Source: an uncultured delta proteobacterium
Lineage (GTDB): Bacteria > Desulfobacterota > Binatia > UBA9968
Direction: 5' to 3'
Assembly: GCA_963816145.1 (NCBI GenBank)
Contig: CAWFJP010000004.1
Location: 480,001-544,000, forward strand
Length of the DNA: 64,000 nt
Below, piece after piece: positions 1 through 64,000 of the stretch. The notes under the pieces are model-generated. The model saw only the letters and a list, made by a program, of their open reading frames with translations, was not told where the DNA came from and ran no database searches. Every line of letters starts with the position of its first letter. Position 1 is the stretch's first letter. A program made the translations under genes and the position numbers.

Positions 1-2
1 AA

Positions 3-569
3 TTGCGCGAGCAGATGCGCGTTGAGATTCGCGCGTTGCAAAAGAAGCTTGGACTAACCGTTCTCTACGTCACCCATGATCAGGCTGAAGCGATGACTCT
101 ATCGGACCGCATCGCGCTGGTGCATCGCGGCCGATTCGAGCAAGTGGGTACGCCGGAGGAAGTTTACGAGAAGCCGCTGACTGAATTTGCTGCTGGGTTT
201 TTGGGACGGATGGTCAGTTTCGCGGGAAAAATTTCAAAGAGTCATTCGCGTTGCTGGTTTGAGCTTGATGGCCATAGCACTCAAACTTCAGTGCCGGCTG
301 CATTAGTGGCGGCGTTTAGTGACGGTGCGTCAATTCATTTGCAGACTCGTCCGGAGGACCTCGAGATTTTACCTAACGGAGAGCTGCTACCCTATCAAAT
401 GGTTGCGACGGTCGATCAGGTCGCCTACCTCGGCGAGAGTTTCGAATATCATGTGCGAGCAAGCGGAGTTCCCTTCGTTCTAACCGCTGGGAAAAAACAC
501 CGATATCAGGCCGGCGATACGATTCGCCTGGCGCTCGACCCATCCCGAATCAATTTTCGCGCAGCGTGA
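3..569 (+). CDS. ABC transporter ATP-binding subunit (PotA/FbpC-like), C-terminal part with TOBE domain; truncated at window edge
   Basis: H-loop YVTHDQAEAMTLSDRI, EQVGTPEEVYEKP, TOBE-like C-terminus (VAYLGESFEY); precedes permease. Confidence 0.9.
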   Translation: MREQMRVEIRALQKKLGLTVLYVTHDQAEAMTLSDRIALVHRGRFEQVGTPEEVYEKPLTEFAAGFLGRMVSFAGKISKSHSRCWFELDGHSTQTSVPAALVAAFSDGASIHLQTRPEDLEILPNGELLPYQMVATVDQVAYLGESFEYHVRASGVPFVLTAGKKHRYQAGDTIRLALDPSRINFRAA

Positions 570-575
570 GCGACG

Positions 576-2306
576 ATGTCACGCGCAGCTACCACAACCA
601 TGCCTCGCTCGCGCCGATTTCATCTGCGGCCGATTCGCTTGGCCGAATTCTCATTTTTGGTCTTCCTCGCTGTTGTCATGGGGCTGCCGTTGCTGTTCTT
701 GCTTACCGGCAGTTTCAACTTGAGCGCGCCGGGAAAGCCTGCTGTTTACGGCGTCGATAATTGGCTTCGTGCCTTTACCGACAGCGGCACCCTGAGCGCT
801 TTGTCGATGAGCTTCACGCTCTCGGTGGTCCGGCTGATTCCCGCGATGATTATTTCGGTGTCGTTCGCATGGTTGATCGCCCGCACCGATATGCCTGGCG
901 GCAAGTTTATCGAATCGGTCTGTTGGATCGCCTACTTCGTGCCGGATTTTCCCCTGGTGCTGGCATGGATACTACTGCTCGACCCCACCTTCGGTTTTCT
1001 CAACAGCGTCGCCAAGAGTTTGCCCGGAGTCGAGGGCAGCATATTCAATCCCTACGGCTTCTGGGGCATCGTTTGGGTGCACACTTCCACCGGGGGGATT
1101 TGGTTCAAGGTGATGTTGCTGGTGCCGGTGTTTCGCCGGTTAGGCGCGACTCTCGAAGAGGCGGCGCGAGTGGCCGGCGCCAACACTGCGACGATGCTCT
1201 GGCGCATCACGCTGCCGGTTTTGGCGCCGATGATTTTGGCCGTGTCGGTGCTGAGTTTTATCCGCGGCCTGCAATCTTTCAACACCGAACTGTTGCTCGG
1301 CACGCCGGCGGGGATCTACGTCTACTCGACGAAAATTTACGACTTCCTCCAGCGTGAACCGCGGGCTTACGGCGAAGCGACGGCGTTGGGATCGGTGTTT
1401 TTGCTCGTGCTGGCGGTGCTGTTGTTTTTCTACTGGAAGTTTTTGAGCGGCGGCAAAAAATTCACCGTGGTCACCGGCCAGGGTTTTTCGACCCTGCGGG
1501 TGAAGTTGGGAAAGTGGCGCTACGTCGCGTTTGCCGGCTGCCTGCTCTACGTCGCCGTGACCATGCTTTTGCCGCTGACGTTTCTCGTGATCGGCTCGTT
1601 CATGCGCCGTTATGGCTTTTTCAATATCACATCGCCGTTTACCTTGAATCATTGGCACAGCATGCTCAGCGATCCGATCTTTTTGGTCGCGCTCAAGAAT
1701 AGTTTGATCATCGCCAGCACGACGGCCATCGGCGGTGTCTTGCTCTATTCTGCGTTGGCCTATTTACTGGTTTCGCGGCGCACGATTACGGCGCCATTGT
1801 TGGAGAGTCTCTGTTGGATCCCCCATGTGTTGCCGGGAATTCTCTTGAGTCTCGGCGTGCTCTGGCTGTTTCTGGCGACCCCGCTGCGATTTTTCCTTTA
1901 CGGCAGCGTTTGGGGAATCGCGGCGGCGCTGATTTTGGCGGACAGTCCGGTGACGACTCAGGCGTTCAAGGCCGGTCTGCTGCAACTGGGCGCGGAGCTA
2001 GAAGAGTCAGCGCGGGTGAGCGGCGCCTCGTGGCGCTATACTTACCGGCGCGTGCTCTTACCGTTGTTAGCTCCAATCGCGGCGGCGGTCGGTCTGATGA
2101 ATTTCGGCAGCGCCTTGACCAGCATCAGTACACCTGTGCTACTTTACAGCCACGAGTCGCGGCCGTTGGCGATCCTGCTGCTTGAATATAGCTTCACCGG
2201 CGAACTGGAGCGGGCTGCGGCACTGGGCTTGCTGATCACGGCGATCATCGGAACGATGATGCTGGTGGGGCGGAAATTGGGCTTGCACTTAGCGGGGAGC
2301 GAGTGA
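576..2306 (+). CDS. ABC transporter permease, FbpB-like (duplicated BPD_transp_1)
   Basis: Highly hydrophobic; two EAA motifs (LEEAARVAGA, LEESARVSGA). Confidence 0.92.
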   Translation: MSRAATTTMPRSRRFHLRPIRLAEFSFLVFLAVVMGLPLLFLLTGSFNLSAPGKPAVYGVDNWLRAFTDSGTLSALSMSFTLSVVRLIPAMIISVSFAWLIARTDMPGGKFIESVCWIAYFVPDFPLVLAWILLLDPTFGFLNSVAKSLPGVEGSIFNPYGFWGIVWVHTSTGGIWFKVMLLVPVFRRLGATLEEAARVAGANTATMLWRITLPVLAPMILAVSVLSFIRGLQSFNTELLLGTPAGIYVYSTKIYDFLQREPRAYGEATALGSVFLLVLAVLLFFYWKFLSGGKKFTVVTGQGFSTLRVKLGKWRYVAFAGCLLYVAVTMLLPLTFLVIGSFMRRYGFFNITSPFTLNHWHSMLSDPIFLVALKNSLIIASTTAIGGVLLYSALAYLLVSRRTITAPLLESLCWIPHVLPGILLSLGVLWLFLATPLRFFLYGSVWGIAAALILADSPVTTQAFKAGLLQLGAELEESARVSGASWRYTYRRVLLPLLAPIAAAVGLMNFGSALTSISTPVLLYSHESRPLAILLLEYSFTGELERAAALGLLITAIIGTMMLVGRKLGLHLAGSE

Positions 2307-3430
2307 TGCGATTAATTGCTGGATGGAAAAGAGTTTGGCTGATCGGCGCATTCGTGCTCGGGTTCGTGTGCGTCGCGGCCACTGAGTTGCGGGCGCAGAC
2401 CAAGGCCAGCGATAAAGAATGGGTCGCCGTCGTCGAGGCGGCAAAGAAGGAAGGCAAAGTCGTGGTTGCCGGCTCGCCCGATCCGGTGATGCGCAATGAC
2501 ATCATTCCAAAATTCACCGCCCGCTTCGGCATCCCCGTGGAGTTTGTCGCCGGCCGATCGAGCCAGATTGTCTCGCGAGTCGAGACCGAGCGTGCAGCCG
2601 GAATTTATAGCATTGACGTCTTTCTCGCCGGTCCGGACACCTCTGCCAACGAGCTTTATAACGACAAGATGATCGACCCGCTCAAACCGTTGCTGGTGAT
2701 GCCGGAAGTCGCCGACGGCTCGAAGTGGAAGAGCGGAAAAGTTTGGTTTGTCGACCCGCAGGAGCAGTTCATCGTCCGGGCATTCAGCAGTGTCGCGACT
2801 CTGCTGTTCATCAACACTGAACATGTCAAACCCGATGAGTTGCGCCAGATGAAGGATCTGCTCAATCCCAAATGGCGCGGCAAGATTTCCACCGAAGATC
2901 CCACGACCACCGGTGCCGGCGCCAACAAGGCTGCTCGGTTTTATGTGCAAATCGGCGAGGAGTTCGTGAAAAATCTTTACATCGATCAGAAGAGCGTGCG
3001 CACCCGCGAGCGGCGGCAGATGACCGACTGGTTGGCGCGCGGCACACAGCCGATCTGTCTAGACTGCCGGGAAGACGATGTTCGGCCGCTCCTCAAAGAC
3101 GGTTTCAAGATACTTGAAATATTCGAGATCGCCGGTGCCGGGCCGACGATCAACGGTTCGCCGTGGATGCTCTCGTTGGCCAACAAGGCGCCGCACCCGA
3201 AGGCGGCACAGGTGTTTGCCAATTGGATTCTCGCCAAGGAAGGTTTGGAAACCTATGCCAGGGGCTATGGATCGGCGACGCTGCGCACCGATGTCGACGA
3301 ATCATTCCTCAACCCCGGCAATGTGCCCAAGAAGGGCGTGAAGTATTTCGACGACACCGATTGGAAGTGGATCGTTGGCGGCAGGCATGAGAATCGCGAC
3401 AAGGTTTGGAAGCTTTTGAAGGCGCGCTAG
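2303..3430 (+). CDS. Extracellular solute-binding protein (AfuA/FbpA-like)
   Basis: Signal peptide, AAKKEG, LLNPKWRGKI, APHPKAAQVFANW motifs; overlaps permease stop. Confidence 0.9.
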   Translation: MMRLIAGWKRVWLIGAFVLGFVCVAATELRAQTKASDKEWVAVVEAAKKEGKVVVAGSPDPVMRNDIIPKFTARFGIPVEFVAGRSSQIVSRVETERAAGIYSIDVFLAGPDTSANELYNDKMIDPLKPLLVMPEVADGSKWKSGKVWFVDPQEQFIVRAFSSVATLLFINTEHVKPDELRQMKDLLNPKWRGKISTEDPTTTGAGANKAARFYVQIGEEFVKNLYIDQKSVRTRERRQMTDWLARGTQPICLDCREDDVRPLLKDGFKILEIFEIAGAGPTINGSPWMLSLANKAPHPKAAQVFANWILAKEGLETYARGYGSATLRTDVDESFLNPGNVPKKGVKYFDDTDWKWIVGGRHENRDKVWKLLKAR

Positions 3431-3528
3431 GCGCGCCGTTCCAATCGTTCCAGGGGTTCCAAACGTTTCAGGAGTCAAAAATAATTTAATGGGTTTAAAT
3501 CGGTTTAACGAAGAAAGGTAGACACTTC

Positions 3529-4461
3529 ATGGCTAAGAAAATCAGAATCTTTTACCGCGCGCCGAGTCACGTGCCGTTGTGGAAGGTGATGGAAGAGTGC
3601 GGCTTTTTGAACAAACATGGACTTGAAATGGAGATGGGGTCCCTCGAAGGCCAGCGCAAACGTGCCGCCGAAGGTTTGAAGGCTGGAGATCTCGACGTGG
3701 TCTCGGGCAATCACCACAATCTGTACGCGCGCAAGGCGCTCTACGGCGATCCTTATGTTCACATCGCCCAGAGTAATAATTCCTGGCGCGAAAACTTCTT
3801 GGTCTGCGGCAAAGGCGTCAACGGCCTGCAAGATCTCAAAGGAAAAAAAGTGGTGATGGACGACTTCGACGGCCACACCGGTCTCAATGTCTGGCTCTAC
3901 CTGCGCCAGCATGGTTTGGAAGAAGGACGAGATGTCGAACTGGTGGAGAATGGCAAGAAGGGTACCGAGCGGGCGCGAGAGGTCGTGGAAGGAAAATACG
4001 ACGCCAGCTTCATCCGCGCCGTGGATCGACTGCGCGCGCTAAAGTTCGGCGCCAAGATCATCGAGCTGCCGTCGATGGCGATGATCGAAGGCGTGACGCT
4101 GACGACGACCACCACCTACGTGCAGAGTCATGAGGAGGAATGCCGAGCGTTGATCATGGCTTTGGTCGACGGCATCCACTTCTACAAGACCAACAAAGCC
4201 GACACTTTGAAGATCGTGCAACAACACTGCTCGGAGCTGCTCAAGATGCACGGCGACGAGGAGTGGAATTGCTTTTACGAGAACCAAGCCGAGTCCTTGG
4301 AGAGCGCGCCCTACCCATCCATCGAAGCGATTCAAAACGTTTTCGCCTTGGGCGTAAAACGCAATCCTGAGATCAAAGAGTTCAATCCGCTGGTACTGTG
4401 GGATCTCCACTACGTCAAGGAGATCGACGATAGCGGATATATCCGCAAGCTTTATAGCTAG
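3529..4461 (+). CDS. NMT1/SsuA/TauA-fold protein without an obvious signal peptide
   Basis: FLNKHGLEME, LQDLKGKKV, GLEEGRDVELV and C-terminal EIDDSGYIRKLY typical of the family; N-terminus lacks an h-region. Confidence 0.75.
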   Translation: MAKKIRIFYRAPSHVPLWKVMEECGFLNKHGLEMEMGSLEGQRKRAAEGLKAGDLDVVSGNHHNLYARKALYGDPYVHIAQSNNSWRENFLVCGKGVNGLQDLKGKKVVMDDFDGHTGLNVWLYLRQHGLEEGRDVELVENGKKGTERAREVVEGKYDASFIRAVDRLRALKFGAKIIELPSMAMIEGVTLTTTTTYVQSHEEECRALIMALVDGIHFYKTNKADTLKIVQQHCSELLKMHGDEEWNCFYENQAESLESAPYPSIEAIQNVFALGVKRNPEIKEFNPLVLWDLHYVKEIDDSGYIRKLYS

Positions 4462-4492
4462 CTTCATTAATTCCATTCCGTTCGATTAGGCA

Positions 4493-4531
4493 ACGACGGG
4501 TAGCCGGGAATCGTTACCGGCTACCCGTCGT
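4493..4531. terminator. GC-rich hairpin between convergent genes, probable bidirectional terminator
   Basis: 15-bp perfect inverted repeat ACGACGGGTAGCCGG / CCGGCTACCCGTCGT. Confidence 0.65.
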
Positions 4532-4679
4532 GATTTATCTGTGCAGTGCACGCGATGCATATTTTGCCCTATTACGTCGACCACTGAAAATTTCCGCCCG
4601 TCAGTATGCGATTGTAATTCCAGTTGTGCTGCGCCATCGCGGTTGCGGCCCGGTGCGGGCTGAGGCGACCGCCAGACTG

Positions 4680-6398
4680 TTAGCTAAAATTGCTGGGCCG
4701 AAATTTACTGCGGGAGATAACGCTTCCGGTCGTCGAACCGACGTAGGGGCAGGTAGCGGCAAAGAATTTGGCTTCCTGAGTTTTATCTGCAAACCTGATC
4801 AGTGTGATCCCCTTGCCGGCGTCAACCGGCTGGGCAAGAAACTTGTTTGGGAATTGACTCTCGACCCAAGCGCGAAATAGATCGGGATATTTCCCGGTCG
4901 CTTGATTAAAACAATTGGCACAGCTCAGGAAATAGAAAACCGAAACCTCGCGCAGAGCCGGCTCCACCGCTCTGGACATATACTCCAAATTTCCCGGGAT
5001 GAGCCAAGAATAGGTTAATGGTATCATGTTCGAAGTGTTGGACAGCGCCCCCGTGCCATAGAGAGGAGCGAGCACAACACTCGGCGGTACTCCCCCCTTG
5101 GTCCGAAGATCTTCTTCGACAAACCCGGAACGAAATAGAATCGCCGGGTTGTTGTCCCGGCGGGCAAGTATATCTAAACAAGCCGATGCTTGGCGCCAAT
5201 TTTGAAACCCGGTAGTGCTAAAAGTTTCATAGGCCCGAAAATTCATCGCAAAAGCCATACCGGTAAAAAGCAGCCAATACGATAGAGGTATGACCACTAT
5301 CCTTCGTGGCGTCCACTCAAAGGCGGTTGCTGCAATTATGACCGCCGGGACTGACAATGGTATCATATAGCGCCGCTCGAGGAGATTTACGCCTAAGCCA
5401 CCGAGTATCTCTAAAAGCGCGATCGGTACGATCAACGAGATCCAGAAAAGCCGCAGGGTGTGCTGTTGCAATCCCGATATCGGGGCAATTCGCGCGGTGA
5501 CGGTATAGACCAGTCCCGCGATGATAAAGGGACCGGCGAGTTCAAAAAAAGCCAGGTAATTCGGATCCCCAATCCACGACAGTTCCGCGCGGCGCGACCA
5601 GAGCTGAGCCAACTGGGGCAGCGCCCACGCCACTAAAAGCAATTGGACTCCGATGTCTGTTACAAATTGGCGTGGCGCGTAGCGAGCTCGCAATGGCGGC
5701 AAACAGAAATAGGCTATTGCCACTCCGAGAGCGGCCAGCGCGAGCAAATAGTGCGTGCTGAAGAGCCCGGCCCCACCGGCAATAAACAACCATCGTCCCC
5801 TGTGGTCGGCGAATTGGGTCGAACGGATGAAGCCATAAAAAAGAGTTGCGGTCATGAACAGAGCTAACGCATAGGGCCTGGCATCCGCATTCACTTTTGC
5901 CATGGTTGGCGAGAGCCAAAGTAAGCTAGCCGCAGTTATCCCTATGCGCCGGTTGCCAACTAGTGTCCCGAGTAAATAGACTTCACAGACAGTGGCGAAA
6001 CCGAAGAACAAAGAGGGCAGCCGCAGTGTAATTTCCGAAACTCCAAACACTTGTTTAAACGCCCATACGATCAGGTAATAAAATGGGCTCTGTCCTTGGA
6101 ATGAAAAGGCGCGCTGGATCACCTGACGCAGGTCGCCGTCGATCGTCCATAGGGTGCCAAACTCATCCAACCAGAGACTGCGGTCAAATCCATAAATGCT
6201 GAAAACAAGGCCGAGCACGCCGCTCGCTGCGGCGAAGATGAGAAGCGGAAGAGATATTGTCGCAGAGCTCGGGCGTTCGGGATTCTGAGATTGTTTTTTG
6301 AATCTCGGGCGACTGGCGATCCAAAGTGCTAAAAGAATTGCGACGACGCCGAGGACCATGAAAGGTATGATCAGAAATGCCATCATCTGGTTGTTCAC
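4680..6398 (-). CDS. GT-C (family 39/PMT-like) membrane glycosyltransferase
   Basis: SLWLDE, SPFYY, LRLPS and ARPYAL motifs; many TM helices. Confidence 0.8.
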   Translation of the reverse strand: MNNQMMAFLIIPFMVLGVVAILLALWIASRPRFKKQSQNPERPSSATISLPLLIFAAASGVLGLVFSIYGFDRSLWLDEFGTLWTIDGDLRQVIQRAFSFQGQSPFYYLIVWAFKQVFGVSEITLRLPSLFFGFATVCEVYLLGTLVGNRRIGITAASLLWLSPTMAKVNADARPYALALFMTATLFYGFIRSTQFADHRGRWLFIAGGAGLFSTHYLLALAALGVAIAYFCLPPLRARYAPRQFVTDIGVQLLLVAWALPQLAQLWSRRAELSWIGDPNYLAFFELAGPFIIAGLVYTVTARIAPISGLQQHTLRLFWISLIVPIALLEILGGLGVNLLERRYMIPLSVPAVIIAATAFEWTPRRIVVIPLSYWLLFTGMAFAMNFRAYETFSTTGFQNWRQASACLDILARRDNNPAILFRSGFVEEDLRTKGGVPPSVVLAPLYGTGALSNTSNMIPLTYSWLIPGNLEYMSRAVEPALREVSVFYFLSCANCFNQATGKYPDLFRAWVESQFPNKFLAQPVDAGKGITLIRFADKTQEAKFFAATCPYVGSTTGSVISRSKFRPSNFS

Positions 6399-6537
6399 CG
6401 ATTCGCGGCCCTGACGGGGTGTGCGTCAAATAGTCTAACATCGTCCACCGAGAACGGGAAGAAAGTTTTTCGCAGCTGAAGGATCGCATTTTTGAGTAGG
6501 GACCGCGCATGCGGGCTCCGGAACGGTGGTCTAAAGG

Positions 6538-7602
6538 TTGCCAGATGATTTCCGCTATCTGTCCTTCCAGTGTATAGTAAGCGATAAGATTTTAACCAAC
6601 TATCAGCAGACTGACCGACCATTGATATTGAACGGCCATTGTCCGTCTCCCAGCCGGTTACGTCATGCACACTCCAAGGCCGACTCTTGGGTGGTGATTC
6701 GTGTTGGTGTCGCGATGGTTTTAGTTTTTCTCATCCTTGTAGATTCGCTTTGGGCCCATCCGGCTAGCCCGGTTCTAGTCGGCGCCGGCGATATCGCTAG
6801 CTGCGATATCGATCGAGCGGAGGCGACTGCAAAGCTACTGGATAAGATTGCTGGGACCGTGTTTACCGCGGGAGATCACGCATACCCTGGTGGGACCGAG
6901 CAACAATTCTCTCGGTGCTATCATCGCTCTTGGGGCAGGCATCGTGAGCGAACCCGGCCATCACCGGGGAATCATGATTATGAGACCGACCAGGCGGTAC
7001 CGTACTTCAAATACTTTGGCGCCAACGCGGGCCCATCTGGGCGTGGCTATTACAGCTACAAACTAGGTGCTTGGCGTATTTTTTCGCTCGACAGCAATAC
7101 CAATGCCCGCTTTTGGGGAGCGGCGCAGGAGCAATGGCTGATCCAGGAACTCGCTGCTTACCATGCCGATTGCACCCTGGCGTACTGGCATCATCCGCTG
7201 TTTAGTTCGAGCACGACCCATGGCAACCAGCTCCACATGCGGCGGCTGTTCAAAATTCTGCATGCCTACGGAACTGACGTGGTGATTGCCGGCCACGACC
7301 ATACTTACGAACGCTTCGCGCCGCAGAATTCCGAGGGTCGAGCCGATCCGCTCGGCATCCGTCAGTTTGTCGTCGGTACCGGTGGCGAGAAGTTCTACGA
7401 CTTCGGCCCCGCGCGTCCCAACAGCGAAGCGCGCAATGCCGCCGATCATGGTGTGCTCAAGTTGACGCTCTATCCCCAGGGCTACGATTGGGAATTTGTG
7501 CCGGTTGCCGGCGGGAAATTCCGCGATAGCGGCAGCGGCAAGTGCTCGGCGCCGTTGTCGTTCAAAGGCGCGTTAGAAACAAAATCGACTTTCGTGACGT
7601 GA
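6538..7602 (+). CDS. Secreted calcineurin-like metallophosphoesterase (true start probably ~6691-6715)
   Basis: GAGDIA, AGDHAY, PGNHDY, WHHP, GHDH motifs; hydrophobic signal MVLVFLILVDSLWA. Confidence 0.88.
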   Translation: MPDDFRYLSFQCIVSDKILTNYQQTDRPLILNGHCPSPSRLRHAHSKADSWVVIRVGVAMVLVFLILVDSLWAHPASPVLVGAGDIASCDIDRAEATAKLLDKIAGTVFTAGDHAYPGGTEQQFSRCYHRSWGRHRERTRPSPGNHDYETDQAVPYFKYFGANAGPSGRGYYSYKLGAWRIFSLDSNTNARFWGAAQEQWLIQELAAYHADCTLAYWHHPLFSSSTTHGNQLHMRRLFKILHAYGTDVVIAGHDHTYERFAPQNSEGRADPLGIRQFVVGTGGEKFYDFGPARPNSEARNAADHGVLKLTLYPQGYDWEFVPVAGGKFRDSGSGKCSAPLSFKGALETKSTFVT

Positions 7603-7606
7603 ATCC

Positions 7607-9076
7607 ATGGAAGAAGTGCGCATCGTCGATACGACTCTGCGGGACGGCGACATTAGCCTGTGGGCTTACGGCATGACGACGGGGATGATGTTGCCGGCGC
7701 TGCGTCCCATGGACGAAGCGGGTTTCGACTCGATGGAGTTTTTCCTGAGCCTGCGCTTCAAAAAGTTCGTCCGCGAGCACAAGGAAGATCCTTGGGATTG
7801 GCTGCGCCTGGGCACCAAAGAGATCAAGAAAACTCGGCTGCGTTATCACGGCGGTTTGCACAGCGGCTTTGAGTTCATTCCCGAATGCATCCGGCGCCTG
7901 GTGATTTCGACCGTCGCCAAGTACGGCATCGATCTGACGCGCACGTCCAATGCGTGGAATAATTTCGCGCTGCTCGGCAACGAAGCCATTGAACTGAAGA
8001 AGCTCGGTATGGACACGGTGATGAATTTGATTTACGCGATCTCGCCGCGCCACACCGACGAGTACTACGCCCAGAAGGCGCGCGATGCCGCGAAGCTTAA
8101 GCCCTACCGGCTTTGCTTCAAAGATGTCGGCGGCATGCTGACGCCGGAGCGCACGCGCACGCTGGTGCGACTGATCAAACAAAATATCGGCGATGTTCCG
8201 CTTGAGTTTCACGCCCACTGCAACAACGGCTTGGCGCCTTTCAATTTGCTCGAAGCGGTCAAGGAAGGCGTGCGCATCGTGCACACGGCGATTCCACCGC
8301 TGGCCAATGGTTCGTCGCAACCGTCAATCTTCAACGTCGTCAGGAATCTGCGCGCTTTGGGTTACCAGCCGGTGGTCAATACCTCGGTGTTACTGCCGGT
8401 TCAGGAGCACTTCTCACGCATCGCCGAGCTGGAAAACCTCCCCACGGGCGCGCCGCGGGAATACGATCAAGCTTGGTACGGCCATCAGGTGCCGGGCGGG
8501 ATGATTTCCAACCTGCGCCACCAATTGAAGGTTATGGGCACGGAGGAAAAACTTGCCGCAGTGCTCGACGAGATCACCCAGGTGCGCGCTGAGCTTGGCT
8601 ATCCGATCATGGTCACGCCCTTCGCCCAATTCGTCGGCAGCCAAGCGGCGATCAACGTGATTGTCGGGGAGCGCTACAAAGAAGCGACCGATCCGGTGAT
8701 TCAATATGCACTGGGCCTGTGGGGCAAGGAGGGCGCCGATTACATGGACCCGGACGTGAAAGCGAAGATCCTCGACCGCCCGCGCGCCCGGGAAATCGCC
8801 AAAATGGAACACCCCGAGCCGAGTCTAGCCGAGGTGCGCAAGCAATACGGTGGCGCCCACTTATCCGACGAAGACTTGTTGTTGCGCTATTACGCCGGGC
8901 CCGAGTTCGTTGACGCACTTAAGACAGCACCGCCGCGGAAGGAGTATCTCAGTCCGCGTAAACCTTTGGTGCGGTTGATCGAAGAACTCGGAAAGAAAAA
9001 ACTCAGCCACGTTTACATCCGCAAGGATGGCATTACGCTCACCTTGGGTCGAAGGAATAGAACTCAGCCAGCATGA
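7607..9076 (+). CDS. Pyruvate carboxylase subunit B / oxaloacetate decarboxylase alpha-like carboxyltransferase, no biotinyl domain
   Basis: DTTLRDG, KDVGG, HAHC, HQVPGGMISNL, GYPIMVTP; no EAMKM motif. Confidence 0.85.
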   Translation: MEEVRIVDTTLRDGDISLWAYGMTTGMMLPALRPMDEAGFDSMEFFLSLRFKKFVREHKEDPWDWLRLGTKEIKKTRLRYHGGLHSGFEFIPECIRRLVISTVAKYGIDLTRTSNAWNNFALLGNEAIELKKLGMDTVMNLIYAISPRHTDEYYAQKARDAAKLKPYRLCFKDVGGMLTPERTRTLVRLIKQNIGDVPLEFHAHCNNGLAPFNLLEAVKEGVRIVHTAIPPLANGSSQPSIFNVVRNLRALGYQPVVNTSVLLPVQEHFSRIAELENLPTGAPREYDQAWYGHQVPGGMISNLRHQLKVMGTEEKLAAVLDEITQVRAELGYPIMVTPFAQFVGSQAAINVIVGERYKEATDPVIQYALGLWGKEGADYMDPDVKAKILDRPRAREIAKMEHPEPSLAEVRKQYGGAHLSDEDLLLRYYAGPEFVDALKTAPPRKEYLSPRKPLVRLIEELGKKKLSHVYIRKDGITLTLGRRNRTQPA

Positions 9077-9264
9077 ATCTGCGCTATGGATCGCTGTGCG
9101 CCCAGTTAGCAGGATTGGCGCCGGCCTGGGTTGACGCTCAGCCACTATTGGCTTCCAGGCTCTCATAATACGTTGCTTTTTCGATTAAATAATGGTCGAT
9201 CGCGGTTCGTGTCACGAGTAGCAGTAAACCTTAACCAATCATCAACATCGTGAGGAGTGCAAGG

Positions 9265-9724
9265 ATGAAATCTCCCAAGATGTTGTGCTTGGAGTACTTG
9301 GGCTAGCGGTTTTGGCGGGTTGCGCCACAGGCGGCTCCGGCTCAGGACGGTATTGGTCACGTTATGCAAACAATCCGGCATGAAAATCGATTCCCTGAAA
9401 ATTTCGCCCGACCCCATTGCTCAAGGGCAGCAGATTAGTAATTGGCGCGTGGTCGTTCAAGCTGATACCGATGGAGAACGCGCCACGTCCCTGCAGGTCC
9501 AAGAGCAACCGTCGAATTTCACCGTCGCTAACACGCGGGTTTACAGGTTCCGTCCCGGTTTGAACGAGGTCACAGTGCAACCGGATATTCGCTACCGCTT
9601 TAGCCAGGCACAGCATTGTTTTGTTGTCATCGCCGATATTGAGGAAATCCCGCGCGCAAACGATGCGACGAAAAAGTTCTGTGCGCAAAAGCAGGGTAAT
9701 GGCTGGACGATGGCCGGTCGCTAA
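9265..9724 (+). CDS. Probable small lipoprotein broken by frameshifts
   Basis: GAGGAG upstream of ATG 9265; an alternative frame reads VVLGVLGLAVLAGC (lipobox); the 9320-9724 frame continues with beta-rich sequence. Confidence 0.5.
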
Positions 9725-9903
9725 CACAGCGACAGGAGCCGAGGTGGTACGCTAGCGTTCGCAACCGCGTGATGCGTTCCGCTCCGGCTATTTGATTCGA
9801 TACCGTATTTGCGACTTACGACCTATCACGGATCAACGAGAATTCATTGGAAACATCACTTCGACCTTGCTGCCTTGCAGTGTCTCGTCGACGTCTCTAG
9901 CTA

Positions 9904-11397
9904 TCACAATCCCGTCGTGCTCGCCGGTGGCCGGCGGTGGTGCGTCGCTTGTTCGTAGGCGTAGGCGTACTTGATCAGGTTGCCGTCGTCGTAGGGGCGG
10001 CCGATGAAGCAGAGCCCCGCCGGCAAATTGTCCCGCGTGAAGCCCGCCGGTACCGTGATCGTCGGCACATAAACCAAAAAAGTATTCAGATGCGGCGCGC
10101 CTTTCTGATCTGTGAACGGCGGTGCGATGCCGTCTTTGATCAAGGTCGGTTGATGCTCGACGGACTTGTAGACTATAGCGTCAAGTCTATAGTCGGCCAT
10201 GACTTTCAAGAAGTTGGTCGTAAGCTCGTCCTGGGCGCGCAGACTCTCGTAGTGTTTGGTTGCGTCGGGATTGCGCTTGAAGCGTTCCTGCGAACGTTTG
10301 ACGACTTTGGGGAAGTCCGGGTGCTGGGTCGCTTCCTGCGGCGTTTTGAACGGTGAGTTGGCGCTGCGGCTATAATAGTTTTTAAACGATTCTGCGGTTT
10401 CGCCGGGAGCGCCGGAGCGTTTGGCGAGTAATTCTTTGATCTTTGGAATTACGATCGGGTCGATAACCTCAGCGCCAGCCGCCTTCAGTTCGCTCAGCGC
10501 TTTGTCGAACACTTCTTGAATTTTTTTGAAATCTTCCGACTCCGGTTCGGAATTCAAACCGATGGACTCGCGCAATACCCCCAAACGCGCGCCTTTGAGA
10601 CCATCCTTATTCAAAAACTTGGTGAAGGTGTCGGGGGTATTGCCGACGCCGCGGGCGGTAATCGGATCTTCGGGATCGTAGCCGGCCATGCTGTCCAGCA
10701 GGATCGCCAAGTCCTTTACCGTGCGCGCCATCGGGCCCAAAGAGCCGAACACTTCCGGCCAGCAACCGTAGACGCCGCCGCGGCTGACGATACCCGCGGA
10801 CGGGCGCATGCCGGTGATGCAGTTCCAAGTTGATGGTCGGCGGATCGACGCTAAGCCTTCCTGGCCGACTGCGACCGTCGAGTAGTTCGCCGCTACCGCC
10901 GCTGCCGAGCCGCCGGAGGAGCCGCCGACGGTCCGTTCGGTGTCATAGGGGTTGCGCGTCGAGCCGAACAGCGAGCCGTGGGTGTCGCCGCCGCCGAGCT
11001 CGCCCAAGGTCGCTTTGCCGAGAATCACCGCGCCGGCATTTTTCAATTTTTCGGCAACGAACGAATCGCGATCGGGATAGTAGTCCTTGAATAACAGCGA
11101 CCCCAATGTTGTCGGCATACCTTTGACATCGGCCTGATCTTTGACGATCACAGGAATGCCGTGCAGCGGTCCGACCGGGCCGGAGGATTTGTACGCTCCG
11201 TCAAGTTTGTCGGCATCTTTCAAGGCATCGACGTTGACCGTGATCATCGCGTTGATGTTCGGCCCTTTTTTGTCGAAGGCTTCGATACGATCCAAATAAG
11301 CTTGCACCACTTGGCGGCAGGTGAGTTGGCCGGCTTTGTAACCGGCGTGAATGTCGTCGATGGTCGCTTCGACGGGATTGAAATTGATTCGAGCCAT
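9904..11397 (-). CDS. Amidase-signature family protein
   Basis: GPLHGIPVIVKD, GGSSGGSAAAVAA, ASIRRPS; AGGAG RBS before ATG 11397. Confidence 0.92.
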   Translation of the reverse strand: MARINFNPVEATIDDIHAGYKAGQLTCRQVVQAYLDRIEAFDKKGPNINAMITVNVDALKDADKLDGAYKSSGPVGPLHGIPVIVKDQADVKGMPTTLGSLLFKDYYPDRDSFVAEKLKNAGAVILGKATLGELGGGDTHGSLFGSTRNPYDTERTVGGSSGGSAAAVAANYSTVAVGQEGLASIRRPSTWNCITGMRPSAGIVSRGGVYGCWPEVFGSLGPMARTVKDLAILLDSMAGYDPEDPITARGVGNTPDTFTKFLNKDGLKGARLGVLRESIGLNSEPESEDFKKIQEVFDKALSELKAAGAEVIDPIVIPKIKELLAKRSGAPGETAESFKNYYSRSANSPFKTPQEATQHPDFPKVVKRSQERFKRNPDATKHYESLRAQDELTTNFLKVMADYRLDAIVYKSVEHQPTLIKDGIAPPFTDQKGAPHLNTFLVYVPTITVPAGFTRDNLPAGLCFIGRPYDDGNLIKYAYAYEQATHHRRPPASTTGL

Positions 11398-11577
11398 GTT
11401 TTGTCTCCTTGTGATAGATCTAAATATTGAACTGGGACGGCAATGTCCAGGGCCAATAGGCGGAAGGCTCGAGGCGCGAGTCCGGAGAGGGGCGCATAAT
11501 GCCGCGCGCCCGATGGTTGAAAGATATTGTCGGTCGTGATTATTCGAATAGGATAATTTTGTGGCGCAACGACGAAT

Positions 11578-12753
11578 ATGGCTGTGATGTCTCGACGGGT
11601 TGCCGGATTCGGCACGACGATATTCGCTGATGTCAACGCTCTGGCGGCGAAGCATGGCGCGGTGAATCTCGGCCAGGGGGCGCCGGATTTCGACGGACCG
11701 CCGGAAGTGTTGGCGGCGGCGGTCAAAGCTGTCAATAGCGCGCTCAATCAATACGCGCCGGGCATCGGGATGGCGCCGGTGCGCCTGGCGATCGCCCAGC
11801 ATGCCCAGCGCTTCTACAACCAGCAGTTGAACCCTGACACCGAAGTGCTGGTGACCTCTGGCGCCACCGAAGCGATGTTTGCGGCGATTTTCGGATTGAC
11901 CGATCCCGGCGACGAGGTGATCGTTTTCGAGCCGGTGTACGATACCTATGTGCCGAACCTGGTCATGGCCGGCGTGTCGCCGCGCTATGTGCCGCTACGC
12001 GGCGATAGCTGGTGCTTCGATGCCGACGAACTGGCCAAGGCGTTCAATGCGCGGACCAAGGCGATCGTCATCAACACGCCGCATAATCCCACCGGCAAAG
12101 TCTTTTCGCACGACGAATTGCGGACCATCGCCGAATTGTGCCTGAAGCATAACGTCGTCGCTATCACCGATGAAGTGTATGAGCATATTCTTTACGACGA
12201 CGCGAGTCATGTGCGCCTGGCGACGCTTCCCGGCATGGCAGAACGCACCTTGACCATCAGCAGCCTGGGCAAGACTTTTAGCGTCACCGGTTGGAAGATC
12301 GGCTGGGCCATGGGGCCGGCGGCATTGGTGCACGCGGTCAACCAGGCGCACCAGTTCATCACTTATGCGGTGGCGTCGCCGCTGCAGGCCGCGGCGGCGA
12401 CGGCGCTCAATATGCCGTTGGCCTTTTTCGAAGATTTGCAGGCTAGCTATCAATCGCGGCGCGATCGCCTGCTCGAAGTCCTGCGCCGCGCCGGCTTCAA
12501 GGTTTTCAAACCGCAAGGCAGCTACTTCATCATGATCGATTGGCGCGGCGTGGCGCCGCGTCAAGTCCAAGACGACATGCAGTTCACCCGCTGGCTGATT
12601 CAGGAGATCGGCGTCGCTTGCATTCCGGCAAGCCCGTTTTACCAGGAATCAGATAAACACTTGGGCAAATACTTTGCCAGGTTTGCCGTTTGCAAGAAGG
12701 ATGAAACCCTGGACGCTGCCGCGGAGCGATTTGCCAAGCTTGGGGAAATATGA
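11578..12753 (+). CDS. PLP-dependent aminotransferase class I (YbdL/kynurenine aminotransferase-like)
   Basis: NLGQGAPD, NTPHNPTGKV, DEVYEH, SLGKTFSVTGWKIGW. Confidence 0.92.
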   Translation: MAVMSRRVAGFGTTIFADVNALAAKHGAVNLGQGAPDFDGPPEVLAAAVKAVNSALNQYAPGIGMAPVRLAIAQHAQRFYNQQLNPDTEVLVTSGATEAMFAAIFGLTDPGDEVIVFEPVYDTYVPNLVMAGVSPRYVPLRGDSWCFDADELAKAFNARTKAIVINTPHNPTGKVFSHDELRTIAELCLKHNVVAITDEVYEHILYDDASHVRLATLPGMAERTLTISSLGKTFSVTGWKIGWAMGPAALVHAVNQAHQFITYAVASPLQAAAATALNMPLAFFEDLQASYQSRRDRLLEVLRRAGFKVFKPQGSYFIMIDWRGVAPRQVQDDMQFTRWLIQEIGVACIPASPFYQESDKHLGKYFARFAVCKKDETLDAAAERFAKLGEI

Positions 12754-12786
12754 GATTGCACATGAACAATACAGCGAGGTGACGAG

Positions 12787-13353
12787 ATGAAATTAATTCG
12801 CGTGGCGATTTTGCCGATTCTGATTATCGCGGTGATCCAAACTCCTGTTCAATCTCAGGAATCGATTCCCTATGTGCCCACCACCATGCCGGTGGTGGGG
12901 AAGATGCTGGAGCTGGCGTCGGTTTCCAAGGACGATCTGGTTTACGACATGGGGTGCGGCGATGGGCGGATCTTGATCATGGCGGCGAAAAAATACGGCG
13001 CGCGCGGCGTCGGCATCGACCTCGACCCGGTGCGCATCGCCGAAGCCAAGAAAATTGCCGAAGAGGAAGGCGTCAGCCATCTGGTCGAATTCCGCGCCGA
13101 GGACGGCACCAAGACCGATATCTCCAAGGCGACGGTGGTGACGCTCTACATGTTCAAATGGTTCAACAACGCGATCCGACCCAAATTGCAAAAGCTCCCG
13201 CCGGGCTCGCGCGTGGTCGCCCATGATTTCGATATCGACGACTGGAAGCCGACGGATATAGTTTATTTGGATTCCGAGAAAAACGGCCACGAAGGCATCG
13301 AGCGGCCGCACACGCTTTATTTGTGGCTCGTCGGCGCCGAGCAGAAGCCGTAA
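12787..13353 (+). CDS. Class I SAM-dependent methyltransferase with signal-like N-terminus
   Basis: PYVPT, VYDMGCGDGR, GVGIDLD, GSRVVAHDF. Confidence 0.85.
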   Translation: MKLIRVAILPILIIAVIQTPVQSQESIPYVPTTMPVVGKMLELASVSKDDLVYDMGCGDGRILIMAAKKYGARGVGIDLDPVRIAEAKKIAEEEGVSHLVEFRAEDGTKTDISKATVVTLYMFKWFNNAIRPKLQKLPPGSRVVAHDFDIDDWKPTDIVYLDSEKNGHEGIERPHTLYLWLVGAEQKP

Positions 13354-13446
13354 CCACGCGCAAAAGACAGCCTTGATCGCTTGCAACATTTCAAGCTATG
13401 CCGGTCGGTTCGGCGCAGCCAGCAACCTAACTCTTCCTCGCGGCGG

Positions 13447-14472
13447 TCAATTCTTCCAGAAGATCTCCATATATTGTTTATTGATCTCGTCGAAGCGCGC
13501 CATCATCTTCGGGTTAACCGGATGGAGGCGATAGCCGGCGGTTTTTTTGCGCAGCTCCGATTCGACGCTGGGATTGGCGGGGTAGCTGCCGATAACATTG
13601 GCGGCGAGACTCTGGCCCTCCTGCGACAGCAAGAAATCGACGAACAGCTTGGCGGCGTTGGGATGGCGGGCGTGGGCGTAGACGCCGAGCAGGTGGGTCG
13701 ATGCCGGAATCGGATTTCTGCCTGGCACCCATTCGATGGGCGCGCCGGCTTTTTGGATTTTCACAAAAGTCTCTAGATAAGTGTTGGCCAACACCGGGAA
13801 CTCGCCGGCCGCAAGCAGTTGGGTCAGGAGATTTTTGTTCTCGCGCATGTAGAGGTCTTTGGCGGCGAGTTTTTTCATGAAAGCGAGCCCTTCGGTGTCG
13901 CCCATGATCTCCAACATCACCGCCATCCAGGAGCTGTCGCGGTAGTCCATGGCGATCTGCTTGGGGCGCCAGCGCGGCTGCAGCAAATCTTCGTATCTTT
14001 TCGGCGCAATATCCGGCGCAACCAGCTTGGTGTTGTAGGCCATGCCTTGAACGCCCAAGTGGAGAATATTCCAGTAGCCGTCGGCATCTTTGAGCGTGTC
14101 GGGATATTTGGCGCGCTCCGGCGAGTCGTATTTCATGATGAGTTTGGCGCGGGTGAGCTCGTTCCAGATGGTAAACGTCGCGCTGATCACGTCGGCTTCA
14201 TGTTGCTGGGTGCGCGCTTCCAGTTGAATTTTCGGCAGAAGCTTCTGTGTGTTAGCGCGGTAAAGCGAGGTGTCGATGAACGGATACTTTTTCTTGAACT
14301 CGGCAAGCAGAGCGGTGGCGTTTTCCGTCAGCATGCTGACATAGGCGACCAGCTTGCCTTCCTTCTTCGCCGCGTCGACGATCTTGGGGTCGGCGGCTGC
14401 GACCACACCGACGCACACCAGGGGCAACGCCAAAAAAGCAAAAACCAATAGTTGGCGCAGCAATGGGCTCAT
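13447..14472 (-). CDS. Extracellular solute-binding protein (AfuA-like)
   Basis: Signal peptide after GAGGGAG RBS; AAKKEG, DLLQPRW, HPNAAKLFVDFLLSQEGQ. Confidence 0.88.
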   Translation of the reverse strand: MSPLLRQLLVFAFLALPLVCVGVVAAADPKIVDAAKKEGKLVAYVSMLTENATALLAEFKKKYPFIDTSLYRANTQKLLPKIQLEARTQQHEADVISATFTIWNELTRAKLIMKYDSPERAKYPDTLKDADGYWNILHLGVQGMAYNTKLVAPDIAPKRYEDLLQPRWRPKQIAMDYRDSSWMAVMLEIMGDTEGLAFMKKLAAKDLYMRENKNLLTQLLAAGEFPVLANTYLETFVKIQKAGAPIEWVPGRNPIPASTHLLGVYAHARHPNAAKLFVDFLLSQEGQSLAANVIGSYPANPSVESELRKKTAGYRLHPVNPKMMARFDEINKQYMEIFWKN

Positions 14473-14646
14473 GAGCGCTCCCTCACAAGAACTATTTTTT
14501 CGCACGTAACTTCTACAGCAAAGAACGATCGGCCATTTGGCTGGCGCTTGGGGGGGGTAACGAACGTCAGCGTTCATGCGGCGATTCTTTAGCCGATGGC
14601 GCGGAACTGTCAAGGCGAAAAATAGCTTTTGGCTGCAACCGCCGCT

Positions 14647-15951
14647 CTAGCGGATCAGGCGGGCGCGTGGCAGGGCCAGATAGATGCCCAGCATGCTGAG
14701 GGCGCCGGCCAGACTGAGCGATGCCGTCGCCCACTGGGCACCGACCCAGGAGGCCAGAGCACCGATCAGGATGCCGCCGGCGAGCAGGATCACATGGGTC
14801 ATGTGATAGAGCGCCATGGTGCGGCCGCGAAACTCCTTGGGCGAGTAAGTTTGGATGACGGTCTGTGCCAGGGCGTGGGAGGTGACATGGACGATGCCGA
14901 CCAAGCCCATGAGCACCACCGATAACTTGAACCAGGGCGAGACCGCGAAGGCGGCGATGATGACGCCATAGATCGTCACACCGATGAGCATGATGTTGAC
15001 CCGCGGCACGCGGTCGCCGAACGATGCGATCAAGACTGAGCTGAACAATGCGCCGATGCCCATGGCGCTCAGCAGCAGTCCTTGCCCGGTGGCGCCGACA
15101 TGAAGCACGTCGCGGGCAAAGACCGGCAACAGGGTCATAAACGGAATGATAAAGATCGACGAGCAGATGACGATTAGCAAGCTGGCGCGCACCGCCTCGT
15201 TGCGCCAGCTGAATTTCCAACCTTCGATGATGCTCCGGCCGAAGGATTCGTCGTGGCCATGTTTGCCGCCGGTGGTCTGCGCCGGGTTCTGGCCGGCGCG
15301 CAACTGCCAGGTCCAAATGGTGGCAAGAAAATAGCAAAGCGCTTGTGCGGTATAGGCACCGCCGGTGCCGACCAACGCGATCAGAAAACCGGCGACCGCC
15401 GGGCCGGCGCTGCGGGCGACGTTGAAGACAATCGAATTTAAGCCGATGGCGTTGGTGATATGGGCCGTCGGCACGGCGTCGCCGACCATGGCGGCGCGCG
15501 CCGGCTGTTGAAACGCCTGGACCACCGACATGCCGAACGCCGTGAGATAAACATGCCAGGGTTCGATACGCCCGGCAAAGATCAATATAGCGACGACGAC
15601 GTAGAGCAGGCCGTCGACAATCTGGGCGACGAGAATTTGATTCTTGCGCGAGTAGCGATCGGCGGCGCTCCCCGCCACGGGTGACAGCAAAAGTATCGGA
15701 ATCGCCTGGACACCGCGTACCAGACCCAACTGCAGTGTCGAGTTGGTCAGCTCGTAGAGCAACCAGCCGCGTGCCACTTGATCCATCCAGGTGGCGAGCG
15801 AAGCGAAGATCTGCCCGAACCAGATCAAACGGTACTCGCGATAATGCAGCGCCTCGAATATGCGCAGTCCGCCGAGTAAGCCAAGCCAGCCGCGTGGCTG
15901 GGCGGCCTCGATCGCGGCCTCTGCCGGCGACGCTGGGGTTTCGTCGCTCAT
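14647..15951 (-). CDS. MFS transporter (DHA3/EntS-like)
   Basis: About 12 TM segments, GSAADRYSRK motif A, EFRGRTMA. Confidence 0.9.
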   Translation of the reverse strand: MSDETPASPAEAAIEAAQPRGWLGLLGGLRIFEALHYREYRLIWFGQIFASLATWMDQVARGWLLYELTNSTLQLGLVRGVQAIPILLLSPVAGSAADRYSRKNQILVAQIVDGLLYVVVAILIFAGRIEPWHVYLTAFGMSVVQAFQQPARAAMVGDAVPTAHITNAIGLNSIVFNVARSAGPAVAGFLIALVGTGGAYTAQALCYFLATIWTWQLRAGQNPAQTTGGKHGHDESFGRSIIEGWKFSWRNEAVRASLLIVICSSIFIIPFMTLLPVFARDVLHVGATGQGLLLSAMGIGALFSSVLIASFGDRVPRVNIMLIGVTIYGVIIAAFAVSPWFKLSVVLMGLVGIVHVTSHALAQTVIQTYSPKEFRGRTMALYHMTHVILLAGGILIGALASWVGAQWATASLSLAGALSMLGIYLALPRARLIR

Positions 15952-16058
15952 ACCAGAAATTCCAATCGGGCGAGGTTACAGCCAAACGGCCGCCTTCCAT
16001 TGATATCGACCTTGCTGGGGTTCATTCGCCGCACTGTCGTTCGCCGATGGTCGCCGAA

Positions 16059-17741
16059 TTACGCCCGCGTCAACTGCCGGTACTTGATGCGGTGCGGCCG
16101 GTCGGCGTCGGCGCCCATACGCGCTTTGCGGTCGGCCTCGTAGTCCGAATAGTTGCCGTCAAACCAAATGATTTTGCTGTCGCCTTCGAAGGCGAGGATG
16201 TGGGTCGCGATGCGGTCGAGAAACCAGCGGTCATGGGAGATCACCACAGCGCAGCCGGCGAAGTTCTCCAGCGCTTCTTCGAGGGCGCGAAGGGTGTTGA
16301 CATCCAAGTCGTTGGTCGGTTCATCGAGCAGGATGACGTTGGCGCCTTCCTTCAACATCTTGGCCAGGTGCACGCGGTTGCGCTCGCCGCCGGACAGACC
16401 GCCGACTTTTTTCTGTTGGTCACTGCCGGAGAAATTGAAGCGCGCCACATAGGCGCGCGAATTGACCTCGCGGTTGCCAATCTTCAGCAAATCGGCGCCG
16501 CCGGAGATTTCCTCCCAGATCGATTTGTCCGGATCGAGGGTGCGGCTTTGATCGACGTACGCCAGCACCACGGTATCACCGATGCGGATCTTGCCGCTGT
16601 CGGGTTTCTCTTGCCCGGTGATCATGCGAAACAGCGTCGTCTTGCCGGCGCCGTTGGGGCCAATGACGCCGACGATGCCACCCGGCGGCAGCTTGAAGGT
16701 CATGCCATCGATCAGCAGGTGATCGCCGTAGGCTTTGCTGACATTTTCCGCTTCGATGACGACATTGCCGAGCCGCGGTCCCGGCGGAATCGGGATTTCT
16801 AAATCTTCGCGCTGCTTCTGCGACTCCTGATCGAGCAGCGCTTCATAGGCGGTGATGCGCGCTTTGCCCTTGGATTGGCGCGCTTTCGGCGACATGCGGA
16901 TCCATTCAAGTTCGCGCTGCAACGTCTTCTGCCGTTCGCTTTCGGACTTTTCCTGTTGCCGCAATCGTTCCTGTTTCTGCTCCAGCCATGACGTGTAGTT
17001 GCCTTTGAACGGGATACCCTGGCCGCGATCGAGCTCGAGAATCCAGCCGGCGACGTTGTCGAGGAAGTATCTGTCATGGGTGACCGCGATGACCGTGCCG
17101 GCATAACTCTGCAAATGATGTTCGAGCCAGGCCACCGACTCAGCGTCGAGATGATTGGTCGGTTCGTCGAGGAGCAAAATATCCGGCTTCTGCAACAGCA
17201 AGCGGCACAAGGCGACGCGGCGGCGTTCGCCGCCGGACAAGATCTTCACCGGCGTGTCCGAAGGCGGACAGCGCAGCGCATCCATCGCCATCTCCAGCCG
17301 CGCGTCGAGGTCCCAGGCATCTAGATGGTCGAGCTTCTCTTGCACCTCGCCCTGCCGTTCGAGCAGTTTGTTCATGTCGTCGTCGGACATTTCCTCGGCG
17401 AACTTGGCGTTGATCTCCTCGAATTCCTTCAACAGATTAACGGTTTCCTGCACCGCTTCCTCGACCACTTCGCGCACGGTGCGCGCATCGTCGACCAACG
17501 GCTCCTGCTGCAGGTAGCCGACGGTATAGCCCGGCGACAGCACGGCTTCGCCGTTAAACTCCTTGTCGACGCCGGCCATGATCTTAAGCAACGACGACTT
17601 GCCCGAGCCGTTCAAACCGATGACACCGATCTTGGCGCCGTAGAAATAGGAGAGATAAATATCTTTCAGCACGGCGCGCTTGTCGTAATTCTTGCCGACG
17701 CCGACCATCGAATAGATAATTTTGTTGGGTTCGGTTGCCAT
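16059..17741 (-). CDS. ettA: Energy-dependent translational throttle protein (ABC-F)
   Basis: Two ABC cassettes; [48 protein letters not shown]-terminal PHRIKYRQL. Confidence 0.95.
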
Positions 17742-17794
17742 GGATTGAAACGATTACCTCGCGTGCGAATTTGTTAAGAATTTGGCTTCAATAC

Positions 17795-17871
17795 TATTCA
17801 CCACGGAGGCGCTTAGGGCGCGGAGTTTCGAAGAACAAACCTCTACGAATTCTCTGTCTCTGCGGTGAATA
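17795..17871. repeat. Intergenic inverted repeat of the 9-bp-periodic family
   Basis: TATTCACCACGGAG ... CTCTGCGGTGAATA. Confidence 0.5.
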
Positions 17872-17983
17872 ATTCTTTAAAAGAAGTAGTTGGACTTCGC
17901 TAAAGCTAACCTGTCGGGTCTCATTCTGCAACAAAGCGGTAAAATCGCGAAATCGTGATTGACCTAATTTCCGGACCAGAGAT

Positions 17984-18784
17984 ATGCTTGCTGCCAGATA
18001 TGCAGAAAGGAGCTTGAGTATGGCGGCAAATCATTCGGTTCACGCGATGATGGTGGGGATGAGCGAGAGCTGGTGGCGTTCGGGAATCATGCCTTGTTTG
18101 CGCAGCGATCTGGATCGCGAGAAACCGGTGGCGTACATATTCTGGCTCATCGAAGGACCGAACGGACCGGTAATCGTCGACACGGGTTACCATCCCGATT
18201 ATGTCGCATCCGAGTGGGCGCAAGGAAAACAGTTCGTCGAGCCGCCGAAACTGCTTTCTGAGGTCGGCATCAAGTCCGACGAGATCAAGACTGTCATCGT
18301 GACGCATTTTCACCAAGATCATTTCACCGGCTTCGACTATTTTCCCAACGCCAAGTTTGTCATCCAGCGCGCCGAGCTGGAGTTCTGGACCGGACCCTAT
18401 ATGCGCCACGACGTGTTGGACAAACAGATACGCCCCAAAGTTCGCCCAGGGTTGGAGCGACTGAAACAAGAAGACCGGATTCAGTTGATCGATGGAGATG
18501 TCGAACTCTACCCTGGGCTAGAGCTGATCAAAGCCGGTGGCCATACTCCTGGCTCACAGATGATCTCACTCCAAACCGCAAGGGGCAAAGCCGTCCTTTG
18601 CGGCGACATCGCCTACACATTCAAAAACATCCGCGATCATCACCCGGTGGGCTGGTACTACGACCTGGGCGACACGGTCGCCGCGCTCGACCGGGCTATT
18701 TCAACCGCAGCGCGACCGGATTTGGCCTTTCCAAATCATGATGCGGAGATCATGCAGGGGAAGCGGGTGGTGCGGGTTATTTGA
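17984..18784 (+). CDS. N-acyl homoserine lactonase-like metallo-beta-lactamase fold protein (start probably 18019)
   Basis: VDTG, THFHQDHFTG, GGHTPGSQ, GD, PNHD. Confidence 0.85.
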   Translation: MLAARYAERSLSMAANHSVHAMMVGMSESWWRSGIMPCLRSDLDREKPVAYIFWLIEGPNGPVIVDTGYHPDYVASEWAQGKQFVEPPKLLSEVGIKSDEIKTVIVTHFHQDHFTGFDYFPNAKFVIQRAELEFWTGPYMRHDVLDKQIRPKVRPGLERLKQEDRIQLIDGDVELYPGLELIKAGGHTPGSQMISLQTARGKAVLCGDIAYTFKNIRDHHPVGWYYDLGDTVAALDRAISTAARPDLAFPNHDAEIMQGKRVVRVI

Positions 18785-18893
18785 ACAGGTTGGAGTTCCG
18801 ACGATTGATCGGATAGTTGGAAGAGGGCGCAAGAAAGTCGAGTTGTCAAAGGGCTTCCCGTGGTTCCTGCCCCGATTTATGGCTGGACCTGTT

Positions 18894-19139
18894 TTAACTT
18901 TGTATGGCGCCGCAATGTTTGCATTCGCGCGCGGCGAGTCTGACTCGTTTGTAGCATTTCGAACAAATTTTGGTCGAAGCAAACCAATAGATCATCGCGC
19001 CAGCAATTATTAACGTGACACCGGGCAACGTTGTCCCGGCACTCGCTCCCAGCACGGAACCGATCACGCAGCCAACGACGGTAATCATCACGCCGAGACA
19101 AAAAATTAGACGACCGAAGAGACTGGCTAGCACATGCAT
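18894..19139 (-). CDS. Small 2-TM protein with C-terminal zinc ribbon
   Basis: Two hydrophobic segments then CSKC-x10-CKHCG. Confidence 0.7.
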   Translation of the reverse strand: MHVLASLFGRLIFCLGVMITVVGCVIGSVLGASAGTTLPGVTLIIAGAMIYWFASTKICSKCYKRVRLAARECKHCGAIQS

Positions 19140-19490
19140 ACTATTAATTTCTCTGTTCTACAGCCGCTTTCGGCCAAGCACCCGCCCACCGATGGTGGTG
19201 GTAAATTTAGGCGCGGTGAACTGCCACGCAGATTAAAGCCCCAGCCAGTGGTTTCAACATGCCCGCTAGAGTCAATACCACACCACATGAACTAAGCCCA
19301 ATCGCGTGCTTTTCGACGTGCGCGGATTGCTGGGTGTAACTCGCTTTAAATCGTTACACATGGCCGACGAAGAGTTCTTCCAATGCTATTGCACCGCCGA
19401 GCATAGCTCTTGTTCAGGGCGGTGGGATCGGATAGAGCGAGAACATGCCGATTGCGGCTAACAGCACCCATGCATTAGGAGGGCTTCATA

Positions 19491-20483
19491 ATGAATCGAC
19501 GAAATCGATGGACCGTCTTCTTCACGCTGTTAATGACATTGACGCCGCGCCTGCCGAATGCTGAAGCAAAAAGCTACATTGCCTATATCTCTGATTCGAC
19601 CAACTCCTCGGTAATTTATTGGATCGCCAAAGAAGCGGGTCTCTTCAAAAAACATGATCTCGATCTCGACACGATTTTCATCAATGGCAGTGTGCGCGGG
19701 ATTCAAAGCCTGATCGCCGGCGATCTCGGCTACAGCGGCGCGGTCGGCACCGCGGTGATCAACGCCAAGCTCGCCGGCGCAGACATCGCAATCATCCAGA
19801 GCCAGATGAATACCTTGCCTTATTTCATTATCGGCAATGCGAGCATCCGTTCACCGGAGATGCTCAAAGGGCGAGCGGCGGCGGTGCATATTCCTGGCAC
19901 TTCCGCAGATTTCGCCATGCGATTGGCACTTACCAAAGCCGGCATCAACTACAAAGACATCAAAGCGATCACGGTCGGCGGCGCGCCCGCCCGGCTCGCC
20001 GCGGTCGCTCAGGGGCAGGCGGATTTTACCGTGGTCACCGACGGGGAACGAATCCAGGGTGAAAAGATGGGCATGAGGGTCATCATCGACATGGCAAAAC
20101 TAAACGTGCCGTTTCAGTTCAACTGCAGCGTCACCACCCGCAAGAAGATCCGCGAAGAGCCGGATGAAGTGCGCCGCCTGGTCTGGACTATGGCGGAATC
20201 GATTCACTTTTTTAAGACCCGCAAAGAAGAATCGATCAGGATCATGGCCAAATACACCCGCGGGCTGCCGCGCGAGGTCTTGGAAGGCGCTCATTCCGCT
20301 AATTCCGAGCTGCTTGTCAATGACACTTATCCGACGGTCGAGGGGCTGAAGCAAACGCTGGAGGTGCAAGCCTTGACCGATCCGCGGGCGGCGAAAGTTA
20401 AAGCGGACGAGATGGTGGAGCTGCGCTTTGTCGACGAATTGAGAAAAAGTGGCTTTATCGACAAGCTCTACGGGCGAAAATAG
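19491..20483 (+). CDS. NMT1/SsuA-type ABC substrate-binding protein
   Basis: Signal peptide, IAKEAGLFKKHDL, C-terminal ELRKSGFIDKLY; AGGAGG RBS. Confidence 0.88.
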   Translation: MNRRNRWTVFFTLLMTLTPRLPNAEAKSYIAYISDSTNSSVIYWIAKEAGLFKKHDLDLDTIFINGSVRGIQSLIAGDLGYSGAVGTAVINAKLAGADIAIIQSQMNTLPYFIIGNASIRSPEMLKGRAAAVHIPGTSADFAMRLALTKAGINYKDIKAITVGGAPARLAAVAQGQADFTVVTDGERIQGEKMGMRVIIDMAKLNVPFQFNCSVTTRKKIREEPDEVRRLVWTMAESIHFFKTRKEESIRIMAKYTRGLPREVLEGAHSANSELLVNDTYPTVEGLKQTLEVQALTDPRAAKVKADEMVELRFVDELRKSGFIDKLYGRK

Positions 20484-20967
20484 TTGCCCCGGACCGGCTC
20501 GAAATCAATGCAACAATTAAGTCAATACGCATGCCTATCCCATCGCTGACCGAGTTTGTTGATTGTCTAGCATGTCGAGGTTTAAAACTTTTAGGCTCAC
20601 TCGTTCAACTAGAAAATAATGTCTTTCAAATCGTCAGCGTCGTGTTGCCCGAGGAATCGTAAGAATCGCACTGGTAATGAATGAACAAAGAAAGTTCTCT
20701 TATATAAGTTGACCTGGTTATCTCTCCAAGAAATGCGGCGCTATCGCTATGTGCTAATTCCGCTGGTAGACCCTGGTTCTCTCTACCCCTCTGAGACCCT
20801 GGCTCTTTGACGGTTCTCGGACTGGCTATACACCGCTCTACTTTATGACTGTTATAGCTGGCCCAGTTTCCCTGATAACATTATGACTTGAAGAGCCGTT
20901 TTGACGTGTGGAAACATTAAGAACGAGGTATGATTCTCAAAAAATTTACGGGCATTAGACGAATTCT

Positions 20968-23895
20968 ATGGGAAATTTTGCGACACCCAGCACGGTCAGT
21001 TCAACGTTCAATCTAATCGAGCGGGTCCGGACGGAATGTCGCGACCATCCGAAGGCGGTCGCCATCGAGTCGGGAAACTGCCGAGTAACCTACGCTGACC
21101 TGGGTCATCAAATTGACTCTATTGTGGCCATGATGCGAAAGTCATCTTGCGCGCCAGGCGAAGTGATCGCCGTCATGGTCGCGGACCGGGCGGCCCTCAT
21201 CGCCGTTATGCTCGGTGTGCTACAAGAGGGCTGTGTCTTTGTGCCGCTAAACGACGACGCGCCGGCCGAGCGGCTGCGCCGTGTCATTAGATGGCTCCAA
21301 CCGAAGCTGGTTCTGACCACCGAATTACAGCAGTCAACTGTCAAAGGTCTTGTCGCGAGCCTCGGTGAGGCAACTTCGGTACTGACGGTTCCGTGTGCTG
21401 TTGAGAAGACACCCGATGAGGAAGCGGCACGGACTCCCGTGGCTTCTCCGACCGAGATCTTCGTGCCGACCGCTAACGCACCCTCCTACGTATATTTTAC
21501 TTCCGGCTCCACCGGTCAGCCGAAAGGTATCGCCGGAACTTTGACCAGCCTGGCCAAACGTATTGCCTGGGAGATCGATGCCTTTCAGATCCCGCGCGGT
21601 TTTCGCGTGAGCCAGCTAATCACCGCGACGTTTGACCCATGGTTTAGGGATATCTTTGTTCCGCTTTGCGCAGGGGGCACCATTTGCATACCGCCGGATC
21701 GACCGGCTCGACTGAGTCCAGAATCGCTTCTCGAATGGCTCCGCGATGCGAAGATCAATCTCATGCATTGCGGCCCGACACTATTTAACACAATGGTCAG
21801 CACGCCACCCCGGATCCGAAGGCTTCCGGATTTGCGCCAAGTCTTACTCTCCGGCGAGTTTTTGCATGTCTCGCTGGTATCTCGCTGGCGGCGGCGTTTC
21901 GGCTCGGAGACACAACTCGTTAACCTCTACGGTCCCACTGAAGCGACCATGGCGCAGTTCCACCACATCGTCGAGGCGGCGGACTTGAAGCGTGACTTCA
22001 TTCCCATCGGGCGAGCGCTGCCGGACGTGGATATCCTGCTCCTAGACGAACAAGGCAAACCTTGCGCGCCCGGCCAAATGGGCGAGATTTTAATCGGTGG
22101 CCCGACTTTAAGTTTGGGTTATTTTCGCGATGACGAGGAGACCCGCAAAGCGTTTGTCGAAATGGCGATGCCGGATGGTGATCGGAAGCTTTTTTACCGC
22201 AGCGGCGATGTCGGCGTGGAATTCGCCGGCGGAATGTATCGGCTCTTAGGGCGTCGGGACGATCAAGTAAAAATTCGCGGTGTCCGGGTTGAACCGCGAG
22301 AGGTGGAAGATGCGCTTATAGGTTATCCGCTTGTCGCGGCTTGCGCGGTAACGGTACATAGATGTGGAGAAGGCGAGTCCACGCTCGTTGCCTACGTCGT
22401 GCCGGAAACGGAATATCCACCGGCAATTCCCGAGATGCGAGCCTACCTCCGCGAGCGTTTGCCGTTAGAGTCCGTTCCGGCAAAAATCGTGTTGGTCAAC
22501 CAACTCCCCGTCACAGACACTGGCAAAATCGATCGGCGCAGGTTGCCCGAGCCGGGGCAGATGCTGCAGGAATCAGAGGATCACGGCACCGCACCGCGCA
22601 ATCTGTTGGAATCCGCGCTGGCGGAATACTGGTGCGAAATTCTTGGCTTGCCGCGCGTCGGTGTCCATGATCACTTTCTGGACCTGGGAGGGCACTCGCT
22701 GAGTGCAATGCGCTTAATCAACAGAGTCCGCTCGGACCAAGGCATTGGACTGTCGGTGGTGGATATTTTAAATAACCCTACCGTCGCAAAGCTAGCGGTG
22801 CGAATTGAGGCTCTCACCGCTACCGAGGAGAGAACGCCGAACATTGCCATAGGCACTGCAGCGCCGCGTTTACCAAATCTCTTGACTGCCACGACTACTC
22901 AGACGCCTCCAGATTTGGAGAGCGACTTTGCCTGCCCTGAAAAACCGTCGCCCCTGTTCGGCGCCCGCCATTGCAACCTCGTCCTGTTTCTCGGCGACAG
23001 CGGCGATCGCGACAGCTTTGAAAACGTTCGCCATTGGGTGGAGAAATTCGATCCGACGATTCACGCCGAGATCGTCGAGGATAAGCCCGGTTGGTCGACC
23101 GACCTGCCGAGCCGACCGTCATTGTTCTTTTCACCGGCATTGATCCGCAATCGACCGCGTATTCCCGGTCATATCGCTTGTGGCTTTCCGTTGAGCAAGA
23201 GCGAGGAGTACTTGATTCTAGCCAAGGCTGGTATTGCCGTGCCGCGTTGGGTAGCCCTGCGGGAGAATGAGATGCCCAACCTGAATGGGTTCGGCGAGTA
23301 CGTTGTGCGCAAGCCCGATTACGGCGCCAAAGGTGCCGAGGTGCGCATCGTCAAGCGTGAACGTGTTCGCTGGAAACGCGTGGTCACTTCGGCAGCGGGC
23401 CCAAGTCCCACGTTGCTCGTGCAGGAGTTCATTTACACCGGGCCGTGGCCCGTCAGCTACCGCGTCAATACTCTTTTCGGCCGTGTCCTGTACTGCATAC
23501 GAATTACGGCCAACCACACCCGCCCGGTTCTGCGCGGCGCCAACGACTTCGACGTCCGAGGATCGGGAAATACCGTGTCGATCGTTTCAAATGTGCGCGA
23601 CTCCACGGCTGAGTATTGCGATGACGTTGAGATCATTCGGTTTGGCGAGCAAGCGGCCCGCGCATTTCCTGACTTGCCGATGTTGGGTGTCGATATATTG
23701 AAAGAAGCCGGCGGCGGGCGATTGTTCGTGACCGAGGTCAATGCGCTCGGGCACAATTGGAACTTTGGCAAGGAATTTCGCGACAACTTTGCCCTCGATC
23801 CTGCAAGCCAGTTCGACGGATTACGGAAAGCCGCCTTCGTTCTAGCCGAGCAAACACAGAGCCTTGCGAATCTCGCTCGCAATGCCGATTCGTAA
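20968..23895 (+). CDS. Stand-alone NRPS-like protein: adenylation + PCP + C-terminal ATP-grasp-like domain
   Basis: A-domain cores YFTSGSTGQPKG, NLYGPTE, GEILIGG..LGY, YRSGD, GRRDDQVKIRG, TGKIDR; PCP DHFLDLGGHSL (Ser at 22696); ATP-grasp-like RKPDYGAKG, LVQEFI, GVDI, TEVN. Confidence 0.85.
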   Translation: MGNFATPSTVSSTFNLIERVRTECRDHPKAVAIESGNCRVTYADLGHQIDSIVAMMRKSSCAPGEVIAVMVADRAALIAVMLGVLQEGCVFVPLNDDAPAERLRRVIRWLQPKLVLTTELQQSTVKGLVASLGEATSVLTVPCAVEKTPDEEAARTPVASPTEIFVPTANAPSYVYFTSGSTGQPKGIAGTLTSLAKRIAWEIDAFQIPRGFRVSQLITATFDPWFRDIFVPLCAGGTICIPPDRPARLSPESLLEWLRDAKINLMHCGPTLFNTMVSTPPRIRRLPDLRQVLLSGEFLHVSLVSRWRRRFGSETQLVNLYGPTEATMAQFHHIVEAADLKRDFIPIGRALPDVDILLLDEQGKPCAPGQMGEILIGGPTLSLGYFRDDEETRKAFVEMAMPDGDRKLFYRSGDVGVEFAGGMYRLLGRRDDQVKIRGVRVEPREVEDALIGYPLVAACAVTVHRCGEGESTLVAYVVPETEYPPAIPEMRAYLRERLPLESVPAKIVLVNQLPVTDTGKIDRRRLPEPGQMLQESEDHGTAPRNLLESALAEYWCEILGLPRVGVHDHFLDLGGHSLSAMRLINRVRSDQGIGLSVVDILNNPTVAKLAVRIEALTATEERTPNIAIGTAAPRLPNLLTATTTQTPPDLESDFACPEKPSPLFGARHCNLVLFLGDSGDRDSFENVRHWVEKFDPTIHAEIVEDKPGWSTDLPSRPSLFFSPALIRNRPRIPGHIACGFPLSKSEEYLILAKAGIAVPRWVALRENEMPNLNGFGEYVVRKPDYGAKGAEVRIVKRERVRWKRVVTSAAGPSPTLLVQEFIYTGPWPVSYRVNTLFGRVLYCIRITANHTRPVLRGANDFDVRGSGNTVSIVSNVRDSTAEYCDDVEIIRFGEQAARAFPDLPMLGVDILKEAGGGRLFVTEVNALGHNWNFGKEFRDNFALDPASQFDGLRKAAFVLAEQTQSLANLARNADS

Positions 23896-24142
23896 ATCGC
23901 TCGCTCTGATTCAAATTGCCATGTCTATTTCTGGCCGTTGGTTTTCTGCCTGGACGGGATCGCATTGAGCGGCGAGAGATAGGATCTCTGCAACTCTGCA
24001 GCGCTGCGGTCAATCCTTTTTTTCTCTTCAGTAGTGCCTTTACTGCGCCAGCTAATTTGCAGTTAAACAATCCCCGGGATCTTAGAAACACGTAATGGAT
24101 AAGCCGGTTTTAACGATCTTGCTGAGCGCTTGCTGTTACTAT

Positions 24143-24783
24143 CCCATCCTTCCCAACTGGCAGGGTAATCGATCTAAAAAACAAATAAAAACAACCCTCA
24201 CAGTTAAAAGGTCTCCACTACATCGGGCATGATTTTGTTAGTGGACCCGTTGGCCGCCGGCAGTGATTCGGGGTGGCGGCTGGGGCGGCAAAGTGAGATT
24301 GAGTTGTTCTAAGAGAAGCTTGTGATCGGTGTCGGGCTCGGTGTAACGGCTAAGAATCAAAGTGCGGCCGTCGGTGGTGGGAAACTTGACATCGAGCATC
24401 TGCAGGGTGGCAAACTTATCGAGCACCGCGCGAGGCGTCAGTCCATCTGCCACAGGCCGTAGCCTGGCCTTGAGCGTGACGTGCAGGCAATAAGAGATAA
24501 ACGCCACAAAGATATGCGCTTCGATGCGAGATTGAAGCTGGTGGTAAATCGGCCGCAATTGAAGATCGTCTTTTAAGTTTTTGAAGGCCGCTTCAATCTC
24601 GACCAGTTGGATGTAGAACTGCCAGAGCTGAGCGGGCTCTCGGCCCGACAGATTGGTCCGTAGCAGATAGCGGCCCTCGCGCCGGCGCTTCTTCGCCCGA
24701 AGTGGCCAAGAATTTCGTCGACAGGGAGACAGCTGTGAGGCTGGGCGCTGCCAATGGTTGCGCGGAAGCTGCTCTATTTCCAC
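24143..24783 (-). mobile_element. IS1634-family transposase C-terminal remnant with right end
   Basis: EGRYLLRTN, YIQLVEIEAAFKNLKDDLQLRPIYHQ..RIEAHIFVAFISYCL, PPQPPPRI; N-terminal part missing; end position approximate. Confidence 0.8.
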
Positions 24784-24868
24784 TGGCTCCGCTGGCCGAT
24801 CATCTTCGCGCGCACTGGGTTGAGCACGACGTAGCGGCAGACTTCAAGAAAATGGCCGTCCTTTTATA

Positions 24869-25297
24869 TTATTGAGTCGGGCGTTCCAACTCAGCTAACC
24901 GGCGACGCAGGTCGCGTTCCTCATTCCATCGTTGAGTCTCATCGCGAACGATCGCCACAATTGCTGAAGTGTGGCTGTCGGACAAATTCACCAGCGCAAC
25001 CGTAAACGCGATGGAAAGCGCGCGCCCGTCTTTGTGCAGAGCCGGCACGCGGAGTACTTCGGCGCCGTAGCGAGTCTCGCCGGTGCGCATTACCTGTCGA
25101 AACCCCTCCCAATGGCGCTCGCGAAAACGCTCGGGAATAATCAGATCGAGCGATTGGTCAATGGCATCTGCGCCCGTGAACCCGAAAATGCGCTCCGCTG
25201 CCGGGTTCCATAAAATGATCTTACCGTCGCTTCCGACCGCAATGATCGCATCACCGGCCGATTGTACAAAAGATTCCAAGTTGATGTTTTGGTACAT
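24869..25297 (-). CDS. Stand-alone PAS-domain protein
   Basis: DAII, WNPAAERIFG, LIIPERFRERH, HKDG, IVRD. Confidence 0.88.
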   Translation of the reverse strand: MYQNINLESFVQSAGDAIIAVGSDGKIILWNPAAERIFGFTGADAIDQSLDLIIPERFRERHWEGFRQVMRTGETRYGAEVLRVPALHKDGRALSIAFTVALVNLSDSHTSAIVAIVRDETQRWNEERDLRRRLAELERPTQ

Positions 25298-25453
25298 ATC
25301 GTCCCCCCAACTGTTGCTAGCGATATTTGACTAGATGAGCTACCGCGGCGATCAAAAAGTTCTTGAAGTAAGCTTTGTCATTGAGCGGTTTGAATATCCG
25401 TCCGGCGAGTCACATTTGGAAGCCGATAACCTTCTCAGGCGATATCGAGAGCT

Positions 25454-25885
25454 TCAAATGACGGCAATTGTTTGTAACTTGCAGCGTCGAGCGGCCGCCA
25501 GTTGCCGTTCGTCGGCGCTGATGAATGGCAGCAGCGCGTGCACGGACTGTTGGATGACGAGCGCCGAGGCGAGATGGATCGCGTCGAGCGTCCAAACTTG
25601 GTGTTTGACGACGACTTCTTCAGCTTTGGCCAAGACTTGCGGCACGGATTCGACTAGTTGCCAAAACGAGCGGTCGGTTTTGACGCGAGCTATGATCGCA
25701 TTGTAATTCGCTCTAGTGATGTCGCCCTGGCTGTAGCGCCGTTGCACTGCCGAGTGTAATTCGATAGGCGCGATCGCCGAGGAAAGGAATTCATGAGTTG
25801 TGAGAAGCACGCGAACTTGCGCCGAACCTGCTTCTTGTACGTAGTTCTTGACGAGGGCGCTTGTGTCGAAATAGGCCAGGCTCAC
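25454..25885 (-). CDS. vapC: PIN-domain VapC-type toxin
   Basis: YFDTSALVK, TLDAIHLASA, FISADERQ; GTG start overlaps antitoxin stop. Confidence 0.88.
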   Translation of the reverse strand: MSLAYFDTSALVKNYVQEAGSAQVRVLLTTHEFLSSAIAPIELHSAVQRRYSQGDITRANYNAIIARVKTDRSFWQLVESVPQVLAKAEEVVVKHQVWTLDAIHLASALVIQQSVHALLPFISADERQLAAARRCKLQTIAVI

Positions 25886-26166
25886 CGCTCGTCTCGCTCT
25901 TCGCTGATTGTGCCGGCGAAGGGCTCGCCTTTGATACGAATAGGGGAGCGCCAAGCGAGCATCGGTTTTCCGCTTTTCGGACCGCGCCGCAAGATCCCTT
26001 CGGCTTCCAGGCGGCGCATGACGGCGTCGGCATCATCTTTCGCTGCCAACGGCTTGATCACGGCGATGGGCTTGCCGCGCTCCGTTAAGATCACGTCTTT
26101 GCCGGATTTGACTGCCTTGATCGCTTTGGAAAAGCTCTGATTGGCCTCTCTCAATCCCATACGCAT
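25882..26166 (-). CDS. Phd/YefM-family antitoxin
   Basis: MGLREANQSFSKAIKAVKSGKDVILTERGKPIAVIKP. Confidence 0.88.
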   Translation of the reverse strand: MRMGLREANQSFSKAIKAVKSGKDVILTERGKPIAVIKPLAAKDDADAVMRRLEAEGILRRGPKSGKPMLAWRSPIRIKGEPFAGTISEERDER

Positions 26167-26184
26167 TGGTGTGCCCCAGTAAAC

Positions 26185-26228
26185 TGTAGTGATGTCACTA
26201 CAATATGATGGATGGTGTGAAGTGTCAA
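26185..26228 (-). promoter_or_regulatory. sigma70-type promoter with overlapping palindromic operator for the TA operon
   Basis: Minus strand TTGACA-17bp-TATTGT; palindrome TGTAGTGA-tg-TCACTACA at 26185-26202. Confidence 0.7.
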
Positions 26229-26662
26229 GCGCACTTGTTAAAGGTCTGTTGAATACGCCGGCGAACATTAGGAAATATGACGAGATGCGGTGACCGAGTG
26301 CGCATGGCGGTGCGAGTCTGGAGCGTGGAATTGAAGTGATGCGACATGGAAAGTCATATCCTAAAAATCCAATGCCGAATCTGAGTTCCGGGCGAAAATA
26401 ATTGCCAGTGGACACAACCATTAGATCCTCGGGCGCGAGGATGTCTAAGAATATCCGGCCGGAAAGGTAACAGGAGATCAGCGGTCGGTGAAGCCAAATG
26501 AGCCCACCCCGAAGCAAGCCGGCGCAATAACCAAGATTTAGCGGCGATGGCAGCATGCTTCCCCAAAGTGTGTGATGGCAAGACCTGTTCCCTTGCTTGG
26601 CCTCGCTGTCGGAGAGCGATATGGCTCGACATTTTCAGGAATTTCTGCTGAATAATCAGAAC

Positions 26663-27754
26663 ATGGAAGAGACAATCTCAGCGATCGACACGATCACGCT
26701 CCGCATTCCGTTGGACATCTGGGCTCCGGCGCCAATGTCTCAAGGTGTGCCGCGCACGCATGTTGAAAGTCTTTATGTGCGCGTGACGACCCGTAGTGGC
26801 CTAGTGGGTTGGGGGGAGTCATTCGGCACAGCCCGTCCCATGGTCGTCGCAGCGATCGACAACTGGATCAGGCGTCTCGCAGTTGGACAGAGCGCCTCGG
26901 ATGAGCAACTCGTGGCACGCATAGAACGCATGTTGCTTTCATTGAGCCGCTCCGGTCCGCTGGCCCACGCGCTCGCGGGACTCGACATTGCGCTGTGGGA
27001 CATCCGGGGGAAGCTTGCGGGCGTGCCGGTGTCGACGCTCCTGGGCGGCGCCAAGCGAACCCGCGTCGAATGTTATGCCTCGTTGCTGCAATATTCCGGC
27101 AACCCAGAATACATCAAGCGCAACACCGCTCGCGCGCTCGAACGCGGTTATCGCCTGATTAAGCTCCATGAGCGCTCCCCCGAGGCGGTCGCTGCTGCGC
27201 GCGAGGTGACCGGTCCGGACATTCCTCTTATGGTGGATACCAACTGCGCTTGGACTTCGGCCGAAGCCGAAGCGGCGGTCGCGGCGATGGCGCCGTACAA
27301 GCCGTTCTGGGTCGAGGAGCCGATCTATCCTCCGGAGGACTTCGAAGCGCTCGCCAAGCTGCGCACGGTCACCGGCGTACCGATGGGGATCGGCGAGAAC
27401 TCAACCAGTCTGCGCGAGTTTCGCCGAATGGTCACCATCGGCAAGGCTGATTACGTTCAGCCCGCCATGGTCAAGCTGGGCATCACCGCCATGGCGAAAG
27501 TAGCGGCCGAGGTCGAGCAGGCGGGCGCCACCTGCGTGCCGAACGCCTTTTATCTGGGACCGGCTTTTCTCGCGGTGTTGCATTGCCTCGCGGCAAAGGA
27601 AAAAGTTTCGCCCCTCGAACGGATGTTTGCCGACTTCGGCGCTACGCCGTTCGCCAAGACCGTACCTATCATCAACGGCGGGGTTGAAGTCCCGCAAAGC
27701 CCAGGGCTCGGCGCGGACCCGGAAGATGAACTGATTGCACGGTTCAGAGTCTAA
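26663..27754 (+). CDS. Mandelate racemase/muconate lactonizing enzyme family (enolase superfamily)
   Basis: GWGE, DIALWDIRGK, KLH, MVDTN, WVEEP, GEN, PGLG. Confidence 0.9.
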   Translation: MEETISAIDTITLRIPLDIWAPAPMSQGVPRTHVESLYVRVTTRSGLVGWGESFGTARPMVVAAIDNWIRRLAVGQSASDEQLVARIERMLLSLSRSGPLAHALAGLDIALWDIRGKLAGVPVSTLLGGAKRTRVECYASLLQYSGNPEYIKRNTARALERGYRLIKLHERSPEAVAAAREVTGPDIPLMVDTNCAWTSAEAEAAVAAMAPYKPFWVEEPIYPPEDFEALAKLRTVTGVPMGIGENSTSLREFRRMVTIGKADYVQPAMVKLGITAMAKVAAEVEQAGATCVPNAFYLGPAFLAVLHCLAAKEKVSPLERMFADFGATPFAKTVPIINGGVEVPQSPGLGADPEDELIARFRV

Positions 27755-27855
27755 GTCCGCGCTGTCCAAGTACGGTGTGTCTGCTTCAGCGGGCATTATA
27801 ATATGTATAAGTCAAAACTCAGGCTTGATCCCGCTGCTCTGCTCCACCTATGTCG

Positions 27856-28257
27856 CTACGGCAACCTGATGTTTTCTACGGTGATTCCGAGGGATGGAGC
27901 GCGGGATAGCGGGCCATCGGCTGTGAGCAGCGTTGCATTGGCGATACGCGCAGCGGCGACGTAAAAAGCATCGTACGCACTGACGTTGTTCCGGTGTTGC
28001 CATGCAACTCGGAGAAGTGGCAGATGGGGAATCCGATCGACACTCCAATCCATTAGGTCATCGAGCGCGAGTGAGGCGCGGTGGTCAGAAAGCTCGCCGC
28101 GAAGCACCGCGCGTCTTAGTACCGACATCACTTCGACATCCAACAATTCGGGCGCCAGTAGCGTTGCGTCTTCAAGGATGTCGACCAATTTCAGCCCCAA
28201 CGGCGTTCGCAGCAGATATTCCGTAGCCGCCGACGCATCGATGACGTAACGGCTCAC
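27856..28257 (-). CDS. vapC: PIN-domain VapC-type toxin
   Basis: VIDASA, LAPELLDVEV, SAYDAFYVAAA, LLTADG. Confidence 0.88.
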   Translation of the reverse strand: MSRYVIDASAATEYLLRTPLGLKLVDILEDATLLAPELLDVEVMSVLRRAVLRGELSDHRASLALDDLMDWSVDRIPHLPLLRVAWQHRNNVSAYDAFYVAAARIANATLLTADGPLSRAPSLGITVENIRLP

Positions 28258-28487
28258 GGCAGATCGTTACCGCGCTGCCGGCGTTCCTCCTCAAGCAGCG
28301 CTGCTGCCGAGGTGCCGAGCGTGGTCGCCGGGCGGGTGGAGAAGCGTTTGTGCCATTCCCGGCGCGCCACTTCCCGCTCGATTGCTTCCAAGACGATATC
28401 GCCAAGCGTGCATTCCTGCTGGCGCGCGTATCGGCGCAGCTGGTTATGCAGCTTTTGCGGTATGTTTTTGACTTGAATATTCGCCAT
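28254..28487 (-). CDS. FitA-like ribbon-helix-helix antitoxin
   Basis: MANIQVKNIPQKLHNQLRRYA; overlaps toxin start. Confidence 0.8.
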   Translation of the reverse strand: MANIQVKNIPQKLHNQLRRYARQQECTLGDIVLEAIEREVARREWHKRFSTRPATTLGTSAAALLEEERRQRGNDLP

Positions 28488-28497
28488 GTCGGAGATT

Positions 28498-28516
28498 AGC
28501 ATGCCGCGGGCATGCT
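28498..28516. promoter_or_regulatory. Palindromic putative antitoxin operator
   Basis: AGCATGCC-gcg-GGCATGCT just upstream of the antitoxin start. Confidence 0.55.
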
Positions 28517-28629
28517 GGCAATCGCGAGGTGAAATCGGCCAGCGGATGCTAGCGGGTCAACTGGTGGCGATTACGGACCAGCCACTGTTGCGTGGCGCAA
28601 CAGGCGAAAGTTCAGATGGTAAAGGCGCG

Positions 28630-28887
28630 GCAGAAATAGCGGCCCAGGTGGCATCGGGCGCCACTTGCGTGCCGAATACATTTTATATCGGATCGGCTTT
28701 TCTCGCGGTGCTGCACTGCAAGGTGGCAAAGGAAAATGATTCGCCGCTCGAGCGGATGTTCGCCGACTTCGGCGCGACGCCGTTCGCCAAGACCGTTCCA
28801 GTGATCGACGGCGGAATCGAAGTTCCGCAAGCCCTAGGTCTCGGCGCGAACCCGGACGACGACCTGATTACTCGGTTCAGAGTGTAA
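28630..28887 (+). pseudogene. Diverged duplicate of the 3' end of the enolase-family gene
   Basis: ATCVPNTFYIGSAFLAVLHC...SPLERMFADFGATPFAKTVP...RFRV matches the C-terminus of 26663-27754; similarity continues past the stop. Confidence 0.85.
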
Positions 28888-28945
28888 GTCCGCTCTGTCC
28901 AAGCACAGCGCCTCCGCTTCCGCGGCCATCGTAATGTGAATAAAT

Positions 28946-30978
28946 GTAGGGTCGAGGACTGGCGCGGTATCTCGTAGGTGAAACCTATCTGTTACCGTCT
29001 CTTTCGTCTGACGGTGCCTCACTAGCTCCACCGTAAACCCGTTTCCAGCCCCCGCCACCTCAAACCGGACGTGACCCTTTCGGTCATCCGGCTTTCCTGC
29101 GTCTGTTCGTCGGCGGCGCTATCTGCCTAGCGCGCTGGAGACACTTTCACCGGCGATCGATAGAAGTACTGGACACGATAATCGTCAACCAGTCCCCATT
29201 CTTTGTAGATCGCCTCGTTACTCCATCTCTTCCAGCCACAGCCAGGGCGGCCTTTCTGTTTCATTGCAAACCGGCGTATCTGCCTCATGATCGCAAAGCG
29301 TATCCAATCAAACGCCCGGCGCGAGTTGCCCACTCGGAAGTAGTGCACCCAGCCCACTATCACAGGCCGGATCTTTTCCAGGACTTCCTTGGTTGAACAA
29401 TGCCGGGAGTATTTCAAGATGTGTCTGACTCGCTTGAGCAGCTCACTCTGCTTCTTTGTCTTCGGGGTCCGCAACACGAACCGCTTGCCGAACCGATTGT
29501 GCGCCGCTCTGAAATCAAATCCCAGAAAACCAAAGCTCGCGCCGCTACCGAAGTCCACCACCTTGGTCTTTTCTTCGTTGATCTCAATCGCCACTTTCTT
29601 CAGCTCTTGGTCCAACCGCTTCTGGATCATCCCCACGTGCGGTTGCCATTGCGGATAACCATCGACCAAAATCACCATGTCATCCGCATAGCGGGTGTAC
29701 ACCACCCGTTCCCATCGCCCTTCTCTTCGCCGCTTGGCCGTTTCTTCTTCCATCGCTTGGTCCAATTCGTTTAAATACAAATTGGCCAATAGCGGTGATA
29801 GCACTCCCCCTTGCGGAACTCCTTTGGCTCCGTTGACCTTCAGGATCTGCTTGACCAGATGAAGGATTTGGGGGTCTTGCACTCTGCGAGCTAGCTTCTG
29901 AAGTAGAAGATGATGGCGAACGTTGTCGAAATAGCTCTTGAGATCAACGTCGAGGACTCGGCTGAGCCCTTGCACCAGCCCGTGAACCACGCGATCGAGC
30001 GCTTGGTGCGCTGTCCGTTTGGGCCGGTACGCAAAAGAACTGGTGTGAAAATCAGCTTCAAAGATCGCCTCCAAGATCAGCTTCACGGCTCCCTGGACCA
30101 CTCGATCTTTGATGGTGGGTATTCCCAACCGGCGCGTCTTGCCATTCCCTTTGGGAATTTCCGCCCGCCGATTCTTGCTCGGCTTGTAACTGCGTGTGAG
30201 AAGTTCTTCGCGTATGGCGCTTAGGAACTTCTCCACGCCGCGGGCCTCGATCAACGCAAAACTTTCCCCATCGATCCCCACCGTCCCATCATTCGCTTTG
30301 GCTTGCTGATACGCCGCTCTTAAGGTCTCCATCTTGATCACGTGAACGTAGAGACCCCAAAACCGCCACTGCTTCTCGGCTTTCGCCTTTCGATATATCC
30401 TTCGCCTCAGTTCTTGCAGATTAACGGAAGACTTTATCATCTCTTCCCTGCCTCACCTTGCGGTCGAAAGAATCAAACCCAGCATGGCCCCTTCGCTCCA
30501 TCCGCATTACCAGACTTCACCGCTACTACGGGCCACTCCGCCATCCTGCTGCCTTCGTCCCCTTTCCTGTCTCCAGTTATAGGGCCGACCTGCTCCGCAG
30601 ATTTCTCCACGGGGCATACAGGACTTCTCCAGTTTCTGTCGTGCCCTTGTGACCGTGTCGCCGCCAATACCCCGCCGGTGTGGAACTATCCCCTATGCCA
30701 GTCTGACATAGCCCATGCTGTCTTCGCCGAATTTTGAGCGGCTCGACCACCGAAAACTAACCCATCCTTAACGAGGCTTGCTCAGCGTTTACTCACGTTG
30801 CAACCCGGTCACTCGCTCATCAGCCCGAAGCTGACTTTGTCGGTAGGCTCCAGCATCTCGATTGCTCTCCATGCTGCTACCCAAGCTAGGCGGCTCCTGG
30901 CTCTTACCGCCGCGGGACTTCCCTCACCTAACTGACAGTTCACCCTATGGTCCACGACAGCTTTTCATCTGGACACGC
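28946..30978 (-). mobile_element. Full-length group II intron (IIB-like, endonuclease-less)
   Basis: 5' end GCGTGTCCAGATG; D5 AAGCCGGATGACCGAAAGGGTCACGTCCGGTTT; D6 ending GACCCTAC; joined flanks align with the empty paralogous site at 27812/27813. Confidence 0.9.
29127..30440 (-). CDS. ltrA: Group II intron reverse transcriptase/maturase
   Basis: RRLGIPTIKDRVVQ, GVPQGGVLSPLLANLYL, YTRYADD, FLGF, X-domain GWVHYF; no HNH domain. Confidence 0.93.
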   Translation of the reverse strand: MIKSSVNLQELRRRIYRKAKAEKQWRFWGLYVHVIKMETLRAAYQQAKANDGTVGIDGESFALIEARGVEKFLSAIREELLTRSYKPSKNRRAEIPKGNGKTRRLGIPTIKDRVVQGAVKLILEAIFEADFHTSSFAYRPKRTAHQALDRVVHGLVQGLSRVLDVDLKSYFDNVRHHLLLQKLARRVQDPQILHLVKQILKVNGAKGVPQGGVLSPLLANLYLNELDQAMEEETAKRRREGRWERVVYTRYADDMVILVDGYPQWQPHVGMIQKRLDQELKKVAIEINEEKTKVVDFGSGASFGFLGFDFRAAHNRFGKRFVLRTPKTKKQSELLKRVRHILKYSRHCSTKEVLEKIRPVIVGWVHYFRVGNSRRAFDWIRFAIMRQIRRFAMKQKGRPGCGWKRWSNEAIYKEWGLVDDYRVQYFYRSPVKVSPAR

Positions 30979-31286
30979 CAATACTCAGGCCTGACCCCGC
31001 TGTTTGCCGCTGCTTGACCCCCCTCTTGGGCTGTTCGGTCATGCGATCGCGGGGACATCGATAAAGAATCTCTCGAAGTAGGGTTTGCACTTCAAAGGTT
31101 CCAACGATTTGGCTGGTGAGCCACGGTTCAGACAAGAGAAGACTTCCGACCGCGTTTCTGGGCTCGTGACGAGTGTCTCGGTCATAAGTAAGGATGCGAC
31201 CGTTGTTTGCTCTCGAAAGTCGGATTATAAAAATATGCCGCCGTTTCCGAGCTGAGAGTCTAACCCCGGCTCATGCTTTGTGAGCC

Positions 31287-33254
31287 TCAATGAAGTCGAG
31301 TCAGCACATAGAACGAGAAGTTGTCGGATGAATCCTGTTCGCCGACCTGAATTTCATTCAATGTCTCAGATATGATCATGATTGCGCGCTTCTGGTTGAG
31401 CATGTCTGTCAACAAAGATGACGAAACAAATGTCGTCGTGATCTCTTTGCGGGTGACGGTAGAATCAACTGCGTGACCGAGAATCTTTCCGTTGTAACTA
31501 ACCCGATACTTTTCGGGGGTTGGGAGGGACGGAGGTTTGCCGAAGAGCGCCTCGCTTAGCCTGAGACCCGAACTCGACACCTCGTAATTTCCCTCGGCAA
31601 CGAACACGTTTCCTTTAATCGTTATTCGAAGTTCACAATTTGGACCTCGCCACCGCCCAACGTGTTCAACTATGTCATCTTGTGCAGCTGCAAGACCATA
31701 TTCTCTATAGAAATCGCTTAAGGGTCTTGCTTTGTCTAACACTACATTTTCCTTATTCTGTTCCTCGATTGGTACGACTTTGATTCTTGCGATCGCGTGG
31801 CCAATATTCTGATGATAATCAGTCATCTTGATTGCCCGATCGCAAATTTCAGTTGCTTCTGCAAGAAACCCTGATTTGATTAGTTTTTGCGCAAGATTAC
31901 TCATCGCTAAGGTTTCCCCAAGGGCCTCAGCTTTTCTATAGGCATCTACAGACTTGCTTGGAAGATCCGACACATCAAATTGGACTCCGAGATTGTTCCA
32001 AGCCATCGAGTGTCGCCGATCGTAAGGGATTTTTGAATAGTGGTAAAGCGAGAGTTCGTTTTGGTTGGCTTGAGAATAATTGTAAGCAAGGGAGAAGCGC
32101 GAGTCCACGTCATCCGGGCGAAGTTGTAATAGCCGCTCTGTTAAACCGAACAACAAGTGTTTTTCTTTTTCGATGTCCGCAGCTTTGCGCAAGGTATCCA
32201 ACAAAATAATCTCTCCACCATCCGCTTGAGGTGCAAGGACTTTCATTTGTTTGACGATGTCCTGGCTTCGCTCTTTACGTCGCGCTCGCACAAACGCGAG
32301 GGCGGCATCACCAAGTCTTGCCAATATAACCTTCTTGTCTTCGCTTTTGTCTGCAGCAACGAGGAAACATTCTCCGGCTTTATCGTGTTCTGCGTACTTC
32401 TGATAGCCGAGGCCGAAATACCTTTGAATATCACTATTGTCACGATACTTATTTGCTAACGCCTCAAGCTTAGTGAGCGCACCACCTTTCCCTAGATCTA
32501 GTCGCAGATATTCACCGCGAGCCTCCCATCTCTGTCTGTTTGCTTCAATCTGCCCTTCATCAGTGGCAAAGAACGCCTCAGTGATCCGCTTCTCGCCATT
32601 GGTATCTCCCGTTAAGATCATATGAAACACAGCGAATTCGTAATCTTGCCTGTGCCAGTCTTGTTTCGGCTCTAACCACTCCGGAGACGTCGTTGCGTGT
32701 GGTGTGGGTGTATCGTCGGCTGCCGCCGACATATCTGTCTCGGGAATAAAGATAGATTTTGCTTTCGGCCGGAGAGATTGGATCATCTCTAGGAGCTTTC
32801 CAAACGATTTTTCTGGTGCGCTACGTTCAAACGGTATGTATTCCAGATTCCCCTGTAGTCCCCCCGGTTGCCGTAATCCACTTTCTACTAAAAGGATCAG
32901 TTCCATGCCTCGTCCGATTGCTAGTCCAATTTCTTGAATTATCCAGTCAGAGGTTTTTGGTGAGTATCGATCTTCAGGGCCATTTAGTAACTTGCGCCTG
33001 AATTTATTTCTAGAGAGATGCACCGTATCTATAACGGCTTCCTTTCGTGTACAGATACCAATAAACAAGTTTTTGTCTTTAATAAGATTCAAAACCTTAT
33101 CCGCGAGATCTTTCGGCTCCGCAGGTTCAGCGCTTTCCCAGCTGAATTCAATTTCCATGCTTTTGATCTGGTTAAAATACTTTAGAAATGCCTCGACAAC
33201 CGAATGATCGTCGGCTGTAAAGCTGTGGCCTACAAAAGCATTAAGCTGAGTCAT
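31287..33254 (-). CDS. TIR-like domain + TPR repeats + beta-rich C-terminal domain (candidate defence protein)
   Basis: AFVGHS, LFIGICT, SDWIIQEIGLA, LILLVE; TPR-like AWNNLGV..YRKA, AMSNLA; visibly AT-rich. Confidence 0.65.
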   Translation of the reverse strand: MTQLNAFVGHSFTADDHSVVEAFLKYFNQIKSMEIEFSWESAEPAEPKDLADKVLNLIKDKNLFIGICTRKEAVIDTVHLSRNKFRRKLLNGPEDRYSPKTSDWIIQEIGLAIGRGMELILLVESGLRQPGGLQGNLEYIPFERSAPEKSFGKLLEMIQSLRPKAKSIFIPETDMSAAADDTPTPHATTSPEWLEPKQDWHRQDYEFAVFHMILTGDTNGEKRITEAFFATDEGQIEANRQRWEARGEYLRLDLGKGGALTKLEALANKYRDNSDIQRYFGLGYQKYAEHDKAGECFLVAADKSEDKKVILARLGDAALAFVRARRKERSQDIVKQMKVLAPQADGGEIILLDTLRKAADIEKEKHLLFGLTERLLQLRPDDVDSRFSLAYNYSQANQNELSLYHYSKIPYDRRHSMAWNNLGVQFDVSDLPSKSVDAYRKAEALGETLAMSNLAQKLIKSGFLAEATEICDRAIKMTDYHQNIGHAIARIKVVPIEEQNKENVVLDKARPLSDFYREYGLAAAQDDIVEHVGRWRGPNCELRITIKGNVFVAEGNYEVSSSGLRLSEALFGKPPSLPTPEKYRVSYNGKILGHAVDSTVTRKEITTTFVSSSLLTDMLNQKRAIMIISETLNEIQVGEQDSSDNFSFYVLTRLH

Positions 33255-33277
33255 TTTCTTGTCACCTCAAAACGACG

Positions 33278-33304
33278 AGGGGCAGGTTTCAAACCTGCCC
33301 CTAC
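33278..33304. repeat. GTAG-type REP palindrome
   Basis: AGGGGCAGGTTT-c-AAACCTGCCCCT-AC; a similar element at ~38829-38850. Confidence 0.7.
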
Positions 33305-33333
33305 ATAAGTTGCGAAAATGTAATTAGCCTTTC

Positions 33334-35619
33334 TTACGCCTTCCCCGCCTCCTTCAACGCCCGCAGCACATTCTCCGGACTGAGCGGCAGCTTGGTCACC
33401 CGCACGCCGGTCGCGTTGAAGATCGCGTTGGCGATGCAGGCCATGGGCGGGACGCAGGCGATTTCGCCGGCGCCTTTGGCGCCGTAGGGGCCGGCGCCGG
33501 GGTAGCCTTCGACCAGCGTGGTTTCGATGCGCGGCATCATGTTGATGGTCGGCATCAGATAGTCGACGAAGCTTGGGTTCAAGGTCCGGCCGTCTTTGTC
33601 GAAGACGACTTGCTCGCACAACGCCTGGCCGATGCTCATCGCGGCGGCGCCTTCGATCTGGCCTTCGGCGGCTGCTCTATGAATCGGCTGGCCGATGTCG
33701 TGGACGGCGACGTATTTTAAAATTTTCACGTTGCCGGTGTCCGGTGCTCGACTTCGACGATGCAGGCGTGGGCCGTGAAGGGCTGGGAGCTGCCGTGGGC
33801 TTTTTCCTCGGCCATCAATGCAAGGTTGTCGCAGTAGCCGCGGCCGATGACTTCGCCGATGACGTTGTGCGCGTCGGTGGCGACGGTGGCGAGAGGGACG
33901 CTTTTCGCCGGCGTGCCTTTGACCCGAATCTGCTTGTCGACGATCTCCAAATCTTCCGGGCTCGCTTCCAGTTTGCCGGCGGCCATTTTGAATAGCTGAT
34001 TGCGCGCGTCGATGGCGGCGAGCCGAGACGCGGTGCCGGAAACCAGGATGCCGCGGCTGCCGACCGTGCCGGCGTCCCATGGACTGGCGTCGGTATCGAC
34101 GTTCGACCACGGTGACATCGGTCACCGGTATGCCGAGCTCTTCGGCGACGATCATTGGAATACCGAAACCGGGGATGGTGCCCATGTCGATCTTGCCGAT
34201 ATGGACCGTCACCGAGCCGTCTTCGTTGACTTTGACGATGGAGCCGCCGCCGGGACCGGCGCTTTCGATCCATGAGCCGGTGGCCAGGCCGATGCCCTGG
34301 TTCTTTTCCAGCTTCACTTTGCCCCAGCCGATTTTCTCCTTGGCGATCTTGATGGTCTCGCCGAGCGAAACATCGCGTAGCTTGGGCACGCCGACGATCT
34401 TATCGCCCGCCTTGGGCATGTTCTTCATGCGGAGTTCCGTTGGGTCCATGCCGAGCTTGGCGGCGATGGAGTCCATATGCGATTCGACAGCGAAGGCCGC
34501 TTGCGGGCCGCCGGGGCCGCGCACCGGGCCGCAGACCTGTTTGTTGGTGTAGACGGTGAAGCCTTCGATGTGGCAGTTGGGCATCAAGTACCAGCCGCCG
34601 AGCATGTTGGTGCAGCGGCCGCCCGCTTGAACGCCGAAGCCCGAATAGCCGCCGGCATCGTAGAAAACTTTACCGGTGCGAGCGACAATGGTGCCGTCTT
34701 TTTTCACGCCGGTCTTGATGTACATGCGCGCACCCGCGCGAATGGTCGTCGAGATGGTTTCCTCAGCCTTATCGAGAACGATCATCACCGCGCGCTTGGT
34801 CTTGATCGCCAACAGGCCGCAGATCGGTTCTACGGCGGCGCTGGAGGTGATGCCGCTGCCCTTGCCGCCGAAACCGCCACCCAAGCCGGTGGAGATGACG
34901 CGAACGTCATTCAATCGCAACCCTAGCATCTTCGCGGTTTCCTGGCGCACCGGGAAGGGCGCCTGGGCGTTGGCCCAGACGGTGAGCCGGCCGTTGGGTT
35001 CCATCTGCGCCGCGGCGATGCGCGGTTCCAAATACTGCGGATGGATCATCTTGGTGTCGTAAACTTCCTCGACTACGAGATCGGCTTCGGACATAGCCTT
35101 GTCGGGATCGCCGACATGGACGACGGCGTGGCCGCAGACATTTTTCATGTCTGCGGGAGCGGTTTTTGGCAGCGGCATGTCGTCATGCAGCACCGGCGCG
35201 GTGGGTTTGGTTGCCTCTTCAGCATCGATGACTACCGGCAGCGGCTCGTAATTGACTTTGATCTTCTTGAGTGCGGCCTTGGCGATGGCCGGGGTATCGG
35301 CGGCGACGGCCGCGACCGGGTCGCCCATGAAACGGACTTTACCGCGCGCGAGGATGTGGCGGTCGATGTAGCTGCGGCCGTAGCGCACATTCGGCGCATC
35401 AGCCGATGTGACCACGGCGTGGACGCCGGGGACTTTCTTTGCTTCGCTGGTGTCGATGCTGACAATTTTCGCGTGGGCGTATTGGCTGCGCAGGATCGCG
35501 CCATGGAGTTGGTCTTTGAGCATCAAGTCGATGCCGTAAACGCCCTTGCCGATGACGCGCTCGATGCCGCCCATTCGGGCGGGGCTGGTGCCGATGAATT
35601 TGAATTCAGCTTTTGCCAT
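33334..35619 (-). CDS. Xanthine dehydrogenase-family molybdopterin-binding subunit (compensating frameshifts ~34105 and ~33745)
   Basis: LRSQYAHA, GLGGGFGGK, VRGPGGPQ, EGQIEG, GAKGAGE; the correct middle segment lies in the 33726-34118 frame (DTDASPWDAGTVGSRG). Confidence 0.9.
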   Translation of the reverse strand: MAKAEFKFIGTSPARMGGIERVIGKGVYGIDLMLKDQLHGAILRSQYAHAKIVSIDTSEAKKVPGVHAVVTSADAPNVRYGRSYIDRHILARGKVRFMGDPVAAVAADTPAIAKAALKKIKVNYEPLPVVIDAEEATKPTAPVLHDDMPLPKTAPADMKNVCGHAVVHVGDPDKAMSEADLVVEEVYDTKMIHPQYLEPRIAAAQMEPNGRLTVWANAQAPFPVRQETAKMLGLRLNDVRVISTGLGGGFGGKGSGITSSAAVEPICGLLAIKTKRAVMIVLDKAEETISTTIRAGARMYIKTGVKKDGTIVARTGKVFYDAGGYSGFGVQAGGRCTNMLGGWYLMPNCHIEGFTVYTNKQVCGPVRGPGGPQAAFAVESHMDSIAAKLGMDPTELRMKNMPKAGDKIVGVPKLRDVSLGETIKIAKEKIGWGKVKLEKNQGIGLATGSWIESAGPGGGSIVKVNEDGSVTVHIGKIDMGTIPGFGIPMIVAEELGIPVTDVTVVERRYRRQSMGRRHGRQPRHPGFRHRVSARRHRRAQSAIQNGRRQTGSEPGRFGDRRQADSGQRHAGEKRPSRHRRHRRAQRHRRSHRPRLLRQPCIDGRGKSPRQLPALHGPRLHRRSRAPDTGNVKILKYVAVHDIGQPIHRAAAEGQIEGAAAMSIGQALCEQVVFDKDGRTLNPSFVDYLMPTINMMPRIETTLVEGYPGAGPYGAKGAGEIACVPPMACIANAIFNATGVRVTKLPLSPENVLRALKEAGKA

Positions 35620-35649
35620 GACTGGTCTCCTAATCTGCTTAAGAAATTT

Positions 35650-35725
35650 TCCCGCAAAGGCGCAAAGGCGCCAAGGTAAGAAATAAACACTCCTCCGAAC
35701 TTTGCGTCTTTGCGCCTTGGCGGGA
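35650..35725. repeat. 8-bp-periodic inverted repeat between the S and L subunit genes
   Basis: TCCCGCAAAGGCGCAAAGGCGCCAAG ... CTTTGCGTCTTTGCGCCTTGGCGGGA; related sequence near 57684 and 57789. Confidence 0.65.
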
Positions 35726-35751
35726 GATCATTTTCTTCTCGGGTTCTTTCC

Positions 35752-36216
35752 TTAGAGCTTCGATGCCGCGAGGTGGATCGCGTCGACGATCTTGTTGTAG
35801 CCGGTGCAGCGGCAGATGTTGCCGGAGACCGCTTCTTCGATGTCCGCCGGTGTCGGCTTGGTGGTGCGGTCGAGCAGCGCTTTCACCGACATGATGTAGC
35901 CCGGCGTGCAGTAGCCGCACTGCACCGCGCCGGTGTCGATGAAGGCTTGTTGCACCGGGTGGAGCTTTTCGCCCTCGGCCAAGCCTTCGATGGTAGTGAT
36001 CTTGGCGCCGTTGGCGTCGGCGGCAAGTGTCACGCAGGAATTGATCGGCTTGCCGTTGTAGATCACCGTGCAGGCGCCGCACTCGCCGGTGTTGCAGCAC
36101 AGCTTGCTGCCCTTCATTTCCAAAGTGTCGCGGAGAAACTCCAACAGCGAAGTCGATGCCTCGGCGCTGGCGCTGACCGCTTGGCCATTGATGGTCGTAT
36201 TGATCGTGACGGACAT
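35752..36216 (-). CDS. [2Fe-2S] subunit (CoxS/CutS-like)
   Basis: CCNTGECGACTV, QCGYCTPG, NICRCTGY. Confidence 0.93.
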   Translation of the reverse strand: MSVTINTTINGQAVSASAEASTSLLEFLRDTLEMKGSKLCCNTGECGACTVIYNGKPINSCVTLAADANGAKITTIEGLAEGEKLHPVQQAFIDTGAVQCGYCTPGYIMSVKALLDRTTKPTPADIEEAVSGNICRCTGYNKIVDAIHLAASKL

Positions 36217-37079
36217 TATGCAACCTCCTTGCCGGTGGCGGCTTTCCAAGTTTGTTCGAGACCGCGGCGGGTCAATGCTTCGACGATCCAGCGGCGGTTC
36301 TCGGCGCTGCTGCGCTGATCGCTGATCGGGCTCGCTTCGCTCGCTGCTAGCGTGCCGGCTTCTTTCAACAGGGCGGCGGTGAGCGGCTTGCCCTTTAGCA
36401 ATGCTTCAGTCTTCGGCGCGCGCACCGGCGTCGGCGCCACGGCGCCCAAGCCGATGCGAACATCTTTCACGTTGCCGGCGTCGGCGCTGAGCAGGACAGC
36501 GACGCCGACCATGGCGATGTCCATGGCGCCGCGCACGGCGTGCTTCAAATAAACGCCTTTGCTGCCCGCCGGCGGAATCGGCACTTCGATCTCCGTCAAC
36601 AAGCCTTTGACACCGGCCGCGCTCTTGCCCGGGCCGTGAAAAAATGACTTGAACGGTTCGCTGCGCTCGCCGTCGGAAAAGGCGAGGATCGCGTTAGCTT
36701 CCAACACCAGGAGCGGCGTCAGGGTTTCGCCGGAGGGTGAGGCGCGGCAGATATTACCGCCGATGGTGGCGGTGTTGCGCACCTGCAGCGAGGCGAACTG
36801 GTGCGCCGATTCCCAGAGCACCGGCAGCTTGTCGCGCACAATGGCGCTGGTTTCGATCTCGCGGATGGTCGTCAGCGCGCCGATGCGCAGCGTGCCGCCG
36901 CTTTCCGAGATGCCGGCGAGGCTCGGGATTTTTTTGATATTGACCAGACAGCCCGGCTCTTCCTTGAATTTAATATCCACCATCACGTCGGTGCCGCCGG
37001 CGATCACCTTGGCCTCGTTGCCATGTTTGGACAACAGCGCCAAAGCGTCGCTGATCGATTTCGGTTCAAAGTATTCCAT
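36216..37079 (-). CDS. FAD-binding subunit (CoxM/CutM-like)
   Basis: IAGGTD, QVRNTATIGGN, GAVAPTP, PISDQRSS. Confidence 0.93.
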   Translation of the reverse strand: MEYFEPKSISDALALLSKHGNEAKVIAGGTDVMVDIKFKEEPGCLVNIKKIPSLAGISESGGTLRIGALTTIREIETSAIVRDKLPVLWESAHQFASLQVRNTATIGGNICRASPSGETLTPLLVLEANAILAFSDGERSEPFKSFFHGPGKSAAGVKGLLTEIEVPIPPAGSKGVYLKHAVRGAMDIAMVGVAVLLSADAGNVKDVRIGLGAVAPTPVRAPKTEALLKGKPLTAALLKEAGTLAASEASPISDQRSSAENRRWIVEALTRRGLEQTWKAATGKEVA

Positions 37080-37262
37080 GGTATTTCCTCATTATGGGTT
37101 TTTGTCTCATTGGAACTGTGTCTTAGCCCAAGTCGCGTGATATTGGCAAGGGCAGCAGAGGATTTGCCGGAGTAAATCCGCGGAAATATCACTGAGACTG
37201 GCGGCTCCGGACCTATGGGTCGTTAAAGACACCTGGCAGCGAGAACTTGAGGCTTACTGTAG

Positions 37263-37601
37263 ATGAAGCGAGATCCGCAGCGGGTCGCGCGCCCCAAAGA
37301 AGCCGGCAGATGGCGCGATTGGTTTATGCCGGCGGATGTCGAATACGATCGGCCATTGTTTCAAGACTTTCTCGTCAAATACGCATACGAACTGGACTGG
37401 ACGTTGAATCCCAATCCGCGCATCGCGGCGGAACATTCCACGCTCTACGTGCAGAGAATGCTCGAAGAGGGCATCGAAGCACGGCGCAAGGCGAAATCCC
37501 GACTTCGCGCCAGGTTCAAAGCTTGGCGATTCGTTGGATCATTCTTGAGCGCTTGGACTGGTTCGCTTGCCGCAGGCACCGGTTGTTTTCTCCAGCTCTG
37601 A
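37263..37601 (+). CDS. Hypothetical protein
   Basis: Plausible ORF filling the gap; no motif recognised. Confidence 0.35.
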   Translation: MKRDPQRVARPKEAGRWRDWFMPADVEYDRPLFQDFLVKYAYELDWTLNPNPRIAAEHSTLYVQRMLEEGIEARRKAKSRLRARFKAWRFVGSFLSAWTGSLAAGTGCFLQL

Positions 37602-37750
37602 TGGAATCGCTCGCCGGACTCATTATCGCGAAAAATTCGTTGAAGTCTTAACTAAACTCACCTTGCAGTTTGTATCTACCGAGAATATAGAATCAGTGCA
37701 TTCACGCAGCCGGCGTTGATCATTTTTGAGCCGCTAAAGGAATTTAATCG

Positions 37751-38791
37751 ATGCGATTGCCACACCGCGACCCGATTCAGCTGGGTCTGACAGCTTACGA
37801 ACTGTTTCAAGAAAAAGAGGGGATTCCCTCGGTCACCGGTTTTTTCATCGAAGACCTGATGGACGTCGAGGTCAAGCCCTGGGCGCGCATGGGGGCGCTC
37901 GGATTCGTATCTGAATCTCGGCGAGCAGCAGGAGACACGACGCTTATATTTGCGAGATCCCCGCCGGCAAACAGACCGAGCCGCAGCATCATATGTTCGA
38001 GACGCTCGATCTACATTCACAAAGGGCGCGGCGCGACCACGGTTTGGTTCGAGGGCGACGCCAAGCAGACTTTCGAGTGGGCCGCCGGGGCGATCTTTGC
38101 GATTCCGCTCAACGTTTCCTACCAGCACTTCAATGTTTCTAACGAGCCGGTGCGCTTTCTTGCCGGCACCAACGCGCCCCATGTGATCAATTTGTTTCAC
38201 AACGAAGATTTTATTTTTCGCAATCCGTTTCAGTTCCGCGATCGCTTCACGCCGGAGCGGGAATTTTTCAACTACAATAAGAAACTAACGGTGCGCTCGT
38301 GGGAATCGAACCTAGTTCCTGACGTCAACACTTTTACCCTCGACGATTATCCGATGAAGGGCAAGGGCGTGAAGATCATGCGCTTCGGTCTTGCCGGCAC
38401 GACTTACGGCTGCCACGTGCAGGAATTCCCCGCTGGCAGTCGCAGCCTGTTTCACCGCCATGGCCCGGGTGCCATCGTGTGCGTAACTCAGGGAACGGGC
38501 TTCGCAATGGTGTGGCGCGACGGCGAGGAGCGCACGCGCTTCGAGATCAAGCCCGGTTCGATCTATTCGCCCGGCGATCTCATGTACCACGGCCATTTCA
38601 ACACCGGCCACACAACGCTGCGCCACTTCGCCATGCGCGGCCGCAGTCCAAAGTTCAGCCAGGATCGCTTCCGCACCAAGCTGCATGAGATGATTCCGCT
38701 CGACGAAGAGCCGCCGGAGATTCATCCGATGTATTTGGCAGAGTTAAAGCGCAATGGCGTGAAGTCGGAGATATCCGTGGTTGAAGAGTAG
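37751..38791 (+). CDS. Bicupin protein (gentisate dioxygenase-like fold); garbled segment 37905-38010
   Basis: GRGATTVW, FEWAAGAIFAIPLN..QHFN, HRHGPGA, YHGHFN; paralog of 63107; alternative frame gives DAYICEIPAGKQTEPQHHMFE. Confidence 0.8.
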   Translation: MRLPHRDPIQLGLTAYELFQEKEGIPSVTGFFIEDLMDVEVKPWARMGALGFVSESRRAAGDTTLIFARSPPANRPSRSIICSRRSIYIHKGRGATTVWFEGDAKQTFEWAAGAIFAIPLNVSYQHFNVSNEPVRFLAGTNAPHVINLFHNEDFIFRNPFQFRDRFTPEREFFNYNKKLTVRSWESNLVPDVNTFTLDDYPMKGKGVKIMRFGLAGTTYGCHVQEFPAGSRSLFHRHGPGAIVCVTQGTGFAMVWRDGEERTRFEIKPGSIYSPGDLMYHGHFNTGHTTLRHFAMRGRSPKFSQDRFRTKLHEMIPLDEEPPEIHPMYLAELKRNGVKSEISVVEE

Positions 38792-38798
38792 AGAGAAT

Positions 38799-38968
38799 TA
38801 ACCACAAAGAGCACAAAAGGCACAAAATAGGGGCGCAGCATGCTGCGCCCTCGGAGTCGGGACAACAGGCGCAAGGAACACAAGGGCGACAAAGTAAAAA
38901 GCTAATTCACCACTAAGGCATAGAAAATAAATTTCTTTCCTTCGTGTCCTTCGTGCCTTCGTGGTGAA
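38799..38968. repeat. Cluster of 9-bp-periodic repeats and a REP hairpin
   Basis: CACAAAGAGCACAAAAGGCACAAAA; GGGCGCAGCATGCTGCGCCC; TTCGTGTCCTTCGTGCCTTCGTGGTGAA. Confidence 0.65.
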
Positions 38969-38987
38969 CCAAATCCGGGGAGAATTT

Positions 38988-40445
38988 ATGTCTGAACTTG
39001 CTTACACGGATTTTCGCAGCTTCGTCGAAGAAGCGAAAAGGATCAGCGACTTTCGGATCATCGAAGGGGCGGATTGGGATGCCGAGATCGGAGCGTTGGT
39101 GGAATCCACCGCCGAGTTGGTATCGCAGCCGCCGATGCTGATCTTCGACAAAGTCAAAGGCTACCCGGCTGGGTTTCGGGTTTGCAGCTTGCCCTACGCG
39201 GCCTATCGTAGAGTAGCCTTGGCGCTCGGTTTGCCGACTGACAAGACGAAATTAGAAACTTTGCGCTTGGCAGCGCGCAAAGTGCGCGGCGCCGAGCCGA
39301 TCCCGCCCAAGGAAGTCAGCACCTCGCCGCTCTTCGAGAACAAACTGACTGGCGCCGATGTCGACATGCTGAAATTCCCGGCGTTGCGTTTTCACGAGAA
39401 CGACGGCGGGCGCTATTTCGGCCCCGGCGGTGGTTTGATCAACCGCGATCCCGACAGCGGCTACGTCAACACCGGCACCTATCGCATGCAGCTGCACGAC
39501 AAGAATACGCTTGGTCTGTGGATGAGCCCCGGACAAAATGGCCGGCAGATTTGCGCCAAGTATTGGGACAAGGGGAAGAGCTGCCCGGTGGTGGCAAGTT
39601 ACGGCCAGCATCCGATGGTGTTCATGCCTTCGTACACCAAGTTTCCCTACGGCCGCTCGGAGATGGAGATTTCGGGCGGTTTGATCGGCAGACCGTTGGA
39701 AGTTTTGCGCGGGCCGATTACTGGACTGCCGATTCCCGCGTCTTCCGAGATCGCCATCGAAGGCGAAATACCGCCGCCGTCGGAAGAGGCGCGTGCCGAG
39801 GGACCGTTCGGCGAATGGCCGGGCTATTATTCCGGCGGCACCACCGGCACGGGCGAGAACCAACCGATCATTCGCATCAAAGCGATCTATCATCGCAACG
39901 ATCCGATCCTCGAAGACGAGGCGCCGCTCTGGCCGGGAGCGGTGAAGATGGATCTGCATATCTCCGCCGGCGTGCTGTGGGACCAGCTCGAGAGCGCAGG
40001 CATTCAAGACATCGCCGGCGTCTACAACCATACGTCTTACATGACGGTGGTGTCGATCAAGCAACGCTATCCCGGACATGCCAAGCAAGCGGGGCAAGCG
40101 GCGCTTAGCTGCGCGGCGGGCAATCGCAACGGCCGTTACGTCGTTGTCGTCGACGACGACATCGACCCGACCAACATGAAAGAGGTCTTGTGGGCGATGA
40201 TGACGCGGGTCGATCCGCCGACCAATATCGACATCATCGACGGCTGCTGGTCGACGCCGCTCGATCCGCGCATGCCGCCGGAGAAGCGCGAAAACAAGGA
40301 CCACACCAACGGACGGGCAATTTTCTACGCCGTGCGGCCATATCATTGGAAAGATAAATTCCCCAAAGTCAGCCGGTCGAGTCGCGAGTTGCGCGAGAAG
40401 ACGATCGCCAAGTTTCGGGGAGTCATCCCGTTTCCGGGGGTGTGA
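38988..40445 (+). CDS. UbiD-family (prFMN-dependent) decarboxylase
   Basis: DGGRY, NTGTYR, PASSEIAIEG, EGPFGEWPGYY, VVDDDIDP. Confidence 0.92.
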   Translation: MSELAYTDFRSFVEEAKRISDFRIIEGADWDAEIGALVESTAELVSQPPMLIFDKVKGYPAGFRVCSLPYAAYRRVALALGLPTDKTKLETLRLAARKVRGAEPIPPKEVSTSPLFENKLTGADVDMLKFPALRFHENDGGRYFGPGGGLINRDPDSGYVNTGTYRMQLHDKNTLGLWMSPGQNGRQICAKYWDKGKSCPVVASYGQHPMVFMPSYTKFPYGRSEMEISGGLIGRPLEVLRGPITGLPIPASSEIAIEGEIPPPSEEARAEGPFGEWPGYYSGGTTGTGENQPIIRIKAIYHRNDPILEDEAPLWPGAVKMDLHISAGVLWDQLESAGIQDIAGVYNHTSYMTVVSIKQRYPGHAKQAGQAALSCAAGNRNGRYVVVVDDDIDPTNMKEVLWAMMTRVDPPTNIDIIDGCWSTPLDPRMPPEKRENKDHTNGRAIFYAVRPYHWKDKFPKVSRSSRELREKTIAKFRGVIPFPGV

Positions 40446-40499
40446 TCGGGGAAAGTAATTGACGGGTGACATTCTGTGATCCGACCTCTTCCCCCTTGA

Positions 40500-40631
40500 G
40501 AGACTGTGTCGCAACTGTCATTTCGAGGTGAAGCCGAGAAATCTCTTCTTCATATGTGGCTGAAAACACGAGATCCCTCGCTGCGCTCGGGATGACAAAT
40601 GTGGGGCATTTGCGCATTACGACACAGCCTC
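40500..40631. mobile_element. ~130-bp MITE-like element (copy 1) in the loop of a REP hairpin
   Basis: TIRs GAGACTGTGTCGCAA / TTACGACACAGCCTC; close inverted copy at 61355-61486. Confidence 0.75.
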
Positions 40632-40776
40632 CGACGGGGGAAGGCTAGGATGGGGGTCCTGCGCACGTCATTGAAATTGACGGGCACCCCCACCTCAATC
40701 CTCCCCCGTCAAGGGGGAGGAGGTAATAAAGTCGGAGCACGATAATTCTTTCACAACAGTGTGAGGCTGCAGCATT

Positions 40777-42056
40777 ATGATTTCGCGCGAGGAAAACCAA
40801 CTGCTAACTCAAACCGGCGCCGGCACGCCGTGCGGCGAGTTGCTGCGCCGCTACTGGCAGCCGGTGGCGTTATCGGAGGAGTTGAAAGCTGACGAGGCGC
40901 CTTTAGCTGTGACCTTGATGGGCGAAGAATTGGCGATTTTCCGCGACGACAAGGGGCGCGTCGGCGTGCTCGATGCACATTGCTGCCATCGCGGCGCTGA
41001 TTTGACTTACGGTCGCTTAGAGGATGGCGGTCTGCGCTGCATTTACCACGGCTGGTTGTACGACATTAAAGGTAGAATCCTCGAACAACCCGGAGAGCCC
41101 AATGGCGGCGAAAACCGCGATGCGTTTTGCCAGCCGTCGTTTCCGTGTCAGGAATCCGGCGGGGTGATCTTCGCCTATATCGGACCGGGGAGCCGCCGCT
41201 GTTGCCCAACTACGAGTTTCTCCAAGTGCCGGATGACCACCGCTTCGTTTCCAAGATTCATCACTCGTGCAACTACCTGCAGTCCAACGAAGGCAACATC
41301 GATCCGGTGCATCTGTCGTTTTTACATCGCAAGCTGGAGTTGACCGAACTCGACAAGCAACGGCGCGTCACCGGCAGCGAAAGTTCGCCGAATGCTTTAT
41401 TCGGCGCCGATCTGGCGCCGCGCATCGAGTTGGAGCTCACCGATTTCGGCGTGCGAATTTTCACCGTGCGCGATATCGAAGACGAAAAGATTTATTTTCG
41501 CACCTCCAACTTCATCATGCCCAACTTTAGCACCTTCCCCGGGCAAACGGCGGCGGAAGGATATTCGGTCAACTGGCATGTGCCCATCGACGATTACAAT
41601 CACTGGAAATTCGTCATAGTTTTCAGCCGCAAGCGGGCGTTGGTACGCGAAATGATGTTGCGCGGGCGCGACGAATTGACCGCCGACTATCATATGGTAC
41701 GCAACAAGGCGAATCGTTATCTGCAAGACCGCGAGTCGATGAAGAACAAATCGTTCAGCGGTATCGGACATAATTTTCAGGCCCAGGATGCTTGTGTGAT
41801 CGAAGGCGCCGGCGCGATTCAAAATCGTACTAAAGAACATCTGGTGACCTCGGATAAAGCCATCGTCGCGGCGCGCAAGTTGTTGCTCAAGGGGATTCAG
41901 GACGTAAAAGAGGGCCGCGATCCGTTGCATGTCATCCGCGATCCCAAGGCTAACCATTTTTCGCATCTGGCAGTGATCTCCGAGGTGACGCCGAAGGCGG
42001 CGGATATTCGGGCTATCGTGCAGGAAAAGATTAGGCAGCAGAGCGCGATGAGTTAA
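40777..42056 (+). CDS. Rieske oxygenase alpha subunit (phthalate 4,5-dioxygenase/LigX-like), frameshift ~41188
   Basis: CCHRG..CIYHGW; EGNIDPVHLSFLH; QDAC; frameshift within a G run. Confidence 0.9.
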
Positions 42057-42077
42057 ACCAGATGCTTTGTTCTCTCA

Positions 42078-42177
42078 ACCCTCGCCCACGAAGTGGGAGA
42101 GGGAAGGGTGAGGGTCATGGCATCGCTCAAACCGAGCCCTCACCCCGACCCTCTCCCATCGGAATGGGCGAGGGTGA
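42078..42177. repeat. REP doublet (paired CCCTC..GAGGG hairpins)
   Basis: ACCCTCGCCCACGAAGTGGGAGAGGG ... ACCCTCTCCCATCGGAATGGGCGAGGGT. Confidence 0.7.
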
Positions 42178-42197
42178 TATCGGATTGTGGGAAGTAT

Positions 42198-43385
42198 ATG
42201 AATGATATTCTCCGGCTAGGCATGGCAGGCTTGGGCGTGGCGAGCACGCAGATCCTGCCGCCGATCGCCAAGTTGCCGTTTATCAGAATCACCGCGGCCG
42301 CGGATATGCGCGCGGACGCGGTGGCGAAGTTCCGCGAGCAGTATCGGGCCGAAGGTTACACCAGTGTCGAGGAACTCTGTGCTAGCCCGAACGTCGACGC
42401 GATCTACATCGCCACCCCCAACTCGCTCCACGCCGAGCACGCGATCATCGCCGCCAAGCACAAAAAGCATATCATCGTCGAAAAGCCCATGGCGATGAAC
42501 CTGGCGGAATGCGATGCGATGAATGAAGCGGCGGATCGATACGGCGTCAAATTGCTCTGCGGCCACACCCACAGCTTCGATCCGCCGATCCGCAAGATTC
42601 GCGAGATCGTCAAAAGCGGCGAGTTGGGGAAGCTGTGCATGATCCACAGCTGGAACTACAACGAGTTCATGTACCGGCCGCGCATGAAGCATGAGCTGGC
42701 GATGACCCGCGGCGTCGTGCTCAACCAAGGACCGCACCATGTCGATATCGTGCGCCTGATCGGCGGCGGCATGGTTCGCAGTGTGCGCGCCATGACCGGC
42801 GTCTGGGACCCGGCGCGCGAGTGGGAAGGCAGCTACAGCTGTTATCTCGAATTCGCAGACGGCACGCCGGCGACGCTGGTTTACAGCGGCTATGGCTTTT
42901 TCGACACCGCGGAGTTATTCGACTGGGTCGGCGAGGGCGGCCAGCATCGAGCGCCGGAGACGAATTTGTCGGTGCGCGCCAAGCTCCGCGAAGTGCGCAC
43001 CGCAGAGGAAGAAGAGCAGTTGAAGGAAGGCATGCGTTTCGGCGGCAGTCGTGAGGGCGAGTTCAGTCATGTCTGGAGCGGCGAGCGCAGGCAGCCGTTC
43101 TTCGGCCACACCGTGGTGAGCTGTCAGAAGGGCGACATCCGCCAGACGCCGGATGGTTTGAAAATCTACGGCGAGACCGAGCAACGCGAGATCAATTTGC
43201 CGGCGGGCAGCCGCGGCCGCGAGGCGGAAGTCGAAGAACTCTACGACGCCGTGGTCAAGGGCCGGCCGGTGTTTCACGGCGGCCGTTGGGGGGCGGCGAC
43301 TTTGGAGGTTTGTTTGGCTATGCTGGAGTCCGCGAAGCAGCGCAAGGAAATCCTGCTGTCGCATCAGGTGCCGAGTCCGGAGTAA
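42198..43385 (+). CDS. Gfo/Idh/MocA oxidoreductase, phthalate dihydrodiol dehydrogenase (Pht4/OphB)-like
   Basis: GMAGLG, YIATP, VEKPMA, GHTHSFD, MYRPR, NQGPHHVD, YSGYGFFD, W.ATLEVCLA. Confidence 0.85.
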   Translation: MNDILRLGMAGLGVASTQILPPIAKLPFIRITAAADMRADAVAKFREQYRAEGYTSVEELCASPNVDAIYIATPNSLHAEHAIIAAKHKKHIIVEKPMAMNLAECDAMNEAADRYGVKLLCGHTHSFDPPIRKIREIVKSGELGKLCMIHSWNYNEFMYRPRMKHELAMTRGVVLNQGPHHVDIVRLIGGGMVRSVRAMTGVWDPAREWEGSYSCYLEFADGTPATLVYSGYGFFDTAELFDWVGEGGQHRAPETNLSVRAKLREVRTAEEEEQLKEGMRFGGSREGEFSHVWSGERRQPFFGHTVVSCQKGDIRQTPDGLKIYGETEQREINLPAGSRGREAEVEELYDAVVKGRPVFHGGRWGAATLEVCLAMLESAKQRKEILLSHQVPSPE

Positions 43386-43523
43386 AAAACGTTCAAGGTT
43401 CAAGGGTTCAAAGTTCAAGGTTCCGGATTGTCTTATTTCTCCATGGGAGACTGTGTCGTCATGCGGAGATCTTTCGTTCCTGTCATCCCGAGCGGCGCGA
43501 GGGAACTCGTTTTTGAGACGATT

Positions 43524-44654
43524 ATGAAATTTCCGACGGGTCTTTTGTTGCTGGCGGTTCTTTGCTGCGCTGTTATTCCAGCCTTCGCGGCCGAGTCCAA
43601 ACCCGCTTGGCAGGCCGAATGGGAGCGGACGGTCAAGGCCGCGGAGGACGAAGGGCAGTTGACGGTCTACATCGCCGGCTACGGCGCGTTGATCGATTCG
43701 GGGCTGTTTCAGAAGGCTTACCCGAAAATCAAGGTGACCAGCGTCACCGGTTCGGGCACGCAGCTCGCGCCGCGCATCGTCGCCGAGCGGCGCGCCGAAA
43801 AATACCTCGCCGACGTTTACAGCGGCGGCGGCGGGTCCCTGTATCAAAACCTCTACCTCGGCAAAATGCTTGATCCAATCAAGCCGGCGCTGATCTTGCC
43901 GGAAGTCGTCGACTCGACTAAATGGTGGGAAGGAAAACTAAAATACGTCGACCGTGAGGGGCGTTACATTATTGTTTATGAAGCTAACGTAGCCGCCGGG
44001 GCGAGTCCGGCTTACAACACCAATCTGATCAACCCCAAAGACTACAAATCCCTGTGGGACTTTCTAAACCCCAAGCTGAAAGGCAAGATCGTCTCCCCCG
44101 ACATCAGGCGCGTGCGCGGTTCCGGACCATCGTTTCAGTATCTTTACTATCATGCCGACCTCGGCCCCGAATTCATGCGCCGATTTTACAGCGAGATGGA
44201 TGTGACGCTGACGGCCGATCTGCGCCAGGCTATGGATTGGCTCTCGGCGGGCAAGTTTGCGTTGTCGATGCCGACGCAAAGTTCTTCGACCGCTAAAGCC
44301 AAGGCTCAGGGGTTGCCAGTGGATGAATTCGATCCGCATCACTTTAAAGAGGGCCCGAGCATCTCCGTGGCATTTGGCCAACTTGCATTGATGAACCGCG
44401 CGCCCCATCCCAACGCGGCCAAGGTATTTGTCAATTGGCTGCTTTCGCGCGAAGGGCAAAGCGCCTTCCAGCGCATAATCAGCACGCCGGGAGAAGCGAA
44501 AAACTCGCGGCGCATCGACGTGCCGAAGGATCACATTCCGGCGGCGGAGCGGCGCGTCGACGGCGGAAAGTATTTTGATCCGGACGACCTGAATTCTCGG
44601 GATATTACCCCGGTGACCAAGTTGATGGATGAGATTTTTGCCGGTAAGAAGTAA
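43524..44654 (+). CDS. Extracellular solute-binding protein (AfuA-like), array member 1
   Basis: Signal peptide; WQAEWERTVKAA; APHPNAAKVFVNW; SRRIDVPKD. Confidence 0.88.
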   Translation: MKFPTGLLLLAVLCCAVIPAFAAESKPAWQAEWERTVKAAEDEGQLTVYIAGYGALIDSGLFQKAYPKIKVTSVTGSGTQLAPRIVAERRAEKYLADVYSGGGGSLYQNLYLGKMLDPIKPALILPEVVDSTKWWEGKLKYVDREGRYIIVYEANVAAGASPAYNTNLINPKDYKSLWDFLNPKLKGKIVSPDIRRVRGSGPSFQYLYYHADLGPEFMRRFYSEMDVTLTADLRQAMDWLSAGKFALSMPTQSSSTAKAKAQGLPVDEFDPHHFKEGPSISVAFGQLALMNRAPHPNAAKVFVNWLLSREGQSAFQRIISTPGEAKNSRRIDVPKDHIPAAERRVDGGKYFDPDDLNSRDITPVTKLMDEIFAGKK

Positions 44655-44728
44655 CCGGGCCTGTTGCGCACGGAAGATTGAAAATAGAAGATAGCGCGTC
44701 CAGGCGCCAATGTTAGAGGGGGCTTGCA

Positions 44729-45910
44729 ATGATAACAGCAGAAGAAAATGAAATGCTGACCAAAGTCGGGCCCGGCACGCCGGCGGGCGAATTGCTGCGG
44801 CGCTATTGGCACCCGATTTCAATTGCTGCGGATATTACGCCTGAGAGCCCGACAAAGTTCGTGCGTATTCTCGGGGAAGACCTGGTGCTTTATCAGACGC
44901 CGAACGGGGAAGCTGGCCTGCTTCATGATCGTTGCCCGCACCGTGGCGCGTCTCTCTCCTATGGCCGCTGCGAAGAGCGCGGAATCTCTTGCGCCTATCA
45001 TGGTTGGTTGTTCAACAGCAAAGGCGACTGTTTGGAGACGCCGGCGGAGCCGGCGGATAGTAAGTTTCATCTAACGGTGAAGCAAAAAGCCTACCCGGTG
45101 AAAAAACTTGCCGGCCTGTACTGGGCATATATGGGACCGCTGCCGGCGCCGGAAATACCCAAGTGGGATGTCTGGGCGCGCACCGACGGCTGGCATTGGC
45201 TCCGCGCCCTGCCGACGCTCGACTGTAATTGGTTGCAGGCTATGGAGAACTCGGTCGACACGACGCATCTGCACATACTCCACCAGGAGCTGGTCACCGA
45301 TGGCTTTGAGGTCACCAGTACAACCCGCGGCACCATCGACAATTTAGACATGTACGAGACCGAAGAGTTTGAATATGGAATCATCAAACGGCGGGTGTTC
45401 GGCGACGGCAAAATCGAAGAACATCCGTTGTTGTTTCCCACCTGGCTGCGTCAGGCCAATCGCACGCAAATCCGCGTGCCGATCGACGACACGCACACCT
45501 ATGTTGTCTACGTTCACTTTGTTCCCGACGCCGCCGGGCCGCGTCCGGCCGGCGGCGAGGTGCCTGTCAATTACCGCAGGCCTTTCAAAAACCCACCGGA
45601 TCAACGCCATCCGATCGCCAAACATCGCCTCGACGAGGTCGACGCTCAGGATTTCATGGCTTGGGAAACTCAAGGGCCGATTCATGACCGGACCCGCGAG
45701 CGGCTCAGCACCTCGGATCGCGGCATCGTTGTTTACCGCGAGATGCTAACCCGTGAGATCAAGAAAGTGCAGCGGGGCTTGGAGCCGATGAACGTCTTCC
45801 GGGATCCCAACGGCCCGATCATCGACACCAAGCTAGAGGAGTCGGTAAAGGTCGGAAAAGCCGGCGGCTTCGCGCATATTTTGCCACCGAAGGCGACGAG
45901 AGAAGCTTAA
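44729..45910 (+). CDS. Rieske oxygenase alpha subunit
   Basis: CPHRG..CAYHGW; ENSVDTTHLHILH; QDFMAWETQG. Confidence 0.92.
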   Translation: MITAEENEMLTKVGPGTPAGELLRRYWHPISIAADITPESPTKFVRILGEDLVLYQTPNGEAGLLHDRCPHRGASLSYGRCEERGISCAYHGWLFNSKGDCLETPAEPADSKFHLTVKQKAYPVKKLAGLYWAYMGPLPAPEIPKWDVWARTDGWHWLRALPTLDCNWLQAMENSVDTTHLHILHQELVTDGFEVTSTTRGTIDNLDMYETEEFEYGIIKRRVFGDGKIEEHPLLFPTWLRQANRTQIRVPIDDTHTYVVYVHFVPDAAGPRPAGGEVPVNYRRPFKNPPDQRHPIAKHRLDEVDAQDFMAWETQGPIHDRTRERLSTSDRGIVVYREMLTREIKKVQRGLEPMNVFRDPNGPIIDTKLEESVKVGKAGGFAHILPPKATREA

Positions 45911-46128
45911 CTGCATTTAGCGCAAGAGTGGGATTGTTAATCTTTGCGTTGCGACCGAGCGCTCTCGTTTCAATCGAGGGCATCCAACCGAACGCTGCAG
46001 GACTGAATTCCCACTTTGCGAAATTTGACGCGAACTCCTTCATTGCAGCGGAGGCCGGCAGCTTTCTCAGCTCTAGTCGAGCGGACGTTTACGAGCGCTT
46101 CGTGGTTCAAAGACAGGGAGAGCGAAAC

Positions 46129-47262
46129 GTGAGACAAAAAGCGCTGCTTTCCGTGGTTTTATTGCTGCTGTGCTTTGCCGGGATCACGAGCGCCGCCGAA
46201 ACCAAACCGGCTTGGCAGCGCGAGTGGGAGAGAATTCTCGAAGCGGCGAAGAAAGAAGGCTCGCTATCGCTCTACCTCTTTCAGGGCGAGGGCGAGCTCG
46301 GCGCGGTGGCGCAGCTGTTTCAAAAAAAATATCCGGAGATCAATGTCATTACGACTACCGGCCGGGGCAATACGCTTGGGCCGCGTATCATGGCGGAGCG
46401 GCGTGCCGGCAAGTTTTTGGTTGATGCTTATATCAGCGGGGTGACGACGGCCTATGAAGTGTTTTATCGGGCGAAAATCCTCGACAGCGTGCGCGCGGCG
46501 CTGATCCTTCCCGAGGTCCTCGATGAGTCCAAGTGGTTGCTCGGCCAGCATCACTACGTCGACCCGGAGAACCGTTATATATTTGTCTATCTCGGCAATG
46601 TCGACAATTATGTCTCGTACCATACCAAGTCGGTGGAGGCGGGTGAGATTCGTTCCTACTGGGACTTTCTCCAACCCAAGTGGAAAGGCAAGATTCTCTC
46701 GCGAGATCCGAAGATATCCGGTAGCCAGCGCATCGGCCTACGGATGTTTTATCATACGCCGGAGTTGGGGCCCGAGTTTATCCGGCGCCTGTATGGCGAG
46801 ATGGATCTGACGTTGACTCAAGAAATCCGCCAGGCGACGGATTGGCTGGGGAGCGGGAAGTTCGCCATTTGTTTTTTCTGCTCGGAAATTCTGCGGGCGA
46901 AGGAGCAGGGGGTGCCGGTCGATGAATTTCGCACGGCGCAGTGGAAAGAAAGCCGGGCGATTTCCGCCGGCAACAAAGGCTCCATAGCGTTGCCGACCCA
47001 ACCGCCGCATCCGAACGCGGCACGTTTGTTCGTCAATTGGCTGCTTTCGCGCGAAGGTCAGACGGCGTTGCAGCGCGCGGCAAACACGCCGTTCAATTCC
47101 GAGGAATCGCTGCGCACGGATGTGCCAAAGGACATGGTGCGCAGTGAAGTGCGGCGCATCGATGGCGTCAAATACTTAATGGCGGAAAAGCCGGAGTATA
47201 TGGACATGGCGCCGATTCAGGAGATCGTCGAGAAGGCGTTGGCGCAGGGGAAGAAGAAGTAA
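46129..47262 (+). CDS. Extracellular solute-binding protein, array member 2
   Basis: GTG after GGGAG RBS; WQREWERILEAAKKEG; ICFFC. Confidence 0.88.
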   Translation: MRQKALLSVVLLLLCFAGITSAAETKPAWQREWERILEAAKKEGSLSLYLFQGEGELGAVAQLFQKKYPEINVITTTGRGNTLGPRIMAERRAGKFLVDAYISGVTTAYEVFYRAKILDSVRAALILPEVLDESKWLLGQHHYVDPENRYIFVYLGNVDNYVSYHTKSVEAGEIRSYWDFLQPKWKGKILSRDPKISGSQRIGLRMFYHTPELGPEFIRRLYGEMDLTLTQEIRQATDWLGSGKFAICFFCSEILRAKEQGVPVDEFRTAQWKESRAISAGNKGSIALPTQPPHPNAARLFVNWLLSREGQTALQRAANTPFNSEESLRTDVPKDMVRSEVRRIDGVKYLMAEKPEYMDMAPIQEIVEKALAQGKKK

Positions 47263-47368
47263 GGCGCCAGGAGTAACGGGTGCAGAAAAAAGCCAGTTGA
47301 GCGTCTCAAGGCGGCGAAAAAAAGTTAATAAATAATTGAGAATGGAGAATGGAATCTTGAATAGACGG

Positions 47369-48487
47369 ATGACGATCGTATCTAGATTTGTTTTGGCAAT
47401 GGTATTTTGCGGGGCAGCGAGTGTCGCTTTGGCTGCGCAGGCGAAGCCGGCTTGGCAAGCGGAGTGGGAGAAAGTCGTCGAAGCAGCCAAGAAAGAAGGC
47501 CAGCTGTCGATTTACATCAGCGGCTATGAGGAGGTGCTGCCGGATTTCCAAAAGGAGTATCCGGAAATCAAGGTTGCGCCGATCACCGGCCGCGGCAGTC
47601 AGGTCGGCCAGCGTCTGCTCGCCGAGCGGCGCGCCGATAAGTTTCTTGCCGATGTCGTCAGTGCCGGCGGCGTGACGACGTATCAGCAACTGTTCCCGGG
47701 GAAAGTCTTCGACCCGATCAAACCGGCGCTGCTGTTGCCGGAGATCAACGACGTCACCAAGTGGTATCAAGGCAAGCACCACTATGCCGACCCGGAGAAT
47801 CAATACATTTTCAGCTATGTCGGCACCGCGACCTACGGGTCGGTGAACTACAATACCAAACTGGTCGACGTGAAAGATTTCAAATCCTATTGGGACCTGC
47901 TCAATCCCAAGTGGAAAGGAAAAATCATCTCGCGGGATGTTCGCGTGCCCGGCCCCGGTTCAGGCAATGCGCGGTTGTTTTACTACTTGCCGGATGTCGG
48001 ACCCTCGTTTATCAAAAAACTGTACGGCGAAATGGACGTGACTTTGTTTCGCGACTACCGCCAAGGCAGCGACTGGCTCGCCGTCGGTAAGGCGGCGATC
48101 TGTTTTTTCTGCGAGGTCGATGTGTCCAAGCAGCAGGGGCTGCCGGTGGATACCTTCGGCCCTGGGGTTTTCAAGGAAGGCGCCGGCCTGGTGCAGCAAT
48201 TCGGCACCCTCGGGCTGGTAAACCGCGCGCCCCATCCCAACGCCGCGAAAGTCTACATCAACTGGTTGCTGTCGCGCAGAGGCCAGATCGCCCTGCAGAA
48301 AAACATGCTCAAAACCGAGAATCCCACCGATTCGTTGCGCATCGATATTCCCAAGGACGATGTGCCGGTGCTCCAGCGCCGGGTCGAAGGCGTGAAGTAC
48401 CTCGACACCAGCCGGCCGGAGTGGCAGGAGATGAAACCGATCTTGGATGTCATGAATGAGGCGCTCAAGGCGGCGGGGAAGAGTTGA
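47369..48487 (+). CDS. Extracellular solute-binding protein, array member 3
   Basis: WQAEWEKVVEAAKKEG; ICFFC; ends ALKAAGKS. Confidence 0.88.
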   Translation: MTIVSRFVLAMVFCGAASVALAAQAKPAWQAEWEKVVEAAKKEGQLSIYISGYEEVLPDFQKEYPEIKVAPITGRGSQVGQRLLAERRADKFLADVVSAGGVTTYQQLFPGKVFDPIKPALLLPEINDVTKWYQGKHHYADPENQYIFSYVGTATYGSVNYNTKLVDVKDFKSYWDLLNPKWKGKIISRDVRVPGPGSGNARLFYYLPDVGPSFIKKLYGEMDVTLFRDYRQGSDWLAVGKAAICFFCEVDVSKQQGLPVDTFGPGVFKEGAGLVQQFGTLGLVNRAPHPNAAKVYINWLLSRRGQIALQKNMLKTENPTDSLRIDIPKDDVPVLQRRVEGVKYLDTSRPEWQEMKPILDVMNEALKAAGKS

Positions 48488-48520
48488 ACTAATGGATAAT
48501 TGAGAATGGAGAATTGAAAA

Positions 48521-49645
48521 TTGTTACTGAGAGTCGCTGCGGTAAGTAGTGTTTTTTTGGCGATCTTTGGTCTCGCAGTTGGAGCTTTAGCGGCCCAGCC
48601 AAAACCCGCCTGGCAGCGGGAGTGGGAGACGACCCTCGACGCGGCCAAAAAAGAAGGGCAGGTCGTGGTTTACATTGGTGGCTACGAAGCGGTGCTGCCG
48701 GACTTTGAAAAGGAATTTCCGGAGATCAAGCTCGTGGTCGTTCCGGCGCGCGGCGCGCAAATCGTCCAACGGTTGATCAGCGAGCGCCGCGGCGACAAAT
48801 ATCTCGCTGATGTCGTCAGCACGGGAGCGAATGCGACCTACCAGCAGCTCTATCCGGCCAAAGTATTGGATCCGATCAAACCGGCGCTAATTCTTCCTGA
48901 GATAATCGACCCATCCAAATGGTATGAAGGAAAGCACCATTACGCCGACCCCGAGGGCCAATACGTTTTCAACTATGTCGGTTCGGCGACCTACGGATCG
49001 GTGAATTACAACACCAAGCTGGTCGATACGAAGGAGTTTAAATCTTACTGGGATCTGCTGAGTCCAAAATGGAAGGATAAAATCGTCGCCCGCGATGTTC
49101 GCGCGCCCGGCCCCGGCGGCGGTAACGCCCGCTTCTTTTATTATCATCCCGAGTTGGGCGCGCCGTTTATTCGAAAACTCTACGGCGAGATGAATTTGAC
49201 TTTGTTTCGTGATTTTCGCCAGGGGCCGGATTGGCTGGCGGCGGGAAAGTTCGCCATCTGTTTTTCCTGCGACGTGGAGATACCGAAGCAGCAGGGCTTA
49301 CCCGTGGACACCTTCGGGCCGCGGGTTTTCAAAGAAGGCGGCGGCTTGGTCCAGGCGTTCGGCACTTTAACGCTGGTCAATCGCGCGCCGCATCCCAACG
49401 CGGCCAAGGTTTTTGTCAATTGGCTATTATCGCGCCGCGGCCAGATGGCTTTGCAAAAGCGCTTGAGCACCGGCGAAAGCCCCGGTGATTCTCTGCGCAT
49501 CGACATTCCCAAAGACGATGTGCCGCTGCTAAACCGACGGCTGGAAGGCGTTAGGTATGTCGACACGGGCAGACCCGAGATGCTCGAGATGAAACCGATT
49601 CTAGACGTCGTGAATGAGGCGCTGAAAGCAGCGGGAAAGAGCTAG
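48521..49645 (+). CDS. Extracellular solute-binding protein, array member 4
   Basis: Close paralog of member 3; ICFSC; ends ALKAAGKS. Confidence 0.88.
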   Translation: MLLRVAAVSSVFLAIFGLAVGALAAQPKPAWQREWETTLDAAKKEGQVVVYIGGYEAVLPDFEKEFPEIKLVVVPARGAQIVQRLISERRGDKYLADVVSTGANATYQQLYPAKVLDPIKPALILPEIIDPSKWYEGKHHYADPEGQYVFNYVGSATYGSVNYNTKLVDTKEFKSYWDLLSPKWKDKIVARDVRAPGPGGGNARFFYYHPELGAPFIRKLYGEMNLTLFRDFRQGPDWLAAGKFAICFSCDVEIPKQQGLPVDTFGPRVFKEGGGLVQAFGTLTLVNRAPHPNAAKVFVNWLLSRRGQMALQKRLSTGESPGDSLRIDIPKDDVPLLNRRLEGVRYVDTGRPEMLEMKPILDVVNEALKAAGKS

Positions 49646-49657
49646 GTTAATGGATAA

Positions 49658-50811
49658 TTGAGAATGGAGAATGGAAAATTGAGAAGAAAGGTAGCCGCAG
49701 TGATTGGTTCTGTTTCGACCATCATATTCTTTGGATTAGCGATCGATGTCTTGGCGGCGCAGGTGAAGCCCGCCTGGCAGCAGGAATGGGAGAAAACCCT
49801 CGAAGCAGCCAAGAAGGAAGGCCAGGTCGTTGTTTACATCAGCGGCTATGAAGCGATTCTGCCTGACTTCGAGAAGGAGTTCCCTGAGATCAAAGTGACC
49901 GCCGTTACCGGGCGGGGTAATCAGCTGGGGCCGCGCTTGTTGGCGGAGCGGCGCGCGGAAAAGTTTATCGCCGATGTTTCCAGCACCGGTGCCAATCCCA
50001 ACTATCAGCAGTATTCACGCCGACCAAGGCTCTCGATCCGATCAAGCCGGCGTTGATCCTGCCGGAAGTCACGGATCAGACCAAGTGGTATTTGAAGAAG
50101 CACCAGTATTCCGATCCGGAAGGCCAATATGTTTTCAACTACGTCGGCTCGGCGACCTATGGCTCGATTCACTACAACACCAAGATCGTCGAGTCGAAGG
50201 AGTTCAAGTCCTATTGGGATCTGCTCAGTCCCAAGTGGAAAGGCAAGATCGCCATCCGCGATATCCGTGAGGCCGGCCCGGGCGCCGGTAATACCCGGTT
50301 CTTTTATTACAATTCCGAGCTAGGGCCCGGGTTTATTCGCAAGCTGTTTGGCGAGATGGATGCGACGTTGTTCCGTGACTTTCGCCAGGGGCCGGATTGG
50401 CTGGCGACGGGGAAGTATGCCATCTGCTTTTTTTGCGATGTCGATGTGTTGAAGCGCCAAGGCCTGCCGGTGGACACCTTCGGGCCGAAAGTCTTCAAAG
50501 AAGGTGGCGGGTTGGTGCAGCAGTTCGGCACTTTGGCCCTGCTCAATCGCGCGCCCCATCCCAACGCCGCCAAGGTGTTCATCAACTGGCTGCTCTCGCG
50601 CAACGGCCAGATCGCGCTGCAAAAACGAACCATGACCGCGGAAAGCCCGGCCGATTCCCTGCGCATCGATATTCCCAAAGAAGAAGTGCCCTACGACAAT
50701 CGCCGATTGGAAGGCATCAAATATCTCGACACCGGCAAGCCCGAGTGGATCGAGATGAAGCCGATCATCGATGTGGTGAACGAAGCGCTCAAGGCGGCGG
50801 GGAAGAGTTAA
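49658..50811 (+). CDS. Extracellular solute-binding protein, array member 5 (frameshift ~50012-50021)
   Basis: ORFs 49658-50056 and 50053-50811 together give one paralog; ICFFC; ends ALKAAGKS. Confidence 0.85.
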
Positions 50812-50812
50812 C

Positions 50813-50985
50813 GGATAATTGAGAATGGATAATGGAGAATTGAAAATTATCCGGTCCCATACGACTTGAAAGGAGGAAGGTTAAATGTATAAGAAGGAAG
50901 TGGCAGGTATGAAGAAATTCTCGCAATTGGAAGACATAAGGATAATTGAGAATGGATAATGGAGAATTGAAAATTATCCGGTCCC
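50813..50985 (+). repeat. Two identical 46-bp direct repeats made of 7-bp units
   Basis: GGATAATTGAGAATGGATAATGGAGAATTGAAAATTATCCGGTCCC at 50813-50858 and 50940-50985; variants at ~47332, 48495, 49652, 52198. Confidence 0.85.
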
Positions 50986-50996
50986 GTCCCCACTTT

Positions 50997-51131
50997 GAGA
51001 TACTGTGTCGCAATGCGCGAAAGCCTCAATCATGTCATCTCGAACGAAGTGAGAGATCTTGCATTTCAGCCACATCCGAAGAAAAGATGTCTCGCCTCCG
51101 ACTCGAAATGACAATTGCGACACAGTTTCTC
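50997..51131. mobile_element. MITE-like element (diverged copy 2)
   Basis: TIRs GAGATACTGTGTCGCAA / TTGCGACACAGTTTCTC; internal TTTCAGCCACAT..GAAGA..CTCGAAATGACA shared with the other copies. Confidence 0.7.
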
Positions 51132-51200
51132 GACGGGAGAAGGTTAGAATAGGGGGCCTGCGCGCCAGTGAAAAATTTCGCACTCCTCTTGGAAAGACCA

Positions 51201-52187
51201 ATGAAGAAAAAACTGATTTTCGCTGCGGTCGCGTCTTTTGTTTTGGCGCTTGGCGATCTCGCCCGAGCGCAGCAGCCGACGAATGTTACGCGGATCGGCT
51301 TTCTCGCAGCACCCAGCCGATCCGGCATGTCGCATCTCACCGAGGCGTTCCTCCAAGGTCTGCGCGAGGTCGGTTACGTCGAGGGGAAGAATATCGCGAT
51401 CGAATACCGATGGGCCGACGGCAAGTTCGAGCGGCTGCCGGAACTTGCCGCGGAATTGGTTCGTCTGAAGGTCGACGTGATTGTCGCGGCGGTGACGCAA
51501 GCGTCGCTGGCGGCCAAGAATGCGACCGGTGCAATCCCGATTGTCATGGTAGCGGTTGCCAATCCCGTGGACTCCGGCCTTATCGCCAGCCTCGCCCGGC
51601 CGGGGGCGAATCTCACGGGGACGTCTGTCATGAACGACGAGGTTGTCGGCAAGCAGTTAGAGCTGCTCAAGGAAGCTTTGCCGGCAATTTCCAGGGTTGG
51701 CGCTATGTGGAATCCGGCGAATCCGGTCTTCCAAAAGTTGCAATTGCGCGCGCTCGAGGCCACGGCTCGAGCATTGAACGTACGTCTTCAGAAAGTGGAG
51801 GCGCGAGATCAAGAAGAGATCGAGCGCGCCTTCAAAGCGATCGCCAAAGAGCGCACGCGGGCGCTCCACGTCCTCCCCGATCCAGTTTTCACTGCACACC
51901 GCCGAATGATCGCCGACCTTGCCCTCAAGCTTCACCTGCCGGCGGTAAGCGGAACGAAAGAATATGCTGAAGCTGGCCTGCTCATGTCCTACGGCCCGAG
52001 CTTTCCCGAGTCGTATCGCCGCGCGGCAATTTATGTCGATAAAATTCTCAAAGGTGCCAAGCCCGCGGACATCCCTATCGAGCGATCGACCAAGTTCGAG
52101 TTCGTCATCAATCTCAGCACGGCGAAGCAAATCGGCGTGACGCTTCCGCAATCGCTGCTGTATCGGGCGGATAAGGTCATCCGGTAA
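51201..52187 (+). CDS. ABC_sub_bind (TrpX-like, PBP type I) substrate-binding protein
   Basis: GYVEGKNIAIEYRWA, SLARPGANLTG, AGLLMSYG, ILKGAKPADIP, ADKVIR. Confidence 0.9.
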   Translation: MKKKLIFAAVASFVLALGDLARAQQPTNVTRIGFLAAPSRSGMSHLTEAFLQGLREVGYVEGKNIAIEYRWADGKFERLPELAAELVRLKVDVIVAAVTQASLAAKNATGAIPIVMVAVANPVDSGLIASLARPGANLTGTSVMNDEVVGKQLELLKEALPAISRVGAMWNPANPVFQKLQLRALEATARALNVRLQKVEARDQEEIERAFKAIAKERTRALHVLPDPVFTAHRRMIADLALKLHLPAVSGTKEYAEAGLLMSYGPSFPESYRRAAIYVDKILKGAKPADIPIERSTKFEFVINLSTAKQIGVTLPQSLLYRADKVIR

Positions 52188-52263
52188 AGCGCTGAGGGAC
52201 AATTGAGAATGGATAATGGAGAATTGATAATGCTCGGGCGCTGGCAATCTGAAGGGACTCATA

Positions 52264-53701
52264 ATGGGAAGTGAAAGTTCACTAGCTTACAAAGACCTGC
52301 GCGGTTATCTCGACGCGGCTGACAAGCTCGGCGAACTGCGTCGGGTTAACGGCGCGGATTGGGATCTGGAGCTCGGCGCGATTACCGAAGTGGCGGCGCG
52401 GGCGACGCATCCGAAAGTGGTTCTGTTCGACGACATCAAGGGCTATCCGACGGGGTTTCGCGTCGTTACCAATCCGGTTTGTTCGGCGGCCACGACGGCG
52501 CTCGCTTTCGGACTCGATCCGAAGTTGACCGGTATGGATATTATTCGCGCCTGGAAAGAGCGGCTCGGCAAGCAGACGCCGATCAGGCCCGTGGAAGTTG
52601 GCAACGGGCCGATTACCGAGAACTGCGACAGCGGCGACCAGGTCGATTTGCTCAAGTTCCCGACGCCGCGTTGGCATGAAGAAGACGGCGGTCGTTATAT
52701 CGGCACCGGCTGCATGGTGATCATGGAAGATCCCGACGGCAAGTGGACCAACGTCGGCACTTACCGTGTCTGTGTGCATGACAAGAACACGCTCGGCATC
52801 TGGATTTCGCCGGGCAAGCATGGACGGCTGATCCGGGAAAAATATTGGGCCCAGGGCAAACCCTGTCCGGTGGTGATTAGTTTCGGCCAAGATCCGATTC
52901 TCGCCAAAGTGGCGAGTTGGTACGAAGCCTGGGGTGTGTCGGAGTTGGAAATTGCCGGCTGGCTGTTCGGCGCGCCGGTTAAATATATTCACGGCAAGGA
53001 AACCGGTCTGCCGATTCCCGCGACTTCCGAGCTTAGCCATCGAAGGTTTCATCGTGCCGCCGACCGAAGACAGCCGGCCGGAAGGTCCGTTCGGCGAATG
53101 GACCGGCTACTACGCTTCGGGCACGCGCAACGAGCCGGTGGTCAAAGTCAAAAATGTTTTTTACCGCAACGATCCGATCATCTTCGGCATGCCGCCGGGC
53201 ATCTCCGGCAAATCGGTGCCGCTGAGCGCCGCTAACGTGTGGCTCGCCCTCGAAAAAGCCGGCGTCACCGACGTCCAGGGCGTGTGGGAATATCAGACGC
53301 GCTACATCACGGCGATCTCGATCAAACAAAAATACGGCGGCCACGCCAAGCGCACGGCGATGGCGATGTTAGGCTCGACCTACGGCTACCACCGGCGTTT
53401 CGTCATTATCGTCGATGACGATGTCGATCCATCGAACATCGACGATGTTATGTGGGCCCTGGCCACCCGCTGCGATCCGGCGACGGCGATCAATGTCATC
53501 ACCGACGCCTGGAGCACACCGCTCGACCCGCGCATCACGCCCGACGCCCGGGCGGCGCGCAACTTCACCAATTCGGTCGCGATCATCAACGCCTGCCAGC
53601 CGTACCATTGGAAAGATCAATATGCCAAGACTTGCTACTTTCCTGAGGAAACGCGGCGGGCGGCGGCGGCGAAGTGGAAGGACGTGCTGAAATTGGACTG
53701 A
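52264..53701 (+). CDS. UbiD-family decarboxylase (frameshift ~53033)
   Basis: DGGRYIGT, NVGTYR in the first ORF; EGPFGEWTGYY, VDDDVDP in the second. Confidence 0.88.
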
Positions 53702-53705
53702 TTCC

Positions 53706-53885
53706 ATTTTGGATTTTCGATTTTGGTTTTGGATTGCGGGAGGAAACGTGAAACGATTTTGGATGTTAGTCTGTGAGACCGCTATTGGAATCTGGCACAG
53801 AGGACGCGCAGACGCGGTACAAATTCTGGCAGTGGCTCCGGACATCTTTCCGATAATCTAAAATCCAAAATCCAAAATCGAAAAT
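53706..53885. repeat. Inverted pair of 7-bp-periodic tracts
   Basis: ATTTTGGATTTTCGATTTTGGTTTTGGATT ... AATCTAAAATCCAAAATCCAAAATCGAAAAT. Confidence 0.7.
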
Positions 53886-53984
53886 GGTGGTGGGGGTGCT
53901 GTCGCGTGCCTGCTTAGGTGTTGCAGCAGCGGTGCTACCATCGCTGCGGAGGCTCCCAAGTGGCAGCAGGACTGGGAGCGAACG

Positions 53985-55010
53985 GTGGAAGCGGCGAAGA
54001 AGGAAGGGCAGCTTACCCTCTACGGCAGCCCGGAATACGAAGGGCTTTTTGGCGAACTGAACAAAAAGTACCCGGAGATTAAAATTACCGGGGTCTTCAA
54101 TCGCGGCGCGGACGCGGCGCGGCGGCTGATGTCGGAGCGGCGTGCGGATAAATATCTCGCCGATCTCTATCTCAACGGCATGACCACTGGCTACAACGTA
54201 TTCTACAAAGCCAAGGTTCTCGATCCGATCCCGCCTCAGCTGATTCTTCCGGAAGTTACCGATGCCTCGAAGTGGTGGCGCGGCAAGCCGCAATACGTCG
54301 ATCCGGAAAATCAGTATCTGCTCAACTTCAACGGCGAGAATCGCATGGTGGTGGCATTCAATACAAAGCTGGTGAACCCGGCGGAAATCAAATCTTACTG
54401 GGATTTGCTCAATCCCAAGTGGAAGGGGAAGATCGTCGCCTACGATCCGACCCAGGGCGGCTCCGGCGATGCGACGCGGTTTTTCTATCACCACAAAAGT
54501 CTGGGTCCCGAGTTTATTAAGCGAATTCTCACCGAGACCGATATTGTGATCAGCAGAGATACGCGCCAGATGGGGGACTGGCTGGCGGGAGGGAAGTATG
54601 CGCTCTCGATCTTTGGCCCGGTGTCGCGTATGGATTTGGACTTGATGCAGACCCAGGGGTTGCCGGTGGATTGGTTCAAGCCGGAACAGCTGAAGGAGGG
54701 CACCTATATTACGGGAGGATCGGGCGGTGTCGCGTCGATCAATAAAGCACCCCATCCCAATGCTGCCAAAGTCGGCTTGAACTGGCTGTTGTCTCGGGAG
54801 GGGCAAATGGCGTATCAGCGACTTTTCACCCAAGGCAACGACGGCCCGGATTCGATGCGCATCGATATTCCCAAAGACAAAGTGCCGCGCGGTAATCGCC
54901 GGCCCGCGACCGACGACGGACGCACGCCCTTCGTCGATCGCGCCGAGTGGATGGATCAGGAGCCAATCACCAAGTTCATTAAAGAAGTGTTGGAGCAACG
55001 AAGGAAGTAA
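53985..55010 (+). CDS. Extracellular solute-binding protein, array member 6 (true start upstream, unresolved)
   Basis: In-frame upstream APKWQQDWERTV; AAKKEG; APHPNAAK; SMRIDIPKD. Confidence 0.85.
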   Translation: MEAAKKEGQLTLYGSPEYEGLFGELNKKYPEIKITGVFNRGADAARRLMSERRADKYLADLYLNGMTTGYNVFYKAKVLDPIPPQLILPEVTDASKWWRGKPQYVDPENQYLLNFNGENRMVVAFNTKLVNPAEIKSYWDLLNPKWKGKIVAYDPTQGGSGDATRFFYHHKSLGPEFIKRILTETDIVISRDTRQMGDWLAGGKYALSIFGPVSRMDLDLMQTQGLPVDWFKPEQLKEGTYITGGSGGVASINKAPHPNAAKVGLNWLLSREGQMAYQRLFTQGNDGPDSMRIDIPKDKVPRGNRRPATDDGRTPFVDRAEWMDQEPITKFIKEVLEQRRK

Positions 55011-55072
55011 TTCAAAATTTTGGATAGCGGAGAAATCCCGTCAAGATAAAGTCGGTAATATCTCTCAAGGGA

Positions 55073-55117
55073 ATTCTACCGACTGTGTTGGCGCGGGCGG
55101 AGAAAATAATTCGCTGA
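55073..55117 (+). pseudogene. Tiny remnant of an ABC_sub_bind gene 3' end
   Basis: Translates ILPTVLARAEKIIR*, cf. LPQSLLYRADKVIR* at 52187. Confidence 0.5.
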
Positions 55118-55196
55118 CCCAGCGATCCGAACGCGACGGCTACGGGTTAGTTCTAGTACTGGGGGGTCAAGAAAAAGCGAAAGGCGGAAAAAAATC

Positions 55197-56196
55197 ATGA
55201 ACGGGAAATTTCTTGGTTTCTTGGTTCAAGGGCTTTTTATCGCGGCGAGTGTTTTTGGCGCTTGCCTCTTCCCGCTGAGCTCTTCGATACATGCGGCGCA
55301 GAAGGACTTGCAAAAACTGACGGTCGGCTACACTCCGATCGCCGGCGCGTCGCTGCCGTTCTTCATCGCCGTCGAGGAAAAGATCTTTCAAAAATACGGC
55401 TATGAGATTTCCCCGGTATTCATGGGCGGCTCGCCGCTGATCAATTCGGCGATCCTCGCCGGAGAATTTCCGCATCGGCTACACCGGCGGCGGCGCGGTG
55501 ATCTCGAGCCGGCTCAGCGGCAGCGATCTGATCGCCATCGCATCGCCGTTGCCGGTGCTCACCATCGATGGCTGGTCAAAGCCTGAGATTAAATCCATCA
55601 GCGATTTGCGGGGCAAAAGAGTCGGAGTAACGCGATTCGGCGCCTCGAGTTATTTCTCGGCGTTGTCGATGCTGGAGTCCGGCGGGGTGAAACCCAGCGA
55701 GGTGACCTTTATTCAAAACGGCGGCGTTGGCGAGTCCTACGCAGCCCTAACCGGCGGCCGGGTGGATGTCTGCATGATCGGATATCCCTTCGGTTTGAAT
55801 GCCAAGAATGCCGGTTTTAACCTGCTCTTCCGACCGTCGCAGACCGAATACGGTCTGTTTCCCACCGCGGTCATTGCCGCGCGCGAGTCGTGGTTGAAGG
55901 AAGCCAAAAACCACAAAGTCGCGGTGGATTTTCTACGCGCGCTCAATGAAGGCCAGCAGCTCGCCAGGGAAAACGCCGCGGCATCTAAGCGGGCCTTGAA
56001 AAAATTCACTCGGGTTGACGACGATGCGTCGTTGCAGGGTAGTTTCGAATACTACAGGGACGCTTTTCCCAGCTCCATCAGGGTGATCGAGAAAGCCATG
56101 GCCAACGCGCTGAAGTTTGTCGAACACCCCAAGGCCAAGGGCGCCGACGTCAGGCAATCGTTCGACAACAGCTATGTCGACGAGATGACCAAATGA
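55197..56196 (+). CDS. NMT1/SsuA-type substrate-binding protein (frameshift ~55471)
   Basis: IAVEEKIFQKYG; DLRGKRVGVTRFG; FDNSYVDE. Confidence 0.85.
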
Positions 56197-57362
56197 GTTT
56201 AGATAGGCGGACAAAAATCCGATCGAAGCGGACCGTGGCCCATCTTTATCCAGGTTCGTCGATTCCAAAATGGCTGGCGCTATCGTTTGCATGCGTGCTC
56301 GGGTTGGTATCTACCGTGATCGGCGCGGAACAGCCGAAGTGGCAAGCCGAGTGGCAACAGGTGATCGAGGCGGCGAAGAAGGAAGGGCAGCTGTCGCTCT
56401 ACGGCGGCCAGGAGATTACGCATCCAGAGATTGTCGCGGCGTTCAACAAAGAGTTTCCGTTCATTAAAATAACTTCAGCAAGCGGGCGCGCCGCCGACAT
56501 GATGACGCGCATCGTCGCCGAGCGGCGCGCCGAGAAATATCTCGCCGACTTGACGGCCAGCGGTCCCAATGGGCCGCGCATGCTCTATCTCAACAAGATG
56601 CTCGAGCCGATCATGCCGGCATTTATCCTTCCGGAAGTTACCGACGGTTCGAAATGGTATGGCGGCAGGCATTGGTATGCGGATCCGGAGAACAAATATA
56701 TTTTCATGTTCGAGGGTACGATCGTTAGCACTGGGCTCTCGTACAATACCAAGTTGGTCCAGGCCGATGAGATCAAATCCTATTGGGACCTGCTCCAGCC
56801 AAAGTGGAAAGGCAAACTGCTCGCTCAAGACCCGCGCAGCGCCGCTCTGGCGACGCCGGTGTTGATTCTTTACCACCGGGCTGGATTGGGCCCTGACTTT
56901 CTGCGGCGGTTTTACACTGAGACCGAGATCACGCTGTTTCGCGACCGACGCCAGGGGACCAATTGGCTCGCTACTGGGAAATTTCCGCTTTGCCATCTTT
57001 GCCGCGAAATCGACAAAGCCCAACAGCAAGGACTATCCGTTGACGAAGTGGCGCCGGATAAGCTTAAAGAAGGCGGCACCATCGGCGGCGGTGGCAGCAG
57101 CGTCATCGCCCTGATCAACCGGGCGCCGCATCCGAATGCAGCAAAGGTTTTCATAAACTGGTATCTGTCGCGTCAGGGGCAAAGCGTTTGGCAGCATGTG
57201 ATGAACGTCAAGGAAGTGGAAGCGTCCGATTCCATGCGCATCGATATCCCGAAGGATGTCGTGCTGCCGGACGGCAAGCGGGTTGCGGGGAAACAGTACG
57301 AAGTAATTGGCTTTCTCGATCCCGAGCCGGTGCAGAAGCTGTTGCAGGAGATTTTGAAATAA
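56193..57362 (+). CDS. Extracellular solute-binding protein, array member 7
   Basis: WQAEWQQVIEAAKKEG; LCHLC; SMRIDIPKD. Confidence 0.88.
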   Translation: MSLDRRTKIRSKRTVAHLYPGSSIPKWLALSFACVLGLVSTVIGAEQPKWQAEWQQVIEAAKKEGQLSLYGGQEITHPEIVAAFNKEFPFIKITSASGRAADMMTRIVAERRAEKYLADLTASGPNGPRMLYLNKMLEPIMPAFILPEVTDGSKWYGGRHWYADPENKYIFMFEGTIVSTGLSYNTKLVQADEIKSYWDLLQPKWKGKLLAQDPRSAALATPVLILYHRAGLGPDFLRRFYTETEITLFRDRRQGTNWLATGKFPLCHLCREIDKAQQQGLSVDEVAPDKLKEGGTIGGGGSSVIALINRAPHPNAAKVFINWYLSRQGQSVWQHVMNVKEVEASDSMRIDIPKDVVLPDGKRVAGKQYEVIGFLDPEPVQKLLQEILK

Positions 57363-57367
57363 GGATT

Positions 57368-57816
57368 TAACCACAAAGGGCCTAGCGCGGCACAGCCGCA
57401 ACCAAAGGAAAAATTCAGAATCGGATATTAACCGCAAAGGGCGCAAAAAACGCAAAATTCGGAAAGGACAACTCACCACGAAGGACACGAAGATCACGAA
57501 GAAAGAGACTTAAATTCCGAACCTTCGTGTCCTTCGCGCCTTCGTGGTGAACACTTCTTATACGCATGAAGCTGCTCCTGTCGAAGACGCTAAAATTTGC
57601 GCTAGCCGCGAAAACAAAGACCACATAGAAAGAAGATTAGGATTCGGAAAATTGGCCGCAAAGAACGCAAAAAGTCCGATGATCTCCCGCAAGGGTGCTA
57701 AGGATGAAGCTTGTCATTTCGAACGGAGAGAGAAATCCGTCTTCGATCCCTCGCATTCGCTCGGGATGACAGGCCTCCGCCCTGTCACTTGGCGTCTTTG
57801 CGCCTTTGCGGGAGAA
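57368..57816. repeat. Intergenic mosaic of several repeat families
   Basis: CACCACGAAGGACACGAAG / CTTCGTGTCCTTCGCGCCTTCGTGGTG; TGTCATTTCGAAC...CTCGGGATGACA; CTTGGCGTCTTTGCGCCTTTGCGGGAGA. Confidence 0.7.
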
Positions 57817-57841
57817 TTATCCGGTTTGATTGGAGGAATAC

Positions 57842-58783
57842 ATGCCAGAGCAAGAGATCATGGAAATTCGCGGTTTCTATCGCTCCCATTCGCATCTGCC
57901 GATTTGGGAAGTGATGGACAAGGCGGGGATTTGGCAGCAGAACGGGCTTAAGGTCAGTTTTGAATTCTGCGACAGCTCGGAGGCGGCGGAGAAGGCGTTG
58001 TTCGGCGGCGAAGTCGATTTCGTTTCCGGCAATCACATCTCACCGTACCTTCTCGTCAAGCGCGGCAAGCCGATCGTCTGTCTGACATCGCCGTCCAACG
58101 ACACCAGTGATCGCCTGGTGACCAACTTTCCGATCAAAGCAGTCGCCGAACTGCGCGGCAAGAAAATCGGCGACACGACGTTGGTCGATTCCATCGGCGG
58201 CTACCATCATCCGCGCGGCAATCACATGCTTTACGTCATGCGCGGCGGCTTGAAGCTGGCCGATGTCGAGTGGGTCGAGCTGTCGGAGTCGAACAACGAG
58301 TTCAAGGCGATGCAGCTGGACGTGCTCAAAGCGAAAAAGGTCGACGCGATCTTCGTCAGCGGCAATACCGATAAATTCCAGCAGGCGGGCATGGATGTGC
58401 TGGCGCTGGACCGGCTGCCGATGATCAACGGGCCGACATTGACTTCGACGCTCACCACTTTACAAAATAAAGAAGGTTTGGCAGAGCGGCTGGTAAAAGC
58501 GCAGGTCATGGGTATTCATTTCGCGCGCACCCGCCGCGGCGAGACCGAAGCGATACTCGACGACCTGCGCAAGCGCGAGCCGGAGTGTAGAAACGTTCAA
58601 TATAGAAGCGTCGCCAAGTTGTCGCCCAAGCCCTATCCCGAGCAGGAAGCGGTGGCCAACGCGTACAAGCTATGCTGCCTGAAAAATCCCGAGGCCGAGG
58701 AGCAGAGTCCGCTGGCGCTGTGGGATTTGCATTATCTAAGGACGTTGGATCATTCGGGGTTTATCGATGAGCTATATAAATAG
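57842..58783 (+). CDS. NMT1/SsuA-fold protein without a signal peptide; paralog of 3529-4461
   Basis: FYRSHSHLPIWEVM, DFVSGNH, LPMINGPTLT, LWDLHYLRTLDHSGFIDELY; GGAGG RBS. Confidence 0.75.
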   Translation: MPEQEIMEIRGFYRSHSHLPIWEVMDKAGIWQQNGLKVSFEFCDSSEAAEKALFGGEVDFVSGNHISPYLLVKRGKPIVCLTSPSNDTSDRLVTNFPIKAVAELRGKKIGDTTLVDSIGGYHHPRGNHMLYVMRGGLKLADVEWVELSESNNEFKAMQLDVLKAKKVDAIFVSGNTDKFQQAGMDVLALDRLPMINGPTLTSTLTTLQNKEGLAERLVKAQVMGIHFARTRRGETEAILDDLRKREPECRNVQYRSVAKLSPKPYPEQEAVANAYKLCCLKNPEAEEQSPLALWDLHYLRTLDHSGFIDELYK

Positions 58784-58786
58784 GGA

Positions 58787-60016
58787 ATGGTTCAAACCGT
58801 TCAAACGCTGCGCTCCGTTCAAGCCGTTCAAGTCGTTGACGGAGTGAATCGGGAACGGACCGACCGTTCCGTTATGTCGATGAGAAGAATCACTATGCTG
58901 CATAACCAAATCTGGGCTCCGCTCATTCTTGCCATCGTGGTTTTTTCATTGCCGGGCAGAGTTGTGGCCGCCCAGCTGGATTGGAAGGCGGATTGGGAAC
59001 GAACGGTTGCCGCCGCCAAGAAGGAAGGGCAGGTCAACGTTTATATCTATCGATATGAGGGTTTGCTACAGGATTTCAAACGGGACTTTCCCGGCATCAA
59101 TGTCGTGGCGGTTTCCGGGCGGGGCAACGAACTGACCACGCGGCTCATGTCGGAGCGGCGCGCCGGCAAATATCTCGCCGATGTTTACAGCGCCGGCCCG
59201 GGCGGCAACTACAACGTCCTCTACAAAGGCAAAGCTCTCGAGCCGATCAAGCCGCTGTTGAGCCTGCCGGAAGTCGTCGATGAGTCGAAGTGGTACGGCA
59301 AAGAGCATCGCTACGCGGACGCCGAGGGGAAATACGTCTTCGCCTACTTAGCCAGTCCGAGCGACGCGCAGTTGGCGTTCAACACGACGATGGTCAACCC
59401 CAAGGAATTCAAATCCTATTGGGATGTCATCCAACCGAAGTGGAAGGGCAAGATCGTCTCGCTCGATCTGCGCGACGGCGGATTGGGCGGCACCATGCAG
59501 TTCTTCTACTACAATCCGGAAATCGGCGCGGAGTTTATCAGAAAGTTCTTTAGCACCATGGATATCCAGTTCGCCAAGAATTTCCGGCAGATGACCGACT
59601 GGCTGGCGCAGGGGCGTTACTCTATTTGCTTCGGCTGCAAGGATTCGATGCGCGCCAAGAACCAGGGGCTGCCGGTGGACGACTTCGATACGACACGGTG
59701 GAAGGAAGGGTCGAGCTTTTCGTCCGGCGGCGGTTCGCTGAGCTATCCGAATCAAGCGCCGCACCCCAATGCGGCCAAAGTTTTTATCAATTGGTTCCTG
59801 TCGCGCCGCGGGCAGATTGCGTTGCAGAAGCTCGGCGACGTCGACGATCCGCCCAACTCGCGGCGCATCGACATCCCCAAAGACGATGTGCCGCCGACCA
59901 ATCGCATGGTCCCCGACGGCAAATATTTCGATGTCGTCAAACCGGAGTACGCCGATCAAAAGCCGATCGCCGATCTCGCCAAGGAGATCATGGCGGGGAT
60001 CGACGCGAAGAAGTAG
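58787..60016 (+). CDS. Extracellular solute-binding protein, array member 8 (start probably ~58874-58895)
   Basis: WKADWERTVAAAKKEG; ICFGC. Confidence 0.88.
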   Translation: MVQTVQTLRSVQAVQVVDGVNRERTDRSVMSMRRITMLHNQIWAPLILAIVVFSLPGRVVAAQLDWKADWERTVAAAKKEGQVNVYIYRYEGLLQDFKRDFPGINVVAVSGRGNELTTRLMSERRAGKYLADVYSAGPGGNYNVLYKGKALEPIKPLLSLPEVVDESKWYGKEHRYADAEGKYVFAYLASPSDAQLAFNTTMVNPKEFKSYWDVIQPKWKGKIVSLDLRDGGLGGTMQFFYYNPEIGAEFIRKFFSTMDIQFAKNFRQMTDWLAQGRYSICFGCKDSMRAKNQGLPVDDFDTTRWKEGSSFSSGGGSLSYPNQAPHPNAAKVFINWFLSRRGQIALQKLGDVDDPPNSRRIDIPKDDVPPTNRMVPDGKYFDVVKPEYADQKPIADLAKEIMAGIDAKK

Positions 60017-60160
60017 TTGCCGCCGCGGGCAATCTGTCGCCGTTCCATCAAGCTTTGTCTGCCGCCTCAACCGATTCGCGAGTTGACTTTGACATGCCCA
60101 TGGGGAAATATTCTGCCGGTGAATCGAATCGGTTTAAAATTATTCCATCGGAGTGGATTT

Positions 60161-61285
60161 ATGACTAGTCGCCCTGTTGGTTCCCTTGCGCCTTGGCTAG
60201 GCTTTGCGCTTATTTTATTGGCGACCCAAAGCCACGCGGCCCAAGCCGACTGGAAGAAGGACTGGGAGCAAACCGTCGCGGCGGCTAAAAAGGAGGGCCA
60301 GGTCACCGTCTATATTTACCGCTACGAAGGTTTGCTGCAGGATTTCAAGCGCGACTATCCCGGCATCAACGTCGTCGCGGTCACCGGCCGGGGTAACGAC
60401 CTCACCAACCGAATTATCGCCGAACGGCGCGGCGGCAAGTTTATCGTCGATATCTATAGCGGCGGCACCAACAGTCTTTATAATACGCTTTACAAAGGCA
60501 AAGTACTCGATCCGCTCAAGCCGCTGCTGACGCTGCCGGAAGTGACTGATCTATCCAAGTGGTATAATCACGAGCATCGTTACGCCGATCCCGAGGGTAA
60601 ATATATCTTTGCCTTCATCGGCTCGCCGAGCAACGCCCAGTTGGCCTACAATACCAATCTGGTCAATCCCAAGGAGTTCAAATCCTATACCGACGTGATC
60701 AACCCCAAGTGGAAGGGCAAGATCGTCTCCCTCGATCCGCGCGATACCGGACTCGGCGCGACCATGCAATTTTGGTACTTCAATCCGGAAATCGGCCCTG
60801 AGTACATGAAGAGGTTTTTCGGCGGCATGGATGTCTCCTACGCGAAAAACTTCCAGCAGATGACCAACTGGCTGGCGCAAGGCAAATACGCCATCTGCAT
60901 GGGCTGCAAAGACTCGGCGCGGGCAAAGAAGCAGGGGCTGCCGGTGGACGATTTCGACACCAATCATTGGAAAGAAGGTTCGAGCTTCTCTGCTGGCGGC
61001 GGTTCCGTTAGCTACTTGAATCAGGCGCCGCATCCCAACGCCGCCAAGGTTTTCATCAACTGGTTCCTGTCGCGAAAAGGTCAGATCGCGCTGCAAAAAC
61101 TCGGTGATGTCGACGATCCGGCGAATTCACGGCGCATCGATATTCCGAAAGATGATATTCCGCCGGACAACCGGCTCCAGCCGGGAGTGAAGTATTTCGA
61201 CGTGGTCAAGCCGGAATATGGCGATATGAAACAGATCTTCGATCTGGCCAAAGAGATCATGGCCGGAGTGGATAAAGGCAAGTAG
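60161..61285 (+). CDS. Extracellular solute-binding protein, array member 9 (close tandem paralog of member 8)
   Basis: WKKDWEQTVAAAKKEG; YIYRYEGLLQDFKRD shared with member 8; ICMGC. Confidence 0.88.
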   Translation: MTSRPVGSLAPWLGFALILLATQSHAAQADWKKDWEQTVAAAKKEGQVTVYIYRYEGLLQDFKRDYPGINVVAVTGRGNDLTNRIIAERRGGKFIVDIYSGGTNSLYNTLYKGKVLDPLKPLLTLPEVTDLSKWYNHEHRYADPEGKYIFAFIGSPSNAQLAYNTNLVNPKEFKSYTDVINPKWKGKIVSLDPRDTGLGATMQFWYFNPEIGPEYMKRFFGGMDVSYAKNFQQMTNWLAQGKYAICMGCKDSARAKKQGLPVDDFDTNHWKEGSSFSAGGGSVSYLNQAPHPNAAKVFINWFLSRKGQIALQKLGDVDDPANSRRIDIPKDDIPPDNRLQPGVKYFDVVKPEYGDMKQIFDLAKEIMAGVDKGK

Positions 61286-61354
61286 GAATTCGAGATGCGT
61301 ATCAAGTTTATATGATACACGAAGCGGCAGCAATTCAGACACCTTCCCCATCGA

Positions 61355-61486
61355 CAGACTGTGTCGCAATGCGCAAATGTGGCACATCTGTCATCCCGAG
61401 CGCAGCGAGGGATCTCGTGTTTTCAGCCACATACGAAGAAGAGATTTCTCGGCTTCACCTCGAAATGACAGTTGCGACACAGCCTC
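61355..61486. mobile_element. MITE-like element (copy 3, inverted relative to 40500-40631)
   Basis: TIRs CAGACTGTGTCGCAA / TTGCGACACAGCCTC; interior is close to the reverse complement of copy 1. Confidence 0.75.
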
Positions 61487-61560
61487 CGAGGGGGAGGATT
61501 AAAGAATTAGAGGTTGAACCAACTTCAGTTTGATCACTTATTGGTCCCAAGGAGCGCGAT

Positions 61561-62727
61561 ATGCTCACCAAAGAAGAAAACGAATTGCTCACCAGTGTTG
61601 GCCGCGGCACGCCGGGCGGCGAACTCTTGCGGCGCTACTGGATGCCGGTGGCCTGCACCGGCGAACTGACCGAAGAGAAGTCGATCAAGGCTTTTCGTTT
61701 GTTGGGCGAAGATTTGGTGGTCTATCGCGACAAAGCGGGGCGTTATGGAGTGGTTGGCGAACAGTGTCCACACCGGAAGGCGTCGCTCGCGTTTGGCCGT
61801 GTCGACGAAGAAGGAATTCGTTGTCCGTATCACGGTTGGAAATTCGATTGCACCGGCAAGTGTCTTGAAATGCCGGCAGAGCCGGAATCCGGCGGTTTCA
61901 AAGATAAGATCAAGCATGTCGCTTATCCGGCCGAACGGCTCGGCGGTTTGATCTGGACTTACATGGGACCGCAGCCGGCGCCGTTGTTGCCGCGTTGGGA
62001 TGTGCTCACCTGGGAGAATGGCAAACGCTGGGTGCAAAAGCATGAAATCTACAAATGCAACTGGCTCCAGCCGATGGAAAATTCCGTTGATCCTTCTCAT
62101 CTCTATTGGCTCCACGGCGACACCGCGCACCTGGCGCCGACGGTGGACCATTACGAGGAGGATCATCAATTCATGCCGTTCGAGTACGGCATTATGAAGC
62201 GGCGCATCACTCCCGGTCGCAGGGCCGGCGATCCACCGGTGGTCGATCAGCATCCGTTACTGTTCCCGATTACCCTGCGCCATGTGTTTCGCGCCACCAA
62301 AACAACCGGTTTCGTGCTCCACAATGTGCAAATCCGGGTGCCCGTCGACGATGCCCACACGCAGGTTTTCGTGGTCTACTTCACGCCCAACGATACCGAT
62401 AAGTCGCCGGCGGATGGCGATACCCCCTGGGAGTATTTCCCGATCCGCGACGAAAACGGCGAGTACCGTTTGACCGAGGTCTTGGTGCAGGACGCCATGG
62501 CGTGGGAAACCCAAGGCGCGCCGACCGATCGCACGCAGGAGCATTTGGGTGTCGGCGACGAAGGCATCATTTTGCTCAGAAAACTGCTGCGCGAACAGAT
62601 CGAGATCGTGCGCAACGGCGGCGAACCGCTCGGCATTGTGCGCGATGCGAAAAAGAATCGTTTGATCGAGTTCGAAGTGATCAACGAGCGCATCGGGCTG
62701 GTTGGCAAAGAACGAAAGGTGGCGTAA
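61561..62727 (+). CDS. Rieske oxygenase alpha subunit
   Basis: CPHRK..CPYHGW; ENSVDPSHLYWLH; QDAMAWETQG. Confidence 0.92.
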   Translation: MLTKEENELLTSVGRGTPGGELLRRYWMPVACTGELTEEKSIKAFRLLGEDLVVYRDKAGRYGVVGEQCPHRKASLAFGRVDEEGIRCPYHGWKFDCTGKCLEMPAEPESGGFKDKIKHVAYPAERLGGLIWTYMGPQPAPLLPRWDVLTWENGKRWVQKHEIYKCNWLQPMENSVDPSHLYWLHGDTAHLAPTVDHYEEDHQFMPFEYGIMKRRITPGRRAGDPPVVDQHPLLFPITLRHVFRATKTTGFVLHNVQIRVPVDDAHTQVFVVYFTPNDTDKSPADGDTPWEYFPIRDENGEYRLTEVLVQDAMAWETQGAPTDRTQEHLGVGDEGIILLRKLLREQIEIVRNGGEPLGIVRDAKKNRLIEFEVINERIGLVGKERKVA

Positions 62728-62813
62728 AAATTATCTTGTCGCAGCTGCGCCGAATTTTACTGGCCCCTCGCTGGGGGAAGGCAAGGATGGGGGGTGCTGC
62801 GCGCGATATTGGT

Positions 62814-62988
62814 CTAGTGTCCCGACCCAGAAGTTCACTGCATAATGCAACCGTCATTCCGGGCAAGCTGGCGATAGCTGGCGCGACCCGGAATCCAGAA
62901 GACTCGCGAATCTGGATGCCGGCTTTCGCCGGCATGACGATGTGAAGGCATCCGGCTCATTTTGCAAACTTCCGGCCCAGGACACTAG
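62814..62988. mobile_element. Second MITE type with CTAG ends (IS630/IS701-like TIRs) carrying an internal palindromic repeat
   Basis: TIRs CTAGTGTCCCGACCCAGAAGTT / AACTTCCGGCCCAGGACACTAG (18/22 match); interior GTCATTCCGG...CCGGCATGAC. Confidence 0.65.
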
Positions 62989-63106
62989 CTGGGTACCCCA
63001 CCTTTATTATCCCCCGTCGACGGGGAGGAAAGAAGATTCACAGTGCGGCGAGCGTTTTTAGTCGTTCGAAAATTTTTAGCGTGCAGTAATCAGGAGGAAG
63101 TTTTTA

Positions 63107-64000
63107 ATGGCCGAAATGAATTCACAACCCGTCGATCTCAAGCCGGAGCGGCTCGACACTTATAAAGTTTGGCAGGCCGAACAAAAGATTCCCTGCATTC
63201 GCGGTTTCTTCGTCAAGGACGTGAACACGGTTCCGGTGGAGTACTGGGATTTGAAAGGCGTGCCCTGTTCCTTCGTCGTGCTCGACGGCACCGGCGGTAC
63301 CAATGACGGCTACGTCTGCGAAATTCCCGCCGGCGGCAAGACCAAACCGCAGAAGCATATGTACGAGGAGATGGTCTATGTTTCCAAAGGCTACGGCGCG
63401 ACCACCGTGTGGCAGCGCGACGGCAAGAAGAAGCACACCTTCGAGTGGGGTCCGGGCAGCATGTTCGCGATCCCGATCAATGCCGACTACCAGCACTTCA
63501 ACGCCAGTGGGAGTGAAACTGCGCGGTACTTCGCGGTGACCAATTCGTGCTTCATGATGAACCTATTTCACAACAGCGATTACATCTTCAACAGCGACTA
63601 CGTTTTCACCGACCGCTTCGATCCGCACACCGAAGGTTATTTTAACGGCGAAGGAACGATCACCGGGCGATTTTTCATGACCACCAACTTCGTGCCCGAC
63701 ACGCACACGCTCAAGCTGACCAATTACGACGAGCGCGGCAAGGGCAGCACCAACATGAAATTCGACCTGGCGCGCAACACCATGGGCGCGCATATCTCGG
63801 AGTTTCCCGTGGGGACCTACAAAAAAGGCCATCGCCATGGTCCCGGCGCGCATGTGATTATTCTTTCCGGCCAGGGCTATTCGGTCTTGTGGAAGGACGG
63901 CGAGCCCGAGCGCGTCGACTGGGGGCGCGGCAGCGTCGTGGTGCCGCCGGATCAGTGGTTCCATCAGCATTTCAATTCCGGTGCGGCGCCGGCGCGTTAT
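63107..64000 (+). CDS. Bicupin protein, runs off the window end (not in ORF track)
   Basis: AGGAGG RBS; MAEMNSQP..YVCEIPAGGKTKPQKHMYEE, GYGATTVW, HRHGPGAH, WFHQHFN. Confidence 0.85.
   Translation, partial: MAEMNSQPVDLKPERLDTYKVWQAEQKIPCIRGFFVKDVNTVPVEYWDLKGVPCSFVVLDGTGGTNDGYVCEIPAGGKTKPQKHMYEEMVYVSKGYGATTVWQRDGKKKHTFEWGPGSMFAIPINADYQHFNASGSETARYFAVTNSCFMMNLFHNSDYIFNSDYVFTDRFDPHTEGYFNGEGTITGRFFMTTNFVPDTHTLKLTNYDERGKGSTNMKFDLARNTMGAHISEFPVGTYKKGHRHGPGAHVIILSGQGYSVLWKDGEPERVDWGRGSVVVPPDQWFHQHFNSGAAPARY

Follow-up and report, generated by a model that had tools for sequence, protein, structure and literature searches.

Domain organisation and setting of the gene

The window, by which we mean the whole 64,000-nucleotide stretch of DNA analysed, carries on its forward strand a single stop-free open reading frame of 975 amino acids (20968-23895), in which an adenylation (A) domain and a peptidyl carrier (T) domain are followed by an ATP-grasp (G) domain. 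The gene and its features are as follows:

20968..23895, + strand: gene for the A-carrier-ATP-grasp protein (open reading frame; same architecture in 73/73 other long matches)
21031..22527, + strand: adenylation domain, aa 22-520, code DPRHLSLMAK (Lys520, the catalytic lysine, is the same in all 65 aligned proteins)
22615..22797, + strand: peptidyl carrier domain, aa 550-610 (Ser577, codon 22696-22698, is the invariant phosphopantetheine site)
22834..22920, + strand: Pro/Ala/Thr-rich disordered linker, aa 623-651 (without the acidic helix of multimodular relatives)
22972..23865, + strand: ATP-grasp domain, aa 669-966 (K744, K782, Q819, R832, D909, E923, N925)
20484..20967, no strand: AT-rich gap upstream of the gene, 44% GC (GC scan)
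24238..24783, - strand: transposase (DDE) remnant, a neighbour only (the genome holds two partial relatives at other sites)

A fusion of these three domains had been proposed from motifs in the translation (GGHSL, RKPDYGAKG, LVQEFI, GVDI and TEVN), all of which are present, and the fusion is real: the frame is intact, Pfam recognises the domains, and the ATP-grasp fold is recovered by a structural model and two structure searches. On the whole protein, Pfam placed AMP-binding at residues 22-386, AMP-binding_C at 445-520 and PP-binding at 550-610, with ATP-grasp_3 (744-925, E 1.2e-4) just below the cut-off; scanned alone, the C-terminal part scored 25.5 bits with ATP-grasp_3 against a cut-off of 23.2. 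The A domain qualifies as a non-ribosomal peptide synthetase (NRPS) adenylation domain by TIGR01733 (325.4 vs 317.4 bits), with D223 and K520 as the equivalents of Asp235 and Lys517, and the carrier qualifies as an NRPS carrier by its PF00550 match with the GGxS serine and by a phosphopantetheinyl transferase (PPTase) in the genome (G000:C17). The junction between carrier and ATP-grasp domain is crossed gap-free by contigs of three further DNA runs, so that the fusion is not the product of a sequencing indel, and together with the carrier-fused homologues described below they rule out an artefact; one of these contigs covers the whole gene with 11 substitutions. Run X1 contains one low-depth contig with a 1-base gap at 21269, where a deeper contig is gapless; the flanks lack coverage in this run, to which no weight was given. 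RNA run X19 contains three short contigs on the gene at a depth of about 3, with the flanks covered too, hence these were not counted as expression.

As originally noted, the gene lies between an AT-rich gap and a transposase remnant. The GC content of the gap falls in the lowest 0.3% of same-size windows of the genome, and scans of 20484..20967 gave no sigma-70-like promoter, terminator or Rfam match. The recent horizontal acquisition suggested from these flanks is not shown by the gene itself, which has a GC content of 57.5% and a GC3 of 0.64 (22nd percentile). The accompanying statement that no condensation (C) domain, thioesterase (TE) or PPTase lies nearby holds for the window (C, TE) and the contig (PPTase); elsewhere the genome has an Sfp-type PPTase and 32 condensation-domain matches. 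No further A, C, T or TE match was found within the 64-kb window, and the C domain and the TE or reductase (R) release domain of a canonical NRPS module or line are absent from it; the loci of relatives have them.

The protein is rare: with its own genome counted each time, it is present in 2 of 101 genomes of relatives, in 3 of 123 from the order and in 1 of 401 from a phylum sample. This patchy spread shows gain, loss or movement of the gene, and since the flanks of close homologues map to many different places on this lineage's chromosome, the gene moves or is lost alone. One homologue of about 54% identity carries the name of a Casimicrobiaceae bacterium, and in a plasmid collection the ATP-grasp domain had no match while the A-domain matches were at most 46% identical, none of them characterised. 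An amidohydrolase gene beside seven close homologues was rejected as a partner, since it lies elsewhere in this genome and is best read as marking location. The genomes G000, G006 and G508 all contain C domains, giving no link of the lone form to C-domain-free hosts.

Fold and family of the ATP-grasp domain

A model of residues 651-975, built from a 112-row alignment in which some rows carried N-terminal carrier sequence, had a mean pLDDT of 95.5, and the model and two structure searches bear out the three-subdomain ATP-grasp fold anticipated for residues ~665-975. Among 48,161 chains the best match was LysX/ArgX 5k2m (Z 19.7, rmsd 3.6, 250 residues aligned), tied within about 1 Z with ArgX 3vpb (19.6) and RimK 4iwx (18.8) and followed by DcsG (17.5), with the kinase-type matches PPIP5K2 (17.2), synapsin (16.6) and ITPK1 (15.3) below; Foldseek ranks the same ligases first (E 7.5e-13). 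The ATP-grasp kinases fall only 2.5 Z below the best ligase matches, which counts against a ligase. LysX, ArgX and RimK activate the carboxylate of a protein-bound glutamate or acidic residue. A sequence search of the domain against the PDB returned nothing significant, profile searches gave weak ATP-grasp matches only, and Atlas look-alikes comprise unnamed and RimK-like clusters only. TIGR00768 (18.2 vs 143.4 bits) places the domain outside the RimK/LysX family, and of the 112 members of its wider family, 65 match ATP-grasp_3 and nine match RimK PF08443 at E<=0.01.

K744 and K782 align with both ATP-binding lysines of D-Ala-D-Ala ligases and, together with Q819, D909, E923 and N925, are kept in 65/65 fused proteins and in 105-112 of the 112 wider-family members, giving both the ATP-grasp lysine pair and the metal-binding E-x-N motif. 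A full-length model shows three distinct folded units (A, carrier and ATP-grasp) and disorder in the linker at 623-651, and its A-carrier part resembles NRPS structures. Two ATP-using chemistries in one chain, as originally proposed, are thus supported by predicted A and ATP-grasp domains whose catalytic residues are conserved. A complex prediction of the carrier, the ATP-grasp domain, ATP and Mg scored 0.00 and was counted neither way.

The C-terminal domain was matched by 74 proteins of 536-1707 aa (the window's own included), all 74 with a carrier domain, and a carrier was present in 91 of 93 matches of 570-2000 aa. An unfiltered search returned 461 representatives at E<=0.001, and among the 150 matches listed most are stand-alone proteins of ~300-340 aa. 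Of the five domain types modelled, ATP-grasp comes last in every one of 151 fused proteins (a redundant set), with architectures from A-T-G and C-A-T-G up to three- and four-module proteins. Instead of the stand-alone oddity first described, the protein is therefore one form of a conserved NRPS-appended domain that also occurs in multimodular C-A-T-G proteins and closes many synthetase genes of uncultured bacteria.

For a tree, 144 fused and 111 stand-alone rows were thinned at 62% identity; five fragments were removed by hand and the stand-alone side was limited to its first 34 rows, leaving 19 fused and 34 stand-alone representatives. All fused rows fall on one side of a branch with SH-aLRT support of 100, a single clade within a family of stand-alone enzymes of ~310 aa, so that the A-carrier-ATP-grasp fusion probably arose once, and FastTree on 202 rows agrees on the fused clade (0.94). 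The multimodular forms lie in a group of 10 (support 98), the lone type seen in the window belongs to one of 4 (96), and further lone A-T-G lineages branch between the two (backbone 83); that the lone form is older than the multimodular one is only suggested. Subclade I, as drawn in an earlier tree, had a support of 0.011.

The multimodular form comprises 46 proteins, 26 with a C domain, and in C-A-T-G modules the HHxxxDG motif is kept in 19 of 22 full-length C domains. An acidic helix between carrier and ATP-grasp domain was detected in 33/46 multimodular and 0/71 lone proteins, using an HMM trained on 29 of 52 NRPS subunit tails from this genome; it resembles the C-terminal tails of ordinary NRPS subunits, and we take it to be a docking element. 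The next gene starts with a C domain at L047, L049, L051, L054, L055, L056 and L070 (whole) and at L050, L052, L053 and L061 (partial), which indicates that the assembly line usually continues past the ATP-grasp domain; in this place L048 carries an A fragment and L057 a thioesterase, and L058 and L059 hold too little sequence for a reading. L056 is a small whole cluster in a row (A-T-G, C-A-T-TE and a PPTase gene), and in G508 a C-A-T-C-A-T-C-A-T-G gene is followed by further modules. The lone form comprises 71 proteins including the window's, with a C domain in none, and at least 70 lone A-T-G homologues, 52-78% identical, have an unbroken full-length frame and every catalytic residue. Ten lone-form metagenome loci have flanks of 1 kb or more on each side; four of them (L030, L040, L041, L042) carry a C-starting NRPS gene in divergent orientation, and an adjoining NRPS partner is missing at the other six, in G006 and in the window.

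The adenylation pocket and a proposed branching chemistry

DPRH-starting codes occur in A domains acting on a side-chain carboxyl of dicarboxylic amino acids, such as those of Lys2 (aminoadipate) and McyE (glutamate); our literature search found no supporting passage for the Lys2 and McyE codes. Placed by motif offsets that we take to be correct, the code residues are D223, P224, R227, H267, L293, S295, L320, M328, A329 and K520, reproducing the ten residues (DPRHLSLMAK) of the original prediction. Positions are numbered as in a table of PMC6562525. The code is identical at 8/10 positions to DPRHLALLAK, given for module 1 of the zeamine synthetase Zmn16 (PMC3547906), whose residue is described as a side-chain-linked 'gamma-aspartate' by NMR (PMC5811116); the DxRH code and this identity sustain the proposed side-chain-activating type of pocket. 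Glutamate or aminoadipate as the substrate fares less well, since this nearest citable code points to aspartate first, and we predict from the code that the A domain loads aspartate, less likely glutamate or aminoadipate, via the side-chain carboxyl. Passages of PMC12283262 also list DPRH codes, the zeamine one for aminoadipate and a similar one for 'Asn', and its supplement gave no DPRH rows.

A [DE]xRH code occurs in the A domain before the carrier-ATP-grasp unit in 107 of 119 readable proteins, in 74/84 non-redundant ones (90% clustering), and after tighter thinning in 35/45 (70%) and 23/32 (60%); among the other A domains of this genome it occurs in 1 of 69. The commonest multimodular code is 9/10 identical to DPRHLALLAK. 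Fused modules with other codes (10/84 non-redundant, 9/32 at 60%) carry Thr, Gly or unassigned ones, and the next gene's module has a DxRH code in 4/4 readable loci (L047, L051, L054 and L056, or about three independent loci, L051 and L054 being close kin); this reading is not possible at L048, L049 or for most other-code proteins. Common descent accounts for part of the DxRH association, as the fused copies all belong to one clade.

Given the observed architecture, fold, conserved catalytic residues and co-occurrence with a DxRH pocket, we lean, with slightly better than even confidence, towards a scheme in which aspartate (or glutamate or aminoadipate) is loaded on the carrier through its side chain and its free alpha-carboxyl is then amidated by the ATP-grasp domain; substrate, regiochemistry, ligation direction and release are what we infer here. 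The A domain would load aspartate by the side-chain carboxyl, leaving the alpha-carboxyl free, and the ATP-grasp domain would phosphorylate that carboxyl and join it to an amine, giving a residue with both carboxyls engaged, a branch point. Ammonia and an amino acid are candidate amines, as are further Asp/Glu residues attached one after another in the manner of RimK. The branched unit of multimodular relatives would pass to the condensation domain of the next subunit. The lone form may pass it to an NRPS that starts with a C domain and is encoded at another site, a route that the divergent pairs suggest, or, on chemical grounds only, might release it by closure of the new amide onto the thioester to give a succinimide. 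A C domain with HHxxxDG uses the alpha-amine in C-A-T-G modules, so the alpha-carboxyl is the group left free there, and its use as the ATP-grasp substrate would explain why the domain is found with DxRH modules, whether in the same protein or in a neighbouring one. The alpha-amine of the lone form is also free, so that this argument does not apply to it directly, and no conserved neighbour supplying an amine or a release enzyme was found across the lone-form loci examined, G006 and the window.

In the alternative closest to the original prediction, a free acid is activated by the ATP-grasp domain and transferred to the alpha-amine of the residue on the carrier, so that the chain grows at its amino end and the domain replaces a condensation domain. 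Amine acylation is the chemistry given in passages of PMC7183216 for both known thiotemplated ATP-grasp enzymes, of butirosin and closthioamide, the window's subclade has no C domain in 71/71 and thus a free amine, and the branching of the lone A-T-G lineages is external to the multimodular clade (backbone only 83). However, the same domain, about 50% identical, stands behind modules whose intact C domain would use that amine (19/22), or has a C-starting gene next to it, adding to condensation rather than replacing it, and the DxRH pocket in the same or the next module would be left unexplained; we consider this alternative unlikely. A further reading, to which we give rather less credence, has the domain act on untethered molecules, either premaking a building block or modifying or cyclising a released peptide in the manner of graspetides. 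Most family members among the matches listed are stand-alone proteins of ~310 aa without a carrier, some of their genes lie in polysaccharide loci by asparagine-synthase-like genes (L081, L086, L087), and in fused proteins the linker is loose and the ATP-grasp domain always last (151/151). Against this, the fusion arose once and was kept (SH-aLRT 100), always directly behind a carrier, and the gene of the lone form yields no released peptide to modify.

It is improbable that the gene here is a fragment split off from a larger assembly line and makes no product, as its lack of a partner in the window, the adjoining transposase remnant, its rarity among kin and the missing docking-like helix might suggest: at least 70 lone homologues are intact, they occur at many partnerless sites, a PPTase is present in the genome, and the lone lineages are not nested in the multimodular clade. 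A domain with the ATP-grasp fold that is no amide ligase, serving as a kinase, an acyl-phosphate activator for another reaction or an ATP-binding scaffold, seems to us the least probable reading. PPIP5K2, synapsin and ITPK1 are among the structural matches and identity to every match is below 19%, but the four best matches are carboxylate-amine ligases, 65/112 family members match ATP-grasp_3 and nine RimK, and E-x-N and both lysines are conserved.

Relation to known systems and implications

NRPS-like A-T-X enzymes, such as Lys2 (A-T-R) and the A-T-TE synthetases, are single modules with no condensation domain. The protein studied here is likewise a lone C-less module ending in a catalytic domain; unlike them, its end domain is an ATP-grasp and not a reductase or thioesterase, and is also found at subunit ends mid-line. 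The match to TIGR03443 was far below the cut-off. LysX/ArgX (5k2m, 3vpb) and RimK (4iwx) offer the closest folds (Z 18.8-19.7), yet identity to them is 15-18%, and in place of LysW or ribosomal protein S6 the present protein has as its carrier a PCP in cis that bears a thioester. BtrJ is the thiotemplated ATP-grasp ligase of butirosin.

A 2020 paper names just two ATP-grasp enzymes with carrier-bound substrates, those of butirosin and closthioamide (CtaD), both of them separate proteins (PMC7183216). They share with the present protein a phosphopantetheinyl carrier and Asp/Glu, and are described as self-loading the carrier with no A domain needed and working with a PLP decarboxylase (PMC7183216). 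In contrast, the window's ATP-grasp domain is fused behind an A-carrier unit, no decarboxylase was found among the flanking genes scanned, relatives occur in canonical C-A-T lines, and the domain probably acts on the tethered carboxyl. Although it would work in a similar way, by the tests run the A-T-ATP-grasp protein is a member of neither LysX/ArgX/RimK nor BtrJ/CtaD, the latter being set apart by description and not by sequence. Zmn16 module 1, an initiation module with side-chain-linked aspartate and an 8/10 identical code, is followed by C domains in cis, unlike the window's protein, and the passages on it describe no ATP-grasp domain (PMC3547906, PMC5811116).

No ATP-grasp-NRPS fusion is described in the full-text literature searched, a set with few subscription papers and without the architecture survey of Iyer et al. 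2009, and none appears in passages of PMC8842026, PMC12426817, PMC8141463, PMC8692599, PMC12042044, PMC7214866 and PMC6562525; an earlier published mention is possible, if on the unlikely side. We tentatively suggest, with slightly less than even confidence, that the appended ATP-grasp 'branching' domain is an undescribed NRPS catalytic class which, alongside modules that load Asp/Glu by the side chain, amidates the alpha-carboxyl left free on the carrier, that the chain could grow from both carboxyls, and that the lone A-T-G protein is a minimal, possibly ancestral and self-releasing form. NRPS domain types form a short, well-catalogued list, and the appended domain escapes annotation: precomputed Pfam annotation notes an ATP-grasp for only 1 of the 74 long matches, so that product predictions for such clusters overlook one bond-forming reaction. 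If the branching chemistry holds, it would make the domain a new NRPS class, provide the rule that a DxRH module with an ATP-grasp domain means a branched Asp or Glu, serve as a search handle for a cluster family in uncultured soil and wetland bacteria, and offer a graftable branching domain for NRPS engineering, with the 975-aa lone protein as a simple test case.

Polysaccharide loci also contain tandem copies of stand-alone relatives of the domain, accompanied by acetyltransferase and asparagine-synthase-like genes, a setting in keeping with, and not specific to, an amide-forming tailoring role.

Start and flank of the A-T-G gene

The gene for the 975-aa adenylation-carrier-ATP-grasp (A-T-G) protein has an ATG at window position 20968 that lacks a clear ribosome-binding site, and a small frame that begins 38 bases upstream and has a good ribosome-binding-like GAGG overlaps the gene start out of frame. 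Window 25454-30440 is a mobile-looking stretch, which also holds two PIN-domain genes with small partners.

20930-21016, + strand, 28-codon frame
28486-28887, partial repeat of the end of a mandelate-racemase-like gene
29127-30440, group II intron reverse transcriptase

Stand-alone and unusual members of the ATP-grasp family

Stand-alone members of the window protein's ATP-grasp family were found to form tandem pairs or triplets at four loci, three of them polysaccharide loci with a flippase in which the tandem lies between asparagine-synthase-like genes. At three further loci a HIT-family gene lies immediately 5' of the stand-alone gene, two of these being titled Polyangiaceae. Unusual architectures include a 700-aa tandem double ATP-grasp protein (P0226) and two long proteins with a C-terminal ATP-grasp domain (P0134, P0135), in which the preceding regions have no Pfam match at 1e-5.

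L081:1221-3163, tandem, polysaccharide locus
L086:9100-12028, tandem, polysaccharide locus
L087:9770-11733, tandem, polysaccharide locus
L065:9036-12253, tandem
L001, L002:9405-10888 and L005:6922-8368, HIT-family and stand-alone ATP-grasp genes

Related genes in G508 and in the window's genome

A second genome, G508, carries an NRPS cluster, cut by a contig end, in which an NRPS of three modules with a terminal ATP-grasp domain is accompanied by an A-T starter, a gene for a TPP enzyme, a pair of non-canonical A-T genes and another C-A-T gene; the ATP-grasp-ending NRPS is followed by two genes resembling the single-module A-T genes of the window's genome, G000.

G508:C105:123558-145996 (L095, L096), NRPS cluster
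G000:C18:94404-95288 (L097:4404-5288), D-Ala-D-Ala-ligase-like gene
G000:C4:443090-445057 and C4:455452-457386, single-module A-T genes nearest to the window, both outside it

The D-Ala-D-Ala-ligase-like gene encodes a distinct, distant ATP-grasp protein (15% identity) and is separated by 1.5 kb from the amidohydrolase gene that adjoins the A-T-G gene in several relatives, a closeness that may be due to chance. The single-module A-T genes of G000 number approximately 28, are spread over many contigs and are mostly of about 650 aa; their codes lack the conserved Asp235, and many end in the acidic helix found between carrier and ATP-grasp domains in multimodular relatives.
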